Made by a program: the position numbers and the translations under genes | Part shown: positions 1 to 64,000 of the stretch, piece by piece | How the letters are laid out: every line of letters begins with the position of its first letter | How positions within the stretch are numbered: the first letter of the stretch is position 1 | The notes under the pieces: model-generated | Told to the model about the DNA's origin: nothing | Databases searched by the model: none | What the model saw: only the letters and a program-made list of their open reading frames with translations | Source: a bacterium | GTDB lineage: Bacteria; Electryoneota; Electryoneia; Electryoneales; Electryoneaceae | Length of the DNA stretch: 64,000 bases | Assembly: GCA_963669175.1 (NCBI GenBank) | Contig: OY769902.1 | Span: 4,352,001-4,416,000, forward strand | Reading direction: 5' to 3'

Positions 1-188
1 GACAAATCAATGGTTTGTTTAACCATAAACAGATATAAAAGGATTGCCACCACTACAATTGCCACAGTAATCATGGCGGCAATTGTCAGCCCGCGCGCCC
101 TGCCCACAGACAACCGCCACTCCTTGGGACGGTCTTCCAGGGGACGATACCACAGGATCAGATGATGTGGTCCTTCTGCCCGCTTCAC
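1..188 (-). CDS. N-terminal part of a membrane-anchored protein, truncated by the window edge
   Basis: Not in the ORF track; translated by hand. GTG at 188 preceded by AAGGA, open frame MKRAEGPHHLILWYRP...LTIAAMITVAIVVVAILLYLFMVKQ with one hydrophobic helix, running off the window. Confidence 0.55.
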   Translation of the reverse strand, partial: MKRAEGPHHLILWYRPLEDRPKEWRLSVGRARGLTIAAMITVAIVVVAILLYLFMVKQTIDL

Positions 189-251
189 GTTATTCCTTAC
201 CAGATCGTAACTTCTTCAAAAGGAGAAATGTAGCTCTCCTCCCCAACCATG

Positions 252-995
252 TCAACCGCCCTGATTCTGCATCCGAATACGCACCCTGGCAGCCTCGAAA
301 AGCAGCACAGATGCTGCCGCAGAAACGGATAACGATTCCACATTGTTTTCCAGTGGAATCCGTAACAGGGAATCGCAGGTATTCCTTACACGATCCCCGA
401 TTCCTTTGCCCTCACTGCCCATCACGATAACCACTCGGTCCGGCCACTCGTAGTCATATAGTGACATGCCCGATTCTCCGGCCGCCCCGGTTATCCACCA
501 CCCATCCTTTTTCAAAGATGACAGCGCATCGGACATGTTGGACACCTGTATCACCGGCATTTGCATCAGCAGACCGGCTGAGGCTTTAATGACTGTATCG
601 GTAATCGGTGCGCTACGGCGTGCCGGGATCAGCAGGGCGTCACATCCGGCGCCACGTGCGCTCCGGGCAATCGCCCCGATATGATGCGGATCGGTTACGC
701 TGTCCAGCGCCATGATCACCCCATATTCCACCGGCGCTGCGTGGGTTCCCAGCTTGGACAAGGATAACAACTGCACGGGAGAAACATCAGCCGCCACTCC
801 CTGGTGATTGCCGCCGCCCATGATCTTGCTTACCTGTTGCGGCGCGACACGATCAATACGAACCTGGCGACGTTTCGCTTCGTTGATAATATCCCCGATA
901 ATTCGTCCCTGCGCATTGGTCGCAACCATCAGGCGTTGAACCGGACGATCCGATTGCAGCAATTCCAGAACTGGTTTTCTTCCTATGACTCGCAT
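252..995 (-). CDS. rlmB: 23S rRNA 2'-O-methyltransferase, TrmH/SpoU family (RlmB-like)
   Basis: N-terminal GRKPVLE, NHQGV motif, LDSVTDPHHIGAI and SPOUT motifs VMGSEGKG and ESLSVSAAA. Confidence 0.9.
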   Translation of the reverse strand: MRVIGRKPVLELLQSDRPVQRLMVATNAQGRIIGDIINEAKRRQVRIDRVAPQQVSKIMGGGNHQGVAADVSPVQLLSLSKLGTHAAPVEYGVIMALDSVTDPHHIGAIARSARGAGCDALLIPARRSAPITDTVIKASAGLLMQMPVIQVSNMSDALSSLKKDGWWITGAAGESGMSLYDYEWPDRVVIVMGSEGKGIGDRVRNTCDSLLRIPLENNVESLSVSAAASVLLFEAARVRIRMQNQGG

Positions 996-1022
996 CCGGT
1001 TCTTCCTGGAGTAACGGTTGGA

Positions 1023-1682
1023 TTAAAAATAACTCTCGTCTTCACGTTTCATTTCATCGCTGGATTTGGTTCCTGCCTGTTCTGGGGTAAGCCCCTCCAG
1101 GTTCTTCAGGGTCGGATCAGCGCCATGTTGGAGCAGGATTTTCGCTTCTGTACTCTGTTTCCATTCATCGGGAAAGGTCATGGCCAGCTCGTGCAGGGGT
1201 GTATTGCCTGTACTGTCCACAGCGTTGACATTTGCGCCTTTGTCAATGAGAAATTCAACCATATCGGGCGACTCGTTGATCACTGCATAGAACAACGGCG
1301 TCTGCCCCATGATGGTGGAAGCGTTCACATCCGCGCCATGCTTCAACAGGAGTTCCGCCATATCTTTATAGCCGAAAATGACCGCTTCGAACAGGGGTGT
1401 ACGCATGTCGTTAAAAATGGCGGTGCTGCTTCCCGACGCCTGGGCATTCACGTTCGCGCCGTTCTCAAGCAGCAGCCCGGCCACGCCCAACGCATTGTTT
1501 TCCGCAGCCGTGAAGAGGGGAGTGTGACCGAATTCATTGCGTTGCTCAACGCTCGCGCCCGCTTTGAGCAGACGTTCCGCCTGCTTGGAGTTGTCCTCAG
1601 CCGCCGCTTCGAATAACGGTTGCCCGACCGCTGTCGCAACCTGCAACAACGCTATAAGTGCTGTCAAAAGGTAAAATCGCAT
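1023..1682 (-). CDS. Secreted ankyrin-repeat protein
   Basis: Repeated G-x-TPL(F/H)-xA...LL-xx-GA(N/D)VN ankyrin motifs; signal peptide MRFYLLTALIALLQVATAVG. Start at 1682 preferred over 1727. Confidence 0.9.
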   Translation of the reverse strand: MRFYLLTALIALLQVATAVGQPLFEAAAEDNSKQAERLLKAGASVEQRNEFGHTPLFTAAENNALGVAGLLLENGANVNAQASGSSTAIFNDMRTPLFEAVIFGYKDMAELLLKHGADVNASTIMGQTPLFYAVINESPDMVEFLIDKGANVNAVDSTGNTPLHELAMTFPDEWKQSTEAKILLQHGADPTLKNLEGLTPEQAGTKSSDEMKREDESYF

Positions 1683-1871
1683 GACACGCCTTGCCGTTCT
1701 CGCCGAACAAGTAAAGTACCGCTCCACAGGCAGGAGTACAACCGGGCGTGCTTGAATCAGGAAGCAAGAACTCTAGTGGTTCGAGTATACAAGGAGATAA
1801 ATACATGTATTATCACATCAAACGCAATTCGCGTAAGTGACATTCCAAGTATAAGGCGAGAGTTTGAATTT

Positions 1872-4160
1872 TTATTTGACCATCATAACCTTTTTTGTCT
1901 GTACCTGGCTGTCTGTCTGTACAACGAGGAAATAGGCACCTGACGCCCAAGTCGACATATCTACTACATACTCATTCTTTGTTGAAGGCAGATCCATCTC
2001 GCGTACCAGTTTCCCTACGACATTGTATATTTTTGCCTTCGCAGGTTTGTTGCCTGGGAGATTGTAAGTTATCGTCAAACTTGCATTGAATGGATTGGGA
2101 TAAGCATCAAAGAGAAACATACCAGGCTGCGCTTTGGTTTCGTAATTGGGTACTGATAGGCTCGATATTGGCAAACGATACATTCCAATTGCAGTTGATA
2201 CCCATATTTGGCAATTTATTTCATCGAAATAGATTTCTTCAATCTTGTGCGTGTGATTGGGATGCGGAAATGACTCTTGAAGTACGTGCCAAGTAACTCC
2301 GTAATCTTCACTAAACCATATGTCAGAAAATCCATTAGCGACAAGGACTGTATCTTCTCCTCTTACTGCAGAAATAATGGAATACGTGTTATATGGATAT
2401 TCTCCTTGTATGCTCCACTCACCTTCATGATATCGCCAGTATAGACTGTCACTGCGTACATAAATATCATTATCCGCTCTCATAACAGGCGAAGCTATCC
2501 AGCCAAGATATGAACCCGGATGGTTAGTTTCCTGCCAACTGACGCCATTGTCATAGGATAAATAAATATCGTTTGCGCCGGAACAACATAGTATGTCGTC
2601 TCCTTCTACGAGACGATAAGGGAAGTCGCTATTAGGCAAACTTGATTGCCGCCATTGCTGTCCATAATCACTTGACACCCATAATCCAAGTGGATTAGAT
2701 GAGCTAAAATAAAAATATGTTGTATCTTGGAATAAATAGCTCCACATATATCCATTGTTTGCGATAAATGGGATCTCTGAATATTGCCTCCATGATTCTC
2801 CCATATCACTCGATATTATCATACTATAATAGTTATCCGCAGTATAAAACGGACGTCTATATTGATATGCTATGATTGTATCCTCTACCGCATAGAGAAT
2901 TGGACCAGACATACAAATTGTGTCTATAGCAGTGGGAACAGCAATTTCTTGCCAATCGTTTTCAATGCTCTCTTTAAACCAACAGCGAGTTGAAATATCT
3001 CTGAAATAATATGAAGCGCCAAATTGATATAGCTCGCCTGGCGATCCCAGAGATGGCCCCTGAATCTCCTCCCAGTTTTCTCCGTGATTATTGGAACGAT
3101 ACACACCGCCACCTTCCAAAGCCAAATAGATGTCACCTGAAAATCTATTTTGCCATATACTATTCGTATACGACACATTTGAAGGCAATCCATTAGTTAG
3201 TCGATCCCAAGTATAGCCACTATCAATGGATTTATATACTCCATGTTTTTGCCTTCCTATCAACAATATTACATTTGATTGATATCTATCCACCAACATT
3301 TTATAAGGTAAATATCTTGGTGCAACATTACTGAATATTCTTTCCCATGTATCGCCATTATTCTCTGTTAAAAATATATTGCCAGTATCCCACTCATCTA
3401 TATATTGAGTATAATAACCACATGCTAATATTCTTACTGAATCAAGTTTTACTATATCCATACATCTAAAACTCTCTATTCCATACAAGCTATAAATATC
3501 GATCATATTTGACCACGTTTCACCATCATCATCACTACGCATAAACCCATTAATTCTATCTGGATATTCTGTATTATATCTATAATTAGCGCAATAATAA
3601 TGTTCTTGATATTCACTATTATATGAATAGTTATTCTTTTGTACATAGTATTCAAACTCTTCTTGTACTTGCCATTCTTCTCTTCCATTTTCTGTTAATG
3701 CGAAATAATAATCACTTAAGTAATACCATTTATCTGGATCATTTTCATCAATGACTATATGTTCTTTTGTTGATGTATATTCAATAAAACTTTCATCCAT
3801 CGCTTCCCAACTATACCCGCCGTCACAACTAATAGCTATTAAGGGATTATCATTGCTAATTATTTCTAAAATAATTGTATCACCATTTGCATCATATAAT
3901 AATCCACCAGATATATTTCCCGTATAATATTCAATATTAATAGGATCCCAGTTTGATCCACCATCATTGGTTAACCAAAATCCCGATCCTGAGATGCCAG
4001 CAATTTCTCTTGTATTTCCTGAGTCTGCGACAAATAATGCAAATCCTGGATATCCTACATATTCTGATATCCATTCTGAATGCGATAGACTACATATAAG
4101 TAATAGCATCAAACTTATAAGCATCGTTTTAACTATCAATGAAGATCTTTCAAAATTCAT
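1872..4160 (-). CDS. Secreted BNR/Asp-box beta-propeller protein with C-terminal T9SS-type sorting domain (paralog 1)
   Basis: Many S-x-D-x-G-x-(S/T)-W Asp boxes; signal peptide; C-terminal AYPNPFN...GAYFLVV...TKKVMMVK. AT-rich. Start taken at MNFERS (track start is 4217). Confidence 0.85.
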   Translation of the reverse strand: MNFERSSLIVKTMLISLMLLLICSLSHSEWISEYVGYPGFALFVADSGNTREIAGISGSGFWLTNDGGSNWDPINIEYYTGNISGGLLYDANGDTIILEIISNDNPLIAISCDGGYSWEAMDESFIEYTSTKEHIVIDENDPDKWYYLSDYYFALTENGREEWQVQEEFEYYVQKNNYSYNSEYQEHYYCANYRYNTEYPDRINGFMRSDDDGETWSNMIDIYSLYGIESFRCMDIVKLDSVRILACGYYTQYIDEWDTGNIFLTENNGDTWERIFSNVAPRYLPYKMLVDRYQSNVILLIGRQKHGVYKSIDSGYTWDRLTNGLPSNVSYTNSIWQNRFSGDIYLALEGGGVYRSNNHGENWEEIQGPSLGSPGELYQFGASYYFRDISTRCWFKESIENDWQEIAVPTAIDTICMSGPILYAVEDTIIAYQYRRPFYTADNYYSMIISSDMGESWRQYSEIPFIANNGYMWSYLFQDTTYFYFSSSNPLGLWVSSDYGQQWRQSSLPNSDFPYRLVEGDDILCCSGANDIYLSYDNGVSWQETNHPGSYLGWIASPVMRADNDIYVRSDSLYWRYHEGEWSIQGEYPYNTYSIISAVRGEDTVLVANGFSDIWFSEDYGVTWHVLQESFPHPNHTHKIEEIYFDEINCQIWVSTAIGMYRLPISSLSVPNYETKAQPGMFLFDAYPNPFNASLTITYNLPGNKPAKAKIYNVVGKLVREMDLPSTKNEYVVDMSTWASGAYFLVVQTDSQVQTKKVMMVK

Positions 4161-4241
4161 CTCAACTTCCTCAAGTTTTACAACCCTGGCAATTATTCTA
4201 TCATATTTATGAATCAACTATTACAAAATAATAAATAGATA

Positions 4242-4291
4242 TTATAGGATAATCATGCACAATAGTTCTATTCTGCATGATTATCCTATAA
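4242..4291. repeat. 50-bp near-perfect palindrome
   Basis: TTATAGGATAATCATGCA-C-AATAG-TT-CTATT-C-TGCATGATTATCCTATAA; 23 paired positions with one C/C mismatch. Confidence 0.9.
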
Positions 4292-4455
4292 CAAGATTAT
4301 TATTTATCCATATATACTATACTTATAAGTATAGTACAATAATAACATTTAATTTGTATCACCACTATTATAATCAGGTATCCAACCTTCAGCTGAAGAG
4401 GATCCCGTAGTTTGGAGAGGTCTTCATCAGTTTTAAGTGATGGTTCCTGTTTGGG

Positions 4456-5283
4456 TCATGCTGCTTCTGTTCGTTGTGTTTGCCAGTATACTTGATCTGG
4501 GGTTCGACCTTTCAGCGCCTGGTGAGGTCGCTTTTCGTTGTAGAATGTAAAATACTCTCCAATACCCTTTTCTGCCTCACGCAAGGTCTCGTAACATTTC
4601 AGATACACATCCTCATGTTTCAGGGATCGCCACAGACGCTCGATGAACCGATTGTCTACCCAGCGACCTTTGCCGTCCATGCTGATCTTAATCCCTTCAT
4701 CCTGCAACCGTGACGTAAACGCCACGCTGGTAAACTGTGCGCCCTGATCAGTATTGAAAATTTCCGGTGCGCCATATTTCGCCAACGCTTCGTTCAACGC
4801 GTCCACGCAAAACAGGTGATCCATCGTGTTGCTCAGCCGCCAGGACAGCACTTTACGGCTGTGCCAATCCATGATCGCCACCAAATATCCGAAGCCTCGT
4901 GCAAGCGGAATGTACGTGATATCAGTACACCAAACCTGATTGGGACGGTCAATCGTCAACCCACGCAACAGGTAGGGAAAGATCGTATGTCCCGGTGCGG
5001 GGTGACTGGTGCGTTTCTTCTTCGGATACACCGTATAGATCCCCAGGATACGCATCAGACGACGCACCTTCTTCCGGCAGATCTTGTACCCTTCGCCACG
5101 CAACAGGTCACGCAACATCCGTGACCCCGCGAAAGGATAAACCAAGTGCAACTCATCCAACCGGCGCAACAGCGTCAAATCTCGCTCCTTCAACGGTTTC
5201 GGCCTGTAATACGCCGTTGATCGAGGAACAGACAGCAAGGCACACTGCTTCGTGACCGGGAGTGTCTCGGTGGGCGTGATCAT
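4456..5283 (-). CDS. IS3-family transposase OrfB (rve integrase, DDE)
   Basis: [19 protein letters not shown] and [18 protein letters not shown] motifs. Confidence 0.95.
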
Positions 5284-5588
5284 CGTTTTACGCTCGGCCT
5301 TGCCCCAGGTCCGAGCACACGTGATAAAAAATCACGTTCCATCGTCAACTGACCGATCTTGGCATGCAGCTCCTTGATCTCTGCGGCGGTATCATCCTGA
5401 TGCACACCACGTTTGCCAGCGAAAAGACCTTCCGCCTGCTCAAGCAACTGCTTCTTCCATTGTACGATCTGGTTGGGGTGAACATCGAACTGCGAGGCCA
5501 GTTCCGAAATCGTCTTGTCACCCTTGACGGCAGCAAGCGCTACCGATGCCTTGAACTGTGCGGTTAACTTTCTGCGGGATCGCTTCAT
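5280..5588 (-). CDS. IS3-family transposase OrfA (HTH); -1 frameshift site T-TTT-TTA at 5325-5331 would give an OrfAB fusion
   Basis: FKASVAL...ISELASQFDVHPNQIVQWKKQ HTH; slippery heptamer in RDFL codons; the -1 frame is open into OrfB. Confidence 0.92.
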   Translation of the reverse strand: MKRSRRKLTAQFKASVALAAVKGDKTISELASQFDVHPNQIVQWKKQLLEQAEGLFAGKRGVHQDDTAAEIKELHAKIGQLTMERDFLSRVLGPGARPSVKR

Positions 5589-5689
5589 CTTCCGCTCCTT
5601 CCGAAGAACCTACGGTCCTTCAATGTAGGGCGGAACCATCAACTAATACACTGTCCAGTTTTTGGGCCCCTCTTTAAAAGTTTGAATTT

Positions 5690-7960
5690 TTATTTGACCA
5701 TCATAACCTTTTTTGTCTGTACCTGGCTGTCTGTCTGTACAACGAGGAAATAGGCACCTGACGCCCAAGTCGACATATCTACTACATACTCATTCTTTGT
5801 TGAAGGAAGGTCAATTTCTTTAACCAATTTTCCTACGACGTTATAAATTCTTGCTTTCGCCGGCTTACTGTTTGGAAGATTATAAGTTATTGTCAAACTA
5901 GCGTTAAAGGGATTAGGATAAGCATCAAACAGAAAAACATCCGGCTGAACAGATGCTTGCTTTTCTGGCATAGAGAGGTTTGAAATTGGTAAATGACACA
6001 ATCCTATGGATGTTGATATCCAGATTTGCTCGGCGTTTTCATCAAAATAGATTCTTTCTATCATATGTGTATGGCCCGGATAAGGAAATGGCTCATCCAA
6101 CACATGCCAACTAGCGCCATAATTGTCACTTAACCATATTTTATCAAAACCGTTCGCGACAAAAACCGTATCTTCATCTCGAGGTACAGCTATGGTGGTA
6201 TATGTATCATAAGGATATTCACCCTGCACAGACCAGGTATTGTTGTGCCATCGCCAATACAAATCATCACTTCGCACAAAAATTTCATCATCATTAATCA
6301 TGATAGGTGAAGAAGGCCAACCGAGATACGAACCAGGGTGATTTGTAGCTTCCCAACTCTCGCAATTATCATAAGACAAATAGATATCTCGATTTCCAAC
6401 ACGGCAAATTACTGAATCGCCAACTACTAAACGAGAAGCATAATCATTATCTGCAAAATCCGATCTTCTCCAGGTCAAACCTAAATCGCTCGATATCATT
6501 AACCCAACAGGATCCATTGTACTTGCATAAATATAGGTACTATCACCATACTCTTCCTGCCATATATACGCATCGCTAGTATAAAACGGTGTTTCTACAT
6601 ATGGCGTCCAAGATTCTCCACCATCCGTCGAAATAATGAAGTTTACAATGTCAACAGGATCATAAAATGGACGTTGATAATAACGTGCGATCAATGTATC
6701 CCCTCCGGCAAACAGCAATGGCCACATTGTGCACAGCGTGTCTTGAGCCACTGGAAGCGCGATTTCATGCCAATCTCCTTCAATTCCAGTCTTTTTCCAT
6801 ACTTGTTTTGATTCATGGAGACAATAATAGTCGTTATCATAGAACAACATATTTCCCGGAGAACCTAAGTTCGGTGCAGATATAAGCTCCCATTCTTCGC
6901 TCACGGTTGTCTTGAAAAAACCTCCAAAGCCATTTGCTGCCAGGTATATTGTTCCGGAAAACCGATTCTGCCAGATAGATCCTGTTCTGAATACGTTTTC
7001 AGGAAGTCCCTGTAAAACCCTGCTCCAATGATATCCGCCATCTTCAGATTTGTATATTCCAAATTTTTGATCTCCTATCATGTATATATCATTGGGTGCA
7101 AAATCCAACAGTAATTTTTCCGGCATAAACCGTTGTGCCACTCCACCGAATATTCTCTCCCATGATTCGCCATTATTCTCCGAAATGAAGACATTGCCAT
7201 CATCCCATCCATCCGCATACGACAGTGGACTGCCACATAGCACAATTATATTTTCAGATAATTTTATTACATCTTTAAAATTATAATCATCATTACCAAA
7301 CAACTCATGCATATTAAATATGTTTTCCCAACTTCCTCCATTATCATTACTTCGTGAAACACCTTCCATATAATTAGGATCTTGTCCAGTATATATATAA
7401 ATTGAAGTAATAAACAATTCATCTGTTTGAGAGCATAATATTAGCGATTCCTTTTGATTATATGTATTGTCTGTATACAATATATTCCAACTTTCCCCAC
7501 CATCCTGCGATCTTGCAAAATACTGATCATTAAGAAAATACCATTGATCAGGATTGTTTGTATCTATGATGAGATGTTCACCGGCAATATTAAAGCCCGC
7601 ACCGCTGAAGGATTCCTGCATAACAGACCACGATTCACCGCCATTAAAACTCAGGAAAGTCAGCGAATCGTGATTAGCAGTGATCTGAAGAAATAGTGTA
7701 TCACCATTGGCATCATACATATCGATATTGGTAAGCGATCCCATATAGCTGGAAAAATGAACAGGCGACCAGTTTTGCCCTCCATCTTCAGTCATCCAGA
7801 TCCCTGACCCCATTATTTCAGCCAGTATTTTCTCTCCACTGGAATCAGCGACAATGAAATCAAAGTTGGGTCCACCAAAAGGATCTAAAACCCATGAAGC
7901 CTTTGCATAACAACTGATAATCAGGACTATCATCAATGACAAATGGTATTTCAATTTCAC
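5690..7960 (-). CDS. Secreted BNR/Asp-box beta-propeller protein with T9SS-type C-terminal domain (paralog 2)
   Basis: Colinear with 1872..4160 (shared IWQNRFSG, TNHPGSYLGW, QGEYPY); GTG start with GGAGGAGG RBS; AYPNPFN C-terminal domain. Confidence 0.88.
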   Translation of the reverse strand: MKLKYHLSLMIVLIISCYAKASWVLDPFGGPNFDFIVADSSGEKILAEIMGSGIWMTEDGGQNWSPVHFSSYMGSLTNIDMYDANGDTLFLQITANHDSLTFLSFNGGESWSVMQESFSGAGFNIAGEHLIIDTNNPDQWYFLNDQYFARSQDGGESWNILYTDNTYNQKESLILCSQTDELFITSIYIYTGQDPNYMEGVSRSNDNGGSWENIFNMHELFGNDDYNFKDVIKLSENIIVLCGSPLSYADGWDDGNVFISENNGESWERIFGGVAQRFMPEKLLLDFAPNDIYMIGDQKFGIYKSEDGGYHWSRVLQGLPENVFRTGSIWQNRFSGTIYLAANGFGGFFKTTVSEEWELISAPNLGSPGNMLFYDNDYYCLHESKQVWKKTGIEGDWHEIALPVAQDTLCTMWPLLFAGGDTLIARYYQRPFYDPVDIVNFIISTDGGESWTPYVETPFYTSDAYIWQEEYGDSTYIYASTMDPVGLMISSDLGLTWRRSDFADNDYASRLVVGDSVICRVGNRDIYLSYDNCESWEATNHPGSYLGWPSSPIMINDDEIFVRSDDLYWRWHNNTWSVQGEYPYDTYTTIAVPRDEDTVFVANGFDKIWLSDNYGASWHVLDEPFPYPGHTHMIERIYFDENAEQIWISTSIGLCHLPISNLSMPEKQASVQPDVFLFDAYPNPFNASLTITYNLPNSKPAKARIYNVVGKLVKEIDLPSTKNEYVVDMSTWASGAYFLVVQTDSQVQTKKVMMVK

Positions 7961-8114
7961 GCCTCCTCCAATGACTATGCTTAAGTATTATGATGTTATA
8001 TGAGAATTATTATATACATATATATATGACACTTATAGCGATCTAAAATAACATTCTACTAAAATCATGAATAGTATTTGACCGCTATAAGTATCATATT
8101 TATAATATTAGGTC

Positions 8115-8622
8115 TTAATTTGTTGGTGATGATGCATATCCCGGTGACATCCAACCACATGCGTCATGTATTGAATAAGATGCGGACCCAAAATAACATT
8201 GACCAGAATTTTCTGATATTTCTACATAGAATATTGTTAATCCACCAGATAAATCGACACTTTGTCTCACTTCATAGTATGGATTAGCCATACTTCTAGC
8301 TTGGGATTCAGTAATCGTCAACTTATTCCGTTCATTAGGATATAAATATCCTTTAATTGCTTCTGAATCGCTCGAATTTTGCTCATCTAATCGAAACCAA
8401 TCAAGTCTGATAGTGGCTGTTGCATCTTCTGGTCCCAACACCATATAGATAGATTGATCAGAAACAGTGTTTACCCCAGCTATCCCTGCAACAGAAGCTC
8501 CTCCGATATAACTACACTCCCACCATACCGGAAGTGGCTCTTGTTCATCACCGGAGAATTGTGCATTGGCAAAACCTAACATCAAAAAAAAACATCACTG
8601 TACTAATGATTACGACTCTCAT
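8115..8622 (-). pseudogene. Small secreted protein frameshifted in a T9 run within its signal peptide
   Basis: AGGAGG RBS and ATG at 8622 (MRVVIISTVMFF). Nine T (A run 8584-8592) put it out of frame with 8115..8585; eight T give the continuous signal peptide MRVVIISTVMFFLMLGFANAQ. Confidence 0.7.
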
Positions 8623-8862
8623 CTTACACCTCCTGAATTAGTTTACAGATACATGTATAAACTGTATATACTTTTATGAATAGTCAAGTCTCTGGAGAGT
8701 CACATTTAACTTGAAATAGGTATAATAGTTTTACTCAAGAAAAGAATATTGATATGATACAATACCATTATTCTTATCTGTTGACAAATTTAAATGCTGT
8801 CTAATCTAATAAACAGACTGAAAAGCATGCCATAATAAAACCAGGGAAAGATAAAACAAGGG

Positions 8863-9480
8863 ACAGGGCATGGCCGGGCTACTCTGCATTAGTACGGGCA
8901 TCAATATACAAAGAGATCGGGTGGCCCGATTTTGCCCTGTGATGATGATGGTGATGCTGTTGTCGTACTTGATGATTCGGGAACAGGGCTTTCTCGCATA
9001 TCGTACTCAGATAGGCAAAGTCGGGATTGTAACAAAATCTGCCAATCAAACATTGGTCCTAATAGTGAACATCGCAACAATCCCGACTTGCCTCCTAAAA
9101 GCGTCTCAGACACAACCCTTCTGGCAATATACATAAGCATTCAAGAAAGTCAGCATCACAACATGGCAAATCGGGCCACCCAGCCGGGACATGATCGGGT
9201 ACTCTAAGGAATAGATATCACAATCGATCTCTGTCCCGATGCGCTCATAACTGTATTCTGTGTCAGGGTTTCCCCAGAGTATTTGAGGATGCCGTTCTAA
9301 AGGAAACAGGTTCAGTTGCAGAACGGGCCACCCAGGCTCCCGACTTGCTCATCATCCACATCACAGGCCTACGACTCACAAATATTGTCATCACATCGAG
9401 AGGATCGTACTACACTTCCGGCAAATCGGGCCATGCACTCTTTTGCGGTACTGTTAGAAACGTACAGGGCCACCCGTCTG
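8863..9480. repeat. Degenerate array of palindromic non-coding units (GGCAAATCGGG[CCACCC] ... CCCGAyTTGCC)
   Basis: Motif copies near 8867, 9014, 9165, 9317, 9420 and 9466, with reverse-complement partners at 8925-8936, 9082-9092, 9235-9244 and 9339-9348. Confidence 0.6.
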
Positions 9481-9801
9481 AGGTAAATAAACAGGCATCT
9501 CTTTGCAGAAAATGGGGACTGTTACACTTTTACGCCAATGAATTGGCAAGAATTACAAATAATAGTTGATATACATACCTGATTACGTGTTATCCGAGAA
9601 AACTTATTGCGAAAAAGGTAACTGTACCAACATTTTCGTATATAAGCTAATCAAGCTGGAAAAAGCGAAAAATTCGGTACAGATACCTTTTCATCAATAC
9701 TTATTGAGACTGTCCTGCATTTGAGGATATGAAAAGGTATCAGTCCCATTTTTCACTTCTTTATCCACTTGAACATGTCCCCCTCTCATGCAGAGCACAA
9801 G

Positions 9802-9828
9802 AAAAAAGCCGCCCGGAAAGAGGCGGCT
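9802..9828 (-). terminator. Intrinsic terminator after the cold-shock gene
   Basis: AGCCGCC-8 nt-GGCGGCT stem followed by a U-tract on the minus strand. Confidence 0.75.
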
Positions 9829-9869
9829 CTAAACCCTGAAAGGGCGGATAAGTCAATCAACTGACTGCA

Positions 9870-10079
9870 TTACCCAACTCGTCTGACGTTCTTTGCTGAC
9901 GGTCCCTTGGGGCCCTGATCCATCTCGAACTCAACTTCTTCGCTCTCGGTCAGCGTCTTGAAACCGTCACCGGTAATCGCGCTGAAGTGAACAAACACAT
10001 CCTGTCCACCTTCGACCTCGAGGAAGCCGAATCCCTTTTTCTCGTCAAACCATTTCACTTTGCCGTTCATCTGGAACAT
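9870..10079 (-). CDS. cspA: Cold-shock protein
   Basis: [15 protein letters not shown] (RNP1), DVFVHFSAI (RNP2), [10 protein letters not shown]. Confidence 0.95.
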
Positions 10080-10191
10080 GACCTTTCGTTAGAAAATCCG
10101 CTCGACATCCCTTTGGTGAACTTCTGCTGTTGTTGGTAACACCTGGACATATCAGCCAAAAAATAACAGGTACAACCTATCGAAAACTTCC

Positions 10192-10605
10192 CTACGCTTT
10201 TTTCTTGATCATGGTTAAAATCTTGTCGCCATTTTCTTCAACATGATATTCAACTTCATCCATAAGTTGTTTTACGAAGAAAATACCGAGGCCGCCGATG
10301 GAGCGTTCTTCCAGCGGCGCATCGGGGTCCGGCTCACGCACATTATCATAATCAAATGGCTTCCCACGCTCCCGCAAGCAAATCAGCAATTGATCTTCCT
10401 GTTCTTCCACTGTCAGGGAGAACGATTTGGACGGGTCTTTTTCAAGACCGTGTACGATCGTATTGGTGCAGGCTTCATCCACTGCCACCTGCACATCCGA
10501 AGCAGCCGTGTCATCAAGCCCAACACGATCACTCGCTTCCGCCACGAGCTGGCCAATGTCCGCCAGGATCGCGGTATCCGCCGGGAACTGGTACGTTTTA
10601 GTCAT
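10192..10605 (-). CDS. Anti-sigma factor / Ser-Thr kinase (RsbW-like HATPase)
   Basis: VAVDEACTNTIVHG N-box; GKPFD; GGLGIFFVKQLMDEV G2 box. Confidence 0.9.
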   Translation of the reverse strand: MTKTYQFPADTAILADIGQLVAEASDRVGLDDTAASDVQVAVDEACTNTIVHGLEKDPSKSFSLTVEEQEDQLLICLRERGKPFDYDNVREPDPDAPLEERSIGGLGIFFVKQLMDEVEYHVEENGDKILTMIKKKA

Positions 10606-10638
10606 ACGATGCCATCCGTTCCACACCGTAATGGTGTT

Positions 10639-10983
10639 CTACTGGAAGTCCGCTATCGCCTCATCCACAGTTGGGAAAAGCTTCAGGACACGATCCATGC
10701 CTGAGATTTCGAAAACACGCCTGACAGAATCCTGCAACGCTGCGATCTTCAGATCACCCGCCTTGTCCTGACGCAATGTTTTCACGATCACGAGCACAAC
10801 ACGAAGCCCGGCGCTGGCAATGAACGGCACCTTTTCCATGTCAAGCACCAACTTGCCATTACCACCATCAATTTTCGTCTTGAGGTATTGCTCCACCTTT
10901 CCCGACGTACCGGCGTCAAACCGGCCATCAAGGTGAACAATGACTACCTCGCCCTTCTGACTTTCCGAAATCGACATCTGCAT
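10639..10983 (-). CDS. STAS-domain anti-anti-sigma factor (RsbV/SpoIIAA-like)
   Basis: LDGRFDA, LVLDMEKVPFIASAGLRV with the phospho-acceptor Ser, VFEISG. Confidence 0.92.
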   Translation of the reverse strand: MQMSISESQKGEVVIVHLDGRFDAGTSGKVEQYLKTKIDGGNGKLVLDMEKVPFIASAGLRVVLVIVKTLRQDKAGDLKIAALQDSVRRVFEISGMDRVLKLFPTVDEAIADFQ

Positions 10984-11064
10984 GGCGTTACCTTCTTTTG
11001 TAACAGTGTATGTTGCAAAACTGAATGACAAGCTACCGCTGAATAATCAAACTGACATGATACT

Positions 11065-12012
11065 CTACAACTCGAGATGCAGACCTTCACTTGCCAGTAC
11101 AACCGCAAGTTTGCCGTCCTCGCTGCTCAGCTCACAATACTCCTGCGATTTATCCAGGATCTCCACCAGTTTCTTATCGTCATAAGCCGGTTCATGATGC
11201 GTCAACACCAGCAGTTCAACATTGGCTTCAACCGCAAAATCGATCCCGGTGAAGGAGTTGGAATGTCCCCAGTCCTCCTTCTCCACATTCTCCATGAAGG
11301 AATACTGCGCGTCAAAAATGACCACGTCCGCATTCTGGAAAAAGCGAATAATGGGCGTAACAGCATCCTCACTCAGGTCATTGTACTCGGAGTCGGTGCT
11401 GTACACAATCGATTTTCCCTGCCGGTTCAAACGATAGCCGTAACTGGAACCGGGGTGATTTTGAGTCTTGTTGACAACTTCAACATCACCGATCATGAAA
11501 CGTGTGTTCGGACGCAACTGGTGGAAAATGATGTTCGCGCCCATATCCGCAAGCGCTACCGGGAAAAACGGCGGCTGCTGCTGGGTACGGAAACGATATT
11601 CCAGATCCGGATGGACACCGTAGATATGAATGTTGTTGCCACGAATGTAGGCTGGGACAAAGAAGGGAAAACCTGCGATATGATCCCAGTGCGTGTGTGA
11701 CAGCAGGATATGCACATCCATGGGCTGCCCGCCTTTTCGACGCAACAGGTCCAGCCCCAACCGTCTCAACCCGGTGCCGGCGTCAAGAATAATTGTCTGG
11801 TCGCCTGCGATCACTTCATAGCAGGATGTGTCCCCGCCAGCCGTCTGTGTTACGTACCAGGGCAGTTCTTCCAGAAATCCCGGAATCTCGTCTTTCCGGG
11901 TAACACCGGCGTCCATCGCCCTTGACAGGGCATTTTCTATCTTCCAAAGAAGTTCGGAATTACTTAACGGAGCAGCGATTGAACCACGTACTCCCCAACA
12001 ATGGAGTTCCAT
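11065..12012 (-). CDS. MBL-fold metallo-hydrolase (putative phosphodiesterase)
   Basis: WGVRGSI, DAGTG, SHTHWDHIAG (HxHxDH), DAQY, WGHS and HHEP motifs. Confidence 0.88.
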   Translation of the reverse strand: MELHCWGVRGSIAAPLSNSELLWKIENALSRAMDAGVTRKDEIPGFLEELPWYVTQTAGGDTSCYEVIAGDQTIILDAGTGLRRLGLDLLRRKGGQPMDVHILLSHTHWDHIAGFPFFVPAYIRGNNIHIYGVHPDLEYRFRTQQQPPFFPVALADMGANIIFHQLRPNTRFMIGDVEVVNKTQNHPGSSYGYRLNRQGKSIVYSTDSEYNDLSEDAVTPIIRFFQNADVVIFDAQYSFMENVEKEDWGHSNSFTGIDFAVEANVELLVLTHHEPAYDDKKLVEILDKSQEYCELSSEDGKLAVVLASEGLHLEL

Positions 12013-12250
12013 GTTCCTCTCTTGCAGGATGGTATATCTGCGCCCTCTCCCGTGGGCACACCTAGCAAATGTAAACGCTTACGAGTTGCTGAGCAAGGGG
12101 ATTCGTTCCTGACACCTGTTAAATACGCTAAAATGCGGACTCTCTGCAAGACATTTTCTCTGCAATAGGGCCAGATCTCTTGTTAAAATACCTTTTGGTG
12201 CCGTACACTTTCAAATCACACCAATATTTCAACCACGCCAGGAGGTACGC

Positions 12251-13138
12251 ATGCGCATCCTGACTCGTGCCGATCTTGATGGCATTGTCGCCGCAGCCAT
12301 GATCATGGAACACGAAGAAGTCAACGATATCCTGTTCGTCCATCCCAAGGACATGCAAGACGGGCTGGTCGATGTTCAAAAGGGTGATATTCTTTCAAAC
12401 CTGCCGCTGCATCCCAACGCCAGCATGTGGTTTGACCACCATAACAAAGCTGAAGAAGTTGAAGAAATGCCGGACGGTGTGCGTGGTAAAGTCGGTGTCG
12501 CCGATTCCGCCGCACGTATCGTCTACGAGTATTACGGGAAAGCCAAGCTGAAACGTTATCGTGAGATGCTCGACGAAACCGACCGTCTCGACAGTGCAAC
12601 CCTGACTCACAAGGACGTCCTCGATCCCGACCGCTGGATCCTGTTGGGCTATACCCTGGACCCGCGCAGTGGATTCGGACGCTTCCGTGAGTATTCCATG
12701 GAGATCATCAACGCCATCCGTGAAGGCATGACCATCAACGAGATGCTGGAGCTGCCGGGCGCGAAAGCACGGATCGCCAAGTATTTCGAGGATCAGGAAG
12801 CCTTTAAGGCCGCACTGAGCAAACATACCAAAATGGTTGCGAATGTGTCGGTCACGGACTTCCGTGGCATAGCAGATGTCCCCAAGGGCAATCGTTTCAT
12901 GGTCTTCGCCCTGTTCGACCAGTGCAACATCAATGTCCGCCTCTACGACCACCGTGATGAGGATAAGGTCATGTGCGCGGTTGGCAAGAGCATCTTCGAC
13001 CGCTCCCACCCGACCCATGTCGGCCAACTGATGGACGAATACGGCGGCGGTGGCCTGCCCGGAGCCGGAACCTGCCCGATCCAGAAAGACAAGGCGGAGA
13101 AAACAATCAAGGAGATCATCGGAAGACTTACAGTGTAG
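12251..13138 (+). CDS. DHH-family phosphoesterase (exopolyphosphatase / nanoRNase-like)
   Basis: TRADLDG, HPKDMQDG, FDHH, SAAR and C-terminal GGGG motifs; AGGAGG RBS. Confidence 0.85.
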   Translation: MRILTRADLDGIVAAAMIMEHEEVNDILFVHPKDMQDGLVDVQKGDILSNLPLHPNASMWFDHHNKAEEVEEMPDGVRGKVGVADSAARIVYEYYGKAKLKRYREMLDETDRLDSATLTHKDVLDPDRWILLGYTLDPRSGFGRFREYSMEIINAIREGMTINEMLELPGAKARIAKYFEDQEAFKAALSKHTKMVANVSVTDFRGIADVPKGNRFMVFALFDQCNINVRLYDHRDEDKVMCAVGKSIFDRSHPTHVGQLMDEYGGGGLPGAGTCPIQKDKAEKTIKEIIGRLTV

Positions 13139-13144
13139 TTAGAT

Positions 13145-13214
13145 GAATTAGGAATTAGGAATTAGGAATTAGGAATTAGGAATTAAGAATTAAGAATTAG
13201 GAATTAGGAATTAA
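13145..13214 (+). repeat. Heptamer tandem repeat (GAATTAG/GAATTAA) x10
   Basis: Read directly; starts just after the DHH gene stop. Confidence 0.95.
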
Positions 13215-13251
13215 ACAGTTTTACATACATACTGTTGCATAACAAGTTTTG

Positions 13252-13340
13252 ATTGTATTGTATTGTATTGTATACCATTCTATCCTGTGATATGCCTGTG
13301 ATATGCCTGTAATTTACCTTTAATTTACCTTTAATTTACC
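13252..13340 (+). repeat. Cluster of short tandem repeats: (ATTGT)x4, (CCTGTGATATG)x2+, (TAATTTACCTT)x~3
   Basis: Read directly from the sequence. Confidence 0.85.
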
Positions 13341-13372
13341 CCTGCTTGCTTACAAGCAGGGGTAATTTTTTT
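13336..13372 (+). terminator. Intrinsic terminator
   Basis: TTACCCCTGCTTG-CTTA-CAAGCAGGGGTAA followed by a T-tract. Confidence 0.85.
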
Positions 13373-13630
13373 CTGAAAATGGATTTTCATTTATAGCTTT
13401 CAACAACACAATTGTCAGCCAGGGTGGCCTGATCCGCATGTGATGCAACTTCCATTATCGCTACGGCAGAAATACTCTTGCCTTATCAGGATTCAAGCCA
13501 GTCCTCATGAGCGCATCAGGACAAGGCGTTGTATTCCAGAAAATGATCTCACGATCTTTCCCTGTCCATCAGGTCGCCTGTTTCACTTACTATTAGGAAA
13601 TATTTCCGGTAGGTTTTCAGTTGATAGTGG

Positions 13631-14461
13631 TTACTTTTTCTTGTCCTTTTTCGTTGTATCTTTTTGTTTATCTTTAGGTTTAAGGTCAGGATGATACTGC
13701 ATCACCAGTTTCTGATATTGGACCACTGTACTACGTCCGAGTCCGGTAGTACGCACAATTTCCATCAGATTAAGTTCTTTGACCATCAGGAACTTGATGT
13801 TTTTGTAAGATCGCAAGTAACGACCCACCGCTTCAAGGGTATGCGTGGTCAAGCGAGCGATATCCGGTTCCGGATAGCCCTGTTCGTACAGGTCAATGAT
13901 TGCGGCCTTGTGTGTGGGACGGCTTCCCTGGTCCAACATGATTCCTTTCGTCGGCAGGATGTCATCATGCGTTTCGTGATACTGTTGGATGTACTTGCCA
14001 ATGGTCGTCAGCGACCGGTTCAACAACACACTCAATTCCGCGCCGCTTAATAACCCGCCTTGTTCGTACGCGCTTTTCACCAACCGCGCCAGCACTGCAA
14101 TATCCCTGTCGCGCTGTTTGCCCGCACCGTCTTTTCCATAGTGGCGACGAATACGATCAACCACATCTTCTTCAGTGACAAGCGGAAGAATGACGGTCTT
14201 CACCTCATAGTCTTCTACCCGTGTCCCATAGCTGGGCTTGTGGCACTGTGCACCTGTCGTACGCCACACAATACTGCCACCGCTGCGTTGCTCGATATCC
14301 GGATAGAACTCACGGTGCAGTTGCATGATGTCATCCGCCACCATGGCCAAGACCTTGTGGCTGCCAAGAATCTTGTACTGCTCTTCCAACAACCGGATGA
14401 TCGCAGTGCGAAAGTTCCGCTTCGGCAGGGATTCATAACGGTTCCGTACCTCAGTTTTCAT
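13631..14461 (-). CDS. DUF1670-like HTH protein B
   Basis: AYEQGGLLS...PTKG...DQGSRPTHKAAIIDLY...HTLEAVGRY; GGAGG RBS before ATG at 14461; overlaps the stop of gene A. Confidence 0.8.
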   Translation of the reverse strand: MKTEVRNRYESLPKRNFRTAIIRLLEEQYKILGSHKVLAMVADDIMQLHREFYPDIEQRSGGSIVWRTTGAQCHKPSYGTRVEDYEVKTVILPLVTEEDVVDRIRRHYGKDGAGKQRDRDIAVLARLVKSAYEQGGLLSGAELSVLLNRSLTTIGKYIQQYHETHDDILPTKGIMLDQGSRPTHKAAIIDLYEQGYPEPDIARLTTHTLEAVGRYLRSYKNIKFLMVKELNLMEIVRTTGLGRSTVVQYQKLVMQYHPDLKPKDKQKDTTKKDKKK

Positions 14462-15284
14462 GGACGCCTCCGCCACCTTGTCCCGCTCTTTTTTTTGAGG
14501 GATACTGTGCTTGCAACTGCTCCAGAAGTTCGACATAGCTTGTCGGCCAGTGATCACCCTGTTTGTATTTTGCAAACAGATCCAGGTACTCACCCGTCAA
14601 CCGTTCGCTCTGTTGAAGCAGACGGCTCAGGTCGGTCAGCTCGGTAATGTCATGGCTAAGCAGAAGCAACAAGCGTCCAAACGTACTCACATAGCGCTTG
14701 ATCGCAAACGCGCTGTGACGTGTCAGACGGATGATCTCATCATAGGTCCGGCCACCCAGGTACAAATCAACGATCCGTGCCTTGTGCGATAACCCACGCC
14801 CAATGTCATGGTCGTAGCCACGCGTATGCACCGTATTCCCGTCAGCAAGCAGCAACGCAATATCCTTGCGGATGGTCCGATCTGAAACGTGCAGCAGACG
14901 ACTCAGATCCTCCTGTGTCAGCAACCCACCCTGCTGGTACGTCTCTTCGGTTAGCCGAAGAATCCGTTGCTGACGAAGCGATGAAGCGCCCAGTTCGCGC
15001 AGAACATCCAAGTCCTCAACACCGTCATCCAGTGTCAGTTCGACACGAATCAGGTCTTGTTCGCGTAAGGGACGACCGTGACGAGCTTTCTTGGACGCAC
15101 ATAAAAAACGAAGCTTGCCAAGCGTTGACGGCATCGTACCGAACAAACAACGCTTGGCAAGCTCCAATATCCCCGTACTCGCAGCCGGTGAAAGCTCAAA
15201 CTCGCGACGAAGCGAGTTCACAAACACCTGCTCCGGCGTCTTCTCCATACACCGGTCATACAGGCTCGTTGAAGTATGTAACAT
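14451..15284 (-). CDS. DUF1670-like HTH protein A
   Basis: RLTEETYQQGGLLTQEDLSRLLHVSDRTIRKDI...HTRGYDHDIGRGLSHKARIVDLY...HSAFAIKRY; GGAGG RBS before ATG at 15284; paralogous to gene B. Confidence 0.82.
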   Translation of the reverse strand: MLHTSTSLYDRCMEKTPEQVFVNSLRREFELSPAASTGILELAKRCLFGTMPSTLGKLRFLCASKKARHGRPLREQDLIRVELTLDDGVEDLDVLRELGASSLRQQRILRLTEETYQQGGLLTQEDLSRLLHVSDRTIRKDIALLLADGNTVHTRGYDHDIGRGLSHKARIVDLYLGGRTYDEIIRLTRHSAFAIKRYVSTFGRLLLLLSHDITELTDLSRLLQQSERLTGEYLDLFAKYKQGDHWPTSYVELLEQLQAQYPSKKRAGQGGGGVHEN

Positions 15285-15383
15285 CTTGTCCTCCAGCATG
15301 TTACGCGATCGCTTCCGATTGCCAACCCGAATACAAAGGTCGCAAACAAGAAGCAAATCGCCAAACCTACCGGAAGTATTTCC

Positions 15384-17609
15384 TTATTTTAACAATATAA
15401 TTTTTCTGGTAAAAGTTTGTTTACGATAATCTATTTGAAGAAAGTAGGTGCCGCTGGCAAGATTGGGAGCTTCAGAATCAGTATTGAAAGTCCACCTGTT
15501 TTCGCCGGAAAGATAGTATTCTCCTGTTGAATACACCTGTTCACCCAGAATATTATATAGATTCATGGTTACAAAGCCTGATTCTGGAAGAGAGAAAACA
15601 ATAGTAACAGTAGAGTTAAATGGATTCGGGTAAATATCTGTCAATGCAAAAGTCGCAGGCACGTTGAAAGATAATTCATTGTCAATATTATCAAGATCAT
15701 ATGTGTAATATATAGCTATTCCGTCTGTAAAAGATGAGTTATAAATAATATTATTTGAACAATATATTCCAGCTGCACCCATTGGATAGTCAGGCAAGTA
15801 GTAGCCAAGTTTATTATAATGCATACTATCATCAAATTCCAATATGTAAATTGTATAATAATCTCGTATATTGGCTGACACACCAGCCATATACATTTTA
15901 TTTTCATACATAATCATATCATGTATTACTAATATACTATCAATACAAGCTTCTTCTGTAATATATTCACCATCATTACTATTTATTCTGGATATTTTTA
16001 TATATGGGTTATCATATGGATAATGTACGCAATATATAAAACCATTAGATGTATCAATATTACTGAACAATCCTTCTATGGGAATTTGTTCCGTAAAGAC
16101 CGGCAATACAGGATTACTGATATCATAAACAGCAATTCCTGAATCGTTTGCACAATAGGCAGTTGAATCAAGTATCGCATGAACAGCTTGCGGTTGGTCC
16201 ATTATGGTCAAACACTCCGGATTAGATGGATCGGAGACATCCATAATGGCTAACTGGTTGATTCCGGTCGTCACATAGATGTAGTCGCCAATCCCTTGAA
16301 TGAAACCGTTTGATCCGATGGGCTCTTCTGGGGCTGACAACAACTGGGGGTGGACAGGATCGCTGACATCGAAAATCAGTAATGGATGCGTCAAGTACAG
16401 AAAACCAGAATAGATTTGTGGAATACTTACTGTCATTAAATCTTCAATATGCAGATAATTTACAACTTCCGGAGCAGCGGGATCCGAAACGTCAAGTATC
16501 CAAAGATCCTTTGTTGCATCAACAGCGTATAGAATCGTATCCAGAATAGCCAGATCATAGATCGCATAAGGCGCAGCAAAATAGCCAATCTCATGGACCA
16601 GGTTCGGGTCGGTTATATCGAAACAACGTACCCCTCTTCGGTCATCACTGATATACGCAATATCATCTTCTACACTTAGTTGCGAGGCTCGATAGAACAC
16701 TGGATTCATGGTAAACAGACTGTCAGGCATGGTTGGATCGCTGATATCAAGAGCAAGCATTCCCTTGGAATGACCATAAATGTCTTCAGACAGGCCGATA
16801 AAGGCCAGCGTATCATAAATGTCAATTTGCCAGGCAATATAATTCAGGCAGTATTCGGCTAATTCAACCGGGTTCAGCGGATTACGAATATCGTACGATT
16901 TTACTATTGTAGAGTCGCCCATCCAACAGGTCAGCCAGGCAACACTGTCCTTGATGGCAATTTCCCGGACATCTTCCAAGGCGATGGTTGACACGGCATG
17001 AGGCACTGATGGATCACTGACATCAACCACCTTACAGCCGGAATCTTCCGCAGTAACAAATAGATAATCGCCCAACACATCAATACAACTGACTGTCGCA
17101 CAAAATGGGCCAAGATAATAACCGATTTGCGTTGGATTTGCTGGATCAACAATATCAACAATAACTGTTTCACGATCACTTTGCATGAACAGTAGCGAAT
17201 CCTGCAGGATAATTCTATCAAGATTGCCGTTGAACAGAATATGGCCGATTAGCGCGATATCAGAAGGATTGCTGACGTTGAAGATGTATAAACCTGGTAC
17301 AGTTGCCATATCATCATTGGCAAACACGGCATAAGCCAGAGAATCCCGCACCACAACATCCTTGCAAGTGGCATCGCAGATAAACGAGTCCAGTTCAGTG
17401 GGGTTGGTCGGGTCGGAGACATCCAGAACACGCAGGCCGGTCCAGTAGGTGGCGACACAGGCAATGTCATCCTGTACATCCAACCCGAAAGCAAAGCTCC
17501 AGTTGTGATGCACCTGTGACAGCAGGCTGACATTCAAGCTGTCCTGACCGAATGACAACAGCGGACAGAATAATAAAAGTATCATCACGTATCTGAATAA
17601 AACCTTCAT
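15384..17609 (-). CDS. Secreted LVIVD-repeat beta-propeller protein with T9SS-type C-terminal domain
   Basis: Many (V/I)(L/F)D(V/I)S(D/N)P-x-x-P repeats; signal peptide; IYPNPFN...GTYFLQI...RKIILLK. Confidence 0.9.
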   Translation of the reverse strand: MKVLFRYVMILLLFCPLLSFGQDSLNVSLLSQVHHNWSFAFGLDVQDDIACVATYWTGLRVLDVSDPTNPTELDSFICDATCKDVVVRDSLAYAVFANDDMATVPGLYIFNVSNPSDIALIGHILFNGNLDRIILQDSLLFMQSDRETVIVDIVDPANPTQIGYYLGPFCATVSCIDVLGDYLFVTAEDSGCKVVDVSDPSVPHAVSTIALEDVREIAIKDSVAWLTCWMGDSTIVKSYDIRNPLNPVELAEYCLNYIAWQIDIYDTLAFIGLSEDIYGHSKGMLALDISDPTMPDSLFTMNPVFYRASQLSVEDDIAYISDDRRGVRCFDITDPNLVHEIGYFAAPYAIYDLAILDTILYAVDATKDLWILDVSDPAAPEVVNYLHIEDLMTVSIPQIYSGFLYLTHPLLIFDVSDPVHPQLLSAPEEPIGSNGFIQGIGDYIYVTTGINQLAIMDVSDPSNPECLTIMDQPQAVHAILDSTAYCANDSGIAVYDISNPVLPVFTEQIPIEGLFSNIDTSNGFIYCVHYPYDNPYIKISRINSNDGEYITEEACIDSILVIHDMIMYENKMYMAGVSANIRDYYTIYILEFDDSMHYNKLGYYLPDYPMGAAGIYCSNNIIYNSSFTDGIAIYYTYDLDNIDNELSFNVPATFALTDIYPNPFNSTVTIVFSLPESGFVTMNLYNILGEQVYSTGEYYLSGENRWTFNTDSEAPNLASGTYFLQIDYRKQTFTRKIILLK

Positions 17610-18165
17610 CCGTTCGATCCTTCCGTGCATTGAAATATCATTGTGTAAAAAGTATCATACTCTACCTCTACATGCAACTCAATCAAGATTATATTACTTG
17701 TTTGTACGTTGAAGGAGCCTGTTGCCGATTAAGAGAACCCGAATCACTGTTTCCTCTTTTCTTTAAAAGAAAATCCTGATTGACTCGTCAAATGTGCGTA
17801 TCCTTCGGAAACAATTGGTGTGGAAGCCTTTGTATTCCCGGCGCTTACGCACCACGCTATTCAAGTGTCACCTCTTCGAGGTGATTTGGCCGCCTTTACC
17901 ATTAAGTACATAGTATCCAGCCAGTGGTTTACCCAATCGATACAGCGAATAGCCCTATTTATAACCGACGCGCCTTCACTGCATTCCCGCTACGGATAAC
18001 ACTGAGCAGCTATGCACGTCCCATCCCGATAACTGCGATTCCCGGGTTGCTTGATTACCTGAAAGAAGTCTATCATATAGTGGATAGATGGAATTCTTCA
18101 CTAACCATCTGAACAGATCAAGCGAGTTTATTGCACAGTGAGAACATCAACCGGAAAGCCCGACG

Positions 18166-19407
18166 ATGATTGACTTGAACCGTAAAAAACACCGCAACTT
18201 CGTGATAATCAGCGTCGTGTTGATCGCGCTGACGGCATGGCTTGCCAGCGGCTACCTGGTTCGGAAAAAGGAGCCGAATCAGGAAGCCTTGCGGGCGGGC
18301 ATCATTGAAGCCACAGCATATCTGGATACGGCGTGTGATTCGTCAGGACGGTTTGCTTACCGGATTCATCTCGACAAAGAACTTCGCATCGGACGTGAAT
18401 ACAACATGTTGCGTCATGCCGGTTCCATTTATTCCATGTGCATGGCCCAGGAAGTCAATCCTACGGACGCCAACCGTGACGCGATCCTGCGGGCCATCAA
18501 TTATATGCGAACCACATCATTATCGCCTGTCGAGGGAAATGATTCCATCCTCGCAGTGTGGACATTACCGCACATCACCGGCTATCCCCTGAAAGCCAAA
18601 CTGGGCGGCGCCGGGCTCGGGTTGATCGCCATGGCCAGCACGGAAAGCCTGTTCCCGGGGACTGTGCCATTGGAAGAAATGCAGGGTTTGGCGCGTTTCA
18701 TCCAATTCATGCAACGCGAGAATGGGGCTTTCAACTCGTACTACTACGCAGACCAGGGACCGGACACTACCTCAACTTCGCAGTATTACCCCGGCGAAGC
18801 GGCTTTGGGACTGATATTGTTGTACGAACTGGACGGAAATACAGAGTGGCTGGAAATCGCACTGAACGGTATCGGTTACCTTGCGAACGAACGTGATGGG
18901 GCGTGGCTGGTTGAGCCGGATCATTGGTCCCTGCTGGCGACTGCGCGCTTGTGGCCGCACTACGACCAGATTGAGAATCCACGATACACTCGTGAAGACC
19001 TGCTGAATCATACGCAACAGATTGTCAGCACAATCCTGATCTGGAAATCCTGGTACCGTGCCATCCACTTCACACCGCCGGGCTGTTTTGTCGCCTGGGG
19101 GGCCATTACACCGACAGCCACCCGGATGGAAGGATTGCTGGCCGCGCTGACCTACCTGCCCGAGGATGAGGACCGTTCTCTGCGCATGTACACCCGAAAG
19201 GCTGTAGGTGAGGGCGCTGGATTCCTGCTGTCAGCCCAGATCAAAAATGGGCCATACAAGGGCGCTATGCCCCATTCGGCAAAGAAATTGTGGTTCTACC
19301 TCCCCATCCAGAAAATCGGAAAACGTAACGCACGAGTACACGAAGTTCGCATTGACTATGTTCAACATTCCTTGAGCGCGATGGTGCGGCTGTATCAATT
19401 GAAGTAA
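18166..19407 (+). CDS. Membrane-anchored protein, probable (alpha/alpha)-toroid fold, function unknown
   Basis: N-terminal TM helix; motifs YNMLRHAG, KLGGAGL, YYPGEA and VRIDYVQH. Family recognised from memory; activity not assignable. Confidence 0.6.
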   Translation: MIDLNRKKHRNFVIISVVLIALTAWLASGYLVRKKEPNQEALRAGIIEATAYLDTACDSSGRFAYRIHLDKELRIGREYNMLRHAGSIYSMCMAQEVNPTDANRDAILRAINYMRTTSLSPVEGNDSILAVWTLPHITGYPLKAKLGGAGLGLIAMASTESLFPGTVPLEEMQGLARFIQFMQRENGAFNSYYYADQGPDTTSTSQYYPGEAALGLILLYELDGNTEWLEIALNGIGYLANERDGAWLVEPDHWSLLATARLWPHYDQIENPRYTREDLLNHTQQIVSTILIWKSWYRAIHFTPPGCFVAWGAITPTATRMEGLLAALTYLPEDEDRSLRMYTRKAVGEGAGFLLSAQIKNGPYKGAMPHSAKKLWFYLPIQKIGKRNARVHEVRIDYVQHSLSAMVRLYQLK

Positions 19408-19490
19408 ATAAAGTAAAGAAGGTAAAAAAGGTAAAGAAAGTGATAGCTAACAAAGTCTTCTATTCCATTAATCATCTTCAACACTCTAAC

Positions 19491-19552
19491 AATTCCTAAT
19501 TCCTAATTCCTAATTCACCAAACTCATTCTTAATTTTTAATTCTTAATTCTT
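19491..19552 (-). repeat. Heptamer tandem repeat (AATTCCT/AATTCTT) x~8, inverted relative to 13145-13214
   Basis: Read directly. A separate degenerate 9-mer run (GTAAAGAAG-like) lies at 19403-19441. Confidence 0.85.
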
Positions 19553-19567
19553 ACTTGTAGAGAAAGT

Positions 19568-19609
19568 CGCTCCACCCGGACTTCTACAATGTAGTATCCA
19601 GGTGGAGCG
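19568..19609. terminator. Hairpin between convergent genes, probable terminator
   Basis: CGCTCCACCCGGA...TCCAGGTGGAGCG stem. Confidence 0.6.
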
Positions 19610-19647
19610 TTCGAAATGCAACTATGTTGGGTACTGCAAGGTACTGC

Positions 19648-20934
19648 TTATGCCCAGCCACGTTCCTTGCAGGCCTGGGCGACACGGCTCACCGAAATGA
19701 CATAGGCCGCATCACGCATGTACAGCTTCTTGCGACGCGCCAGTTCGCTGACCGACAGGAAAGCGGAGGTCATCTTCAGATCCAGCTTACCAAGGACTTC
19801 GTCCTTCTCCCAGAAGTAGTTCTGGTTGCACTGTACCTGTTCGAAGTAGGAGCAGGTCACGCCACCGGCGTTGGCCAGGAAGTCTGGAATCATGAAGATG
19901 TTACGGCTGTGAATCACTTCATCGGCTTCCGGGGTGGTCGGGCCATTGGCGCCTTCCGCGATAACTTTCACCCGGTTGCTGATCTTGTTGACGTTGTCAG
20001 CAGTGATCTGGTTTTCCATCGCCGCCGGGATCAGGACGTCCACATCCTGCTCGATCCATGCATCACCCGGAAGGATTTCGTAACCGAGGTCACGTGCCTT
20101 GTCGCCATCAACACCACCGAAGCGGTCAGTGATGGTCAGCAGCTCGTCCACATCGATGCCTTCCATCTTGCGTACGGTGTAGGACTTTTCATCCTTCTGA
20201 TCCCAGTAGGAGGCGCAGATAACTTTGCCACCGAGCTGCTGATACAGACGGATAGCGTACTGCGCGACATTGCCGAAGCCCTGAACGGCGGCGACGGTGT
20301 CGGCAGTGCGGATGTTAAGTTCACGAAGAGCTTCACGCAGGGTGAAGATCACACCAAAGCCGGTGGCTTCGGTACGGCCCAGGGAGCCGCCCATGCCTAC
20401 GGGCTTACCAGTAATGAAACCAGGATACTTCGCGCCGTGGATGTGCTCGAATTCATCCAGCATCCACAACATGTGCTGACCATTGGTCATGACATCTGGC
20501 GCGGGAACATCAGCCAACGGGCCGACATTCTTTGCAATCTGACGAACCCAGCCACGGCAAATGGCTTCCTGTTCACGCATGGACAGGTTGTGAGGATCAC
20601 AGATTACGCCACCCTTGCTACCACCTAAAGGAATATCGACTACGGCTGTCTTCCAGGTCATCCACATGGAAAGAGCACGAACCGTGTCAACGGTCTCTTG
20701 CGGGTGAAAACGAATGCCACCCTTACCGGGACCACGTGAATCGTTATGCTGCACACGGAACCCACGGAACACCTTGAAACTGCCGTCATCCATCCGAACC
20801 GGAATGCTGAAATGGTATTCACGAAGCGGATTACGGAGCAGGTCACGAGTTGCTTGATCCAGATCAAGTATTTCCGCGACATGGTCAAACTGTTTCTGGG
20901 CCATTGCGAAGGCGTTGAACGACTTGTCCGCCAT
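19648..20934 (-). CDS. gdhA: Glu/Leu/Phe/Val dehydrogenase (glutamate dehydrogenase)
   Basis: GPGKGGIRFHP, GGSKGG, DVPAPD, ITGKP, GRTEATG, QGFGNV, EGANGP and PDFLANAGGV. Confidence 0.95.
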   Translation of the reverse strand: MADKSFNAFAMAQKQFDHVAEILDLDQATRDLLRNPLREYHFSIPVRMDDGSFKVFRGFRVQHNDSRGPGKGGIRFHPQETVDTVRALSMWMTWKTAVVDIPLGGSKGGVICDPHNLSMREQEAICRGWVRQIAKNVGPLADVPAPDVMTNGQHMLWMLDEFEHIHGAKYPGFITGKPVGMGGSLGRTEATGFGVIFTLREALRELNIRTADTVAAVQGFGNVAQYAIRLYQQLGGKVICASYWDQKDEKSYTVRKMEGIDVDELLTITDRFGGVDGDKARDLGYEILPGDAWIEQDVDVLIPAAMENQITADNVNKISNRVKVIAEGANGPTTPEADEVIHSRNIFMIPDFLANAGGVTCSYFEQVQCNQNYFWEKDEVLGKLDLKMTSAFLSVSELARRKKLYMRDAAYVISVSRVAQACKERGWA

Positions 20935-21492
20935 GAAACACCCCCTACGTCCTTTTGCGCGCCGTCTTCTCGGGGCGGGCGCTGCCTGAAAATGAAAACG
21001 CTATGAATAAAAAAACGGTAAAGAAGGCTAAGGGAATCTTCCTACAGACGGGGGAGTTCCCTTAGCCTTGCTGGGATCAAATATAAACTGCATTATTCTC
21101 AAACGCTAGAGGCAATTGGAGATTTAACTCCCCTTAACTAAGCAAGGTTTAATGAGTTACAAAAAAGCTTGTTCAACAAAAGTACAAAGTTACTCGAGTC
21201 GTTGCCTATGAATTATAAACTACTTGATTTTGTGGAGTCTTACTTCGCTTTGCAAAACGAAACACAGGCTGGAAAAATGTAGCAGTTCGCAAGAGAAATA
21301 TGGACAAAATACTGCCCGTTATCCGCTCGGCAATCACACCTCAAAAAAAAGTAAAAACCTGTAGCCCACACCCATAAAGGATCTTAGCCCACCTCGTTGA
21401 TCACCCTGAATTCTTTTGGCACATCGGTTGCACTTATACCCGACAGAAAGCAGAAGACAAAGTTTTTCATACACTTACAGGAGGACACCCTC

Positions 21493-21834
21493 ATGACAAC
21501 GAGAAAACTGATTGCACTGATGCTTGGAATCCTGGTATTGAGCAGTTTTGCCATGGCACGTCCTCGTCCAGTCGAATACTTGCCGTTTTCTGGCGAGCCA
21601 GGTGATTTCGGTATGATGGAGCCGCATCCCTATGTTTACGCACTGTCGGCCGACGAACACATCATTGATTCGGAATTCCCGCTTTACAGTGGACATCCGT
21701 CCGTATGGCGTCCCAATCCCCAGCCGATTCAGCGCATGGATCCTGATGGAAAGCACATTGTCCCCTTTGACGATGACCAGATCAGGTTCACTCCAGACAA
21801 GCACGGTATTGAAGTGTATCAACGCAACCATTGA
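21493..21834 (+). CDS. Small secreted Pro-rich hypothetical protein
   Basis: AGGAGG RBS; signal peptide MTTRKLIALMLGILVLSSFAMA; downstream hairpin ACCAGCCGA-TT-TCGGCTGGT with T-tract near 21891-21918. Confidence 0.7.
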   Translation: MTTRKLIALMLGILVLSSFAMARPRPVEYLPFSGEPGDFGMMEPHPYVYALSADEHIIDSEFPLYSGHPSVWRPNPQPIQRMDPDGKHIVPFDDDQIRFTPDKHGIEVYQRNH

Positions 21835-22136
21835 CAACTTCAGCATTGATTTTCATGGATCGCCCCCATGATTTCAGAAGCAACCACAGGACCAGCCGAT
21901 TTCGGCTGGTTTTGTTTTGTAGTGGCTCCTGGCGAAAAATCTGGTACAGTTACCTTTTCTCCAATACCTGAATGACGTCCTGCACTTGACATCATGAAAA
22001 GGTAACAGTCCCATTTTTCGCCAGTTTTATACTCTTCGAGGTATATATAGTATTTCTTGAAAGTAATGTCGGATACAGTCATCCGACCAAAAAAAAACGC
22101 CCCATCCGGGGCGCAAAGAACAATGCTGAGAACTTC

Positions 22137-22379
<243 letters not shown>

Positions 22380-22542
22380 TCACGCAGATCACACCGCTTG
22401 CTCCGCTTTCCTCCCCCTTGTTTCGGTACACAATGTACGTAAAACTACAACGCCGTTTCCTGCATAGCAAAACCTTAAACTCCCCTAATCTTTTGCGAGA
22501 TTATCTCACTAAAAGGTGAAAAAACAATCACCTGTATCGTAT

Positions 22543-24903
22543 TCATCTATCCAAATGAACCAGACGAATCCCAACTTCTCCACTTCTTTCAGTTTCTGTA
22601 CGGCTGTCACGGCTGGCGCTACGCAATTCTGCACCGGCATCATTCCAGCTTCCGCCTCGAATCACACGTTCACTTCCGGAAGGAGTATTCCAGGCTGAAC
22701 CATCTTCCGGCGCTCCGGTATAGCTATCATGATACCAGTCCTGGCAATACTCCCATACATTGCCGAACATATCGTAGAGACCCCAGGAATTCGCATCCCG
22801 ACCACGGACATAGTGAGTCGTATTGTTGCTGTTATCCGTAAACCAGGCATAACCGCCCAATTCGGAATAATCGCTGTCATCTCCCCAGGGGAAACGTGTG
22901 TCTGATCCGGCACGAGCGGCGTATTCCCACTCCGCTTCTGTCGGCATACGCCAGACCTGTTGACTCTCACCGGAATTCAGAACCGTCAGGAGAATCCGCG
23001 CTTCACCGAAACTGACATTTTCAACCGGCCGACTGGAGCCGGGGAATTCGGGGAATACATTACCACTCCCCATCACTGCTTCGTACTGCGATTGTGTCAT
23101 CTCAGAACGGCTCATCCAGAAACCGTAAGCGAAAGTAACATCATGTACCGGAGTTTCATCCAAATCAGCTCCAACTTCACCCGATTGGGCTCCCATCTGG
23201 AAGTTGCCCGGCGGAATCCACACCATCTGTACCTGTAAACCGCTGTTGCCCAGAGGGAATGACCTCATCGTACCGGCAGTCAAACCGCCACCGGAAAGGG
23301 TTTCATCAGCCATGTATGAATTCGCTACATTTCCGGCAACATCTGTGAAGTAACCGGTAATGGTTGCAGAAGAAAGTTGGGGACTGCTGTTTCGGACAAC
23401 CCAACTCCCGGTATAGCTGCCATCTGCCTGGTCTTCGAGTTGAATTCGGGAGGACAAGCCCTGGATAGCTACTTCTGCCAGACCGCCCGTTTCCTGCCCA
23501 TAAAATGCAGAATCGGCCAACAGGTTGAAATAAACCGTATCACCGGGTGCGACATCAGTTTCCGACGATGATGTCCAGGTGAATTCCTGAATGCTGGCGT
23601 CCAGGTCAACACCTACCGAATCACGGTAGGGGCCAAGTGTCAGAAAATCATTGCGCAGCCAGACATAAACAGTATGCCAGCCTGATTCCTGGGGCAAGTC
23701 TACAGTATACTCCGACTGGAATTCCTCCCAATCGATGTCACTGCTGTTCTGGCTCAGTCCGATTTTCATGTCAATCGCGCCGTAGGCCTCAAGCTCAAGC
23801 GGGATTGCGGTATAGTTGACGATATCCTCATCAGTCTGAATGCTGATGCTGCCATCGATAGGCTTGGTGCTGATCGTATCCCCGGCGACGGCTTCAATCA
23901 GGAATTCATTTCTGAAGGCGACCTCCACCCATTTCAAGCCTTCGCCTGTGGGCAATTCAACTTCATAAGATGAGACATAGGGAATCCATTCTGAGGATGT
24001 TGCCCTTATACCTGATTTATCCGGCTTCGCTTTGCCACGTTTGCCGCTCATCACCGAACCATCATCTGTCCCGTCTATCCGGGTGATCATCATCTCGGAC
24101 GCGCCCGGAGCGTTCATGGTCAACGTGACATTGCGGTACGCGGTATAAACGGAATCTCCCATTATCACAACATCGCCGGTCAGTCCGGCAACACCGACAC
24201 TGTCAATCAGAATAGCGGAAGTATCCCCATTCAGAAAAGCCACCTGTGCAAATATATATTTCATCCCGGCGCCGGTGGGCAATATCCATTCGGGAAGGGA
24301 ATCGTGATCAACCCAGTCCATTTCCCATACGAGTGTATCCAACGCCAGCGAATCCATGGCTGGAACATTGGTAATCCGCATCTTGTCAGCGCCGGGGCCA
24401 TACAGGGCCAGTCGGATGTTCCTGCTGGTAGCAACCGTATCAGGCGTCAGGATGCGAAATACCGGTTCTGTTCCCGGTTCAAGTAAATGCACCCCCGCGA
24501 TAAAACTACTCCCCGCACTAAGAGGCGGTACAGCAACTGACCCACGCCAGGTAACCCCGGCATGATCAAGAATAACCGTAATCACACAGGCGGTTTCAAC
24601 CGGGACTTCGAGAGGACGGTTGCCATGCTGACGTGTGATAATGATCGTCTCTTCATAGGCGGCCATGCCATCCGGATTGATCCGCACTTCAGCCGTGATG
24701 CTGCTGGTTATGTCCGGGACACTGTCCGGAAAAACGAATTGCAGCGATACACCGCCACTGGTATAGTCCACTTCTATTGGACCGTCCTTATCGCATGAAA
24801 CCAACAAGAGGAAAGCTGCACTGATCCCCGCGAACAGGAAAATCCAACGGAAAAGGTCGGCAGCGCCCGGGTCCAGAACTCTTTCTTTCAAATGTCGCAC
24901 CAT
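22543..24903 (-). CDS. Lipoprotein with C-terminal formylglycine-generating-enzyme (FGE-sulfatase) domain
   Basis: Lipobox LVSC; IPPGNFQMG, RMPTEAEWEYAARAG, NSWGLYDMFGNVWEYCQDWY, VIRGGSW and GIRL. Confidence 0.9.
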   Translation of the reverse strand: MVRHLKERVLDPGAADLFRWIFLFAGISAAFLLLVSCDKDGPIEVDYTSGGVSLQFVFPDSVPDITSSITAEVRINPDGMAAYEETIIITRQHGNRPLEVPVETACVITVILDHAGVTWRGSVAVPPLSAGSSFIAGVHLLEPGTEPVFRILTPDTVATSRNIRLALYGPGADKMRITNVPAMDSLALDTLVWEMDWVDHDSLPEWILPTGAGMKYIFAQVAFLNGDTSAILIDSVGVAGLTGDVVIMGDSVYTAYRNVTLTMNAPGASEMMITRIDGTDDGSVMSGKRGKAKPDKSGIRATSSEWIPYVSSYEVELPTGEGLKWVEVAFRNEFLIEAVAGDTISTKPIDGSISIQTDEDIVNYTAIPLELEAYGAIDMKIGLSQNSSDIDWEEFQSEYTVDLPQESGWHTVYVWLRNDFLTLGPYRDSVGVDLDASIQEFTWTSSSETDVAPGDTVYFNLLADSAFYGQETGGLAEVAIQGLSSRIQLEDQADGSYTGSWVVRNSSPQLSSATITGYFTDVAGNVANSYMADETLSGGGLTAGTMRSFPLGNSGLQVQMVWIPPGNFQMGAQSGEVGADLDETPVHDVTFAYGFWMSRSEMTQSQYEAVMGSGNVFPEFPGSSRPVENVSFGEARILLTVLNSGESQQVWRMPTEAEWEYAARAGSDTRFPWGDDSDYSELGGYAWFTDNSNNTTHYVRGRDANSWGLYDMFGNVWEYCQDWYHDSYTGAPEDGSAWNTPSGSERVIRGGSWNDAGAELRSASRDSRTETERSGEVGIRLVHLDR

Positions 24904-24919
24904 GATCGCCTCCCCATCC

Positions 24920-26050
24920 CTATCGATTGTACCGTTCACGATATTGCCGCTCTTTCATACGTTCACGTAACTGGTGATCACGCTGTTGGGAACGAGACAT
25001 CTCCCTTGCCCAGAACCAGGTTACGCCGAAACGGAATTCAACATCACGGAAATTTTCCGCACTGCGATCACCGTAGTTCGCTGAAATCGGGATGACCAGT
25101 TGAGCCCGTCCGGTGAAGGGACCGTAATAATAGTTCGCCCCCAGCAACCATTCGAGTGTGGTCAAAGACGGCATCCCCGGATAGCTGGACGAGTAAGCGC
25201 CCCATTCACTGTCCACCTTGTTCCATTCCGTATAGGGCGCTTCGAACAGGTGCTTCAGGTGGAAACCGGAATAACTGTCTACCAGATCCCAGTAGCGATG
25301 GTTATACACTACTTTCAGCAACAAGGCATTCGCATTGTGAACATCGTATTCTGTATCAATGACATGTGTTGGATCGTTTGGATCAACCGCGCGCAGAACA
25401 TGTTTCTGATCCCCGTTTGAGCGCCACTGCCCCAGCACCTGGACATCCCCGAACGGCATGGCGTGCATGAGGTTGACGCTCAGGATCATATCCGTCGCGC
25501 CGGTGCCAAGCGGAGTATTCATCCGGCTGCGATAAGCGCCGCTGTTGGCCGTCGGGAACTTGAGTGTCATAGCCGCAGCGTAACTCATTCCCACCGGTAA
25601 TGGAAAAGAGTAGCCCAGTGTCATGCTGAGGTCACCAAACCCGGACGCATTGAAATCATGGCCACGATAGCCGAAACTTCGTCCTTCCACCATGGGCATG
25701 GTCAGCCCGAACACCCAGTCCCGGTAAAAGAAATAGGCCGGAACCTGCCACGCGCTGTAGGACTTGGACAGCACTAGCTGCGTGTTGGTGTGAACGCTGA
25801 ACATGTAGCCATTGGCACGATCCCACTCGCCCAGGTATTCACGTTCATAGCGTTCCGCCCTGTGCATATCCAGCAGGCTGGCAAGTGGAAACGGGTCTTC
25901 AACGAGTAACTCGGCAACTGGTGGGATTACGCCTGATCCCTCCGTAACCACATCGATTACAAAGGATTCCTGCGCATTAACCTGGCTCACCCCCATCAGG
26001 GCCAGCAGAAGACTCAAGATCACCAGTTTTTGTTTGCGCACGTGAATCAC
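24920..26050 (-). CDS. Putative outer-membrane beta-barrel protein
   Basis: Signal peptide after a GTG start with GGAGG RBS; GFGDLS...LKFPTA...LGTGATD pattern; amphipathic strands ending FRFGVTWFW. Confidence 0.65.
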   Translation of the reverse strand: MIHVRKQKLVILSLLLALMGVSQVNAQESFVIDVVTEGSGVIPPVAELLVEDPFPLASLLDMHRAERYEREYLGEWDRANGYMFSVHTNTQLVLSKSYSAWQVPAYFFYRDWVFGLTMPMVEGRSFGYRGHDFNASGFGDLSMTLGYSFPLPVGMSYAAAMTLKFPTANSGAYRSRMNTPLGTGATDMILSVNLMHAMPFGDVQVLGQWRSNGDQKHVLRAVDPNDPTHVIDTEYDVHNANALLLKVVYNHRYWDLVDSYSGFHLKHLFEAPYTEWNKVDSEWGAYSSSYPGMPSLTTLEWLLGANYYYGPFTGRAQLVIPISANYGDRSAENFRDVEFRFGVTWFWAREMSRSQQRDHQLRERMKERQYRERYNR

Positions 26051-26112
26051 GTGACCTCCCCGGGACATGACCGGCGCCACGGTTTCATTCCACCGTGACG
26101 CCGCCACTCCCT

Positions 26113-29100
26113 TTATTTCAAGAAAACAATCTTACGAATATCTGACCAGCCTTCGGATGTTGATACACGCATGATGTACGTACCCGAAGCGCCCTTTGCC
26201 GTCCAGTGGAAAGCGTGGTAACCGGCGGCATACTGCTGGCTGGTTACGATATCCACCCTGCGTCCCAGCATGTCGAACACCTCGATGCGCACATGCGCTG
26301 CACGTGGCAAGCCCACATGCACCTGGGTAGTCGGATTACATGGGTTTGGATACGGGGCGCCCATCGAGAAACGTGAGGGGATATCTTTGCGGTTCGGCTC
26401 AACATGGAACTGGAAGCGACTGTCGCTTTCAACCGTATCACCCGCCGAAATTGCCTGTACATACCACGTGAAATGCAGTGTGGAATCCCAGAAACGGTGA
26501 GACAGTTCCGGGGCAACCTCCAGCACGATCGAAGGTGATTCGGTAACCATCAAATCCATGTACACCGCATCTTCAATGGCGACAGAATCCTGTTCCAGAA
26601 TCAGACGGTATTTCACATCCTGGTTCGGGTCCGGATCAACCGAAGCCTTCCAGGTGAACAGCAGGTTACGGATATCATCCACATTCAGCGTGTCACCATC
26701 GGCAACACGTGCCAGTTCAAACGCTGTAGGCGCTTGAGGACGTGCTGTGGTGAAATTACCGGACGAGGTTGACCAGGTGCCTTCCGTGTTCGTATCGACA
26801 GCACGAACCTTCCAGTAGTAGGTCCTGTCATCCTGCAATCCAGTTGCATGGAATTGCGCAGCTTCGATAGCATCGTAGACCAGTGTTTTCACATCCGGGA
26901 ACTGCGGATCAAGACTGAGAAGCAGTTCATAGCGCAAGGTATCCTCGAAGTCCGGGTCAGACGATTCCTGCCAGGTGAAGCTTACTGTCGTGTCAGCAAT
27001 AACCGCCTTCTTTTCCGGGTAGACCAGATCGAAAGCAACCGGTGCATGTGCGATACGAACCTTGAAATGACGGCCGTTGCTGCCTGAGCTGCACCAGCGT
27101 TCCAGTCCGAAGATATCTACGGCACGAACCCGCCAGTAGACGGTCTCGTTATCGAAGGTATTCTCCAGATCATCCAGCAACAGGGCTGTGTCGCGCAGGG
27201 TTTCCGTAAAGGTCGAAGCGCTGTTGTAATCAGATGACGTCGAATAGTCAAGAACGAAGGTTACACTGTCACCCGGATCGGGATCAGTTGTGTTACGCCA
27301 GGTCAACAGCACGCTGTCTTCCGCAACCGTACTGCCATTTGCGGGACCGCTCAGGTTGAAGCCGTTCGGCGCTTCCGGGATGTAGACCTGGAAGGCAAAT
27401 ACCTGGCGTGAAAGTGTACCGTTGGTATTGTCATCCAACGCCCTGACCTTCCACCAGTAGACCGTATCATCGATAAGGTCGTCCATTGCCAGAGTCGGCT
27501 CAGTCACATCGGCCGAGTCAGCATCCTCGAAATCGGCATTGGTCGCCCACCAGACACGATAAGTCGCTACTTCATCATCAAGGTCAGGATCGGTTGAAAC
27601 TTCCCAGCTCAATGTCGTCGCCGTTTCGGTCAGGCTGCTGCCGTTATCCGGTGTCAACAGGCTGAAGGTGGTCGGCGCATCGGGACGAATTACCTCGAAT
27701 GACCAGCCATCATCGTTACCGTTGGCCCAGGTCGTGCTGTCAAAGCTGTCAATGGCGCGCACCCGCCAGTAAATCGTGGTGTTGTCCGGAAGTTCATCCA
27801 GTTCACCGGTCGCACCACAACGGGAATCATCAATCTCAGAAGCGCTGCCAAACTGGTTCGATGCGGTAGCAATACCTGATTCAGCGCCAAATACAGACGC
27901 TTTCTTCTTTGACGTACTGGAAGCAAATCCGGTCACTTCGGTTCTCTTCTCGCCTGCAACCTGCATGCTGCCCGTAGCGAGTATACCGTTGCGTGGGCTG
28001 AAGCTTGCCAGGCCATCATCACCGGAAATGCCATTTCCACCGGTCCCGATGCTGGTCATCACTTCTTCCAGGTCACTGATGGTCAGGAAGGTATCGGTTG
28101 TGATTTCCGTGAAGACTGACATGAAGTTTGCGTCAGCCGACCACTGTACTTCGTAGCTGACCTCGTCGCCCGGGTCGGGATCATCGGCGCTGTTCCAGCG
28201 TACAGTCACTGCTTCAAGAGCGACGGTATCCTCATCGTTCGGATACGCCAGCGTAAAGGCTTCCGGCGGTTCCACAATGTAGACATGCAGGGACAGGGTA
28301 TCTTCCGCCCAGGTTCCTTCGGTGTTGCTGTCAGTCGCACGTACCGTCCACCAGTAGGTGTGGTCGTCTTCCAGATCAGCGAACGTAAATTCCGTATCCT
28401 CAATGCTGTCCGCTTCGAGGGTAGCGTTCAACATCCGGCTGTTCTGTGCGATCCAGACATCATAGCTCGGGGTATCGTACGGGTCGGGATCGGTACTGGC
28501 ATCCCAGCTCAGGACTTCAGACGTACTCCAGGCCGTATCCTCATCCGCCGGGCTGACCAGGCTGAAGGCTTCCGGCGCTTCGTACTGATCGGTGCTGAAT
28601 TCACGTCCATCTTCACCCGGATCAGCGTAGGTGTAGAGGTTGTCGTTGTCGAATGCACGTACACGCCAGTAGATGGTCACATCGTCCGGCAGTTCATCCA
28701 GCTCACTGTCACCCTCGTTGTGTGAACCGAGCGCTACGCTGCTGCCAAGGCTGACCTCCATACTGCCGAAGGTATTCCCACGGCTTGACGAGGCTAACGA
28801 GGCGAATCCATCATCCTGCTTTTCAACCTGGTCACCACCATTCACGGACAACTCAGCAGCCAACGCAAACCAGTCGGTCAACGTCCATTCCTGCTCGTCC
28901 GTGATAAAGGTGAAGTAACTGGTAAACTGTGCGTCTGCCGCAACTTCAAGATGATAGGTAATCGGATCGCCGTTATCCGGGTCGAAGGTCTCTTCCCAGC
29001 TTACCGTAACCGTGTCATCGTTGATGTGTGCGCCATCTTCCGGCAGTAACAGGGCAAACTGCGCCGGGACACCGGAAGTATGAATCGTAAATGACCATGT

Positions 29101-32100
29101 TTCGCTGTTCGTCTGGTTATGATCCTCATCTTCAGCGATCACAGTCCAGTAATAGGTGACTTCATCAACACCGTCAAAGGTGAAGGTTGTATCGGCAAGG
29201 TTCTGACCGAAGCGTGTACCCAGGTCATTTTCAGACAGGGACAGGTACACATCATAGCTCACATCGCCACCATCAGGATCGATGGATGTGTTCCAGACCA
29301 GGTCCACAGCCTCCATGCCAACCAGCGCCTCATCTTCCGGAGAAATCAGGGCAAAGGCGGTCGGCGGGTTGCTGACGTTGCTCAGGTCAATGCTGACACT
29401 CCAGGTCTCGCTTGCCTGGGTGACATTGTCGTCCTCATCGGTAGCGCGTACGGTCCACCAGTAGGTGCCTCCATCCTGCCCGGTGAAGCTGAAGGATGTT
29501 TCTTCAAGATTCGCCGCCATCCGTGTTCCGAGATAACCTTCAATCGTAGACACGTACACCGAATACACGACATCCTGATCATCCGGATCAACCGCGGCAA
29601 ACCAGCTCAGGTCAATCTGCGTATAGGGTAGCACATTGCCGCTATCAGGCGCCGCAAGGCTGAATGCGTTCGGCGGATTACCCACAACCGTAGCATCGAT
29701 GGTGAAGCTGAACGTATCGCTGGCTGCTGTGCTGTTATCGTTGACATCGGTTGCGGTTACTGTCCAGTAGTAGGTGTCACCGTCTGTTCCGGTGTAAGCG
29801 TAGGAAGTGGCTTCATGATCGGTTACGACAGCAGCACCCATGTTCGCCAGATCAGTACTGACAAACAGGCTATAGGTGACTTCATCGCCATCCGGGTCAA
29901 TCGATTCGTACCAGCTCAGGTCCGCAGTGGTTGTGCGGATGGTACTGCCACTGTCCGGCGCGGCGAGGGTAAAGGCTCCCGGCGGATCTTCCACGAAGAT
30001 GTGGAAGCTCCAGGTTTCACTCGCCTGTGTCCAGTTGCCGTTTTCATCGACAGCACGAACCGTCCACCAGTACTCGGTATCATCGGTAGCGGTGAAGTCC
30101 CAGGTAGTTGTGGTCAAACCTGATACCAGTCGTGTACCGAGGAAACCGTCAACCGTGGAAACGTACAGCTCGTAGGTCACATCATCGCCGTCCGGGTCAG
30201 TAGCCGCGTTCCACTGGAATGTTACCGCCAGATCGTTGAGGGTAGATTCATCTGCCGGTGCGATCAGGCTGAAGTCGTTGGGTTCACTACCAACAACCGT
30301 CTCATCAACACTGAAGCTCCACTGCTGAGAAGCTCCGGTCCAGAGACCGTAAGCATCAACCGCAATCACCGTCCACCAGTAGGTTACACCATCTGTTCCG
30401 GTGAAGCTGTAGGACGCTCCTTCCTGACCTTCCGAGACACGGTTGCCAAGGAAGCCCTGCACCATCGAGATGTAGACATCGTACGTGACGATATCGCCAT
30501 CCGGGTCAACCGCTTCGAACCAGCTCAAGTCAACTTCCGGGTTGACTGATACCCAACCACTATCCGGAGCGGCCAGGTCAAACGCCAACGGCGGTTGATT
30601 CTGCGGCGGGACCGTACCTGTATCAATGCTGAAGGACCAGGTCTGGTCGGCCTGTGTCCACATGCCGTCTTCATCGATCGCACGGACTGTCCACCAGTAG
30701 GACTCCCCTTCAATTCCGGTGAAGATGTGTGAGGTTCCGGTCAGGTTTGCTGCGACACGGGTTCCCTGGAAGGCGATATCGTTGGATACATATACATCAT
30801 AGGTAATCGCTCCACCATCAGGATCTGTCGTCTCTTCCCAGGTCAATGCCACATCCTGCATGGTTGAGGTGTAACCATCTTCCGGAGTCAGCAGATCAAA
30901 CGCCACAGGCTCATCACCCGGGATATCTGTATCGACACTGAAACTCCAGGTTTCGTTTGCAGCAGTCCAGTAACCATCAACATCCACAGCGCGTACCGTC
31001 CACCAGTACGTCTGATCATCAATGCCGGTGAATTGGTATGATGTACCAGTCAGGTTGGCCGCGACACGAGCGCCCAGGTCAGCAGGATCATAGCTGACGT
31101 ACACATCGTATACGATATCTCCGCCTTCCGGATCGGAAGACGCTTCCCAACTTAACAGTACATCTGCGACAAACGAGGCATAGCCATTATCCGGTCCGGC
31201 AAGGCCGAATGCAACCGGCGGCCAGCCCGGAATGGTTGTATCAATGTTGAACGACCAGGTTTCGGTAGACTGTGTCTGGTTGCCGTTGCTATCGACAGCC
31301 TTCACGGTCCACCAGTACGTATCACCATCCTGACCGTTCCAGGTATAGGACAGGGCATCCAGACCCTGCGCCACACGCTGACCGATGAAACCTTCCACAG
31401 TACTGATGTAGACATCGTAGGTAACCGCGTCGTCGTCAGGATCAACCGACTCAAACCAGCTCAGGTCCACATCGGTGTACGGTGAACTGTATTCATCATC
31501 AGGCCCGGCAAGGCTGAACGCGCCTGGCGGATTACCGATTGCTTCTTCTTCGATGGTGAAGCTCAGGGTATCATCGGCTGCGGTACTGTTTCCGGCATCA
31601 TCATGCGCGAATACTGTCCAGTAGTAGGTCGCGTCACGTTCGCCGTCAAACTCGTACGAGTTGCCGTCCAGATCACTGACAATCGCTTCACCAAGATCAT
31701 CCGGATCAAGGCTGATGTAGACATCGTACTGTACGTCATCACCATCCGGGTCCGTAGTGGTTTCCCAACTGAGCAGTACCAGTGTATCCGCAGACTGGAA
31801 ACCGTCTTCCGGGCTGACCAGCGTAAATGGCAGCGGCGGTTCCTGGACAAAGATATCGAAACTCCAGGTTTCGCTTGCAGGTGTAACATGGCCACTCGGA
31901 TCAAGCGCCTGTACGGTCCACCAGTACTGACCACCGTCAACACCGGTGAAGGTCCAGCTTGTATTGGTCAGATCCTGTGCGACACGCTGGCCGAGGGTGT
32001 TTTCGATCTCGGACACATAGACTTCGTAGGTTACATCATCGCCATCGGGATCAGTAGAAGCATTCCAGCCAAGTTCCACGTCTTCACTGCCGGAAGTAGA

Positions 32101-35100
32101 ACCGTCTGCAGGTGAAGCCAGGTCAAAGTCTTCCGGTGCGCTTCCCGGCTCTCCCAGGTTCACACTGAAGCTCCAGGTCTGGTTCGCCTGTGTCCACATG
32201 CCGTCCGTATCCAGTGCGCGCACAGTCCACCAGTATTCGGTGTTATTCAGACCGAAGAACTCGAAACCGGAACCGGTAAGGTCGCTGGCGATACGTGTGC
32301 CCAACTCATTTTCCACGGTTGAAGCGTAGACATCATAGGTCACAGCTCCACCGTCTGGGTCGGTTGTCGTATTCCAGCTCAGAATGACGCTTTCCTGCGC
32401 GAACACCATGCCGTCATCCGGCCCGGTCAGGTCAAATGCCAGCGGCGGAGTTCCGGGAATAGCGACATCAATATCGAAGCTCCAGCTCTGGTTGGACTGG
32501 GTAACATTGTTGTTGGTATCGCGTGCACGAATCATCCACCAGTAAGTCTGCCCGGTGGTTCCGGTGAAGGTATAGGACGTACCAGCCAACCCGCTGGCGA
32601 TGGGCGCGCCGAATGCGCCCTGTGTGGTTGACACATAGACGCTATAGGTCACATCATCGCCATCCGGGTCGGTTGTCGCGTTCCAGCTCAGATCGACATC
32701 CACCTCCGACGACACATAGCCGCTGTCCGGTGATGCCAGATCAAACGCCAAAGGTGCATCCCCTACCTGGGTCATGTTGATGGTATAGCTCCAGGTCTCA
32801 TTCGCCTGGGTCTGGTGACCATCGGAATCTTTGGCAAATACGGTCCAGTAATACGTCTCACCGTCTTCACCGTTAAAGGTTGTTTCGTTGGTAGCCAGGT
32901 TCCCGGCGATACGAGCGCCAAGGAAACCAAGAATATTGCTTACATACACATCGTAGGTAACATCGTCGCCATCCGGATCAGTGGTCGCATCCCAGGCGAG
33001 ATCAACCGCAAGGGTTGTAATGACACTTGCATCTGCCGGGCTGTTCAGGCTGAAAGTATTCGGCGCATTGCCCGGGATGCTGGTATCAATGCTGAAAGTC
33101 CAGGTCTGGCTGGCCTGGGTGTACATACCGTCTTCATCCACGGCCAGTACGGTCCACCAGTAATCCAGCCCTGTCACGCCGGTATAGCTGTACGAGGTTC
33201 CTGTCAGGTTACCGGCAACACGTGTTCCCAGGAAGCCTGCGACTGTTGAGACGTAAACATCATAGCCAATGTCGCCGCCATCCGGATCAGCCGATTCAAA
33301 CCAGCTCAGGTTGACTTCGGTATTTGGTGACGTATAACCATCATCCGGTCCGGCCAGATCGAAAGCCAATGGCGCCAATCCTGCCGCTGCCCCGGTGTCA
33401 ATATTGAAGCTCCAGGTCTGGTTCGCCTGGGTCCACATGCCGTCTTCATCAACCGCACGAATCGTCCACCAGTAGGATTCACCGTCTGTGCCGGTGAATT
33501 CGTAACTGGTTCCAGTAAGGCCGGAAGCGTAACGTGTGCCAAGGAATCCGAGCTGCTGTGACACGAATACTTCATAGCTGACCGCGCCGTCATCAGGATC
33601 GCTCGAAGCATCCCAACTCAGGGTAATGTTTTCGTACGGTGATGTACTGTTGTTATCCGGCGCTGCCAGATCGAAAGCGACCGGGGCAGTTCCGGGTATG
33701 GTTGTATTAATGGTAAACGACCAGATTTCGCTCGCCTGGGTCCACATACCGTTATCGTCAACAGCACGGATAGTCCAGTATGAGGTCTCGCCGTTGACAC
33801 CGGTGTAGGTATAGGATGTTCCGGTCAGTCCGTTGGCAACACGTGCGCCCAGGTAAGCCGCATCATCGCTGATGTAGACATCGTAACTGACAGCATCACC
33901 ATCTGGATCAGTCGTACCTTCCCAACTCAGATCAATATCTGTGACCGGGGAGATGTAGCCGCTGTCCGGCGAGGCCAGGTGGAACGCCAACGGTGGATCA
34001 CCGGCGATGTCGGTGTTGATGGTGAAGCTGCGGGTTGAGTTTGACTGGGTTTCGTTGTTGCTCTCATCGGAAGCGATTACGGTCCAGTAATAGGTTGAAC
34101 CGTTGGTCCCGGTAAAGGTTGTGCTGGTTCCGGACAGGTTACCCGCGAAACGGGTCCCAAGGAAGCCTGCGACCGATGAGATGTAAACATCATAACTGAT
34201 CGCTTCACCTTCCGGGTCGGTTGTCGCTGCCCAGGTCAGATCCACACTGGTCATCGGGGACAGGTAACCATCTGTCGGACTGGTCAGATCAAAGGCTAAC
34301 GGCGGCTGGTTCGCCTGGGTCGCATCAATGCTGAAGCTCCAGGTCTGATCCGCCTGCGTGTACAGGTGATATGTGTCCAGCGCACGAACCGTCCACCAGT
34401 AGGTTTCGCCTTCTGATCCGCCAAACTCGAAACTGGTTCCGGTCAGGTTGGCTGCGTAGCGTGTGCCAAGTTCACCTTCGATGGTGGATACGTACACATC
34501 ATAAACAACCGCGTCACCATCGGGATCATCCGTGGCTTCCCAACTCAGCAGAACCGATTCATCCGGGGACACATGCCCGTCATCCGGTCCGGTCAGTGCG
34601 AAGCTGTTCGGGACGTTGTTCGCAGGCGGCATGGTGCCGGTGTCGATGCTGAAGGTCCATGTTTCAGTGGACAACGTCGCCAGGTCATTTTCATCGACCG
34701 CACGAATGGTCCAGTAGAATATGTCGCCATCAGCGCCGGTGTACAGCCATGATGTCGCAGTCAAACCTCCAGCCATACGGCTGCCGATGAAGCCTTCAAC
34801 CGTTGACAAATAGACTTCGTAGAACACATCATCGCCATCCGGATCAACCGCAGGTTCCCAACTCAGCAGGACATCGGTCAACGGCGAAACAATACCACTG
34901 TCCGGTCCGGTAAGGCTGAATTCGGCGGGCGGTTGGTTGAAGGGCGGCACAGACCCTGTATTGATAGCGAAGCGCCAGGTTTCGCGCGCTGAGGTAGTTC
35001 CGACATGACCATCCCACGCTTCCACCGTCCAGTAATACGCCTCACCATCAACCCCGGTGAAGGTCCAGGATGTTCCTTCAAGGTCTTCAACTACTGCTGC

Positions 35101-38100
35101 GCCCATGTTCCCAAGGTCGGTGGATACATAGACGTTATAGGAAACATCGTTGCCTTCAGGATCGTTCGACGCTTCCCAACTGAGCAGGATGTCTTCAATG
35201 CCTGAAATTATACCGCTGTCCGGCGCCAGCAGGCTGAACTCGGTTGCGGGAAGGTTCACATCAATGGTGAAGTTCCAGGTCTGGTTCGCCTGGGTAATAC
35301 GTCCGGTTGCATCCACCGCACGTACAGTCCACCAGTATTGAGTATTGTCGTTGCCGGTGAAGGTGTAGGTTGTATCAGTCAAATCCTGCGCGACACGGCT
35401 GCCAAGGAAACCTTCCACCTCTGACATGTAAACGTCGTATGTGATATCATCGCCGTCCGGGTCATCCGTGTCATGCCAGGTTAAATCCACATCCGGGAAG
35501 AACTGAATACTGCCGTCAGCAGGCCCGACTAAATCGAACGGGTTCGGTGCGCTGCCGGGAAGATCGACATCAATGGTAAAGCTCCAGGTCTGGCTGGCTT
35601 GACGGTCGTTGCCGTTGCCGTCAGAAGCGCGTACAGTCCAGTACCAGGTTTCACCATCAGCCCCGGTAAAGGTCCAGGATGTTCCGGCAAGGTCTATAAC
35701 GTCAGCCGTACCCAGATCAGCAGGATCATCGGACACATAGACCGAGTAGCTAACATCATCGCCATCAGGATCGGTTGTTGCCTGCCAGCTCAGGGTCACA
35801 TCGGTTGTGGGCGATGTGCTGCCGCTGTCCGGCGCTGTAAGGTTGAACGCTACCGGCGGCTGACCGACTACAGTGTTCTGAATGCTGAAGGACCAGGTTT
35901 CCGTGGATTGGGTTTCACGTCCGCTCGCATCCACTGCCATCACGGTCCACCAGTAGGTCTCCCCCGGTGTACCGTTATAAGCCAATGTGGTAAAGGGTAA
36001 TCCACTGGCAACACGAGTGCCGATGAAACCATCCACCGTACTCAAGTAGACATCGTACGTAATTGCGCCGCCGTCCGGGTCTGTCGATTGCTGCCAGACC
36101 ATATTGACCAGCGAGTTGGGTGAACTGAATCCGTTCACCGGGCTCACCAGCGAGAATGCCGTCGGTGGGTTGGTTGCCTGCGTCAGGTCAATCGAGAAGC
36201 TCCAGCTTTCCGATGCCTGGGTGGCATTGCCCGCTTCATCACGTGCAATCACGGTCCAGTAGAACAGGTCGTTATCAGCGCCGGTATAGGTGTAGCTGGT
36301 ACCATCCAGATCCGATGCGATGCGTGTGCCGATGAATCCGGATACTGCACTCAGGTACAGATCGTAGACAATGTCCCCGCCTTCCGGATCAGAAGATGCA
36401 GCCCAGCTCAACAGGACATCATTGACCGGGTTGACATGGCCATCGTCCGGGCTGACCAGAGAGAAAGCTTCCGGTGCAAGGTTGGCTGTTCCAGTATCAA
36501 TGCTGAAGGACCAGGTTTCACTGGACTGCGTGCTGTTGTTGTTCGGATCGGAAGCGATCACGGTCCAGTACAACAGGTCTCCATCAGTGCCAGAACAGGT
36601 ATAGCTGGTACCATTGAGGCCCGAAGCTACCTGTGTACCGATGAATCCGACGATATCACTTACGTAAACATCGTAGCTGACCTCTTCCCCATCCGGGTCA
36701 GTCGTCGCTTCCCAACTGAGCAGAACATCCGTGCTCGGGGATACCCAACCGTTGTCCGGCGCGACAAGGCTGAACGCCAACGGGGCATTGTTCGCCTGGG
36801 TTAAATCAATCTCGAAAGACCAGGTATCGGTTGACTGTGTCGTGTTTCCTGCTTCGTCGGAAGCGATCACAGTCCAGTAATACGTTGTGTTATCACTGCC
36901 GGTATGGCTGTAGCTGGTACCAGTAAGACCATCCACCACTCGAGTACCCAGGAAACCGGGTACGGTCGAAATGTAGACGTCATAACTAACTGATGCGCCT
37001 TCAGGATCACTGGAAGTTTCCCAGGTCAACAGCACATCGGTAACCGGTGAAACGAAACCGTCTGACGGGCTGGCAAGAGTAAATGCATCCGGCGCCTGGT
37101 TGGCGTTGGTAATATCAATGCTGAACGCCCAGTTCTCCGTGGATTGAGTGGTATTGCCAAACGCATCAACCGCGCGAACAGTCCAGTACCAGGCCTCACC
37201 GTCGTTGCCGGAATAACTGTAGCTGGTTCCGGTCAAACCACTGGCGATACGGGTGCCGATATCGGTCGAGGTCGGGCTGAGATAGAGTTCGTAGGTCAGC
37301 GCGTCACCATCAGGATCAGTCGTAGCCTGCCAACTCAGAATAACATCGGTATTCGGTGATATCCAGCCGGAATCCGGCGCCACAAGGCTGAAAGCTAACG
37401 GTGCATTATTGGCTTGAGCGATATCAATCTCGAAAGACCAGGTATCGGACGATTGTGTGGTATTACCCGCTTCATCGGCGGCAATTACAGTCCAGTAACA
37501 GGTCGTGTTGTCACTGCCGGTAAAGGTGTAGCTGGTTCCGGTAAGGTCATCCGCGACACGAGTGCCAAGGAATCCGGCAACGGTGGAAGCGTAAACGTCG
37601 TAGGTAACCGTTGTGCCTTCCGGGTCCGTGGTCGCTTCCCAGGTCATCAGAACATCGGTAACCGGTGAAACGAAACCATCTGTCGGGCTGGCCAGGGTAA
37701 ACGCATCCGGTGGCTGGTTGGCATTGGTGATATCAACGCTGAAAGACCAGCTTTCGGTCGATTGCGTTGTATTGCCAAAGGAATCCACCGCGCGAATCGT
37801 CCAGAACCAGGTCTCGCCATCGTTGCCGGAATAGCTGTAGCTGCTTCCGGTCAGGCCACTGGCGATACGAGTGCCAATATCAGTTGAAATCGGACTGACG
37901 TACACTTCGTAGGTAATTGCGTCACCATCAGGATCGGTAGTGTTTTCCCAACTCAGGATCACATCCGTACTCGGCGATACCCAACCATCATCCGGAGATA
38001 CCAGGTTGAAAGCCAAGGGCGCACTGTTGGCCTGGGTCAGGTCAATTTCGAAAGACCAGGTGTCGGTGGACTGGGTGGTGTTGCCCGCTTCATCGGACGC

Positions 38101-41100
38101 GATCACGGTCCAGTAATAGGTCGTGTTATCGCTACCGGTGAAGGTATAGCTGGTCCCGGTCAGATCGTCCGCAATCCGTGTTCCGAGGAAACCGGCAACA
38201 GTCGATGCGTACACATCATAGCTAACCGTGGTTCCTTCCGGATCGCTTGAAGCTTCCCAGGTCATCAATACATTCGTAACAGGCGATACGAAGCCGTCCG
38301 TTGGGCTGGCAAGCGTAAAGGCTACCGGCGGCTGGTTGGCATTGGTGATATCAATGCTGAAAGACCAGCTTTCGCTCGATTGCGTTGTATTGCCAAAGGC
38401 ATCCACGGCGCGGATGGTCCAGTACCAGGTCTCGCCATCGTTGCCGGAATAGCTGTAGCTGCTTCCGGTGAGGCCATCGACGATACGAGTGCCAATATCG
38501 GTTGAAGTCGTGCTGAGGTAGACTTCATAGGTAACTGCATCACCATCGGGATCGGTTGACGTTTCCCAACTCAGGATTACATCCGTACTTGGCGATACCC
38601 ACTCGTCATCCGGTGCAACCAGCGAAAAAGCGGCAGGTGCGTTGTTGGCCTGGGTCAGGTCAATTTCGAAAGACCAGGTGTCGGTGGACTGGGTGGTATT
38701 GCCAGCTTCGTCGGAAGCGATCACGGTCCAGTTATAAGTCGTGTTGTCACTGCCGGTATACGTATAGCTGGTGCCGGTCAGGTCATCTGCGATACGTGTG
38801 CCAAGGAATCCAACAACAGTCGATGCGTACACATCATAGGTGACCGTAGTGCCTTCCGGGTCACTCGACGCTTCCCAGGTCAGCAGCACATCGGTATCCG
38901 GGGAAACAAAGCCATCCGTGGGGCTGGCAAGCGTGAAGGCTACCGGCGGTTGGTTCGCGTTGGCGATGTTGATACTGAACGCCCAGGTCTCAGTGGACTG
39001 GGTTGTATTACCGAAGGCATCCACCGCGCGAATGGTCCAGTACCAGGTCTCGCCATCATTTCCTGCATAGCTGTAGCTGGTTCCGGTCAGGCCACTGGCG
39101 ATACGAGTACCGATATCGGTTGAGGTTGTGCTGAGATAGAGCTCGTAGGTCAGCGCGTCTCCGTCAGGATCAGTTGAAGCTTCCCAGCTCAACAATACAT
39201 CCGTAGCGGGAGAAATCCAGCCAGAATCCGGCGCTGCGAGTGAGAAGGCGGTCGGCGCGTTGTTCGCCTGGGTCAAGTCAATCTCGAAGGACCAGGTGTC
39301 GGTGGCTTGCGTGGTATTACCCGCTTCGTCGGCGGCAATCACGGTCCAGTAGTATGTCGTGTTATCACTGCCGGTGAAGGTGTAGCTGCTTCCGGTCAGG
39401 TCATCGGCAATCCGTGTCCCAAGGAATCCGGCAACAGTGGATGCGTAGACATCGTAGGCAACCGTAGTTCCTTCCGGATCACTGGACGCTCCCCAGGTCA
39501 GCAGCACATTCGTTACAGGCGACACGAAGCCGTCCGTCGGGCTGGCAAGCGTAAAGGCTGCCGGCGGCTGGTTGGCGTTGGCAAGGTTGATGCTGAAGGA
39601 ACGTGTCTGGTTGGACTCGGTCGCGTTACCAAAGCTGTCCACGGCACGAATTGTCCAATACCATGCTTCCCCATCGTTGCCGGAATAGCTGTAGCTGGTT
39701 CCGGTCAGGCCATCAGCGATACGTGTTCCGATATCGGTTGAAGTCGTGCTGAGATACACTTCATAGGAAACCGCATCACCATCGGGATCGGTTGATGCTT
39801 CCCAGCTCAGGATAATGTCGGTACTCGGCGACACCCAGCCGTCATCCGGGGATACAAGGTTGAACGCCACGGGCGCATTGTTCGCCTGCGTCAAGTCGAT
39901 CTCGAAAGACCATGTATCGGTTGACTGCGTGGTGTTGCCCACTTCATCGGCGGCGATCACAGTCCAGTAAAACATTGTGTTGTCGCTGCCGGTGAAGGTG
40001 TAGCTGCTTCCGGTCAGATCATCTGCAATTCGGGTTCCAAGGAATCCGGCAACAGTCGATGTGTACACATCGTATACGATCGTGGTGCCTTCTGGATCGC
40101 TGGAAGCACCCCAAGTCAGCAGGACATCGGCATCAGGTGAGACAAAGCCATCACTCGGGCTGGCAAGCGTAAAGGCCACCGGCGGCTGGTTGGCATTGGC
40201 AAGGTTGATGCTGAAGGATCGTGTCTGGGTAGATGCTGTCGCATTACCGAAGCTGTCCACCGCACGAATGGTCCAGTACCAGGATTCTCCGTCGTTCCCG
40301 GTATAGCTGTAGCTGGTTCCGGTCAGGCCATCCGCGATACGTGTGCCGATATCGGTTGATGTGGCGCTCAGGTAAACTTCATAGCTCACCGCGTCACCAT
40401 CAGGATCGGTCGTGCTTTCCCAACTGAACAGCACATTGACGCTCGGCGACACCCAGCCGTCATCCGGGGATACCAGGTTGAAGGCCAACGGCGCGTTGTT
40501 CGCCTGCGTCTGATCAATTTCAAAGGACCATGTATCGTCGGCATAAGTTGAATTGCCGTTCTCGTCGTAAGCAATGATGGTCCAGTAATATGTTGTATTG
40601 TTTGTTCCGCTGTACGTGTAGCTCGGGACTGTCAAACCATCCGCTACCCGGGTTCCGAGGAAACCGGAAACGGTTGACATATAGACATCGTAGGATACCG
40701 CAGATCCTTCCGGGTCGGTGGAGGTTTCCCAAGTCATCAACACATCAGTGGTCGGGGAAACGAAACCGTCACTCGGGCTGGCCAAGGCAAACGCAGTCGG
40801 CGGCTGGTTGGCCGTGGAGGTGTTGATATTAAAGCTCCAGGTCTGGTCCGCCGTGGTCATATTGTTATCCGGATCCTTTGCGTAGACAGTCCAGAACAGG
40901 GTATCAAGATTGCTGCCGTTGTAGCTGTAGCTGGTTCCGGCCAGATTACCCGCAACTCTCGTCCCGATTACGCCTTCTGCATCACTCACGTACACATCAT
41001 ACAACACGGCATCGCCATCAGGATCAACGGATGCGTTCCAGCTCAACGGTACAACGGTACTCGGTGAGGTCCAGCCACTGTCCGGCGCGACCAGCGCAAA

Positions 41101-44100
41101 GGCGCCGGGAGCATTGCCCGGATTGGCAGTATGAACCTGGAAACGCCAGATCTGGTTTGCCTGGGTTTCGTTGCCGATAGGATCACGTGCGATCACTGTC
41201 CAACGGTATGGAGTATCATGAATACCCGTGTAGGTGTAGGAAGTATTCGTCAATCCTGTCGCAACCGGGCTTTCAAATAACTGGCCTGTTGCGACATTGA
41301 CATACAGATCGTAAACCACGTCATCCCCGTTGGGATCAGTGGTTGGATACCAGGTCAACAGCACATCTTCTGTCGGAATCATCGCGCCGCTGTCCGGGCT
41401 GGCAAGGTTGAATGCCAGCGGAGCCTGTCCGGCAAGGCTGGTGTCGACTGTAAAGCTCCACAGCTCATTGGCTTGCACGATATTGCCGTGGCCGTCATCT
41501 ACTCGCACGGTCCACCAGTAGGTGTTGCCATGTTCACCGGTGAAGGTCCAGGTTGAATCGGTCAGGTCATCGGCATCGGGCGTACCTAAATTGCCCTGAT
41601 CAGTGCTGACAAATACATCGTAGAACAACAGGTCGCCGTCAGCGTCACTGGAGAATTCCCAGCTCAACTGCACATCAAACCACGGCGAAGTCGTTCCGCT
41701 GTCCGGAAGAGCCAGGCTGAATGCCGCCGGGGCTTCTTCCACATAAATATCAAAGGAGAACGTATCGGACGCGGCGGTCGTATTGCCGTTGCCGTCATCC
41801 GCGATAACCGTCCACCAGTAGGATTCGTTATCAATTCCGGTGAAGGCGTAGAACGTATCCGCCAAATCAGACTGGTAAGCTGTACCCAGGTTGCCCGGTG
41901 TGGTTGACAGGTAGAGATCGTAGCTGACCACATCACCATCGGGGTCAACCGAAGTATCCCATGTCAGCAGGACTTCCGTGGCCGGTGCCGTTGAACCGTC
42001 CGCAGGAGTCACAAGGGTGAATACTCCCGGCACTTCTTCCACGTATATACTGAAGCTGAAGGTATCCGGGGCGGCGGTTTCGTTGGCGTTGGCATCAGAT
42101 GCGATTACTGTCCACCAGTACTGAGTATCATCTGCTCCGATGAAGTCAAACGTGGTATCGGTCAGGCCGGACTGATATGGTGCGGCCAATGCTCCAAGCG
42201 TGGTTCCGAGATACAGGTCGTAGGTGACCGCATCGCCATCAGGATCAGATGTGGATGTCCAGACCAGTTCGATCTCGGTTACGCCAGATACATGTCCGCT
42301 GTCCGGGCTGACCAATGTGAAAGCTGCCGGGAATTCTTCCACGTAGATACTGAATGAGAACGTATCGCTGGCAGCAACGGTATTGCCGTTGCCGTCATCC
42401 GCGATCACGGTCCACCAGTATTGCGTGTCGTCGCTACCATTGAAACTGTAAGTCGTATCGCTCAAGTCCGCCGCAATCGGCGCACCGAGGTTTGCTGCAT
42501 CAGTGCTGACATACAGATCATAAGTGATCAGATCGCTGTCCAGATCGCTGGTACTCTGCCAGACAAGGTCGAAGGTCGCAACAGGTTCAACTGTAGCATC
42601 GGCCGGTGTCAGCAGGGTGAAAGCGTCCGGGATATCTTCGACATCAATATCGAAGCTCCAGGTCTGGGAAGCCTGCACCGTGTTTCCGTTGCCGTCATTG
42701 ACCTCAACCGTCCACCAGTACCGGGTGTCATCCAGCCCGGTGAAAGTGTATGCAGTATCGGTCAGGCCGGTGGCAATGGCAGCGCCCAGGTTACCCGCAT
42801 CGGTGCTGACATAGAGATCATAGGTCAGCGCATCGCCATCGGGATCAGTCGACGAGGTCCAGCTCAGCGCAACATTATAATCCGGTTCGACGTTGCCGCT
42901 ATCGGGTGTTGCCAATGCGAAAGCAGACGGCGGTTCTTCGATATAAATCTCGAAGCTCCAGGTCTGGTCGGCCGGTGTGTCGTTGTTCTGGTCATCCAGT
43001 GCGATAACCGTCCACCAGTACTGAGTATCATCAGTTCCGGTAAAGGTGTATGTCGTGTCAGTCAGGTCGCTGGCAATTGCCGTCCCGAGGTTGCCCGGAT
43101 CTGTTGTAACGTAAAGATCGTAGACAACAGGATGATTGTCCGGATCAAGCGAAGACTGCCAGACCAGATCAACAGTAGATGTACCGGAAGTGTACCCATC
43201 GGCAGGGCTCAACAGGTTGAAGGGATCAGGCGCTTCTTCCACGTAGATGCTGAAGGTACGTGTTGAGTTCGCCATGGTCTGGTTGCCGCTGGGATCATTG
43301 GCACGTACTGTCCACCAGTACTGTGTATCGTCGTTCCCATTAAAGATCCAGCTTGTGGCCGTCACCCCCGTTTGCACCGGAGCCCCCAGATCGCCGGGGT
43401 CTGAGCTCACGAAGACATCATAGGTTACAACATCGCCATCGGGATCAACCGCTGCTGTCCATTGCAGGCTTACGGCCGCGTTTGAACGAACCGCACCGTT
43501 TACCGGAGCCAGCAGGCTGAACGCTTCAGGCGCTTCCTGAACATAAATACTGAAGCTCCATACGCCTGTGGCAGCTTGTGTTTCGCTACCGTTGCCATCC
43601 TTGGCGTATACCGTCCAGTAGTAGGTGGAATCATCATCGCCGGTGTACAGATAGGTGTTTGTGGTCAAATCACTGGCAACCGGAGTGCCCAGGTTACCTG
43701 CATCACGACTGACATAGACATCATAGGTCACCGCATCCCCATCCGGGTCAGTGGTTGTCTGCCATTGCAGGGTCAGGGCCGCATTCGGTGAAACCGCTCC
43801 ACTGGCGGGGCTGATCATGTTGAAAGCAAGCGGGGCTTCTTCGACATGGATCATGAAACGCCATGTTTGGGAAGCATCGGTCTCGTTCCCGTTGCTGTCG
43901 ATCGCCTTAACAGTCCAGTAGTAGGTGGAATCATCCAGACCGATATAGGTGTAGGCCGCTGTGGCAAGATCTGAGGCGACCGGCGTGCCCAGGTTACCCG
44001 CATCACGACTGACATACACATCATACGTCACATCGTCGCCATCAGGATCTGGCGCTGCTTCCCAGGTAAGATCCACTGCCAGTGTTGGTGAAGTGGTTCC

Positions 44101-47100
44101 GTTGCCCGGTGTCAGCAGGTTGAATGCTGCTGGGGATTCTTCCACATAGATACTGAAGGACCAGGTTTCACTGGCCTGGGTTTCGTTACCATTGGTATCA
44201 CTGGCGCGAACTGTCCAGAAATACTGTGTATCATCGTTACCGTTAAAGGTGTAAGTCGTAACGGTCAAATCACTGGCAACCGGAGTGCCCAGGTTACCTG
44301 CATCGGTGGAAACGTAAACATCATACGTCACCGCATCGCCGTCCGGGTCTGTGGTGCCGTTCCAGCTCAGGTTCACTACCGCTGTTGCCGAGACAGTACC
44401 GTTGGCCGGGCTGATCAGGTTGAATGCCAGAGGAACTTCTTCCACATAGACATCGAAGTACCAGGTCTGGTTGGCCTGGGTTTCGTTGCCATTGGTATCC
44501 TTGGCGCGAACCGTCCAGTAGTAACGCGTATCATCAGAACCGTTGAAGGTATAAGAGGCTGCTGCAAGATCACTGGCGACCGGGCTGCCAAGGTTTCCGG
44601 CATCGGTGGAAACGTAAACATCATACGTGACCGCATCGCCATCCGGGTCGGTTACCGTATCCCATGCAAGATCCATACTGGTCGTAGGCGATACTGCCGC
44701 ATTGGACGGGCTGGTCAGGTTGAAGGCTGTTGGCGCTTCTTCCACATAAATTTCAAAGGACCAGGTTTCGCTGGCCGGGGTGACATTGCTGTTCGGATCT
44801 TTGGCTCGGACTGTCCAGTAATATGTCGTGTTGTCTGAGCCGGTGTAGGTGTAGCTGGTCGCAGTGCGGTTGATCGCAACCGGTGTGCCCAGGTTGCCCG
44901 CATCAGTGCTGACATAGATATCGTAGCGAACCGCATCGCCATCAGGATCGACAGAAGCATTCCACTGAAGTGTTACCGACGTTGACGGCATCACCTGCCC
45001 GTCAGTCGGAGCACTCAGGCTGAACGCTCCCGGCGCTTCCTCAACATAGGTCTCGAACCACCATACCTGGCTCGCCTGCGTTTCGTTTCCGTTGGTGTCT
45101 TTCGCGCGTACAGTCCAGTAATACTGCGTATCGTCGCTACCGTTGAACGTGTAGTTCGTTACAGTCAGATCACTGGCAACCGGAGTTCCCAGGTTTCCGG
45201 CATCGGTGGAAACGTATACATCATAGGTAATAGCATCGCCATCCGGGTCGGTTGTCGCAGCCCAGACCAGGTTCACCGTAGCCGATGCGGTTACCGTCGC
45301 GTTAGTCGGACTGCTAAGGCTGAAGGCATTTGGCGCTTGTTCCACATAAATACTGAAACTGCGTGTTTCGTTCGCCGCGGTTTCGTTGCTGTGGTTGTCA
45401 TGCGCACGAACTGTCCAGTAGTATGTCTGGTCGTCACTAGCCGTATAGGTCCACTGTGTCGCGTTCAGGTTGGTGGCTATAGCCGTTCCCAGGTTACCTG
45501 CGTCCGTGCTGACGTACACATCATACCGAACCGGATCGCCATCGGGATCAACCGAAGCATTCCACTGGAGAGTTACCGAGGTTGACGGCATCACTTGCCC
45601 GTCAGCCGGGCTACTCAGGCTGAACGCTCCTGGCGCTTCTTCCACATAAATATCGAAGTAGCGAGTCTGGTTTGCTGGGGTCTCGTTGCCGTTCGGGTCT
45701 TTGGCGCGAACTGTCCAGTAATAGCGAGTATCATCGTTACCGGCGAAGTCATAGGTCGTGACAGTCAGATCCGAAGCAACCGGGCTGCCCAGGTTGCCCG
45801 CATCGGTGGAAACGTAAACATCATAGGTAACTGCATCGCCATCCGGGTCAGTGGTCGCATTCCAGCTCAGACTTACCGTTGCAGTTCCCGAAACAATCGC
45901 GTTTGCCGGACTGACAAGGTTGAATACCAGCGGCGCTTCTTCGATGTAAATGCTGAAGCTTCGGGTTTCCCCTGCTGCGGTTGAGTTGCCGTGGTTGTCA
46001 CGTGCCTGCACGGTCCAGTAGTAGCTCACGTCATCACTGCCTGACCAGGTCCACTGGGTTGCGCTGATGCCGGTAGCTACCGGCATTCCCAGGTTACCTG
46101 CATCGGTGCTGACATACACATCATATACGACAGGATCGCCATCCGGTTCAACCGAAGCAGTCCATTGCAGGACAACCGAAATGGACGTCATCACTTGTCC
46201 GTCAGCCGGGTTGCTCAGGTTGAATGCTCCGGGCGCTTCTTCCACGTAAATATCGAAATAGCGAGTCTGGTTGGCAGAAGTTTCGTTGCCGTTGGGATCC
46301 TTGGCAACAATCGTCCAGTAGTAGCGCGTATCGTCGCTTCCAGTAAAATCGTATGTGGTTACTGTCAGATCAGAGGCAACCGGCGTTCCCAGGTTACCCG
46401 CATCGGTGCTGACATAGACATCATACGTTACCGCGTCACCATCCGGGTCAGTTGTGGTGGCCCAGCTCAGGGATAGGGTTGCTGTTCCGGAAACCACGCC
46501 ATTGGCAGGACTGGTCAGGTTAAACGCCAGCGGACTCTGTTCGTAGTAGATACTGAAGGAACGGGTCTCCCCCACTGGCGTGGAGTTGCTGTGATTATCC
46601 TTCGCAACAATCGTCCACCAGTATTGGGTATCGTCTTCACCGTCAAACGTGTAGGTCGTGCTGGAAACATTGGAAGCAACCGGAGTTCCCAAATCGCCGG
46701 GATCGGTTGAAATGTATACATCGTAACTGACCGGATCGCCATCCGCATCAGTTGACGCTGTCCAACTCAAGGCAACCATCGTATCCGGTGAGACAAATCC
46801 GTCGGCAGGCGCAATCAGTGAGAAGGCGCTGGGGGCTTCTTCCACATAGATACTGAAGTTCCAGGTGTTGTCCGCCCACACGGTGTTGCCATGATTATCG
46901 CTGGCAGCCACCGTCCACCAGTACTGCGTATCATCACTTCCGGTGTATTCCCAGGTTGTATCAACGATATTTGAAGCGACCTCGACCATGGTACCAACCG
47001 TTGTCCCCAGGAAGATATCATAGGTAACCGGGTCGCCATCAGGATCTACCGAGGTTTCCCAGACTAGATCTATGGTCTGTGCAGGTGAAATCCAGCCGGA

Positions 47101-50100
47101 AACCGGGCTGGCCAAATCAAACTCTCCGGGTTCATGTTCAATGTCAATGTAGAAGGACCAGGTCTGGCTGGCCTGGGTTTCGTTGCCGTTGTCATCGTAG
47201 GCAACTACCGTCCAGTAGTAGGTGGTCAGATCGTTACCGGTATAGGTGTATGCCGGTCCCGGAAGCCCCACGACAACCGGTGTTCCCAAATCACCCGGAT
47301 CAGTCGATATATAGATATCGTAGCTGATTGGATCGCCATCGGGATCAGTGGTCAGGTTCCAGGACACGGTCACATTTTCACTCTCAAAGGTTGTACCGTC
47401 AGCCGGGTTTGCAAGCGTGAAGGGTAACGGCGCTTCCTCTACATAAATGCTGAAGCTCCAGGTCTGGCTTGCCGGGGTTACGTTCCCGTTCGGGTCTTTG
47501 GCCCGTACAGTCCACCAGTACTGGGTATTGTCGCTGCCGTTAAAAGTGTATGTCGTGCCCGCCAGATCGCTGGCAACCGGAGTTCCCAGGTTACCGGCAT
47601 CGGTGCTGACATAAACATCATACGTCACCGCATCGCCATCCGGGTCAGTCGTAGCATTCCAGGTCAGGGCAACAGAAGCGGTGCCGGAAACAGTGCCGTT
47701 TGTCGGGGTCAGCAGGCTGAATGCTGCCGGCGCCTGCTCAATATAAATGCTGAAGCTCCAGGTTTGTGTCGCCTGGGTTTCGTTGCCGTTATCATCCTTT
47801 GCACGCACTGTCCAGTAATACGTCTCGTCGTCAGTTCCGGTGAAGTCATAACTGGTAACGGACAGGTCGCTGGCTACCGGGGTGCCCAGGTTGCCCGCAT
47901 CGGTGCTGACATACAGGTCATAGGTTACCGGATCGCCATCGGGATCTGTGGTGGAATTCCAGTGCAGGGTTACGGTAGCATTGCCGGATACCGTACCATC
48001 AGCCGGACTACTCAGGCTGAAGGCATTTGGCGACTGTTCAACATAAATACTGAAGTTCCAGGTCTGGTTGGCCTGGGTTTCATTGCCGTTAGGGTCTTTG
48101 GCGCGAATGGTCCAGTAATACGTTTGGTCATCGCTACCGGAGAAGGTGTATGTCGTTACGTTTAAGTCACTGGCAACCGGGCTGCCCAGGTTACCCGCAT
48201 CGGTTGAAACATACACATCATAGGTAACCGCATCGCCATCCGGATCGGTGGTCGCGTTCCAGGTCAAGACAACATCTGTCGCACCTGCAACTGAACCAGT
48301 TGCCGGACTGGTCAAGTCAAAGGCCAGCGGTGCCTGTTCCACGTAGACACTGAAGCTCCAGGTCTGGTTGGCCGGAGTTTCGTTGCCGTTATCATCCTTT
48401 GCGCGAACCGTCCAGTAATACGTCTCGTCATCGGTCCCGGTGAAGTCATAGCTGGTAACCGACAGATCACTGGCTACCGGGGCGCCGAGGTTGCCTGCAT
48501 CCGTGCTGACATACAGGTCATAGGTGATCGGATCGCCATCAGGATCGGTGGAGGTTCCCCAGCTCAGGGTTACGGTTGAACTCCCGGAAACAGCGCCATT
48601 CGCGGGGCTGGTCAGGTTGAACGCAGTCGGGGCTTCTTCCACATAGATGCTGAAGCTCCAGGTCTGGTTGGCAGCCGTCTCGTTCCCGTTGGTATCCTTG
48701 GCCCGAATCGTCCACCAGTACTGTGTATCATCATTGCCGTTAAAGGTATATGTCGTGGTATTCAGGTCACTGGCGACCGGGGCGCCGAGGTTGCCCGCAT
48801 CCGTGCTGACATACACATCGTAGGTAACCACATCGCCATCGGGATCGGTGGTGGCGTTCCACTGCAAGTCCACAGCGGTTGCAGGAGATACTGTACCATT
48901 GGCTGGACTGGTCAGGTCAAAGGCTAACGGCGATTCTTCGATATAAATGTCGAAGCTCCAGGTCTGTGTCGCTTGGGTTTCATTGCCGTTGGTATCCTTG
49001 GCTCGTACCGTCCAGTAATAGGTCTGGTTATCCGCTCCGGTGAAGTTGAATGTCCTGATACTCAGGTCTGCGGCAACCGGAGTTCCCAGGTTACCGGCGT
49101 CGGCGCTGACGTAAACATCGTAGGTAACCGCATCCCCATCAGGATCAATCGAAGCTGCCCAGTTCAGGGAAACTGTTGTCGAGGTTAGCGTAGAAGCATT
49201 GGCCGGGCTGGTAAGGCTGAATGCGCCCGGGGCTTCCTCCACATAGATATCAAAAGACCATGTCTGGTTGGCGTCTGTCGCGTTTCCGTTGGGGTCTTTC
49301 GCCTGTACAGTCCAATAATAGGTTGTGTTGTCACTTCCGGTGAAATCCCAGGTCGTTGCTGGCAGGTCCGAAGCGACCGGCGTTCCCATGTTGCCTGCAT
49401 CTGTGCTGACATACACATCATAGGTTACCGCATCGCCATCCGGGTCAGTTGAGGCATTCCATGCCAGCAATACAGTTGTCGATCCCTGTGTACTGCCATT
49501 TGCCGGGCTGCTCAGATCAAATGCCGAAGGGGATTCCTCAACATAGATACTGAAGCTCCAGGTCTGGTTGGCTGGCGTCTCGTTGCCGTTGGGATCCTTG
49601 GCCCGAACCGTCCAGTAGTAGGTCTGGTCATCTATCCCGGTATAGTTGTAGGTCAGAACAGTCAGATCACTGGCGACCGGTGTCCCCAGATTACCTGCAT
49701 CGGTACTGACATAAACGTCGTAGGTAATCGCATCGCCGTCGGGATCTGTGGTTGCATTCCATACCAGCGATACGGTGGTTGTGTTGGAAACTGTAGCATT
49801 GGCCGGGCTGCTCAGATCGAAAGCGATTGGCGATTCTTCCACATAGATGGAAAATGACCAGGTTTCACTGGCCGGCGTCTCGTTACCGTTGGTATCCTTT
49901 GCACGGACAGTCCAATAGTAGGTCTCGTCATCCGTCCCAGTGAAATCATAAGTCAGAACGGTCAAATCGCTGGCAACCGGGCTGCCGAGGTTACCCGCAT
50001 CGGTACTTACATAAAGATCATAGGTAACATCATCCCCGTCCGGGTCAGTGGTTGCGTTCCAGGTCAAGGTTACGGTTGTTGTCGCAGATACGGTTCCATC

Positions 50101-53100
50101 AGCAGGACTGGCAAGATTGAACGCAGCCGGCGCTTCTTCCACATAGATGTCGAAGCTCCAGGTCTGGTTCGCCGGAACATCGTTGCCGTTGCCGTCTTTG
50201 GCATGAATGGTCCAGTAATAGGTCGTGTTGTCACTACCTGAGAAGTCGTAGGTCAAGACATTCAGGTCTGTGGCAACCGCGGTTCCCATGTTCCCCGCAT
50301 CGGTGCTGACATACACATCGTAAACAACCGCATCACCGTCCGGGTCGGTTGAAGCGTTCCAGGTCAGGGTTACGGTTGTCGTTGCCTGCGTGGTTCCGTC
50401 GGCCGGGCTGCTCAAGTCAAATGCTGACGGCGCTTCTTCGATATAGATGGAAAAATCCCAGGTCTGGCTGGCTGCTGTTTCGTTGCCGTTCGTATCCTTT
50501 GCGTGGACTGTCCAGTAATAAGTTTCGTCATCCACACCGGTGAAATCCCAGGTCAGGACTGTCAAATCACTGGCGACCGGACTGCCAAGATTACCAGCAT
50601 CGGTGCTGACGTAAACATCGTACGTTACATCATCACCATCCGGCTCAATTGACGCTTCCCAGGTCAGGGTTACGGTTGTTGATGACGCAACATTGCCATC
50701 TGCCGGGCTGGTCAGGTTAAATGCGCCTGGTGACTCTTCTACATAAATACTGAAGCTCCAGGTCTGAGTTGCCTGGGTTTCGTTGCCGTTGGTGTCCTTG
50801 GCACGAATGGTCCAGTAATAGGTTGAGTCGTCAAGACCGGTAAAGGTGTAGACAGTTACATTCAAATCGCTGGCTACCGGGCTGCCCAGGTTGCCTGCAT
50901 CGGTACTGACATATACATCATACGTGATGTTGTCGCCATCAGGATCGGAAGTGCTTTGCCAGCTCAGTTCAACCGTGGTTGTTGCGGAAACGGTGCCATT
51001 TGCAGGAGAAACCAGGCCGAAGGCGTTCGGGGCTTCTTCCACATAGGTGTCGAAGCTCCAAGTCTGGTCGGCCTGACGTTCGTTGCCGTTTTCATCTTTG
51101 GCCCGAATCGTCCAGTAATAGGTCTGATCGTCAGTCCCGGTGAAATCCCAGGTCAGGACAGACAGGTCACTGGCAACCGGAGTTCCGAGGTTACCGGCAT
51201 CGGCGCTGACATAGACATCGTAGGTGACTGCCTGTCCTTCAGGATCAGTTGTCGAGTTCCAGACTAGTGAGACTGTAGTTGAAGGACTGACCGTACCATC
51301 CGCTGGCGAATCAAGGCTGAATGCAATCGGCGGATCATCGTATGAGATAGCAAAGGACCAGGTCTGGTTCGCCGGGGTCTCGTTGCCGTTAGGATCTTTA
51401 GCCCGGATGGTCCAATAATAGGTCGTGTTGTCGTTACCGGTAAAGTCGTAGGTCAACACGGTCAAATCGCTGGCTACCGGTGTGCCAAGGTTACCCGCAT
51501 CGGTGCTGACATACACATCATAGGTCACCGCATCGCCATCGGGATCGGTTGAAGCATTCCAGGTCAATGTTGTTGTCAGTGATGTAGATGTGGCGCCGTT
51601 GGAAGGTGTGGCAAGATCAAACGCACCTGGCGCTTCCTCTACATAAATATCAAAGCTCCAGGTCTGTCCCGCCTGGGTCTCGTTCCCTGCCGGATCTTTG
51701 GCACGTACTGTCCAATAATAAGTTGTGTTGTCACTTCCGGTGAAATCATAAGTGGTCGCTGCCTGGTCACTGGAAACCGGTGAACCAAGATTTCCCGCAT
51801 CGGTGCTGACATACACATCATAGGTAATCGCCTGTCCTTCCGGATCGGTCGCAGCATTCCAGGTCAGGGAGACAGTAGCCGCTCCCTGGGTTGATCCATC
51901 AGCGGGGCTGGCGAGACTGAAGGCGTTAGGCGCATCATCGACAAAGATGTCAAACGACCAGGTCTGGTTCGCAGGGGTCTCGTTGCCATTTGGGTCTTTA
52001 GCCCGGATGGTCCAGTAATAGGTTGTGTTATCGCTGCCGGTGAAATCATATGTCGTAGCGGAAAGATCACTGGCGACCGGTGTGCCAAGGTTGCCCGCAT
52101 CCGTGCTGACATAGACATCGTAGGTGACCGCATCACCATCAGGATCAACCGATGCATCCCAGGCAAGGGATACCGTTGCTGCGGGTTCCACATTGCCGTT
52201 GGCAGGGCTGCTCAGGTCAAACGCACCCGGCGCTTCTTCCACATAAATGCTGAAGCTCCAGGTCTGGTTGGCAACCGTTTCACCACCATCCGGGTCCAGC
52301 GCATGGATGGTCCAGTAGTACTGCGTATCATCAACACCGTTGAAGGTGTAAGATGTAGCGTTCAGACCGGTCGCTACCGAAGCGCCGAGATTCCCGGCGT
52401 CTGTGCTGACATACACATCATAGGTAATCGCTCCGCCATCAGGATCAGTCGTCGCATCCCACTGGAGGTTCACGGATGTTGTCGGTGAAACAGTTCCATC
52501 TGCCGGGCTGCTCAGGTCAAAGGCATCAGGCGGTGGTTCGTAGCTGATGGTAAAGGACCAGGTCTGGCTGGCAGTCGTTGTGTTGCCAACAGCATCGCGA
52601 GCATCGACAGTCCAGTAGTAGGTCTGTCCATCAACGCCTGTATGGGTATAAGTTGTGTTTGTTATTCCTGTTGCTACCTGTGCAAGGTTGAAGATCTGTG
52701 TACCGACGAACACATCATAGACCACATTGTCACCCGGGTCGGGATCAATCGATGCTTCCCAACTCAAAGGCACATCAAGCGTATAGACTGTTTCAGTATT
52801 AGTCGGATCGAGGAGGTTAAACGCTCCCGGCACTTCCTGAATGAAGATGCTGAATTTCCATGTCTGGTTCGCCTGGGTTGAATTGCCATTATCATCAAAG
52901 GCAATGACAGTCCACCAATAGGCTGTGCCATCTGTGCCAGTATAGTTGTACTGGGTAGCGCTGATATCGTCCGCCACCAGTGTCCCCAGGTCGCCCTGTA
53001 CAGTTGAGACATACAGATCGTAAACAACCGGATCACCATCCGGGTCTGTTGTTGCGGCCCAATCGAGCAAGACAGTAGTCGAAGCGTTTGAAATGTAGAA

Positions 53101-56100
53101 ATCTGCAGGTGAAACCAGGTCAAAAGCGTTTGGCGGAAATTCTTCATCTGTCGAGAAACTCCAGGTCTGGTTCGCCTGGGTTTCATTGCTACCATCCTTG
53201 GCGCGAATCGTCCAGTAGTAGGTCGCGTTATCCGCGCCGGCAAAAGTATAACTTGTCCCGGACAAATCCGTTGCCACCGGCGCACCGAGGTTACCCGCAT
53301 CCGTGCTGGCATAGACATCATAGGTAATGGCTTCGCCATCGAGATCGGTTGTGCTTTCCCATGTCAGGTTTACTACCAGCGTGCTGGAGACAAAACCATT
53401 GGCAGGCGTCAACAGGTTGAATGCGTTCGGCGCATAGTCAACATCAATACCAAAACTCCAGGTCGAATTCGCCTGGGTCTGGTTGCCATTGGTATCCTTA
53501 GCGTAAACGGTCCAGTAATAGGTGGTCAGGTCGGTTCCGTTGAACACATAGCTGTTCGCGGAAAGATCGCTGGCGACCGGAGTTCCCAGGTTACCCGCAT
53601 CCGTGCTGACATAAACATCATAGGTTACATCATCGCCATCGGGATCTGTGGTGGCGTTCCACTGCAACGTAACGGCAGTAGCACCTTCAGTACTCCCATC
53701 GGCAGGTGATGTCAGTTCGAAAGCGGCCGGATTTTCTTCCACATAAATCGAGAAGGTCCAGGTTTGTGAAGCCTGGGTTTCGTTCCCGTTACCATCATAG
53801 GCCCTGACCGTCCACCAGTACTGGGTATCATCCAACCCGGTGAAGACATTGGATGTTCCTGACAAGCCACTGGCGACAGGAGCGCCCAGGTTACCGGCAT
53901 CGGTTGACACGTACAGGTTATACGTGATCGGTCCGCCCTCGGGATCTGTAGCAGCACCCCAGGTCAGGGTTACAGACGACGTTCCGGAAACGGTCCCGGT
54001 TGCAGGGCTGGAGAGATCAAACGCCGTTGGCGGATCATCCAGTGAGATGGAGAATGACCAGGTCTGGTTCGCTGCAGTCTCGTTTCCGTTGCCATCATCA
54101 GCACGAACCGTCCAGTAATACGTCTGTCCATCACTACCGGAATAGGTATAGTTATTGACGTTAATACCCGATGCAACCGGAACACCCAAATCAAACGCAT
54201 CCAGACTGACGTAGACATCATAGGTTACCGGGTCGCCATCGGGATCTGTGGTCGCTTCCCATGTCAGGTTGACATCGCTGCTGGTTTCTGTTGCGCCATC
54301 AGCCGGACCGGTCAGGTTGAACGCGAGCGGTGCGTTGTTGACACTGATAGTAAATGACCAGGTCTGAGAAGCCTGGGTTTCGTGCCCATCAATATCTACC
54401 GCACGAACAGTCCAGTAATACGTAGTGTTGTTTACACCGGTAAAGGCGAAACTGGTCCCGCCCAGTCCCGTAGCATCGGGTGATCCCAGGTTTCCCGCAT
54501 CGGTGCTGACATATACATCATAGGTAACTACATCACCCGGATCCGGGTCCGTTGTCGCTATCCAGCTCAGATTGACAATATTGCTTGCTGAGGTAAAGCC
54601 ATTTGCAGGCAGTTCAAGGTTGAACGGGTTGGGCGGTTGCCCAATATTGATCGAAAATGACCAGGTCTGAGATGCTGGTGTTTCGTTGCCGTTCGGATCT
54701 TTTGCGCGAACTGTCCAATAATAGGTCTGATCATCAATGCCGGGGAACGTATAGTTGGTTGCATTTACATCGGTAGCAACCGGGAGTCCCAGGTTTCCGG
54801 CGTTTGTGCTTACATAAACATCATAAACAACGGCATCGCCATCGGGGTCCGTTGAGGCTTGCCATGTCAAGCTGACCGATGCGGCCGTAGCGACTGCGCC
54901 GTTTGCAGGCGTGAGCAGGTTGAAAGCGCCCGGGGGATCCTCTACATCAATACTGAAGCTCCAGGTCTGGTTGGCCATCGTGGTATTGTTTGAAGGATCA
55001 CGTGCGCGAACACTCCAGTAATAGGTCTGGTCATCCGTACCGTTATAGGTATAACTCAACAACGTCATACCGGACACAACCGGTGTCCCCAGGTTGCCCG
55101 CATCTGTGCTGACGTAAACATCATAGACCAGCGCATCGCCATCCGGGTCCGTAGCAGCGTTCCACGTCAGCGTTACCGCAGTTGCATTCGAGACAGTCCC
55201 GTTGGCAGGGCTGGCCAGGTCAAAAGCATTCGGGGCATCTTCAATATCCAGCCTGAACCACCAGGTCTGGTTAGCCATGGTTGTGAGGCCATGATTGTCT
55301 ACCGCCTCAATAGTCCACCAGTACTGGGTGTCGTCTGCGCCGTTATAAGTGTACGTCGTACCTGATACACCAGTAGCAACCGGGCTTCCCAGGTTTCCTG
55401 CATTCGTACTCACATAGATGTTGTAGGTAATGACATCATCTGGGTCGGGATCTGTGGCAGCATCCCAGGTAAGGGCGACTCCGCTTGCGTTTGACGTTGT
55501 TCCGTTGACCGGGCTGCTAAGATCAAACACATTCGGGTTTTCAAAGGTGTAAATATGAAAACTGTACCCTGTATCGCCCGGGTCCGCCCACACTTCGTTG
55601 TTAAACGCATCCCGGGATTTTACCCGCCAGTAGTAGGTCGTATTGTCGGAAAGTCCTGTAATCGTATAAAATGTATCAGAGACAGTTACTGAGGACGAGG
55701 CAGAAAAGTCCGAGTTTACAGACCATTCCAGATCATAGCGGACGTAGTCGTTAGCGTCCGTATCTGTGGATTCTGTCCAGTTTACCAGGACACTTGTTGT
55801 GTTGACAGTATCCGTGTTACCTGGTGTTTGCAATGCGAATGCAGTTGGATTGTTGGGCAGGTAAGCATAAATATCTCCCAATAGCGCGCGAATATGCAGG
55901 TCACGGTTCAGGTTGCTCCAGGTGCCGTTGTTCTGCTCGGATCGATTAGCCACTCCGGGATTGTCTGCCAGGATGTAAGGCCGATCGGAACGATACCTGA
56001 ACCCGGCGTGAAAATCGGTGGTAACCATCAGGTTATAGGGAACCATATCAACACGGGTAACCGCATACGGTGTTGACAGCGTATTCTCAGGATACACTGG

Positions 56101-57132
56101 GATATCTGGGGTTAATTGATTGTTCGGCCAACCGCCACTGTTATCCCAGATCATACAGTCTACAGAATCGATGTGCCGGTTCGCATCACGATAGAATCCA
56201 TAGAGGATCGCTGCGATATAGACATCCGCAGCGCCGGAAGGGGTGAATTGAACTGCGTATTCCTGGCCCCCATTAAGGTTTACAATAACATCGTTATCAT
56301 TGACTCCATCATCATACGTAAGCATGGTACCACAATAGTACTGCCACGGCCCATAGGTAGAGATATTTTGGGGCGTCCATCCATCGCCTGCTTCGATCCA
56401 ATAGGTTACACGATAGCCGGGAGTATATGCCGGAATATCAAAGTGGTATTCATCGCCAGTCTGGTAGTCAAACTGTGCCTGCAGGGTGTCACTGTCGTTG
56501 ACCTTGTAATACAAGTTTGCAAAGCTCACCCCGCTTCGGTCGCGGATTATGAAAGTAGCATCAAAGGGACCGTCAATGGCGGAATCAACCGGAACTTCGT
56601 TGTGAAGTACTAACGGCGGGCTGACATCGTCAACCGTAATCGTGATAGTAACATCGTCAATCCAGATACCATCCGCGATGGAAGCCTGGTCTGTATCAAA
56701 ACGGTACCGCACACGTACATCATTGTTGCCGATATACCCTTCCAGGTCAACATGATATTCTGTCCACGTCAGGTCTGTGCCATGATAGACAGCTTCCTGA
56801 TTCCAGGAAAAACCTGCATCGGTAGAGATATCCACGTACCAGAAGTCAAAATTCAGTTCCGTATCATATCGAGCCCAGAATGTCAGCTCACACCCCAGGA
56901 TTGCCTGATCGAGATCCTCGCCGGTTACCATTTCAATGGTCTTGTACTCCAGGTTCCCGTAATCAGCGCCAGGACTCTCCGTAATGCACCAGGAGCCCGA
57001 GTGCGCCTGCTCATTCGTACGCACCCAGTCCCCGGTCCATTGGGACAAATCGGTCTCAAAGTCATCGCTGAATGACCATGCAGCGCTGACCGTGACCAAT
57101 AGTAAAACGCAAACCAGAAACAAATTTCTCAT
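26113..57132 (-). CDS. Giant (~10,339 aa) secreted surface protein with roughly 90-100 FN3/Ig-like repeats and a T9SS-type C-terminal domain
   Basis: Uninterrupted 31-kb ORF; signal peptide MRNLFLVCVLLLVTVSAAWS; ~100-aa repeat P-x-AF-x-L-x-SP...W-xx-TDPDGD-x-V-x-YD(V/L)Y...Y(Y/W)WTV-x-A-x-D; C-terminal PYPNPCNP...RKIVFLK. Repeat number estimated from the period, not counted. Confidence 0.93.
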   Translation of the reverse strand: MRNLFLVCVLLLVTVSAAWSFSDDFETDLSQWTGDWVRTNEQAHSGSWCITESPGADYGNLEYKTIEMVTGEDLDQAILGCELTFWARYDTELNFDFWYVDISTDAGFSWNQEAVYHGTDLTWTEYHVDLEGYIGNNDVRVRYRFDTDQASIADGIWIDDVTITITVDDVSPPLVLHNEVPVDSAIDGPFDATFIIRDRSGVSFANLYYKVNDSDTLQAQFDYQTGDEYHFDIPAYTPGYRVTYWIEAGDGWTPQNISTYGPWQYYCGTMLTYDDGVNDNDVIVNLNGGQEYAVQFTPSGAADVYIAAILYGFYRDANRHIDSVDCMIWDNSGGWPNNQLTPDIPVYPENTLSTPYAVTRVDMVPYNLMVTTDFHAGFRYRSDRPYILADNPGVANRSEQNNGTWSNLNRDLHIRALLGDIYAYLPNNPTAFALQTPGNTDTVNTTSVLVNWTESTDTDANDYVRYDLEWSVNSDFSASSSVTVSDTFYTITGLSDNTTYYWRVKSRDAFNNEVWADPGDTGYSFHIYTFENPNVFDLSSPVNGTTSNASGVALTWDAATDPDPDDVITYNIYVSTNAGNLGSPVATGVSGTTYTYNGADDTQYWWTIEAVDNHGLTTMANQTWWFRLDIEDAPNAFDLASPANGTVSNATAVTLTWNAATDPDGDALVYDVYVSTDAGNLGTPVVSGMTLLSYTYNGTDDQTYYWSVRARDPSNNTTMANQTWSFSIDVEDPPGAFNLLTPANGAVATAASVSLTWQASTDPDGDAVVYDVYVSTNAGNLGLPVATDVNATNYTFPGIDDQTYYWTVRAKDPNGNETPASQTWSFSINIGQPPNPFNLELPANGFTSASNIVNLSWIATTDPDPGDVVTYDVYVSTDAGNLGSPDATGLGGTSFAFTGVNNTTYYWTVRAVDIDGHETQASQTWSFTISVNNAPLAFNLTGPADGATETSSDVNLTWEATTDPDGDPVTYDVYVSLDAFDLGVPVASGINVNNYTYSGSDGQTYYWTVRADDGNGNETAANQTWSFSISLDDPPTAFDLSSPATGTVSGTSSVTLTWGAATDPEGGPITYNLYVSTDAGNLGAPVASGLSGTSNVFTGLDDTQYWWTVRAYDGNGNETQASQTWTFSIYVEENPAAFELTSPADGSTEGATAVTLQWNATTDPDGDDVTYDVYVSTDAGNLGTPVASDLSANSYVFNGTDLTTYYWTVYAKDTNGNQTQANSTWSFGIDVDYAPNAFNLLTPANGFVSSTLVVNLTWESTTDLDGEAITYDVYASTDAGNLGAPVATDLSGTSYTFAGADNATYYWTIRAKDGSNETQANQTWSFSTDEEFPPNAFDLVSPADFYISNASTTVLLDWAATTDPDGDPVVYDLYVSTVQGDLGTLVADDISATQYNYTGTDGTAYWWTVIAFDDNGNSTQANQTWKFSIFIQEVPGAFNLLDPTNTETVYTLDVPLSWEASIDPDPGDNVVYDVFVGTQIFNLAQVATGITNTTYTHTGVDGQTYYWTVDARDAVGNTTTASQTWSFTISYEPPPDAFDLSSPADGTVSPTTSVNLQWDATTDPDGGAITYDVYVSTDAGNLGASVATGLNATSYTFNGVDDTQYYWTIHALDPDGGETVANQTWSFSIYVEEAPGAFDLSSPANGNVEPAATVSLAWDASVDPDGDAVTYDVYVSTDAGNLGTPVASDLSATTYDFTGSDNTTYYWTIRAKDPNGNETPANQTWSFDIFVDDAPNAFSLASPADGSTQGAATVSLTWNAATDPEGQAITYDVYVSTDAGNLGSPVSSDQAATTYDFTGSDNTTYYWTVRAKDPAGNETQAGQTWSFDIYVEEAPGAFDLATPSNGATSTSLTTTLTWNASTDPDGDAVTYDVYVSTDAGNLGTPVASDLTVLTYDFTGNDNTTYYWTIRAKDPNGNETPANQTWSFAISYDDPPIAFSLDSPADGTVSPSTTVSLVWNSTTDPEGQAVTYDVYVSADAGNLGTPVASDLSVLTWDFTGTDDQTYYWTIRAKDENGNERQADQTWSFDTYVEEAPNAFGLVSPANGTVSATTTVELSWQSTSDPDGDNITYDVYVSTDAGNLGSPVASDLNVTVYTFTGLDDSTYYWTIRAKDTNGNETQATQTWSFSIYVEESPGAFNLTSPADGNVASSTTVTLTWEASIEPDGDDVTYDVYVSTDAGNLGSPVASDLTVLTWDFTGVDDETYYWTVHAKDTNGNETAASQTWDFSIYIEEAPSAFDLSSPADGTTQATTTVTLTWNASTDPDGDAVVYDVYVSTDAGNMGTAVATDLNVLTYDFSGSDNTTYYWTIHAKDGNGNDVPANQTWSFDIYVEEAPAAFNLASPADGTVSATTTVTLTWNATTDPDGDDVTYDLYVSTDAGNLGSPVASDLTVLTYDFTGTDDETYYWTVRAKDTNGNETPASETWSFSIYVEESPIAFDLSSPANATVSNTTTVSLVWNATTDPDGDAITYDVYVSTDAGNLGTPVASDLTVLTYNYTGIDDQTYYWTVRAKDPNGNETPANQTWSFSIYVEESPSAFDLSSPANGSTQGSTTVLLAWNASTDPDGDAVTYDVYVSTDAGNMGTPVASDLPATTWDFTGSDNTTYYWTVQAKDPNGNATDANQTWSFDIYVEEAPGAFSLTSPANASTLTSTTVSLNWAASIDPDGDAVTYDVYVSADAGNLGTPVAADLSIRTFNFTGADNQTYYWTVRAKDTNGNETQATQTWSFDIYIEESPLAFDLTSPANGTVSPATAVDLQWNATTDPDGDVVTYDVYVSTDAGNLGAPVASDLNTTTYTFNGNDDTQYWWTIRAKDTNGNETAANQTWSFSIYVEEAPTAFNLTSPANGAVSGSSTVTLSWGTSTDPDGDPITYDLYVSTDAGNLGAPVASDLSVTSYDFTGTDDETYYWTVRAKDDNGNETPANQTWSFSVYVEQAPLAFDLTSPATGSVAGATDVVLTWNATTDPDGDAVTYDVYVSTDAGNLGSPVASDLNVTTYTFSGSDDQTYYWTIRAKDPNGNETQANQTWNFSIYVEQSPNAFSLSSPADGTVSGNATVTLHWNSTTDPDGDPVTYDLYVSTDAGNLGTPVASDLSVTSYDFTGTDDETYYWTVRAKDDNGNETQATQTWSFSIYIEQAPAAFSLLTPTNGTVSGTASVALTWNATTDPDGDAVTYDVYVSTDAGNLGTPVASDLAGTTYTFNGSDNTQYWWTVRAKDPNGNVTPASQTWSFSIYVEEAPLPFTLANPADGTTFESENVTVSWNLTTDPDGDPISYDIYISTDPGDLGTPVVVGLPGPAYTYTGNDLTTYYWTVVAYDDNGNETQASQTWSFYIDIEHEPGEFDLASPVSGWISPAQTIDLVWETSVDPDGDPVTYDIFLGTTVGTMVEVASNIVDTTWEYTGSDDTQYWWTVAASDNHGNTVWADNTWNFSIYVEEAPSAFSLIAPADGFVSPDTMVALSWTASTDADGDPVSYDVYISTDPGDLGTPVASNVSSTTYTFDGEDDTQYWWTIVAKDNHSNSTPVGETRSFSIYYEQSPLAFNLTSPANGVVSGTATLSLSWATTTDPDGDAVTYDVYVSTDAGNLGTPVASDLTVTTYDFTGSDDTRYYWTIVAKDPNGNETSANQTRYFDIYVEEAPGAFNLSNPADGQVMTSISVVLQWTASVEPDGDPVVYDVYVSTDAGNLGMPVATGISATQWTWSGSDDVSYYWTVQARDNHGNSTAAGETRSFSIYIEEAPLVFNLVSPANAIVSGTATVSLSWNATTDPDGDAVTYDVYVSTDAGNLGSPVASDLTVTTYDFAGNDDTRYYWTVRAKDPNGNETPANQTRYFDIYVEEAPGAFSLSSPADGQVMPSTSVTLQWNASVDPDGDPVRYDVYVSTDAGNLGTAIATNLNATQWTYTASDDQTYYWTVRAHDNHSNETAANETRSFSIYVEQAPNAFSLSSPTNATVTASATVNLVWAATTDPDGDAITYDVYVSTDAGNLGTPVASDLTVTNYTFNGSDDTQYYWTVRAKDTNGNETQASQVWWFETYVEEAPGAFSLSAPTDGQVMPSTSVTLQWNASVDPDGDAVRYDIYVSTDAGNLGTPVAINRTATSYTYTGSDNTTYYWTVRAKDPNSNVTPASETWSFEIYVEEAPTAFNLTSPSNAAVSPTTSMDLAWDTVTDPDGDAVTYDVYVSTDAGNLGSPVASDLAAASYTFNGSDDTRYYWTVRAKDTNGNETQANQTWYFDVYVEEVPLAFNLISPANGTVSATAVVNLSWNGTTDPDGDAVTYDVYVSTDAGNLGTPVASDLTVTTYTFNGNDDTQYFWTVRASDTNGNETQASETWSFSIYVEESPAAFNLLTPGNGTTSPTLAVDLTWEAAPDPDGDDVTYDVYVSRDAGNLGTPVASDLATAAYTYIGLDDSTYYWTVKAIDSNGNETDASQTWRFMIHVEEAPLAFNMISPASGAVSPNAALTLQWQTTTDPDGDAVTYDVYVSRDAGNLGTPVASDLTTNTYLYTGDDDSTYYWTVYAKDGNGSETQAATGVWSFSIYVQEAPEAFSLLAPVNGAVRSNAAVSLQWTAAVDPDGDVVTYDVFVSSDPGDLGAPVQTGVTATSWIFNGNDDTQYWWTVRANDPSGNQTMANSTRTFSIYVEEAPDPFNLLSPADGYTSGTSTVDLVWQSSLDPDNHPVVYDLYVTTDPGNLGTAIASDLTDTTYTFTGTDDTQYWWTVIALDDQNNDTPADQTWSFEIYIEEPPSAFALATPDSGNVEPDYNVALSWTSSTDPDGDALTYDLYVSTDAGNLGAAIATGLTDTAYTFTGLDDTRYWWTVEVNDGNGNTVQASQTWSFDIDVEDIPDAFTLLTPADATVEPVATFDLVWQSTSDLDSDLITYDLYVSTDAANLGAPIAADLSDTTYSFNGSDDTQYWWTVIADDGNGNTVAASDTFSFSIYVEEFPAAFTLVSPDSGHVSGVTEIELVWTSTSDPDGDAVTYDLYLGTTLGALAAPYQSGLTDTTFDFIGADDTQYWWTVIASDANANETAAPDTFSFSIYVEEVPGVFTLVTPADGSTAPATEVLLTWDTSVDPDGDVVSYDLYLSTTPGNLGTAYQSDLADTFYAFTGIDNESYWWTVIADDGNGNTTAASDTFSFDIYVEEAPAAFSLALPDSGTTSPWFDVQLSWEFSSDADGDLLFYDVFVSTDQGNLGTPDADDLTDSTWTFTGEHGNTYWWTVRVDDGHGNIVQANELWSFTVDTSLAGQAPLAFNLASPDSGAMIPTEDVLLTWYPTTDPNGDDVVYDLYVNVATGQLFESPVATGLTNTSYTYTGIHDTPYRWTVIARDPIGNETQANQIWRFQVHTANPGNAPGAFALVAPDSGWTSPSTVVPLSWNASVDPDGDAVLYDVYVSDAEGVIGTRVAGNLAGTSYSYNGSNLDTLFWTVYAKDPDNNMTTADQTWSFNINTSTANQPPTAFALASPSDGFVSPTTDVLMTWETSTDPEGSAVSYDVYMSTVSGFLGTRVADGLTVPSYTYSGTNNTTYYWTIIAYDENGNSTYADDTWSFEIDQTQANNAPLAFNLVSPDDGWVSPSVNVLFSWESTTDPDGDAVSYEVYLSATSTDIGTRIADGLTGTSYSYTGNDGESWYWTIRAVDSFGNATASTQTRSFSINLANANQPPVAFTLASPSDGFVSPDADVLLTWGASSDPEGTTIVYDVYTSTVAGFLGTRIADDLTGSSYTFTGSDNTMFYWTVIAADEVGNTTQSTDTWSFEIDLTQANNAPVAFNLVSPDDGWVSPSTDIILSWEASTDPDGDAVSYEVYLSTTSTDIGTRIADGLTGTSYSYSGNDGEAWYWTIRAVDSFGNATESNQTRSFSINLANANQPPAAFTLASPTDGFVSPVTNVLLTWGASSDPEGTTVAYDVYASTVAGFLGTRIADDLTGSSYTFTGSDNTTYYWTVIAADEAGNTTQATDTWSFEIDLTQANNAPTAFSLAAPDSGWISPATDVLLSWEASTDPDGDALTYELYLSTTSTDIGTRIASGLTGTSYSYAGNDGETWYWTIRAVDAFGNTTQSTETWAFSINIANANQPPVAFTLASPTDGFVSPDTDVLLTWEASSDPEGTTVTYDVYASTVVGFLGTRIADDLTGTSYTYTGSDNTTYNWTVIASDEAGNTTQSTDTWSFEIDLTQANNAPAAFSLVAPDDEWVSPSTDVILSWETSTDPDGDAVTYEVYLSTTSTDIGTRIVDGLTGSSYSYSGNDGETWYWTIRAVDAFGNTTQSSESWSFSIDITNANQPPVAFTLASPTDGFVSPVTNVLMTWEASSDPEGTTVSYDVYASTVAGFLGTRIADDLTGTSYTFTGSDNTTYYWTVIASDEAGNTTQSTDTWSFEIDLTQANSAPLAFNLVSPDDGWVSPSTDVILSWENTTDPDGDAITYEVYVSPISTDIGTRIASGLTGSSYSYSGNDGETWFWTIRAVDSFGNTTQSTESWSFSVDITNANQPPDAFTLASPTDGFVSPVTDVLMTWEATTDPEGTTVTYDVYASTVAGFLGTRVADDLTGTSYTFTGSDNTTCYWTVIAADEAGNTTQSSDTWSFEIDIAQANNAPLAFSLVAPDSGWISPNTDVILSWQATTDPDGDALTYELYLSPTSTDIGTRIASGLTGTSYSYSGNDGEAWYWTVRAVDAFGNTTQSTENWAFSIDITNANQAPDAFTLASPSDGFVSPVTDVLLTWETSSDPEGASVSYDVYISTVPGFLGTRVVDGLTGTSYSHTGSDNTTYYWTVIASDEAGNTTQSTDTWSFEIDLTQANNAPLAFSLVAPDNGWVSPSTDVLLSWEATTDPDGEEVSYDVYVSDIVGFIGTQVASGLNGTSYTCSGTDGDLLYWTVIASDPNNNSTQSSETWSFSIDTGTANLAPEAFSLVSPDDGHVNPVNDVLLSWAASSDPEGGDIVYDLYLSAVSGFIGTRIASDLDGTSYTYTGADNDLFYWTVIARDEAGNATQASESWSFSIDLTQATNPPTAFSLVSPVNGFSSPNSLVNMVWQQSTDPDGGAITYDVYLSTVDGFIGTRVASGLPFTTLAYNGTPGETYWWTVMAVDASGRETQSTETWSFSIQNTVVGQPPVAFNLTAPDSGSTSPTTDVTLSWQATTDPDGDDVSYSVYVSDDPADLGTADVIDLAGTSWTFTGADGETWYWTVRASDGNGNDRQASQTWSFTIDVDLPGSAPNPFDLVGPADGSIQFFPDVDLTWHDTDDPDGDDITYDVYMSEVEGFLGSRVAQDLTDTTYTFTGNDNTQYWWTVRAVDATGRITQANQTWNFTIDVNLPATEFSLLAPDSGIISGIEDILLSWEASNDPEGNDVSYNVYVSTDLGNMGAAVVEDLEGTSWTFTGVDGEAYYWTVEAWDGHVGTTSARETWRFAINTGSVPPFNQPPAEFSLTGPDSGIVSPLTDVLLSWEPAVDPDGDDVFYEVYLSTVEGFIGSRMAGGLTATSWLYTGADGDIFYWTIRAVDENDLATLSTETWTFSIDTGTMPPANNVPNSFALTGPDDGHVSPDESVLLSWEATDDPDGDAVVYDVYVSTIEGELGTRYAANLTGTSFEFGGSEGETYWWTVRALDTYHLYTQADQTWSFSIDATQANQPPLAFDLTSPTDGYLSPMTSVDLTWAATTDPEGEAISYDVYISSVAGFLGTRFAGNLSGTSTTFTGTNGSTYYWTVIASDESNNETQSNSTRSFTINTDIAGDPPLAFHLASPDSGYISPVTDIDLSWEGTTDPDGDAVSYDVYISDDAAYLGARVANGLTGTSYTYTGVNGETSYWTIRAVDDNGMWTQASEIWSFTINTTIPGTAPVAFDLAAPDNNSTSPYENITLSWDASSDPDDGAVSYEVFVSQQLGFLGTRYASGLTGTSYEFTGTDGESYWWTIRAVDEDGMWTQANQTWSFNIDTGAAAGLAPLAFDLAGPDDGYTSPNTEVNLSWFESADPDGGDIGYDVYVSTVAGFLGTRVAGNLTGTSYSYTGVTGLDYWWTVLAVDEDGMYTQASQTWTFSIDTSIPGNAPNTFSLNSPADASVITTLAVDLAWDATTDPDGDDVTYDVYVSNILGFLGARIAGNLATNETTFNGEDGETYYWTVFAKDSDGHQTQANETWSYTINMTQVGDAPLAFDLASPDSGYVSSEVDVDLSWNATTDPDGDDVTYSVYVSTTQGAFGAPIASGLAGTSYTFTGTTGQTYWWMIRARDTNNNVTQSNQSWSFDIDVAIPGTPPLAFDLTGPDDGMVFAQESVILSWNTTTDPDGGAVTYDVYASTVENELGTRIASDLTGSGFEFFGLNNTEYWWTVRALDTDGMWTQANQTWSFSVNLGEPGSAPEDFDLASPADGSTSGSEDVELGWNASTDPDGDDVTYEVYVSEIENTLGQRVAQDLTNTSWTFTGVDGGQYWWTVQALDPSGHVTPASETWSFDIFVQEPPLPFTLVSPEDGFQSADTLVLLSWETTTDPDGDDVQYDVYISLDPDDLGEAIVSDLDGNSYEFDGERDATYYWTVFAHDDAGNSTAADDTLSFTIEEEAIGNPPGAFSLAGPDDEYSSPYTDVDLSWFESVDPDDDAVTYDVYISTVEGFIGQRVAQGLDALSYTWNGQDGDTYWWTVKAVDSNGNQTQSTETWSFNIDTTIPGWPPVAFGLAGPDNGYASFVADVLLSWEASSDPEGGDIVYDVYVSYDPADLGARVAANLTGTSYQFTGIDDQTYWWTVRAVDVDGYWTAANETWSFSVDTDIPGDEPVAFDLLTPEDGYTSTMQDVALTWEETTDPDGGAITYDVYVSNDIAFQGTRVAANLTGTSHIFTGIEGESYWWTVRAIDEDGMWTQADQTWSFSIDTGTVPPQNQPPLAFDLAAPDSGWVSVNPEVDLSWFEAVDPDGDIVTYDVYISMVQGFLGNRVSEGQEGASYSFTGTDGVTYWWTVIAVDAYGLWTGASQQWSFSVDETVVGSEPNDFSLIAPADESTLNDLAVTFQWNAATDPDGDDVTYELYVSTVDGFLGTRLVSGLTTTTWDFTATDDTEYWWTVRAVDENGNWTQASETWSFHIFVEDPPGAFTLAAPDSGSTIRTTTADLSWYESIDPDGDEVTYSLFVSTDLANMGAAVVTDHEATSYAYTGTDGDTYYWTVTATDVNDNSTAASDTFSFTIDATVVGNPPNAFSLAAPDSGNVLPYTQIDLSWFAAVDPDDQDVVYSVYVSTIEGYLGTRMAANLEETSFSFTGQDGGTYWWTVRATDEDDNVTQASETWSVSIDLSNVSNPPTAFALISPEDEALVGMEAVDLVWNTSIDPDGGDVSYDVYLSLSENDLGTRFGQNLADTTFTFDGVDEVTYYWTVIAEDEDHNQTNSETWSFTIHTSGVPAQFALLLPEDGAHINDDTVTVSWEETFDPDNGDPITYHLEVAADAQFTSYFTFITDEQEWTLTDWFALAAELSVNGGDQVEKQDDGFASLASSSRGNTFGSMEVSLGSSVALGSHNEGDSELDELPDDVTIYWRVRAFDNDNLYTYADPGEDGREFSTDQYEAPEAFSLVSPADEDTAWSTSEVLSWDASTDPDPYDTPSYDVWIAQNSRMLNATLEADSIEDTEFTFADLEDDHTYWWTVRATDSNTEGTWAEDTLSLHVYIVEPPEAFTLAYPNDEDTVALEAVTVRWNSADDPDPGDEVSYEVQWSADANFMSVFTEITTDTFLTISDLEEVMTSIGTGGNGISGDDGLASFSPRNGILATGSMQVAGEKRTEVTGFASSTSKKKASVFGAESGIATASNQFGSASEIDDSRCGATGELDELPDNTTIYWRVRAIDSFDSTTWANGNDDGWSFEVIRPDAPTTFSLLTPDNGSSLTETATTLSWEVSTDPDLDDEVATYRVWWATNADFEDADSADVTEPTLAMDDLIDDTVYWWKVRALDDNTNGTLSRQVFAFQVYIPEAPNGFNLSGPANGSTVAEDSVLLTWRNTTDPDPGDSVTFVLDYSTSSDYNSASTFTETLRDTALLLDDLENTFDNETVYWRVRAVDIFGLERWCSSGSNGRHFKVRIAHAPVAFDLVYPEKKAVIADTTVSFTWQESSDPDFEDTLRYELLLSLDPQFPDVKTLVYDAIEAAQFHATGLQDDRTYYWKVRAVDTNTEGTWSTSSGNFTTARPQAPTAFELARVADGDTLNVDDIRNLLFTWKASVDPDPNQDVKYRLILEQDSVAIEDAVYMDLMVTESPSIVLEVAPELSHRFWDSTLHFTWYVQAISAGDTVESDSRFQFHVEPNRKDIPSRFSMGAPYPNPCNPTTQVHVGLPRAAHVRIEVFDMLGRRVDIVTSQQYAAGYHAFHWTAKGASGTYIMRVSTSEGWSDIRKIVFLK

Positions 57133-57186
57133 GATCCCTGTCCTCCAGTCATACCTCCGGCTGGATGTAAACCTCATGATGACTGC

Positions 57187-57756
57187 TTATTGGTCGCGTG
57201 ACGACTTGTCGACCCGTCCCTCCAGCTCACGGACCGGCTGGGCATCCCTTAGCAGGGCATATCCCTGTGCGTCACCGCGAAGCTGGGCAAGAATGACACG
57301 ATCCATGTCAGTATCTGACAGGGACATAAGACGCAGACAGACAAAGCCCCCGCCCTCTTCAAATACCTTGGTATTCTCAGCTACGTAGGGAATGCTTTCA
57401 ACGCGAAAAGAACGCTCCACTTCATCAAGCGCTTCTGCTGCGTTTGCATCTTTTGACACCAGTGATGAAAGGCTGTTGACCAGATCGTAAAACCTCTGCT
57501 GTACAGCCCCGATAAGACGATCTTCAGCGGCAATTGTGGCTTGTGCGCGAGCTGCGTCCGGTGAGTTTCCATGCCCCTCACCAATCACCATTGTCTTGCC
57601 GGACTCATGCGATAGCACCGTAAGATCGGAATACGCCTGCGCCCGTGGATCCTGAGCCTCATGCGGAAGCGGGGGACGCGCTGCAACATCCAGAACCACC
57701 CCGACAAACATCATCAGAATTACCACGGTCTTGGGAAACTGGGCTAAACATTTCAT
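57187..57756 (-). CDS. Exported hypothetical protein, first gene of the giant-protein run
   Basis: AGGAGG RBS; hydrophobic N-terminus; GEGHGNSPDAARAQATIAA motif reminiscent of LPP20-like domains. Confidence 0.65.
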   Translation of the reverse strand: MKCLAQFPKTVVILMMFVGVVLDVAARPPLPHEAQDPRAQAYSDLTVLSHESGKTMVIGEGHGNSPDAARAQATIAAEDRLIGAVQQRFYDLVNSLSSLVSKDANAAEALDEVERSFRVESIPYVAENTKVFEEGGGFVCLRLMSLSDTDMDRVILAQLRGDAQGYALLRDAQPVRELEGRVDKSSRDQ

Positions 57757-58354
57757 CTTGTACCTCCTGCATCCCAGAGGGACGCTCTATGAAAAAACTC
57801 CTGAATCATCCATCACGGCGCTTCTCAAAGGGCTTCACTTAGGAATGTAAAAAAAAGGGGGCGTTTGTCAAGTGCTAAACATCACATTAACTATAAGGTT
57901 TACATGAGGATAGCTGGTATAATTGGGTAATTTGGTGTTTTTGGATTTTCATAAAAGCGCTAAAAACACCAAATGGCTGCAAAATTCCCACACCTTCATA
58001 CACGAAAAATCCAAAACCAACCATGATATTCTCCTCATAGCATTCTCATTCTTCTCAATAACTTTTTAATAAACAATGTTTCATGAATATCATTTCATAG
58101 TGCAATCGAATCGAAAACCAGAATTCTTGAATTCCTCCAAGCTCAATAAAAGTCAAAAAACGCTCTTTGGTTCTTTGGCGTTTTGAAATGAAGGTTTTGA
58201 CTCCGGGAGTCCTTTTCATGTGCTTGAGAATTCTCTTGAGGGCTAAGAAAAAAGCAATAGGACCGGTTATTCACCAGTCCCATGCTTGAGGGAGGGGTTA
58301 TCATCTCACGCTGCCGCGTGGTAAAATGATCTATTCACGAGAAAGCTGTCTTCT

Positions 58355-59380
58355 TCAATTTCCTTCCGCCTGATCCAGCTTATCATTACCGTTGCCATTA
58401 CCACCGCCGTTGCCATTACCACCGCCGTTGCCATTACCACCGCCATTGCCATTACCACCGCCATTGCCATTACCACCGCCATTACGTACTTCCTGACCTT
58501 CGTTGAATGCCTCATACATATCTTTCCGGGCCAGTAGATCCTGCCTTGAATACTGATCAGCATACATCAGCATGTACTCGCCTTCTAACAGGAACCACAT
58601 GGTCAGAATCGGGTCATCGTTAAGAAAACGTCCGTGCATATAATTCAATTCCGCAGCAAGAAGGTGACGCGCCAGGTTCTCAGTCGCATTATTGCCATTC
58701 TGCTCGAGGATAATCAGTGCGATTTCCATGTTGATTCCATGGAAAGGCTGCAATCCGAAGTTTGAGACACAATGGAGATAGTTCTGCAAAATCTCAGGTT
58801 CTATCTGCGCCCCGTTTTGACGCCCCTCCAATGCGAAGGTAATGTTGTGACGCCAGAAGCCCAGCCCATGACCTTCCTCATTATTTGGGCAATAGCCATC
58901 AATGGAGAGTCGAAGACCAATTTCCAACATTGTGTTGGCAGTAAGTTCAATGGAGAATTCATTTCCACCGTCAACCTCCATCCCTTGTATTGGAATGATT
59001 TCAACCCAGTATTCTGCCGGCGGAAGTTCTGAAATGAAAAAATACCCATTGGCATCAGTGTAAACTGCATGATGACTGTTCAAATAAATGTCAACATGTT
59101 CAAGCCTGATTTCACCATTATCCAATTCGCCATTATTGTTAATGTCGAAGTATGTAATTCCCGACAGCGAGAAAAGCTCATCATCTACGGGAATAACTTT
59201 GTCGGTTTCTACTTCATCAGCCTCTTGCATGGCGTTTGCATCCAGAAGTGTATTGGCAGATTCTTCAATTCCTGCCTCGTCAATATCCTCTGGACCTGAC
59301 ACTGGGTTACCCAGGTCACAGCCAACCGCAACAAACAGGATCATCAATCCCATCAGGGCAAGTGTTCTATAGCGTTTCAT
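58355..59380 (-). CDS. Lipoprotein with SdrD-B-like domain and Gly/Asn-rich tail
   Basis: AGGAGG RBS; lipobox VAVGC; SGITYFDINNNGELDNGE...TDANGYF; GLGFWRH motif; (NGGGNG)x5 tail. Confidence 0.8.
   Translation of the reverse strand: MKRYRTLALMGLMILFVAVGCDLGNPVSGPEDIDEAGIEESANTLLDANAMQEADEVETDKVIPVDDELFSLSGITYFDINNNGELDNGEIRLEHVDIYLNSHHAVYTDANGYFFISELPPAEYWVEIIPIQGMEVDGGNEFSIELTANTMLEIGLRLSIDGYCPNNEEGHGLGFWRHNITFALEGRQNGAQIEPEILQNYLHCVSNFGLQPFHGINMEIALIILEQNGNNATENLARHLLAAELNYMHGRFLNDDPILTMWFLLEGEYMLMYADQYSRQDLLARKDMYEAFNEGQEVRNGGGNGNGGGNGNGGGNGNGGGNGNGGGNGNGNDKLDQAEGN
58385..58485 (-). repeat. Coding 18-bp tandem repeat, about 5 copies (NGGGNG)
   Basis: TTGCCATTACCACCGCC(G/A) repeated on the + strand. 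Confidence 0.9.
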
Positions 59381-59864
59381 GATGACCTCCTTCTTCCGAT
59401 AAACCGGAAATCGCTTCTCTTGAAAAAAAGATAACTCACCCAAAGGGAAAATGCAAGAAAAGAACACTCCAAATTGCTGTTTTTTAAAGATTTAGCATAT
59501 ACACCCTTTTATGTATTTTTCGTGTTTCGAAAACCTGGTTTTATCGTATTATTTTCTTAACACTTAAATCCGGATTGTTACAAATATTTGCCATTTTTGC
59601 TAAAGAAACCCCAAAAATCCTCGTAGCATTTTTGGGGTTTTCGTTTCGAATATTACATCTCCTCCTGGAGGCAATCATAAAAAAAAAGACGCAAAACAGG
59701 ATTCTTCATTGATTTTTTTATACTTATAGACGTACACACTCTCGTTGTCCATGCTCCTCTCAACCCCAAAAACGCGATAATCGCTATCCGAAATCCCGGT
59801 TGGCGTCTTACATTTTCATCAGTTATTGTTCCGCAAACTTTCGATCTGGTTCCAGGAGAAACCC

Positions 59865-60854
59865 ATGCAGTACGTAAGGATGGCCGCGATCTTTCTTGTT
59901 CTTTTCGCAGCAGTAGCTTTCGCGGATTATTCCCAGGAGTGGCAGGTTCAACAGAACTTCTACGATTACGGGATTCTGTATTTTGACTACAATCATGATG
60001 GCAGTGCGGAATTGACCAAGATGTGGGGGAACACTGTTACCGCCTATGACGGCTCATCGAATTATTCAGTTTTATGGTATCTCGAGCAGACGGATTATGA
60101 TGAGCTGTGTATATGGGACATCTACGATGATCTCATTGAAGGCCAGGAAATCGCCCTCTTTTTTGCAGATAACGTAGTTGATGAAACATCTACAAGGTTT
60201 TTCGCCTTTGAGGTTCTTGGCGACACCCCGGTATGGAGTTCCAATCTCTTTGATGGCTATTACAGCTACATCAGCGTAAAAGATATTGATGCGGATGGCG
60301 CAAAGGAAATCGTATTTGGATTGAACATTTACAATGCCGATGATGAGGACTATACTTCTCATTTTTACGTTCTGAATGGCCAGACAGGCGCCCTGGAGTA
60401 TACCAGTCCGGAATTCGCCGGATATATGCGCGGTCCGTTCCTTAATGACATGGATGATGATGGTGTTATCGAGATACTTCTCAACATTTACAACAACACG
60501 GATCAGACATCAGAACTGATCGTGTATTCCGATGATTCTCAAGGTGTGATTCAGACGGAAGATTTCCTCCCCAGGGACATCACTTTGCATTCCAATTTCC
60601 CGAACCCTTTTAATCCCGGCACCACGATTCCCATCACTTTGCAGTTGCGGGCTGAAGTGCGTATCGCTGTCTATGATATCCTCGGGCGTGAAATAACGGT
60701 ACTCATGGATGGCACACTTGGCGCCGGAACCCACCAGTTCTACTGGAATGGCAGGAATGATGCAGGTATTCCACTGGCATCAGGCGCTTACTTCTATGAG
60801 GTAAAAATCAATGGTCAACATCTTCTCAGAAAAGCCATGGTCCTGCTTAAATGA
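59865..60854 (+). CDS. Secreted FG-GAP/VCBS-like repeat protein with FlgD/T9SS-type C-terminal domain
   Basis: Signal peptide; DYNHDG, DIDADG and DMDDDG Ca-binding loops; NFPNPFNP...ASGAYFY...KAMVLLK. Confidence 0.85.
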   Translation: MQYVRMAAIFLVLFAAVAFADYSQEWQVQQNFYDYGILYFDYNHDGSAELTKMWGNTVTAYDGSSNYSVLWYLEQTDYDELCIWDIYDDLIEGQEIALFFADNVVDETSTRFFAFEVLGDTPVWSSNLFDGYYSYISVKDIDADGAKEIVFGLNIYNADDEDYTSHFYVLNGQTGALEYTSPEFAGYMRGPFLNDMDDDGVIEILLNIYNNTDQTSELIVYSDDSQGVIQTEDFLPRDITLHSNFPNPFNPGTTIPITLQLRAEVRIAVYDILGREITVLMDGTLGAGTHQFYWNGRNDAGIPLASGAYFYEVKINGQHLLRKAMVLLK

Positions 60855-61648
60855 GACTGATTGAACTGCTGGCAGCTCTATCGATTTATCCCTGGAACCT
60901 GGGTGCAGGTGGCTACTATACGTACGGCACATTCCGTGATGACCTTGTCTATCATGGCCAGTCCGCTATTGTAACCCTGGACAGGAAGAACAAGGATCTG
61001 CTTGAGTTCAAGTTCGAGGATTTCACCATTGACGGTGATGGACGCTCCTTTGAACAGACGAATTATATCGCACGTGCCGCCTGGTGGGCTGATAAACGAT
61101 GCCGTCCAGGCGCGTTTCTTTGGATTCCGCATACTGACTTCAAGTCGGATGAGTATTACCTGGGCGGCACGTTGGAGGGTGATTTCTCATTCGGCGGTTA
61201 CAGGCTGGCCATGACGCACAAGCACGGTCAGGATTTCGGGACTTTCGGGCCGGTTCAACGGTTTGATGCGAAACAATATGACGTATCACTTCACAAGTGG
61301 TTTGGTCCGCATCGTTTCCAGGTCGGTGTAACTCACGTGAGTCTCAACGAGGAGAATTATTACCTCCTTCGGTTGGCAACCTTGAGTCTGTTATCGAATC
61401 AAACAGTAGTGTTCCTGGAATACTCGACCGGGGAAAGCCGGTATTACGTTGAACCGTTTGACCTGGCTGTTCATGACAGCGAGGAGATACTAAAAGCGCA
61501 GTACGTAGCTGGTTTCACTTACAGGTTCTTTACCAACTTGTCCGGGTATGCCAGCTACATTCGAGTGGACATGGAATCCGCTTTCCCGGGTTTCATGTGG
61601 CCGGAAACCAAGCAGTACTACACAGTGGGCTTGCAGGTCAGGATTTAG
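60851..61648 (+). CDS. Putative outer-membrane beta-barrel protein
   Basis: Start overlaps the upstream stop; aromatic amphipathic strands; C-terminal YTVGLQVRI. Confidence 0.6.
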   Translation: MRLIELLAALSIYPWNLGAGGYYTYGTFRDDLVYHGQSAIVTLDRKNKDLLEFKFEDFTIDGDGRSFEQTNYIARAAWWADKRCRPGAFLWIPHTDFKSDEYYLGGTLEGDFSFGGYRLAMTHKHGQDFGTFGPVQRFDAKQYDVSLHKWFGPHRFQVGVTHVSLNEENYYLLRLATLSLLSNQTVVFLEYSTGESRYYVEPFDLAVHDSEEILKAQYVAGFTYRFFTNLSGYASYIRVDMESAFPGFMWPETKQYYTVGLQVRI

Positions 61649-61676
61649 AAGCGTTGACAGGTTTACAGAGGTTTTC

Positions 61677-62117
61677 ATGAGGCGGTTTTTTGCTTGGATT
61701 ATCGCAGTTTTTGTACTGGTTGGCTTTGCTGCTGCCGAGCCGGCGAAACTGCACGTGGATATTGTTGTGGATGCCGATCACGGCTGGCCGACAAAGCTCG
61801 TGGTCAGTGGAAACGTACCCCAGAGCAAGGCATGGCTTGGTATTTCCCTTTACCCTTACGCAGTCATTGATCCGATAAATGATGGCGATCATACAATCAT
61901 TGAACTGCCAAAGGGTGAATTCAAACGTGAGATCCCGGTTCCCTCAGGATTTCTTGGTGGTAGCTTCGAATTCGGTCTTTGGGGGAAACGGGTGGACAAA
62001 ATCGACTGCACCATTGATAACTGTTACTGGTGTAAAAAGAACGGTTTCCATCTGGATAGCTCACTGGCTTACAAGAGCGGACTTTTAACACGTCTAACCG
62101 GTTACGGTACAGAGTAA
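61677..62117 (+). CDS. Small secreted protein with C-x4-C-x2-C-x5-H motif
   Basis: GAGG RBS; signal peptide MRRFFAWIIAVFVLVGFAAA; DCTIDNCYWCKKNGFH. Confidence 0.75.
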   Translation: MRRFFAWIIAVFVLVGFAAAEPAKLHVDIVVDADHGWPTKLVVSGNVPQSKAWLGISLYPYAVIDPINDGDHTIIELPKGEFKREIPVPSGFLGGSFEFGLWGKRVDKIDCTIDNCYWCKKNGFHLDSSLAYKSGLLTRLTGYGTE

Positions 62118-62134
62118 TCCGGAAGGAGTACAGC

Positions 62135-62380
62135 ATGGGCACTACATTTAAAAGTGAAGTCACCGTAAGCAAGAGTGGCTTTGTTTTTGACCACTCTTCC
62201 GGGTTGACCTTTTCCCTGAACGAAACCGGTCATTTCATTTTCAAGGAACTTGAAGCCGGAAGCGAGCCCAGTGAGATCTTGAGCGGACTTATGGAAGAGT
62301 TTGCCGTGGATGATACAACAGCACGGAAAGACCTGGATGATTTCCTGCGTCAGCTCAAGGATCTTGGCTTTGTAGAATAA
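62135..62380 (+). CDS. Stand-alone PqqD-family RiPP recognition element (RRE)
   Basis: 81 aa; GFVFD...FSLNETGHFIFKEL...EEFAVD...ARKDLDDFLRQLKDLGFVE. Confidence 0.9.
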   Translation: MGTTFKSEVTVSKSGFVFDHSSGLTFSLNETGHFIFKELEAGSEPSEILSGLMEEFAVDDTTARKDLDDFLRQLKDLGFVE

Positions 62381-62501
62381 ACGGACCTTGTTGTCTAAAA
62401 ACGTAACTCCGCTTATTTCCTGTCGTTCCTTTAGAAGAACCCTGGAAAGAACGGTGAAACCTTTGCTGTATCGATAGTGGTTCGGTCCACTGGGAGTAAC
62501 C

Positions 62502-63575
62502 ATGAGTATAAATGTTGCGATCACCGGTCTTCACGCGACCGATAATCCTGCCCCGGGGATTGGTGTCATTCGTTCCCTGCGTCACCCGGACGGATGGGAT
62601 GGCGACATCATCGGCCTTGGCTATGACGTCTATGATACCGGGATTTATGACGTTGATCTTCTCGACCATACGTTCCTGATTCCTTATCCCAACCAGGGCG
62701 CGGATCACCTGTTCAGCCGCCTGATGTATGTCCATGAGCAGGTTCATATTGATGTGATCATTCCAACCCTGGACAGCGAATTGTCAGTTTTCCAAGTACT
62801 TGAGCCACGTCTGAATGAGGCCGGAATTCGCCTCTTCATTCCGAGTAAAGAAGTCACCGAAAAGCGTTCCAAGGCGAAACTGGTGGAATTCTGCGAGGAG
62901 AATGACATCAGCACACCGAAAACCATAGTCATCCGTGATCCAGCCAAGTTCGGCGACGCCCTGGATGATCTTGGCTTTCCTCTCTACGTCAAAGGTGTTT
63001 TTTACGATGCTTACAAGTGCAACACCAGGAGCGAAGCACTCAAGGCCTTTGAAAAGATGCGCCAGCAATGGGGGCTTCCGGTGCTGCTCCAGGAATCTCT
63101 CAACGGTGAAGAATTTGATGTCTGCGCTGTAAGCGATCAGGAAGGCGATCTGATTGGCGCAGTACCGATACGCAAGTTGCGCTTGACCGAAAAGGGCAAG
63201 GCCTGGGCGGCGGTTACCATTCGTAACAACGAATTGCTGGAAATGAGTCGTAAAATCTTGAAACGGCTGAAATGGTCCGGGCCCTGTGAGCTGGAAATCA
63301 TGCAGGAAAGCAGGACAAAGAAACTGTACCTGATTGAGATTAACCCACGTTTCCCGGCCTGGATATTTCTCGGAACCGGCGCCGAGCAGAATTTACCAAG
63401 AGTTGTTGTTGATCTTGCGCTGGGTAAAAAGGTTGAGCCGATGTCACCTGCCACCAGCGGGATCTCATTTGTACGTCATGCTACGGACCTGGTCTGCCCG
63501 CTCGAGTACCTCGAGAACCTGACCATGTACGGTGAACTTCACAACAAAGAGTACCGGGAGAGCAATCATGGCTAA
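62502..63575 (+). CDS. ATP-grasp ligase (carbamoyl-phosphate-synthase-like)
   Basis: IIPTLDSE, FPLYVKG, LLQE...GEEFD, GPCELE and LIEINPRFPAW. Confidence 0.9.
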   Translation: MSINVAITGLHATDNPAPGIGVIRSLRHPDGWDGDIIGLGYDVYDTGIYDVDLLDHTFLIPYPNQGADHLFSRLMYVHEQVHIDVIIPTLDSELSVFQVLEPRLNEAGIRLFIPSKEVTEKRSKAKLVEFCEENDISTPKTIVIRDPAKFGDALDDLGFPLYVKGVFYDAYKCNTRSEALKAFEKMRQQWGLPVLLQESLNGEEFDVCAVSDQEGDLIGAVPIRKLRLTEKGKAWAAVTIRNNELLEMSRKILKRLKWSGPCELEIMQESRTKKLYLIEINPRFPAWIFLGTGAEQNLPRVVVDLALGKKVEPMSPATSGISFVRHATDLVCPLEYLENLTMYGELHNKEYRESNHG

Positions 63576-64000
63576 GAAACCCTATGTGAAGCCGACCATT
63601 GTTCGTCATTCAGTTGGTGTTCAGAATAAATTCGGACGTCCGCCGTCAGCCGTGCCACGTGAATCCCTGGAAGGCTTCTCCGTGCGTGACCTTGCCAACA
63701 AGTACGGCTCACCTTTGTTCGTACTGTCGGTCAAGCAACTGCGAGACAAGTATCGTGACCTGGACCGGGCATTCCGCACACGTTACCCCAAGTTCCAGAT
63801 CGCCTATTCCTACAAAACGAACTACATGAAGTCCGTATGCTCTATCCTTCACCAGGAAGGGGCCTGGGCGGAGGTAGTATCCGGTTTCGAATATGATATC
63901 GCCGCTAACCTTGGTGTTCCAGGCGAACAGACAATCTTCAACGGACCCTATAAAACACGTGATGAGTTGAAGCGTGCTTTCGAAGCAGGGTCCATTGTCA
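63568..64000 (+). CDS. PLP-dependent type-III (diaminopimelate/ornithine-decarboxylase-like) enzyme, truncated by the window edge
   Basis: Not in the ORF track; translated by hand from ATG at 63568: MAKKPYVKPTIVRH...YGSPLFV...AYSYKTNY...AEVVSGFEY...IFNGPYK, including the PLP lysine motif. Confidence 0.88.
   Translation, partial: MAKKPYVKPTIVRHSVGVQNKFGRPPSAVPRESLEGFSVRDLANKYGSPLFVLSVKQLRDKYRDLDRAFRTRYPKFQIAYSYKTNYMKSVCSILHQEGAWAEVVSGFEYDIAANLGVPGEQTIFNGPYKTRDELKRAFEAGSIV

Follow-up and report, generated by a model that had tools for sequence, protein, structure and literature searches.

A mobile element with paired DUF1670 genes, a putative transposase, in the last codon of T9SS cargo genes: a candidate new IS family

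What moves a DNA element whose only genes encode proteins of a domain family of unknown function, and how does such an element find its insertion site? The question is raised by a locus in a 64,000-nucleotide stretch of bacterial DNA, hereafter the window, in which two 22-bp inverted repeats enclose two overlapping genes (Table 1). A reading made from the sequence alone had seen here a transposon with a 4-bp target duplication, mobilised by a heteromeric transposase. The unit between the outer ends of the repeats measures 1,790 bp, and the repeats are as described (AGGAAATATTTCCGGTAGGTTT and its complement with one mismatch, 21/22); the pattern is found at these two places and nowhere else in the window, with an expectation of 0.00 from 100 shuffles. 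The interior consists of two minus-strand ORFs overlapping by 11 nt (ATGAAAACTGA). An HMM search matched both to PF07900 (DUF1670), with E-values of 1.4e-48 for orfA and 2.3e-45 for orfB and with bit scores of 165.6 and 155.1 for the pair (curated cut-off 25 bits). They are paralogs, as had been noticed (35% identity over 145 aa, E 1e-14), are translationally coupled, and are the sole genes of the element: antisense ORFs have no Pfam match, and an Rfam scan gave no family at threshold. The orfA ATG is preceded by GGAGG, and orfB overlaps the start of orfA. The internal repeat of orfB is present as a stem at the same position in 5 of the 17 lineages examined, and the element ends, folded as single strands, are no better than shuffles (z about 0).

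Table 1. Features of the element and of its target gene (positions in the window).
Feature	Position	Strand	Basis
Native T9SS gene end, displaced (base 3 of the original last codon, then the original stop)	13583–13586	-	inferred from junction pattern
2-bp direct repeat, downstream copy; plus-strand TT = AA, native Lys codon bases 1-2	13587–13588	.	junctions, repeat contig
Element-borne 6-nt spacer outside IRR; gene orientation AATAGT	13589–13594	-	identical in 7/7 copies
Downstream terminal inverted repeat (IRR); 12-bp dyad GGAAATATTTCC at tip	13595–13616	.	
orfA, 276 aa, DUF1670, multi-HTH protein	13631–14461	-	PF07900
orfB, 277 aa, DUF1670 paralog	14451–15284	-	PF07900 + HTH_11
Perfect 16-bp inverted repeat, arms 20 nt apart, within orfB	15112–15163	.	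repeat search
Upstream terminal inverted repeat (IRL); outermost base 15384 = third base of the T9SS gene's new TAA	15363–15384	.	
Element-borne ATA (gene orientation): base 3 of the rebuilt Lys codon, then TA of the new stop	15385–15387	-	
2-bp direct repeat, upstream copy	15388–15389	.	junctions, unitig boundary
Target gene: LVIVD-repeat protein, C-terminally a T9SS type A sorting domain, end ..RKIILLK*	15384–17630	-	

The 5.45-Mb genome (G000) contains seven full-length copies whose identity rounds to 100%, another at 67%, and a remnant of 150 nt, in line with the earlier proposal that a tandem DUF1670 pair forms the core of a mobile element. The seven copies match positions 1-1790 of the query exactly and have unrelated flanks. 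In the assemblies of two runs (X1 and X2), a repeat contig covers exactly 13587-15389 and is about 5-fold deeper than its flanks (157 vs 27-35 and 220 vs 42-44). The element thus has the several copies, unrelated sites, and sharp common boundaries that are generally expected of an IS. It also has empty sites in a relative, G001, in which the orthologs of two target genes (those of L003 and L004) lack the element and end in AGG TAG and AAA TAG; this genome shares only the genus, at about 70% DNA identity, and its sites do not give the exact pre-insertion sequence. The empty site that had been predicted (CTAYTTACTATTT) has 0 matches in the genome. We found no circle junction, excision product, or same-species empty site, and the contigs of four runs contain no such joint.

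The element stands at the very end of a gene whose product matches PF18962 (E 3.7e-11) and TIGR04183 (E 2.3e-12) over residues 666-745 of 748. C-terminal matches of this kind define the T9SS type A sorting domain, which the window gene shares with the tails upstream of other copies (50 of 53 tails of at least 60 aa match PF18962). In G000, all eight copies and two solo-end remnants each follow one of 329 sorting-domain tails. The position is base-exact and the orientation single in 59 of the 61 testable elements, with the element genes co-directional with the target. The unselective, IS-type insertion implied by the sequence-only reading is not supported: insertion is site- and orientation-specific, in the last codon of sorting-domain genes, with a 2-bp repeat. 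These tails have a coding consensus of roughly 20 bp, AAR AAR ATG NTN YTN NTN AAR TAR. The unoccupied tails of G000 have no conserved sequence after the stop, so the 6-nt spacer must be brought by the element.

The junctions suggest how the target gene survives. The TATT seen on both sides of the window copy is indeed there (13591-13594 and 15385-15388). However, the same TATT, in a longer shared left flank (Y)TTACTATT, occurs at all seven copies and so is no variable target duplication; in the diverged copy, L008, only one side has TATT, and the opposite side has GTTT. The direct repeat is only 2 bp long (TT in window orientation), and the element reaches past its inverted repeats by 6 nt on one side and 3 nt on the other. 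Comparing the hexamers that flank the element, we found the first two bases equal between the upstream and downstream sides in 81 of 84 junction pairs, whereas agreement falls to 57 pairs at position 3, 67 at position 5, and 41 at position 6. Dinucleotides other than AA match too (AG/AG twice, CG/CG three times); these non-Lys cases amount to six junctions, of which one, L045, is discordant (CG vs AG). The upstream hexamer reads NN+ATA+A in 80 of 87 elements (AAATAA 76, AGATAA 2, CGATAA 2), and the variants (AAATGA twice, CGATAG twice, AAATAG once) all end in a stop, which is thus kept whether the element end is ATA+A, ATG+A, or ATA+G. Past the spacer, which is lineage-specific (AATAGT in 34 of the 87 elements, AAACGT in 25, AATAGA in 12, others in 16), 80 of 84 elements have a downstream hexamer made up of a sense codon and a stop. 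This hexamer varies even among the seven identical copies of G000 (AAATAG four times, AAGTAG once, AAGTGA twice); in the window copy, the minus strand at 13583-13586 reads, repeat included, AA|G TGA.

From these 84 pairs we infer a healing rule that splits a codon. The element would insert between bases 2 and 3 of the final sense codon, which is usually AA|R (Lys) and sometimes AG| or CG| (Arg), and would duplicate the first two bases of that codon. Its own A and TA, with the first A of the inverted repeat, would rebuild the same amino acid and a stop, and the original third base and stop would be displaced to the far side, beyond the spacer. The secreted protein would be unaltered, because the element ends rebuild its last codon and stop. 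We conclude that this is almost certainly a mobile, tail-specific, self-healing element. In the window it would extend over 13589-15387 (1,799 bp), and we regard this as probably an active copy of an undescribed IS-like family. Displaced stops in G000 are never TAA (0/8), whereas TAA ends about half (130/255) of the Lys-ending tails of the genome, for which the insertion model gives no explanation.

The same arrangement recurs elsewhere. At E<=1e-3 we found 1628 homologs of orfA (out of 3604 candidates) and 469 of orfB (out of 4293). Inverted repeats at both ends were found at 87 of 116 related loci, 1.77-2.07 kb apart, in metagenomes and MAGs labelled Ignavibacteriaceae, Bacteroidetes, KSB1, Neomarinimicrobiota, Melioribacteraceae, and Lentisphaeria. 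Across genomes, then, DUF1670 pairs do come with conserved terminal repeats, as had been anticipated, but not with variable 4-bp duplications. All 87 full elements, from many lineages, keep the two genes. Most metagenomic homolog contigs are short (1.0-2.6 kb), as expected because assemblies break at repeats. An ANME-2 archaeon carries related ends (GGCCAAATGACC...) around the same gene pair, and the family as a whole, with 931 clusters at 50% identity, spans many bacterial phyla and Methanosarcinales-type archaea. Its distribution is patchy: DUF1670 was seen in two genomes out of 41 and, across 79 genomes of the phylum, in three (G000 is included in both counts); of the 78 others in the phylum, 2 carry the family. 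Estimates of dN/dS (0.09-0.13 for orfA, where dS was estimable, and 0.04-0.24 for orfB) point to purifying selection on the pair. Some relatives have in-frame fusions, with two DUF1670 units in about 540 aa or three in about 930-950 aa, and G046 has the pair as one 511-aa frame; these natural fusions suggest that the paralogs act together.

A second, independent lineage, in G042, has different ends and arrives at the same insertion position. It is 1,832 bp long, with repeats CATATGACC... and genes antiparallel to the target, and follows the same junction rule in the five copies read (5/5): one end is ..K AAA TAG TAT|IR, and the other IR|CACTAAACTTT followed by AAA/AAG and TAA/TAG. Such an element can stand in tandem with one of the first type.

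Which enzyme, then, breaks and joins the DNA? As noted at the outset from the letters alone, no known transposase domain or IS-family model is recognisable, now by Pfam, NCBIfam, PDB, Foldseek, and hhalign. Pfam and NCBIfam matched DUF1670 and HTH families only, with no DDE, HUH, serine, tyrosine, or DEDD domain; a sequence search of PDB gave 0 matches at E<=1; and Foldseek gave none at E<=1e-3, its weak best matches being multi-HTH DNA binders. With AlphaFold models of mediocre quality (pLDDT 67 and 62), a small novel catalytic fold might be overlooked, or none may exist. Neither ORF matches a DDE family of Pfam at E<=1. NCBIfam includes models for IS630, IS21, IS3, and ISNCY, and the best match was IS21, at 12.8 bits vs a cut-off of 160 and across an HTH only. 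Tyrosine recombinases have the catalytic residues R-K-H-R-H/W-Y; neither ORF has a Pfam match to PF00589, and an hhalign comparison of a 60-sequence DUF1670 profile with the 10 catalytic domains of this type in G000 gave a probability of 1.1%. For serine recombinases and IS607, Pfam showed no PF00239 at E<=1, and the HTH_7 part alone scores weakly (E 0.0065). IS200/IS605 elements have sub-terminal hairpins, no inverted repeats, and a Y1 HUH transposase; here inverted repeats are present, the ends have no stable hairpins, and Pfam gives no HUH match. A literature search for such DUF1670 elements found nothing. Across the family H184 and Y215 are invariant, and R126, D177, K185, H207, and Y249 are conserved at 90% or more. 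These residues lie mostly inside or beside predicted HTH helices, and their role may be DNA contact alone.

We lean towards the view that the DUF1670 pair is itself the recombinase, and thus the putative transposase of a new IS family. The multi-HTH proteins, probably as an A/B hetero-oligomer, would bind the repeats at their dyad-symmetric tips (GGAANNNNTTCC), would also read the coding consensus of the sorting-domain tail, much as TnsD of Tn7 reads glmS, and would perform or recruit breakage and joining with a 2-bp stagger. More tentatively, and with rather less confidence than even chances would give, DUF1670 could represent a transposase or recombinase class apart from DDE, DEDD, HUH, serine, tyrosine, and Cas1 enzymes, in which a hetero-oligomer of two paralogs makes 2-bp-staggered, sequence- and orientation-specific insertions in last codons, with ends evolved to re-encode the split codon and stop. 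It is unlikely, although well worth considering, that the proteins only bind DNA for targeting and synapsis and that a host enzyme, e.g. a tyrosine recombinase, does the chemistry. Xer-dependent integrative elements, in which a small HTH factor activates XerCD, would be the model; the proteins resemble strings of HTHs in which no catalytic fold can be recognised, 10 tyrosine recombinases are encoded in G000, and the dyad-symmetric tips resemble recombinase or repressor sites. Yet elements of the same design function in six or more bacterial phylum-level groups, with relatives in the ANME-2 archaeon, so the host partner would need to be universal. Moreover, tyrosine recombinases have 6-8-bp overlaps, unlike the 2-bp repeat, and by inspection the ends show no dif-type likeness.

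That the element is non-autonomous, moved in trans by a classical transposase with the DUF1670 pair as cargo or regulator, would account for the lack of a catalytic domain within it; the sequence-only reading had itself named this as a case that would refute it. This is improbable, since a search for the repeat motif in G000 (up to 4 mismatches) found the eight elements, two to three remnants, and scattered single chance sites, but no other pair, and hence no same-ended second element able to supply a transposase; the gene pair is also kept in 87/87 full elements under purifying selection, and the G042 lineage combines it with different ends. The constant adjacency to T9SS cargo genes and the DNA-binding character of the proteins might instead recall a domesticated pair of regulators of these genes, spread by gene duplication rather than transposition. 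The unrelated loci around seven identical copies, the empty orthologous sites in G001, the sharp repeat boundaries, and the patchy distribution make this very improbable, and the boundaries at unrelated loci already contradict it. We give hardly any credence to an ordinary IS that duplicates 4 bp, is barely selective in its targets, and owes its position after T9SS genes only to selection against harmful insertions. The TATT on both sides of the window copy suggested it, but an identical TATT at all seven copies, its absence as a duplication in L008, and a base-exact site in one orientation, which selection alone cannot explain, contradict this reading.

The element that we describe shares parts of its design with known systems. 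IS630/Tc1-mariner elements have terminal inverted repeats, a 2-bp (TA) duplication, paired HTH domains, and DDE/DDD catalysis. The first and third of these features and the length of the duplication are found here, with weak Pfam matches to HTH_23, HTH_28, and HTH_29 and weak Foldseek matches to the DNA-binding domains of Mos1 and SETMAR. In contrast, DUF1670 has no DDE/DDD domain and no conserved acidic triad (D177 only), and its element duplicates AA, AG, or CG rather than TA, has two paralogs and asymmetric 3- and 6-nt extensions, and strictly targets gene ends. Tn7, whose five genes include those for DDE and AAA+ proteins, inserts downstream of glmS, the 3' coding end of which is read by TnsD, and duplicates 5 bp. 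The safe-site logic of attTn7 is similar (a conserved coding end is recognised, in a specific orientation, and the gene remains functional), but the DUF1670 element goes inside the last codon, repairs the gene, and targets a domain family (the 329 tails of G000). Phages and islands in the 3' ends of tRNA or protein genes (e.g. e14 and phage 21 in icd) also supply their own gene end, with synonymous differences, and displace the native one. They use tyrosine integrases and long segments of identity, whereas the DUF1670 element replaces 4 nt with a 2-bp repeat and resembles no tyrosine recombinase by profile. Sequence- and orientation-specific insertion is also known from IS110/IS1111, IS200/IS605, and IS607, but the DUF1670 element differs from these in its long terminal inverted repeats, and no domain of the DEDD, HUH, or serine-recombinase type was detected in it.

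Should the DUF1670 pair prove to be the enzyme, it would constitute a transposase class absent from textbooks and would give a function to a large domain family found in many phyla and in archaea. The targeting is unusual under any chemistry: a protein-sorting signal is read as DNA, and T9SS cargo genes, which number in the hundreds per genome, become harmless landing pads. This makes testable how a mobile element can reach neutrality by design, whether the element is expressed by read-through from the cargo gene, and whether two proteins suffice for precise, orientation-defined insertion. There are also consequences for annotation. DUF1670 genes currently carry the label of a hypothetical protein or of a regulator ("biotin operon repressor", "CsgD family regulator"), and they interrupt metagenome assemblies at T9SS genes.

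The DUF1670 pair belongs to a multicopy mobile element with conserved ends, placed to the exact base and in a fixed orientation at the tails of genes encoding a T9SS C-terminal sorting domain. The 5.45-Mb single-contig host genome contains seven copies matching unit positions 1-1790 at a listed (rounded) identity of 100%, one intact copy at 67% identity, and one 150-nt remnant, so that the further copies of the transposon proposed from the sequence alone are indeed found. All 16 DUF1670 frames in this genome are open. In the contigs of two sequencing runs, the shared repeat forms a separate piece of 1,803 nt (window 13587-15389), with a depth about 5 times that of its flanks. The 22-nt inverted repeats claimed for the region 13591-15388 are present and are the sole pair in the window, where their pattern occurs nowhere else (0.00 matches expected from shuffles). 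The two genes fill the interior of the element, overlap by 11 nt, with a GGAGG upstream of the orfA start, and are DUF1670 paralogs, as first described (155 and 166 bits against the Pfam cut-off of 25; 35% identity over 145 aa).

Coordinates of the element and its target gene in the window, and of related loci and proteins
Feature	Location	Strand	Description
Inverted repeat, 22 nt	13595-13616 and 15363-15384		21/22 match
orfB	14451-15284	minus	277 aa
orfA	13631-14461	minus	276 aa
Target gene	15384-17630	minus	LVIVD-repeat protein, C-terminal T9SS type A sorting domain (PF18962, TIGR04183)
Second-type loci in G042	L146, L149, L152, L154, L155 (e.g. L146:517-2348)		
DUF1670 fusion, same phylum	G046:C207:247-1647		one 511-aa frame
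DUF1670 fusions	P0288, P0319, P0272, P0273, P0278, P0287		two units ~540 aa, three units ~930-950 aa; no other Pfam domain

Each copy in the host genome lies directly 3' of a co-directional ORF ending in ..(L/V)(L/V)K (read along the DUF1670 genes), and the first base of the element completes the TAA stop of that ORF in every case. We collected 29 loci from species-representative genomes and 80 from metagenomes; including the eight copies of the host, the set examined comprised 116 loci. Both repeats were identified in 87 of them, a count that includes two loci mis-paired by the script (L028 and L065). Among upstream tails of at least 60 aa, 50 out of 53 match PF18962. A model built from the upstream tails identified 329 sorting-domain tails in the host genome, and all eight elements, together with two solo-end remnants, are placed at one of these. 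The unoccupied tails of this genome show no conserved sequence after the stop: the information content is the tail's own coding consensus, with none downstream of the stop. Since only this consensus is informative, recognition would have to read the approximately 20 bp encoding K-K-M-x-L-L-K-stop, by analogy with TnsD at glmS.

The sequence-only reading had taken the TATT on both sides for a 4-bp target duplication, an interpretation that we abandon. All seven near-identical copies share the left flank (Y)TTACTATT and the right flank TATTT, the diverged copy has GTTT against TATT, and the predicted empty site is absent from the genome. Because of this, the expectation for DUF1670 pairs elsewhere survives only in part: they have conserved inverted repeats (87 of the 116 loci) and lack variable 4-bp duplications. 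The junctions show a different regularity. The upstream hexamer (last sense codon plus stop, including the first element base) is AAATAA in 76 out of 87 loci, and the others (AGATAA, CGATAA, AAATGA, CGATAG, AAATAG) always encode Lys or Arg plus a stop, the mis-paired loci aside. Beyond the downstream repeat comes a lineage-specific 6-nt spacer (AATAGT, AAACGT, AATAGA, and others), followed in 80 of 84 cases by a sense codon and a stop. This downstream hexamer takes many forms (AAA/AAG/AGA/CGA/CGT/AGG plus TAA/TAG/TGA), and the host's identical copies already differ in it: AAATAG four times, AAGTAG once, and AAGTGA twice. The two hexamers agree at positions one to six in 81, 82, 57, 81, 67, and 41 of 84 loci. 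Agreement at position 4 (T) is forced by the stop, which leaves the first two bases as the only ones genuinely in common. At non-Lys junctions, AG is matched by AG twice and CG by CG three times (one of these being CGA against CGT); the one exception to the 2-bp rule among them is L045, with CG against AG. The matching non-Lys pairs imply that the two duplicated bases derive from the target. Junctions also vary within close relatives, e.g., AA in L041 and AG in L049 (82-84% protein identity).

We infer that insertion splits the last sense codon after its second base and that the first two bases of this codon are duplicated. From its own A and TA and the repeat's first A, the element would then rebuild the same amino acid and a stop, and the native third base and stop would end up behind the 6-nt spacer. 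An A at the third position preserves Lys, Arg, Gln, and Glu. On the simplest reading of the junctions, the whole element is ATA, the two repeats with the sequence between them, and the spacer (window 13589-15387). The same-genus genome G001 carries orthologs of the targets of L003 and L004 with normal ends and no element; it showed no usable ortholog of the gene end for the targets of L001, L002, L005, and L007. It has AAA TAG where the host has the displaced AAA TAG, and AGG TAG where the host has the displaced AAG TAG, which is nearer than the element-made AAA TAA. These sequences fit the codon-repair reading. A few tip variants (ATG+A and ATA+G) still yield a stop, which suggests selection for repair of the codon and stop. 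None of the eight displaced stops in the host is TAA, although about half of the Lys-ending tails of the genome end in TAA.

Other accounts of the junctions fare worse. A perfect 5-bp duplication of AAATA was rejected because its two copies differ in identical elements. Carriage of the downstream codon and stop from the donor site was also rejected, since identical copies have a constant upstream hexamer and differ in the downstream one. A Tn916-like heteroduplex overlap of 6 nt would place the target version upstream in about half of the cases, against the 76 of 87 with AAATAA. In one locus (L094), the codon-stop unit is doubled after the spacer (AATAGT AAATAG TAAATAG TATAA), which may reflect several rounds of insertion and loss, or the former presence of an element of a second type.

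This second type is found in the 6.5-Mb single-contig genome G042, whose 13 DUF1670 pairs comprise seven of the first type and six of the other. It measures 1,832 bp, has repeats CATATGACC(A/T)(G/A)AGGA, and its genes are antiparallel to the T9SS target. All five copies whose ends were read show ..K AAA TAG TAT|repeat on one side and, on the other, repeat|CACTAAACTTT followed by AAA/AAG and TAA/TAG, so the second type, too, appears to split and rebuild the terminal codon and the stop of T9SS tails. At L034/L149, a first-type element is inserted in a tail rebuilt by the second type, leaving the two in tandem. The motif TATCA(T/A)ATGAC, which some ten metagenome loci carry beyond the displaced stop, is explained by a second-type element. 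DUF1670 matches number 16 in the MAG of an ANME-2 archaeon (G041; L143, L144, L148/L153), and a tandem pair is among them. The archaeal ends, GGCCAAATGACC.. and ..GGTCATATGGCC (the right one also written ..GGTCAT(T/A)(A/T)G(T/G)CC), resemble those of the bacterial second type and are followed on the right by TTATTT in all three copies; a T9SS tail is excluded as the archaeal target. The first type is co-directional with its target and abuts the stop, so orfB may be fed by read-through from the cargo gene. A sigma-70-like site also lies within the element (15325-15298), but scans of this kind carry little weight for this bacterial group.

The repeats follow the consensus A GGAA RWWY TTCC GGT WRG T. 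The outer 12 bp are dyad-symmetric, with the dyad at the tips reading GGAANNNNTTCC, and form perfect palindromes in 32 of 62 distinct left ends and in 32 of 62 distinct right ones. The rare changes of the dyad hit both halves jointly (GGCAATATTGCC and GGACACATGTCC). This symmetry points to a putative binding site for a protein dimer. Single-strand folding of the element ends was no better than that of shuffles. Inside the coding sequence of orfB lies a perfect inverted repeat whose 16-bp arms are 20 nt apart (15112-15163). It coincides with the codons for the peptide motifs LAK and LGK, and these codons are mutually reverse complementary. Of 17 lineages compared, 5 have a stem at this position, with different sequence. 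The repeat may form a structure in RNA or DNA, or may simply result from the coding sequence.

The absence of known transposase motifs noted by the sequence-only reading was borne out, as the element fails the tests for all enzyme-defined families tested (DDE models, tyrosine recombinases, serine recombinases, and HUH). Besides DUF1670, only helix-turn-helix (HTH) families score on the two proteins. All NCBIfam models fall far short of their cut-offs; among the IS models, IS21 scores highest (12.8 against 160 bits, over an HTH). PHROGs returned weak HTH families only, the ESM Atlas returned DUF1670 clusters only, solved structures gave no match by sequence, and Rfam had nothing near the gathering score. 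In AlphaFold models of middling confidence (pLDDT 67 and 62), the N-terminal part is alpha/beta and three HTH-like units come after it; the loop that joins them (DILPTKG..DQGS.PTHK) is conserved and of low confidence. Foldseek gave nothing at E≤1e-3; its weak top matches are sigma factors, TFIIB, the DNA-binding domains of Mos1 and SETMAR, Pax5, and a resolvase. The predicted complex of the two proteins has a median score of 0.29 (mark 0.32), which is no evidence on binding in either direction. Purifying selection acts on both genes (dN/dS 0.04-0.24 where dS could be estimated).

In the mechanism that we propose, DUF1670 oligomers would bind the end dyads, and breakage and joining would occur with a 2-bp stagger. 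We lean towards the DUF1670 pair itself as the agent of this chemistry; if it is the catalyst, the element is of a categorically new kind. Across 60 representatives (24-47% identity), H184 and Y215 are invariant, and at least 90% of the sequences retain G62, L92, R126, A131, L138, P170, G173, D177, G179, K185, H207, and Y249. The lack of a conserved acidic triad argues against DDE chemistry. The conserved His/Lys/Arg/Tyr set recalls that of tyrosine recombinases; homology to these was rejected (hhalign probability of 1.1% against 10 tyrosine recombinase domains of the host). Most residues of this set also lie in or beside the predicted HTH helices and may only contact DNA. Relatives include fusions of two or three DUF1670 units, to which no other domain is ever joined; they support joint action of the paralogs, whatever enzyme does the chemistry. 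Breakage and joining by a recruited host enzyme seems to us less likely. The DUF1670 element resembles IS630/Tc1 in its inverted repeats, 2-bp duplication, and paired HTH DNA binding. It resembles Tn7 at attTn7, where TnsD reads glmS, in a safe site read from the coding end, and integrases in that these also bring a replacement gene end. We rate the element as a probable new IS family, judged by the literature and by Pfam and NCBIfam models. Searches of 8.1 million papers and 0.36 million preprints returned none for DUF1670 or PF07900, and broader searches for such an element, in titles and the starts of abstracts, retrieved nothing relevant.

The family is present in 2 out of 41 genomes and in 3 out of 79 of the phylum (the host included in both), many of which are fragmented MAGs whose repeats may be unassembled. 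Among the candidates scored in metagenomes, 1628 (orfA) and 469 (orfB) are homologs at E≤1e-3, mostly on contigs of about element length; DUF1670 forms 931 clusters at 50% identity. Searches of plasmid and phage collections (tblastn) gave no match. No footprints or gene-less derivatives (MITEs) were found in the host genome, and contigs from four runs of one study showed no joint indicating an empty site or circle junction. At two places in the host (G000:C1, ~800637 and ~2946988), all that is left of the element behind a T9SS tail is the initial 14-16 nt of the upstream repeat. These solo ends and the 150-nt upstream-end remnant L009 (G000:C1:2071034-2071185; 78% identity) look like traces of old copies that were deleted, the rebuilt stop remaining. 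Several unoccupied AAA TAA tails continue with GGAA or GGAT (TAA GGAAGCTG, TAA GGAAGACA, TAA GGATCACTTCC), which may be very old remnants of the first bases of the element, or chance. In a Fibrobacteres MAG, a degraded DUF1670 fragment (L050:3368-3766; 45% identity, no long ORF) lies shortly downstream of a T9SS gene ending in ..QRIVLMR* and has the look of a decayed element at a typical site. The intergenic region to the left of the element in the window (13131-13220) contains a tandem array of about 12 units of the 7-mer GGAATTA. Similar arrays match dozens of places in G001 and in the related genomes G003 and G006, and in the run contigs their depth piles up to 5,900-14,000.
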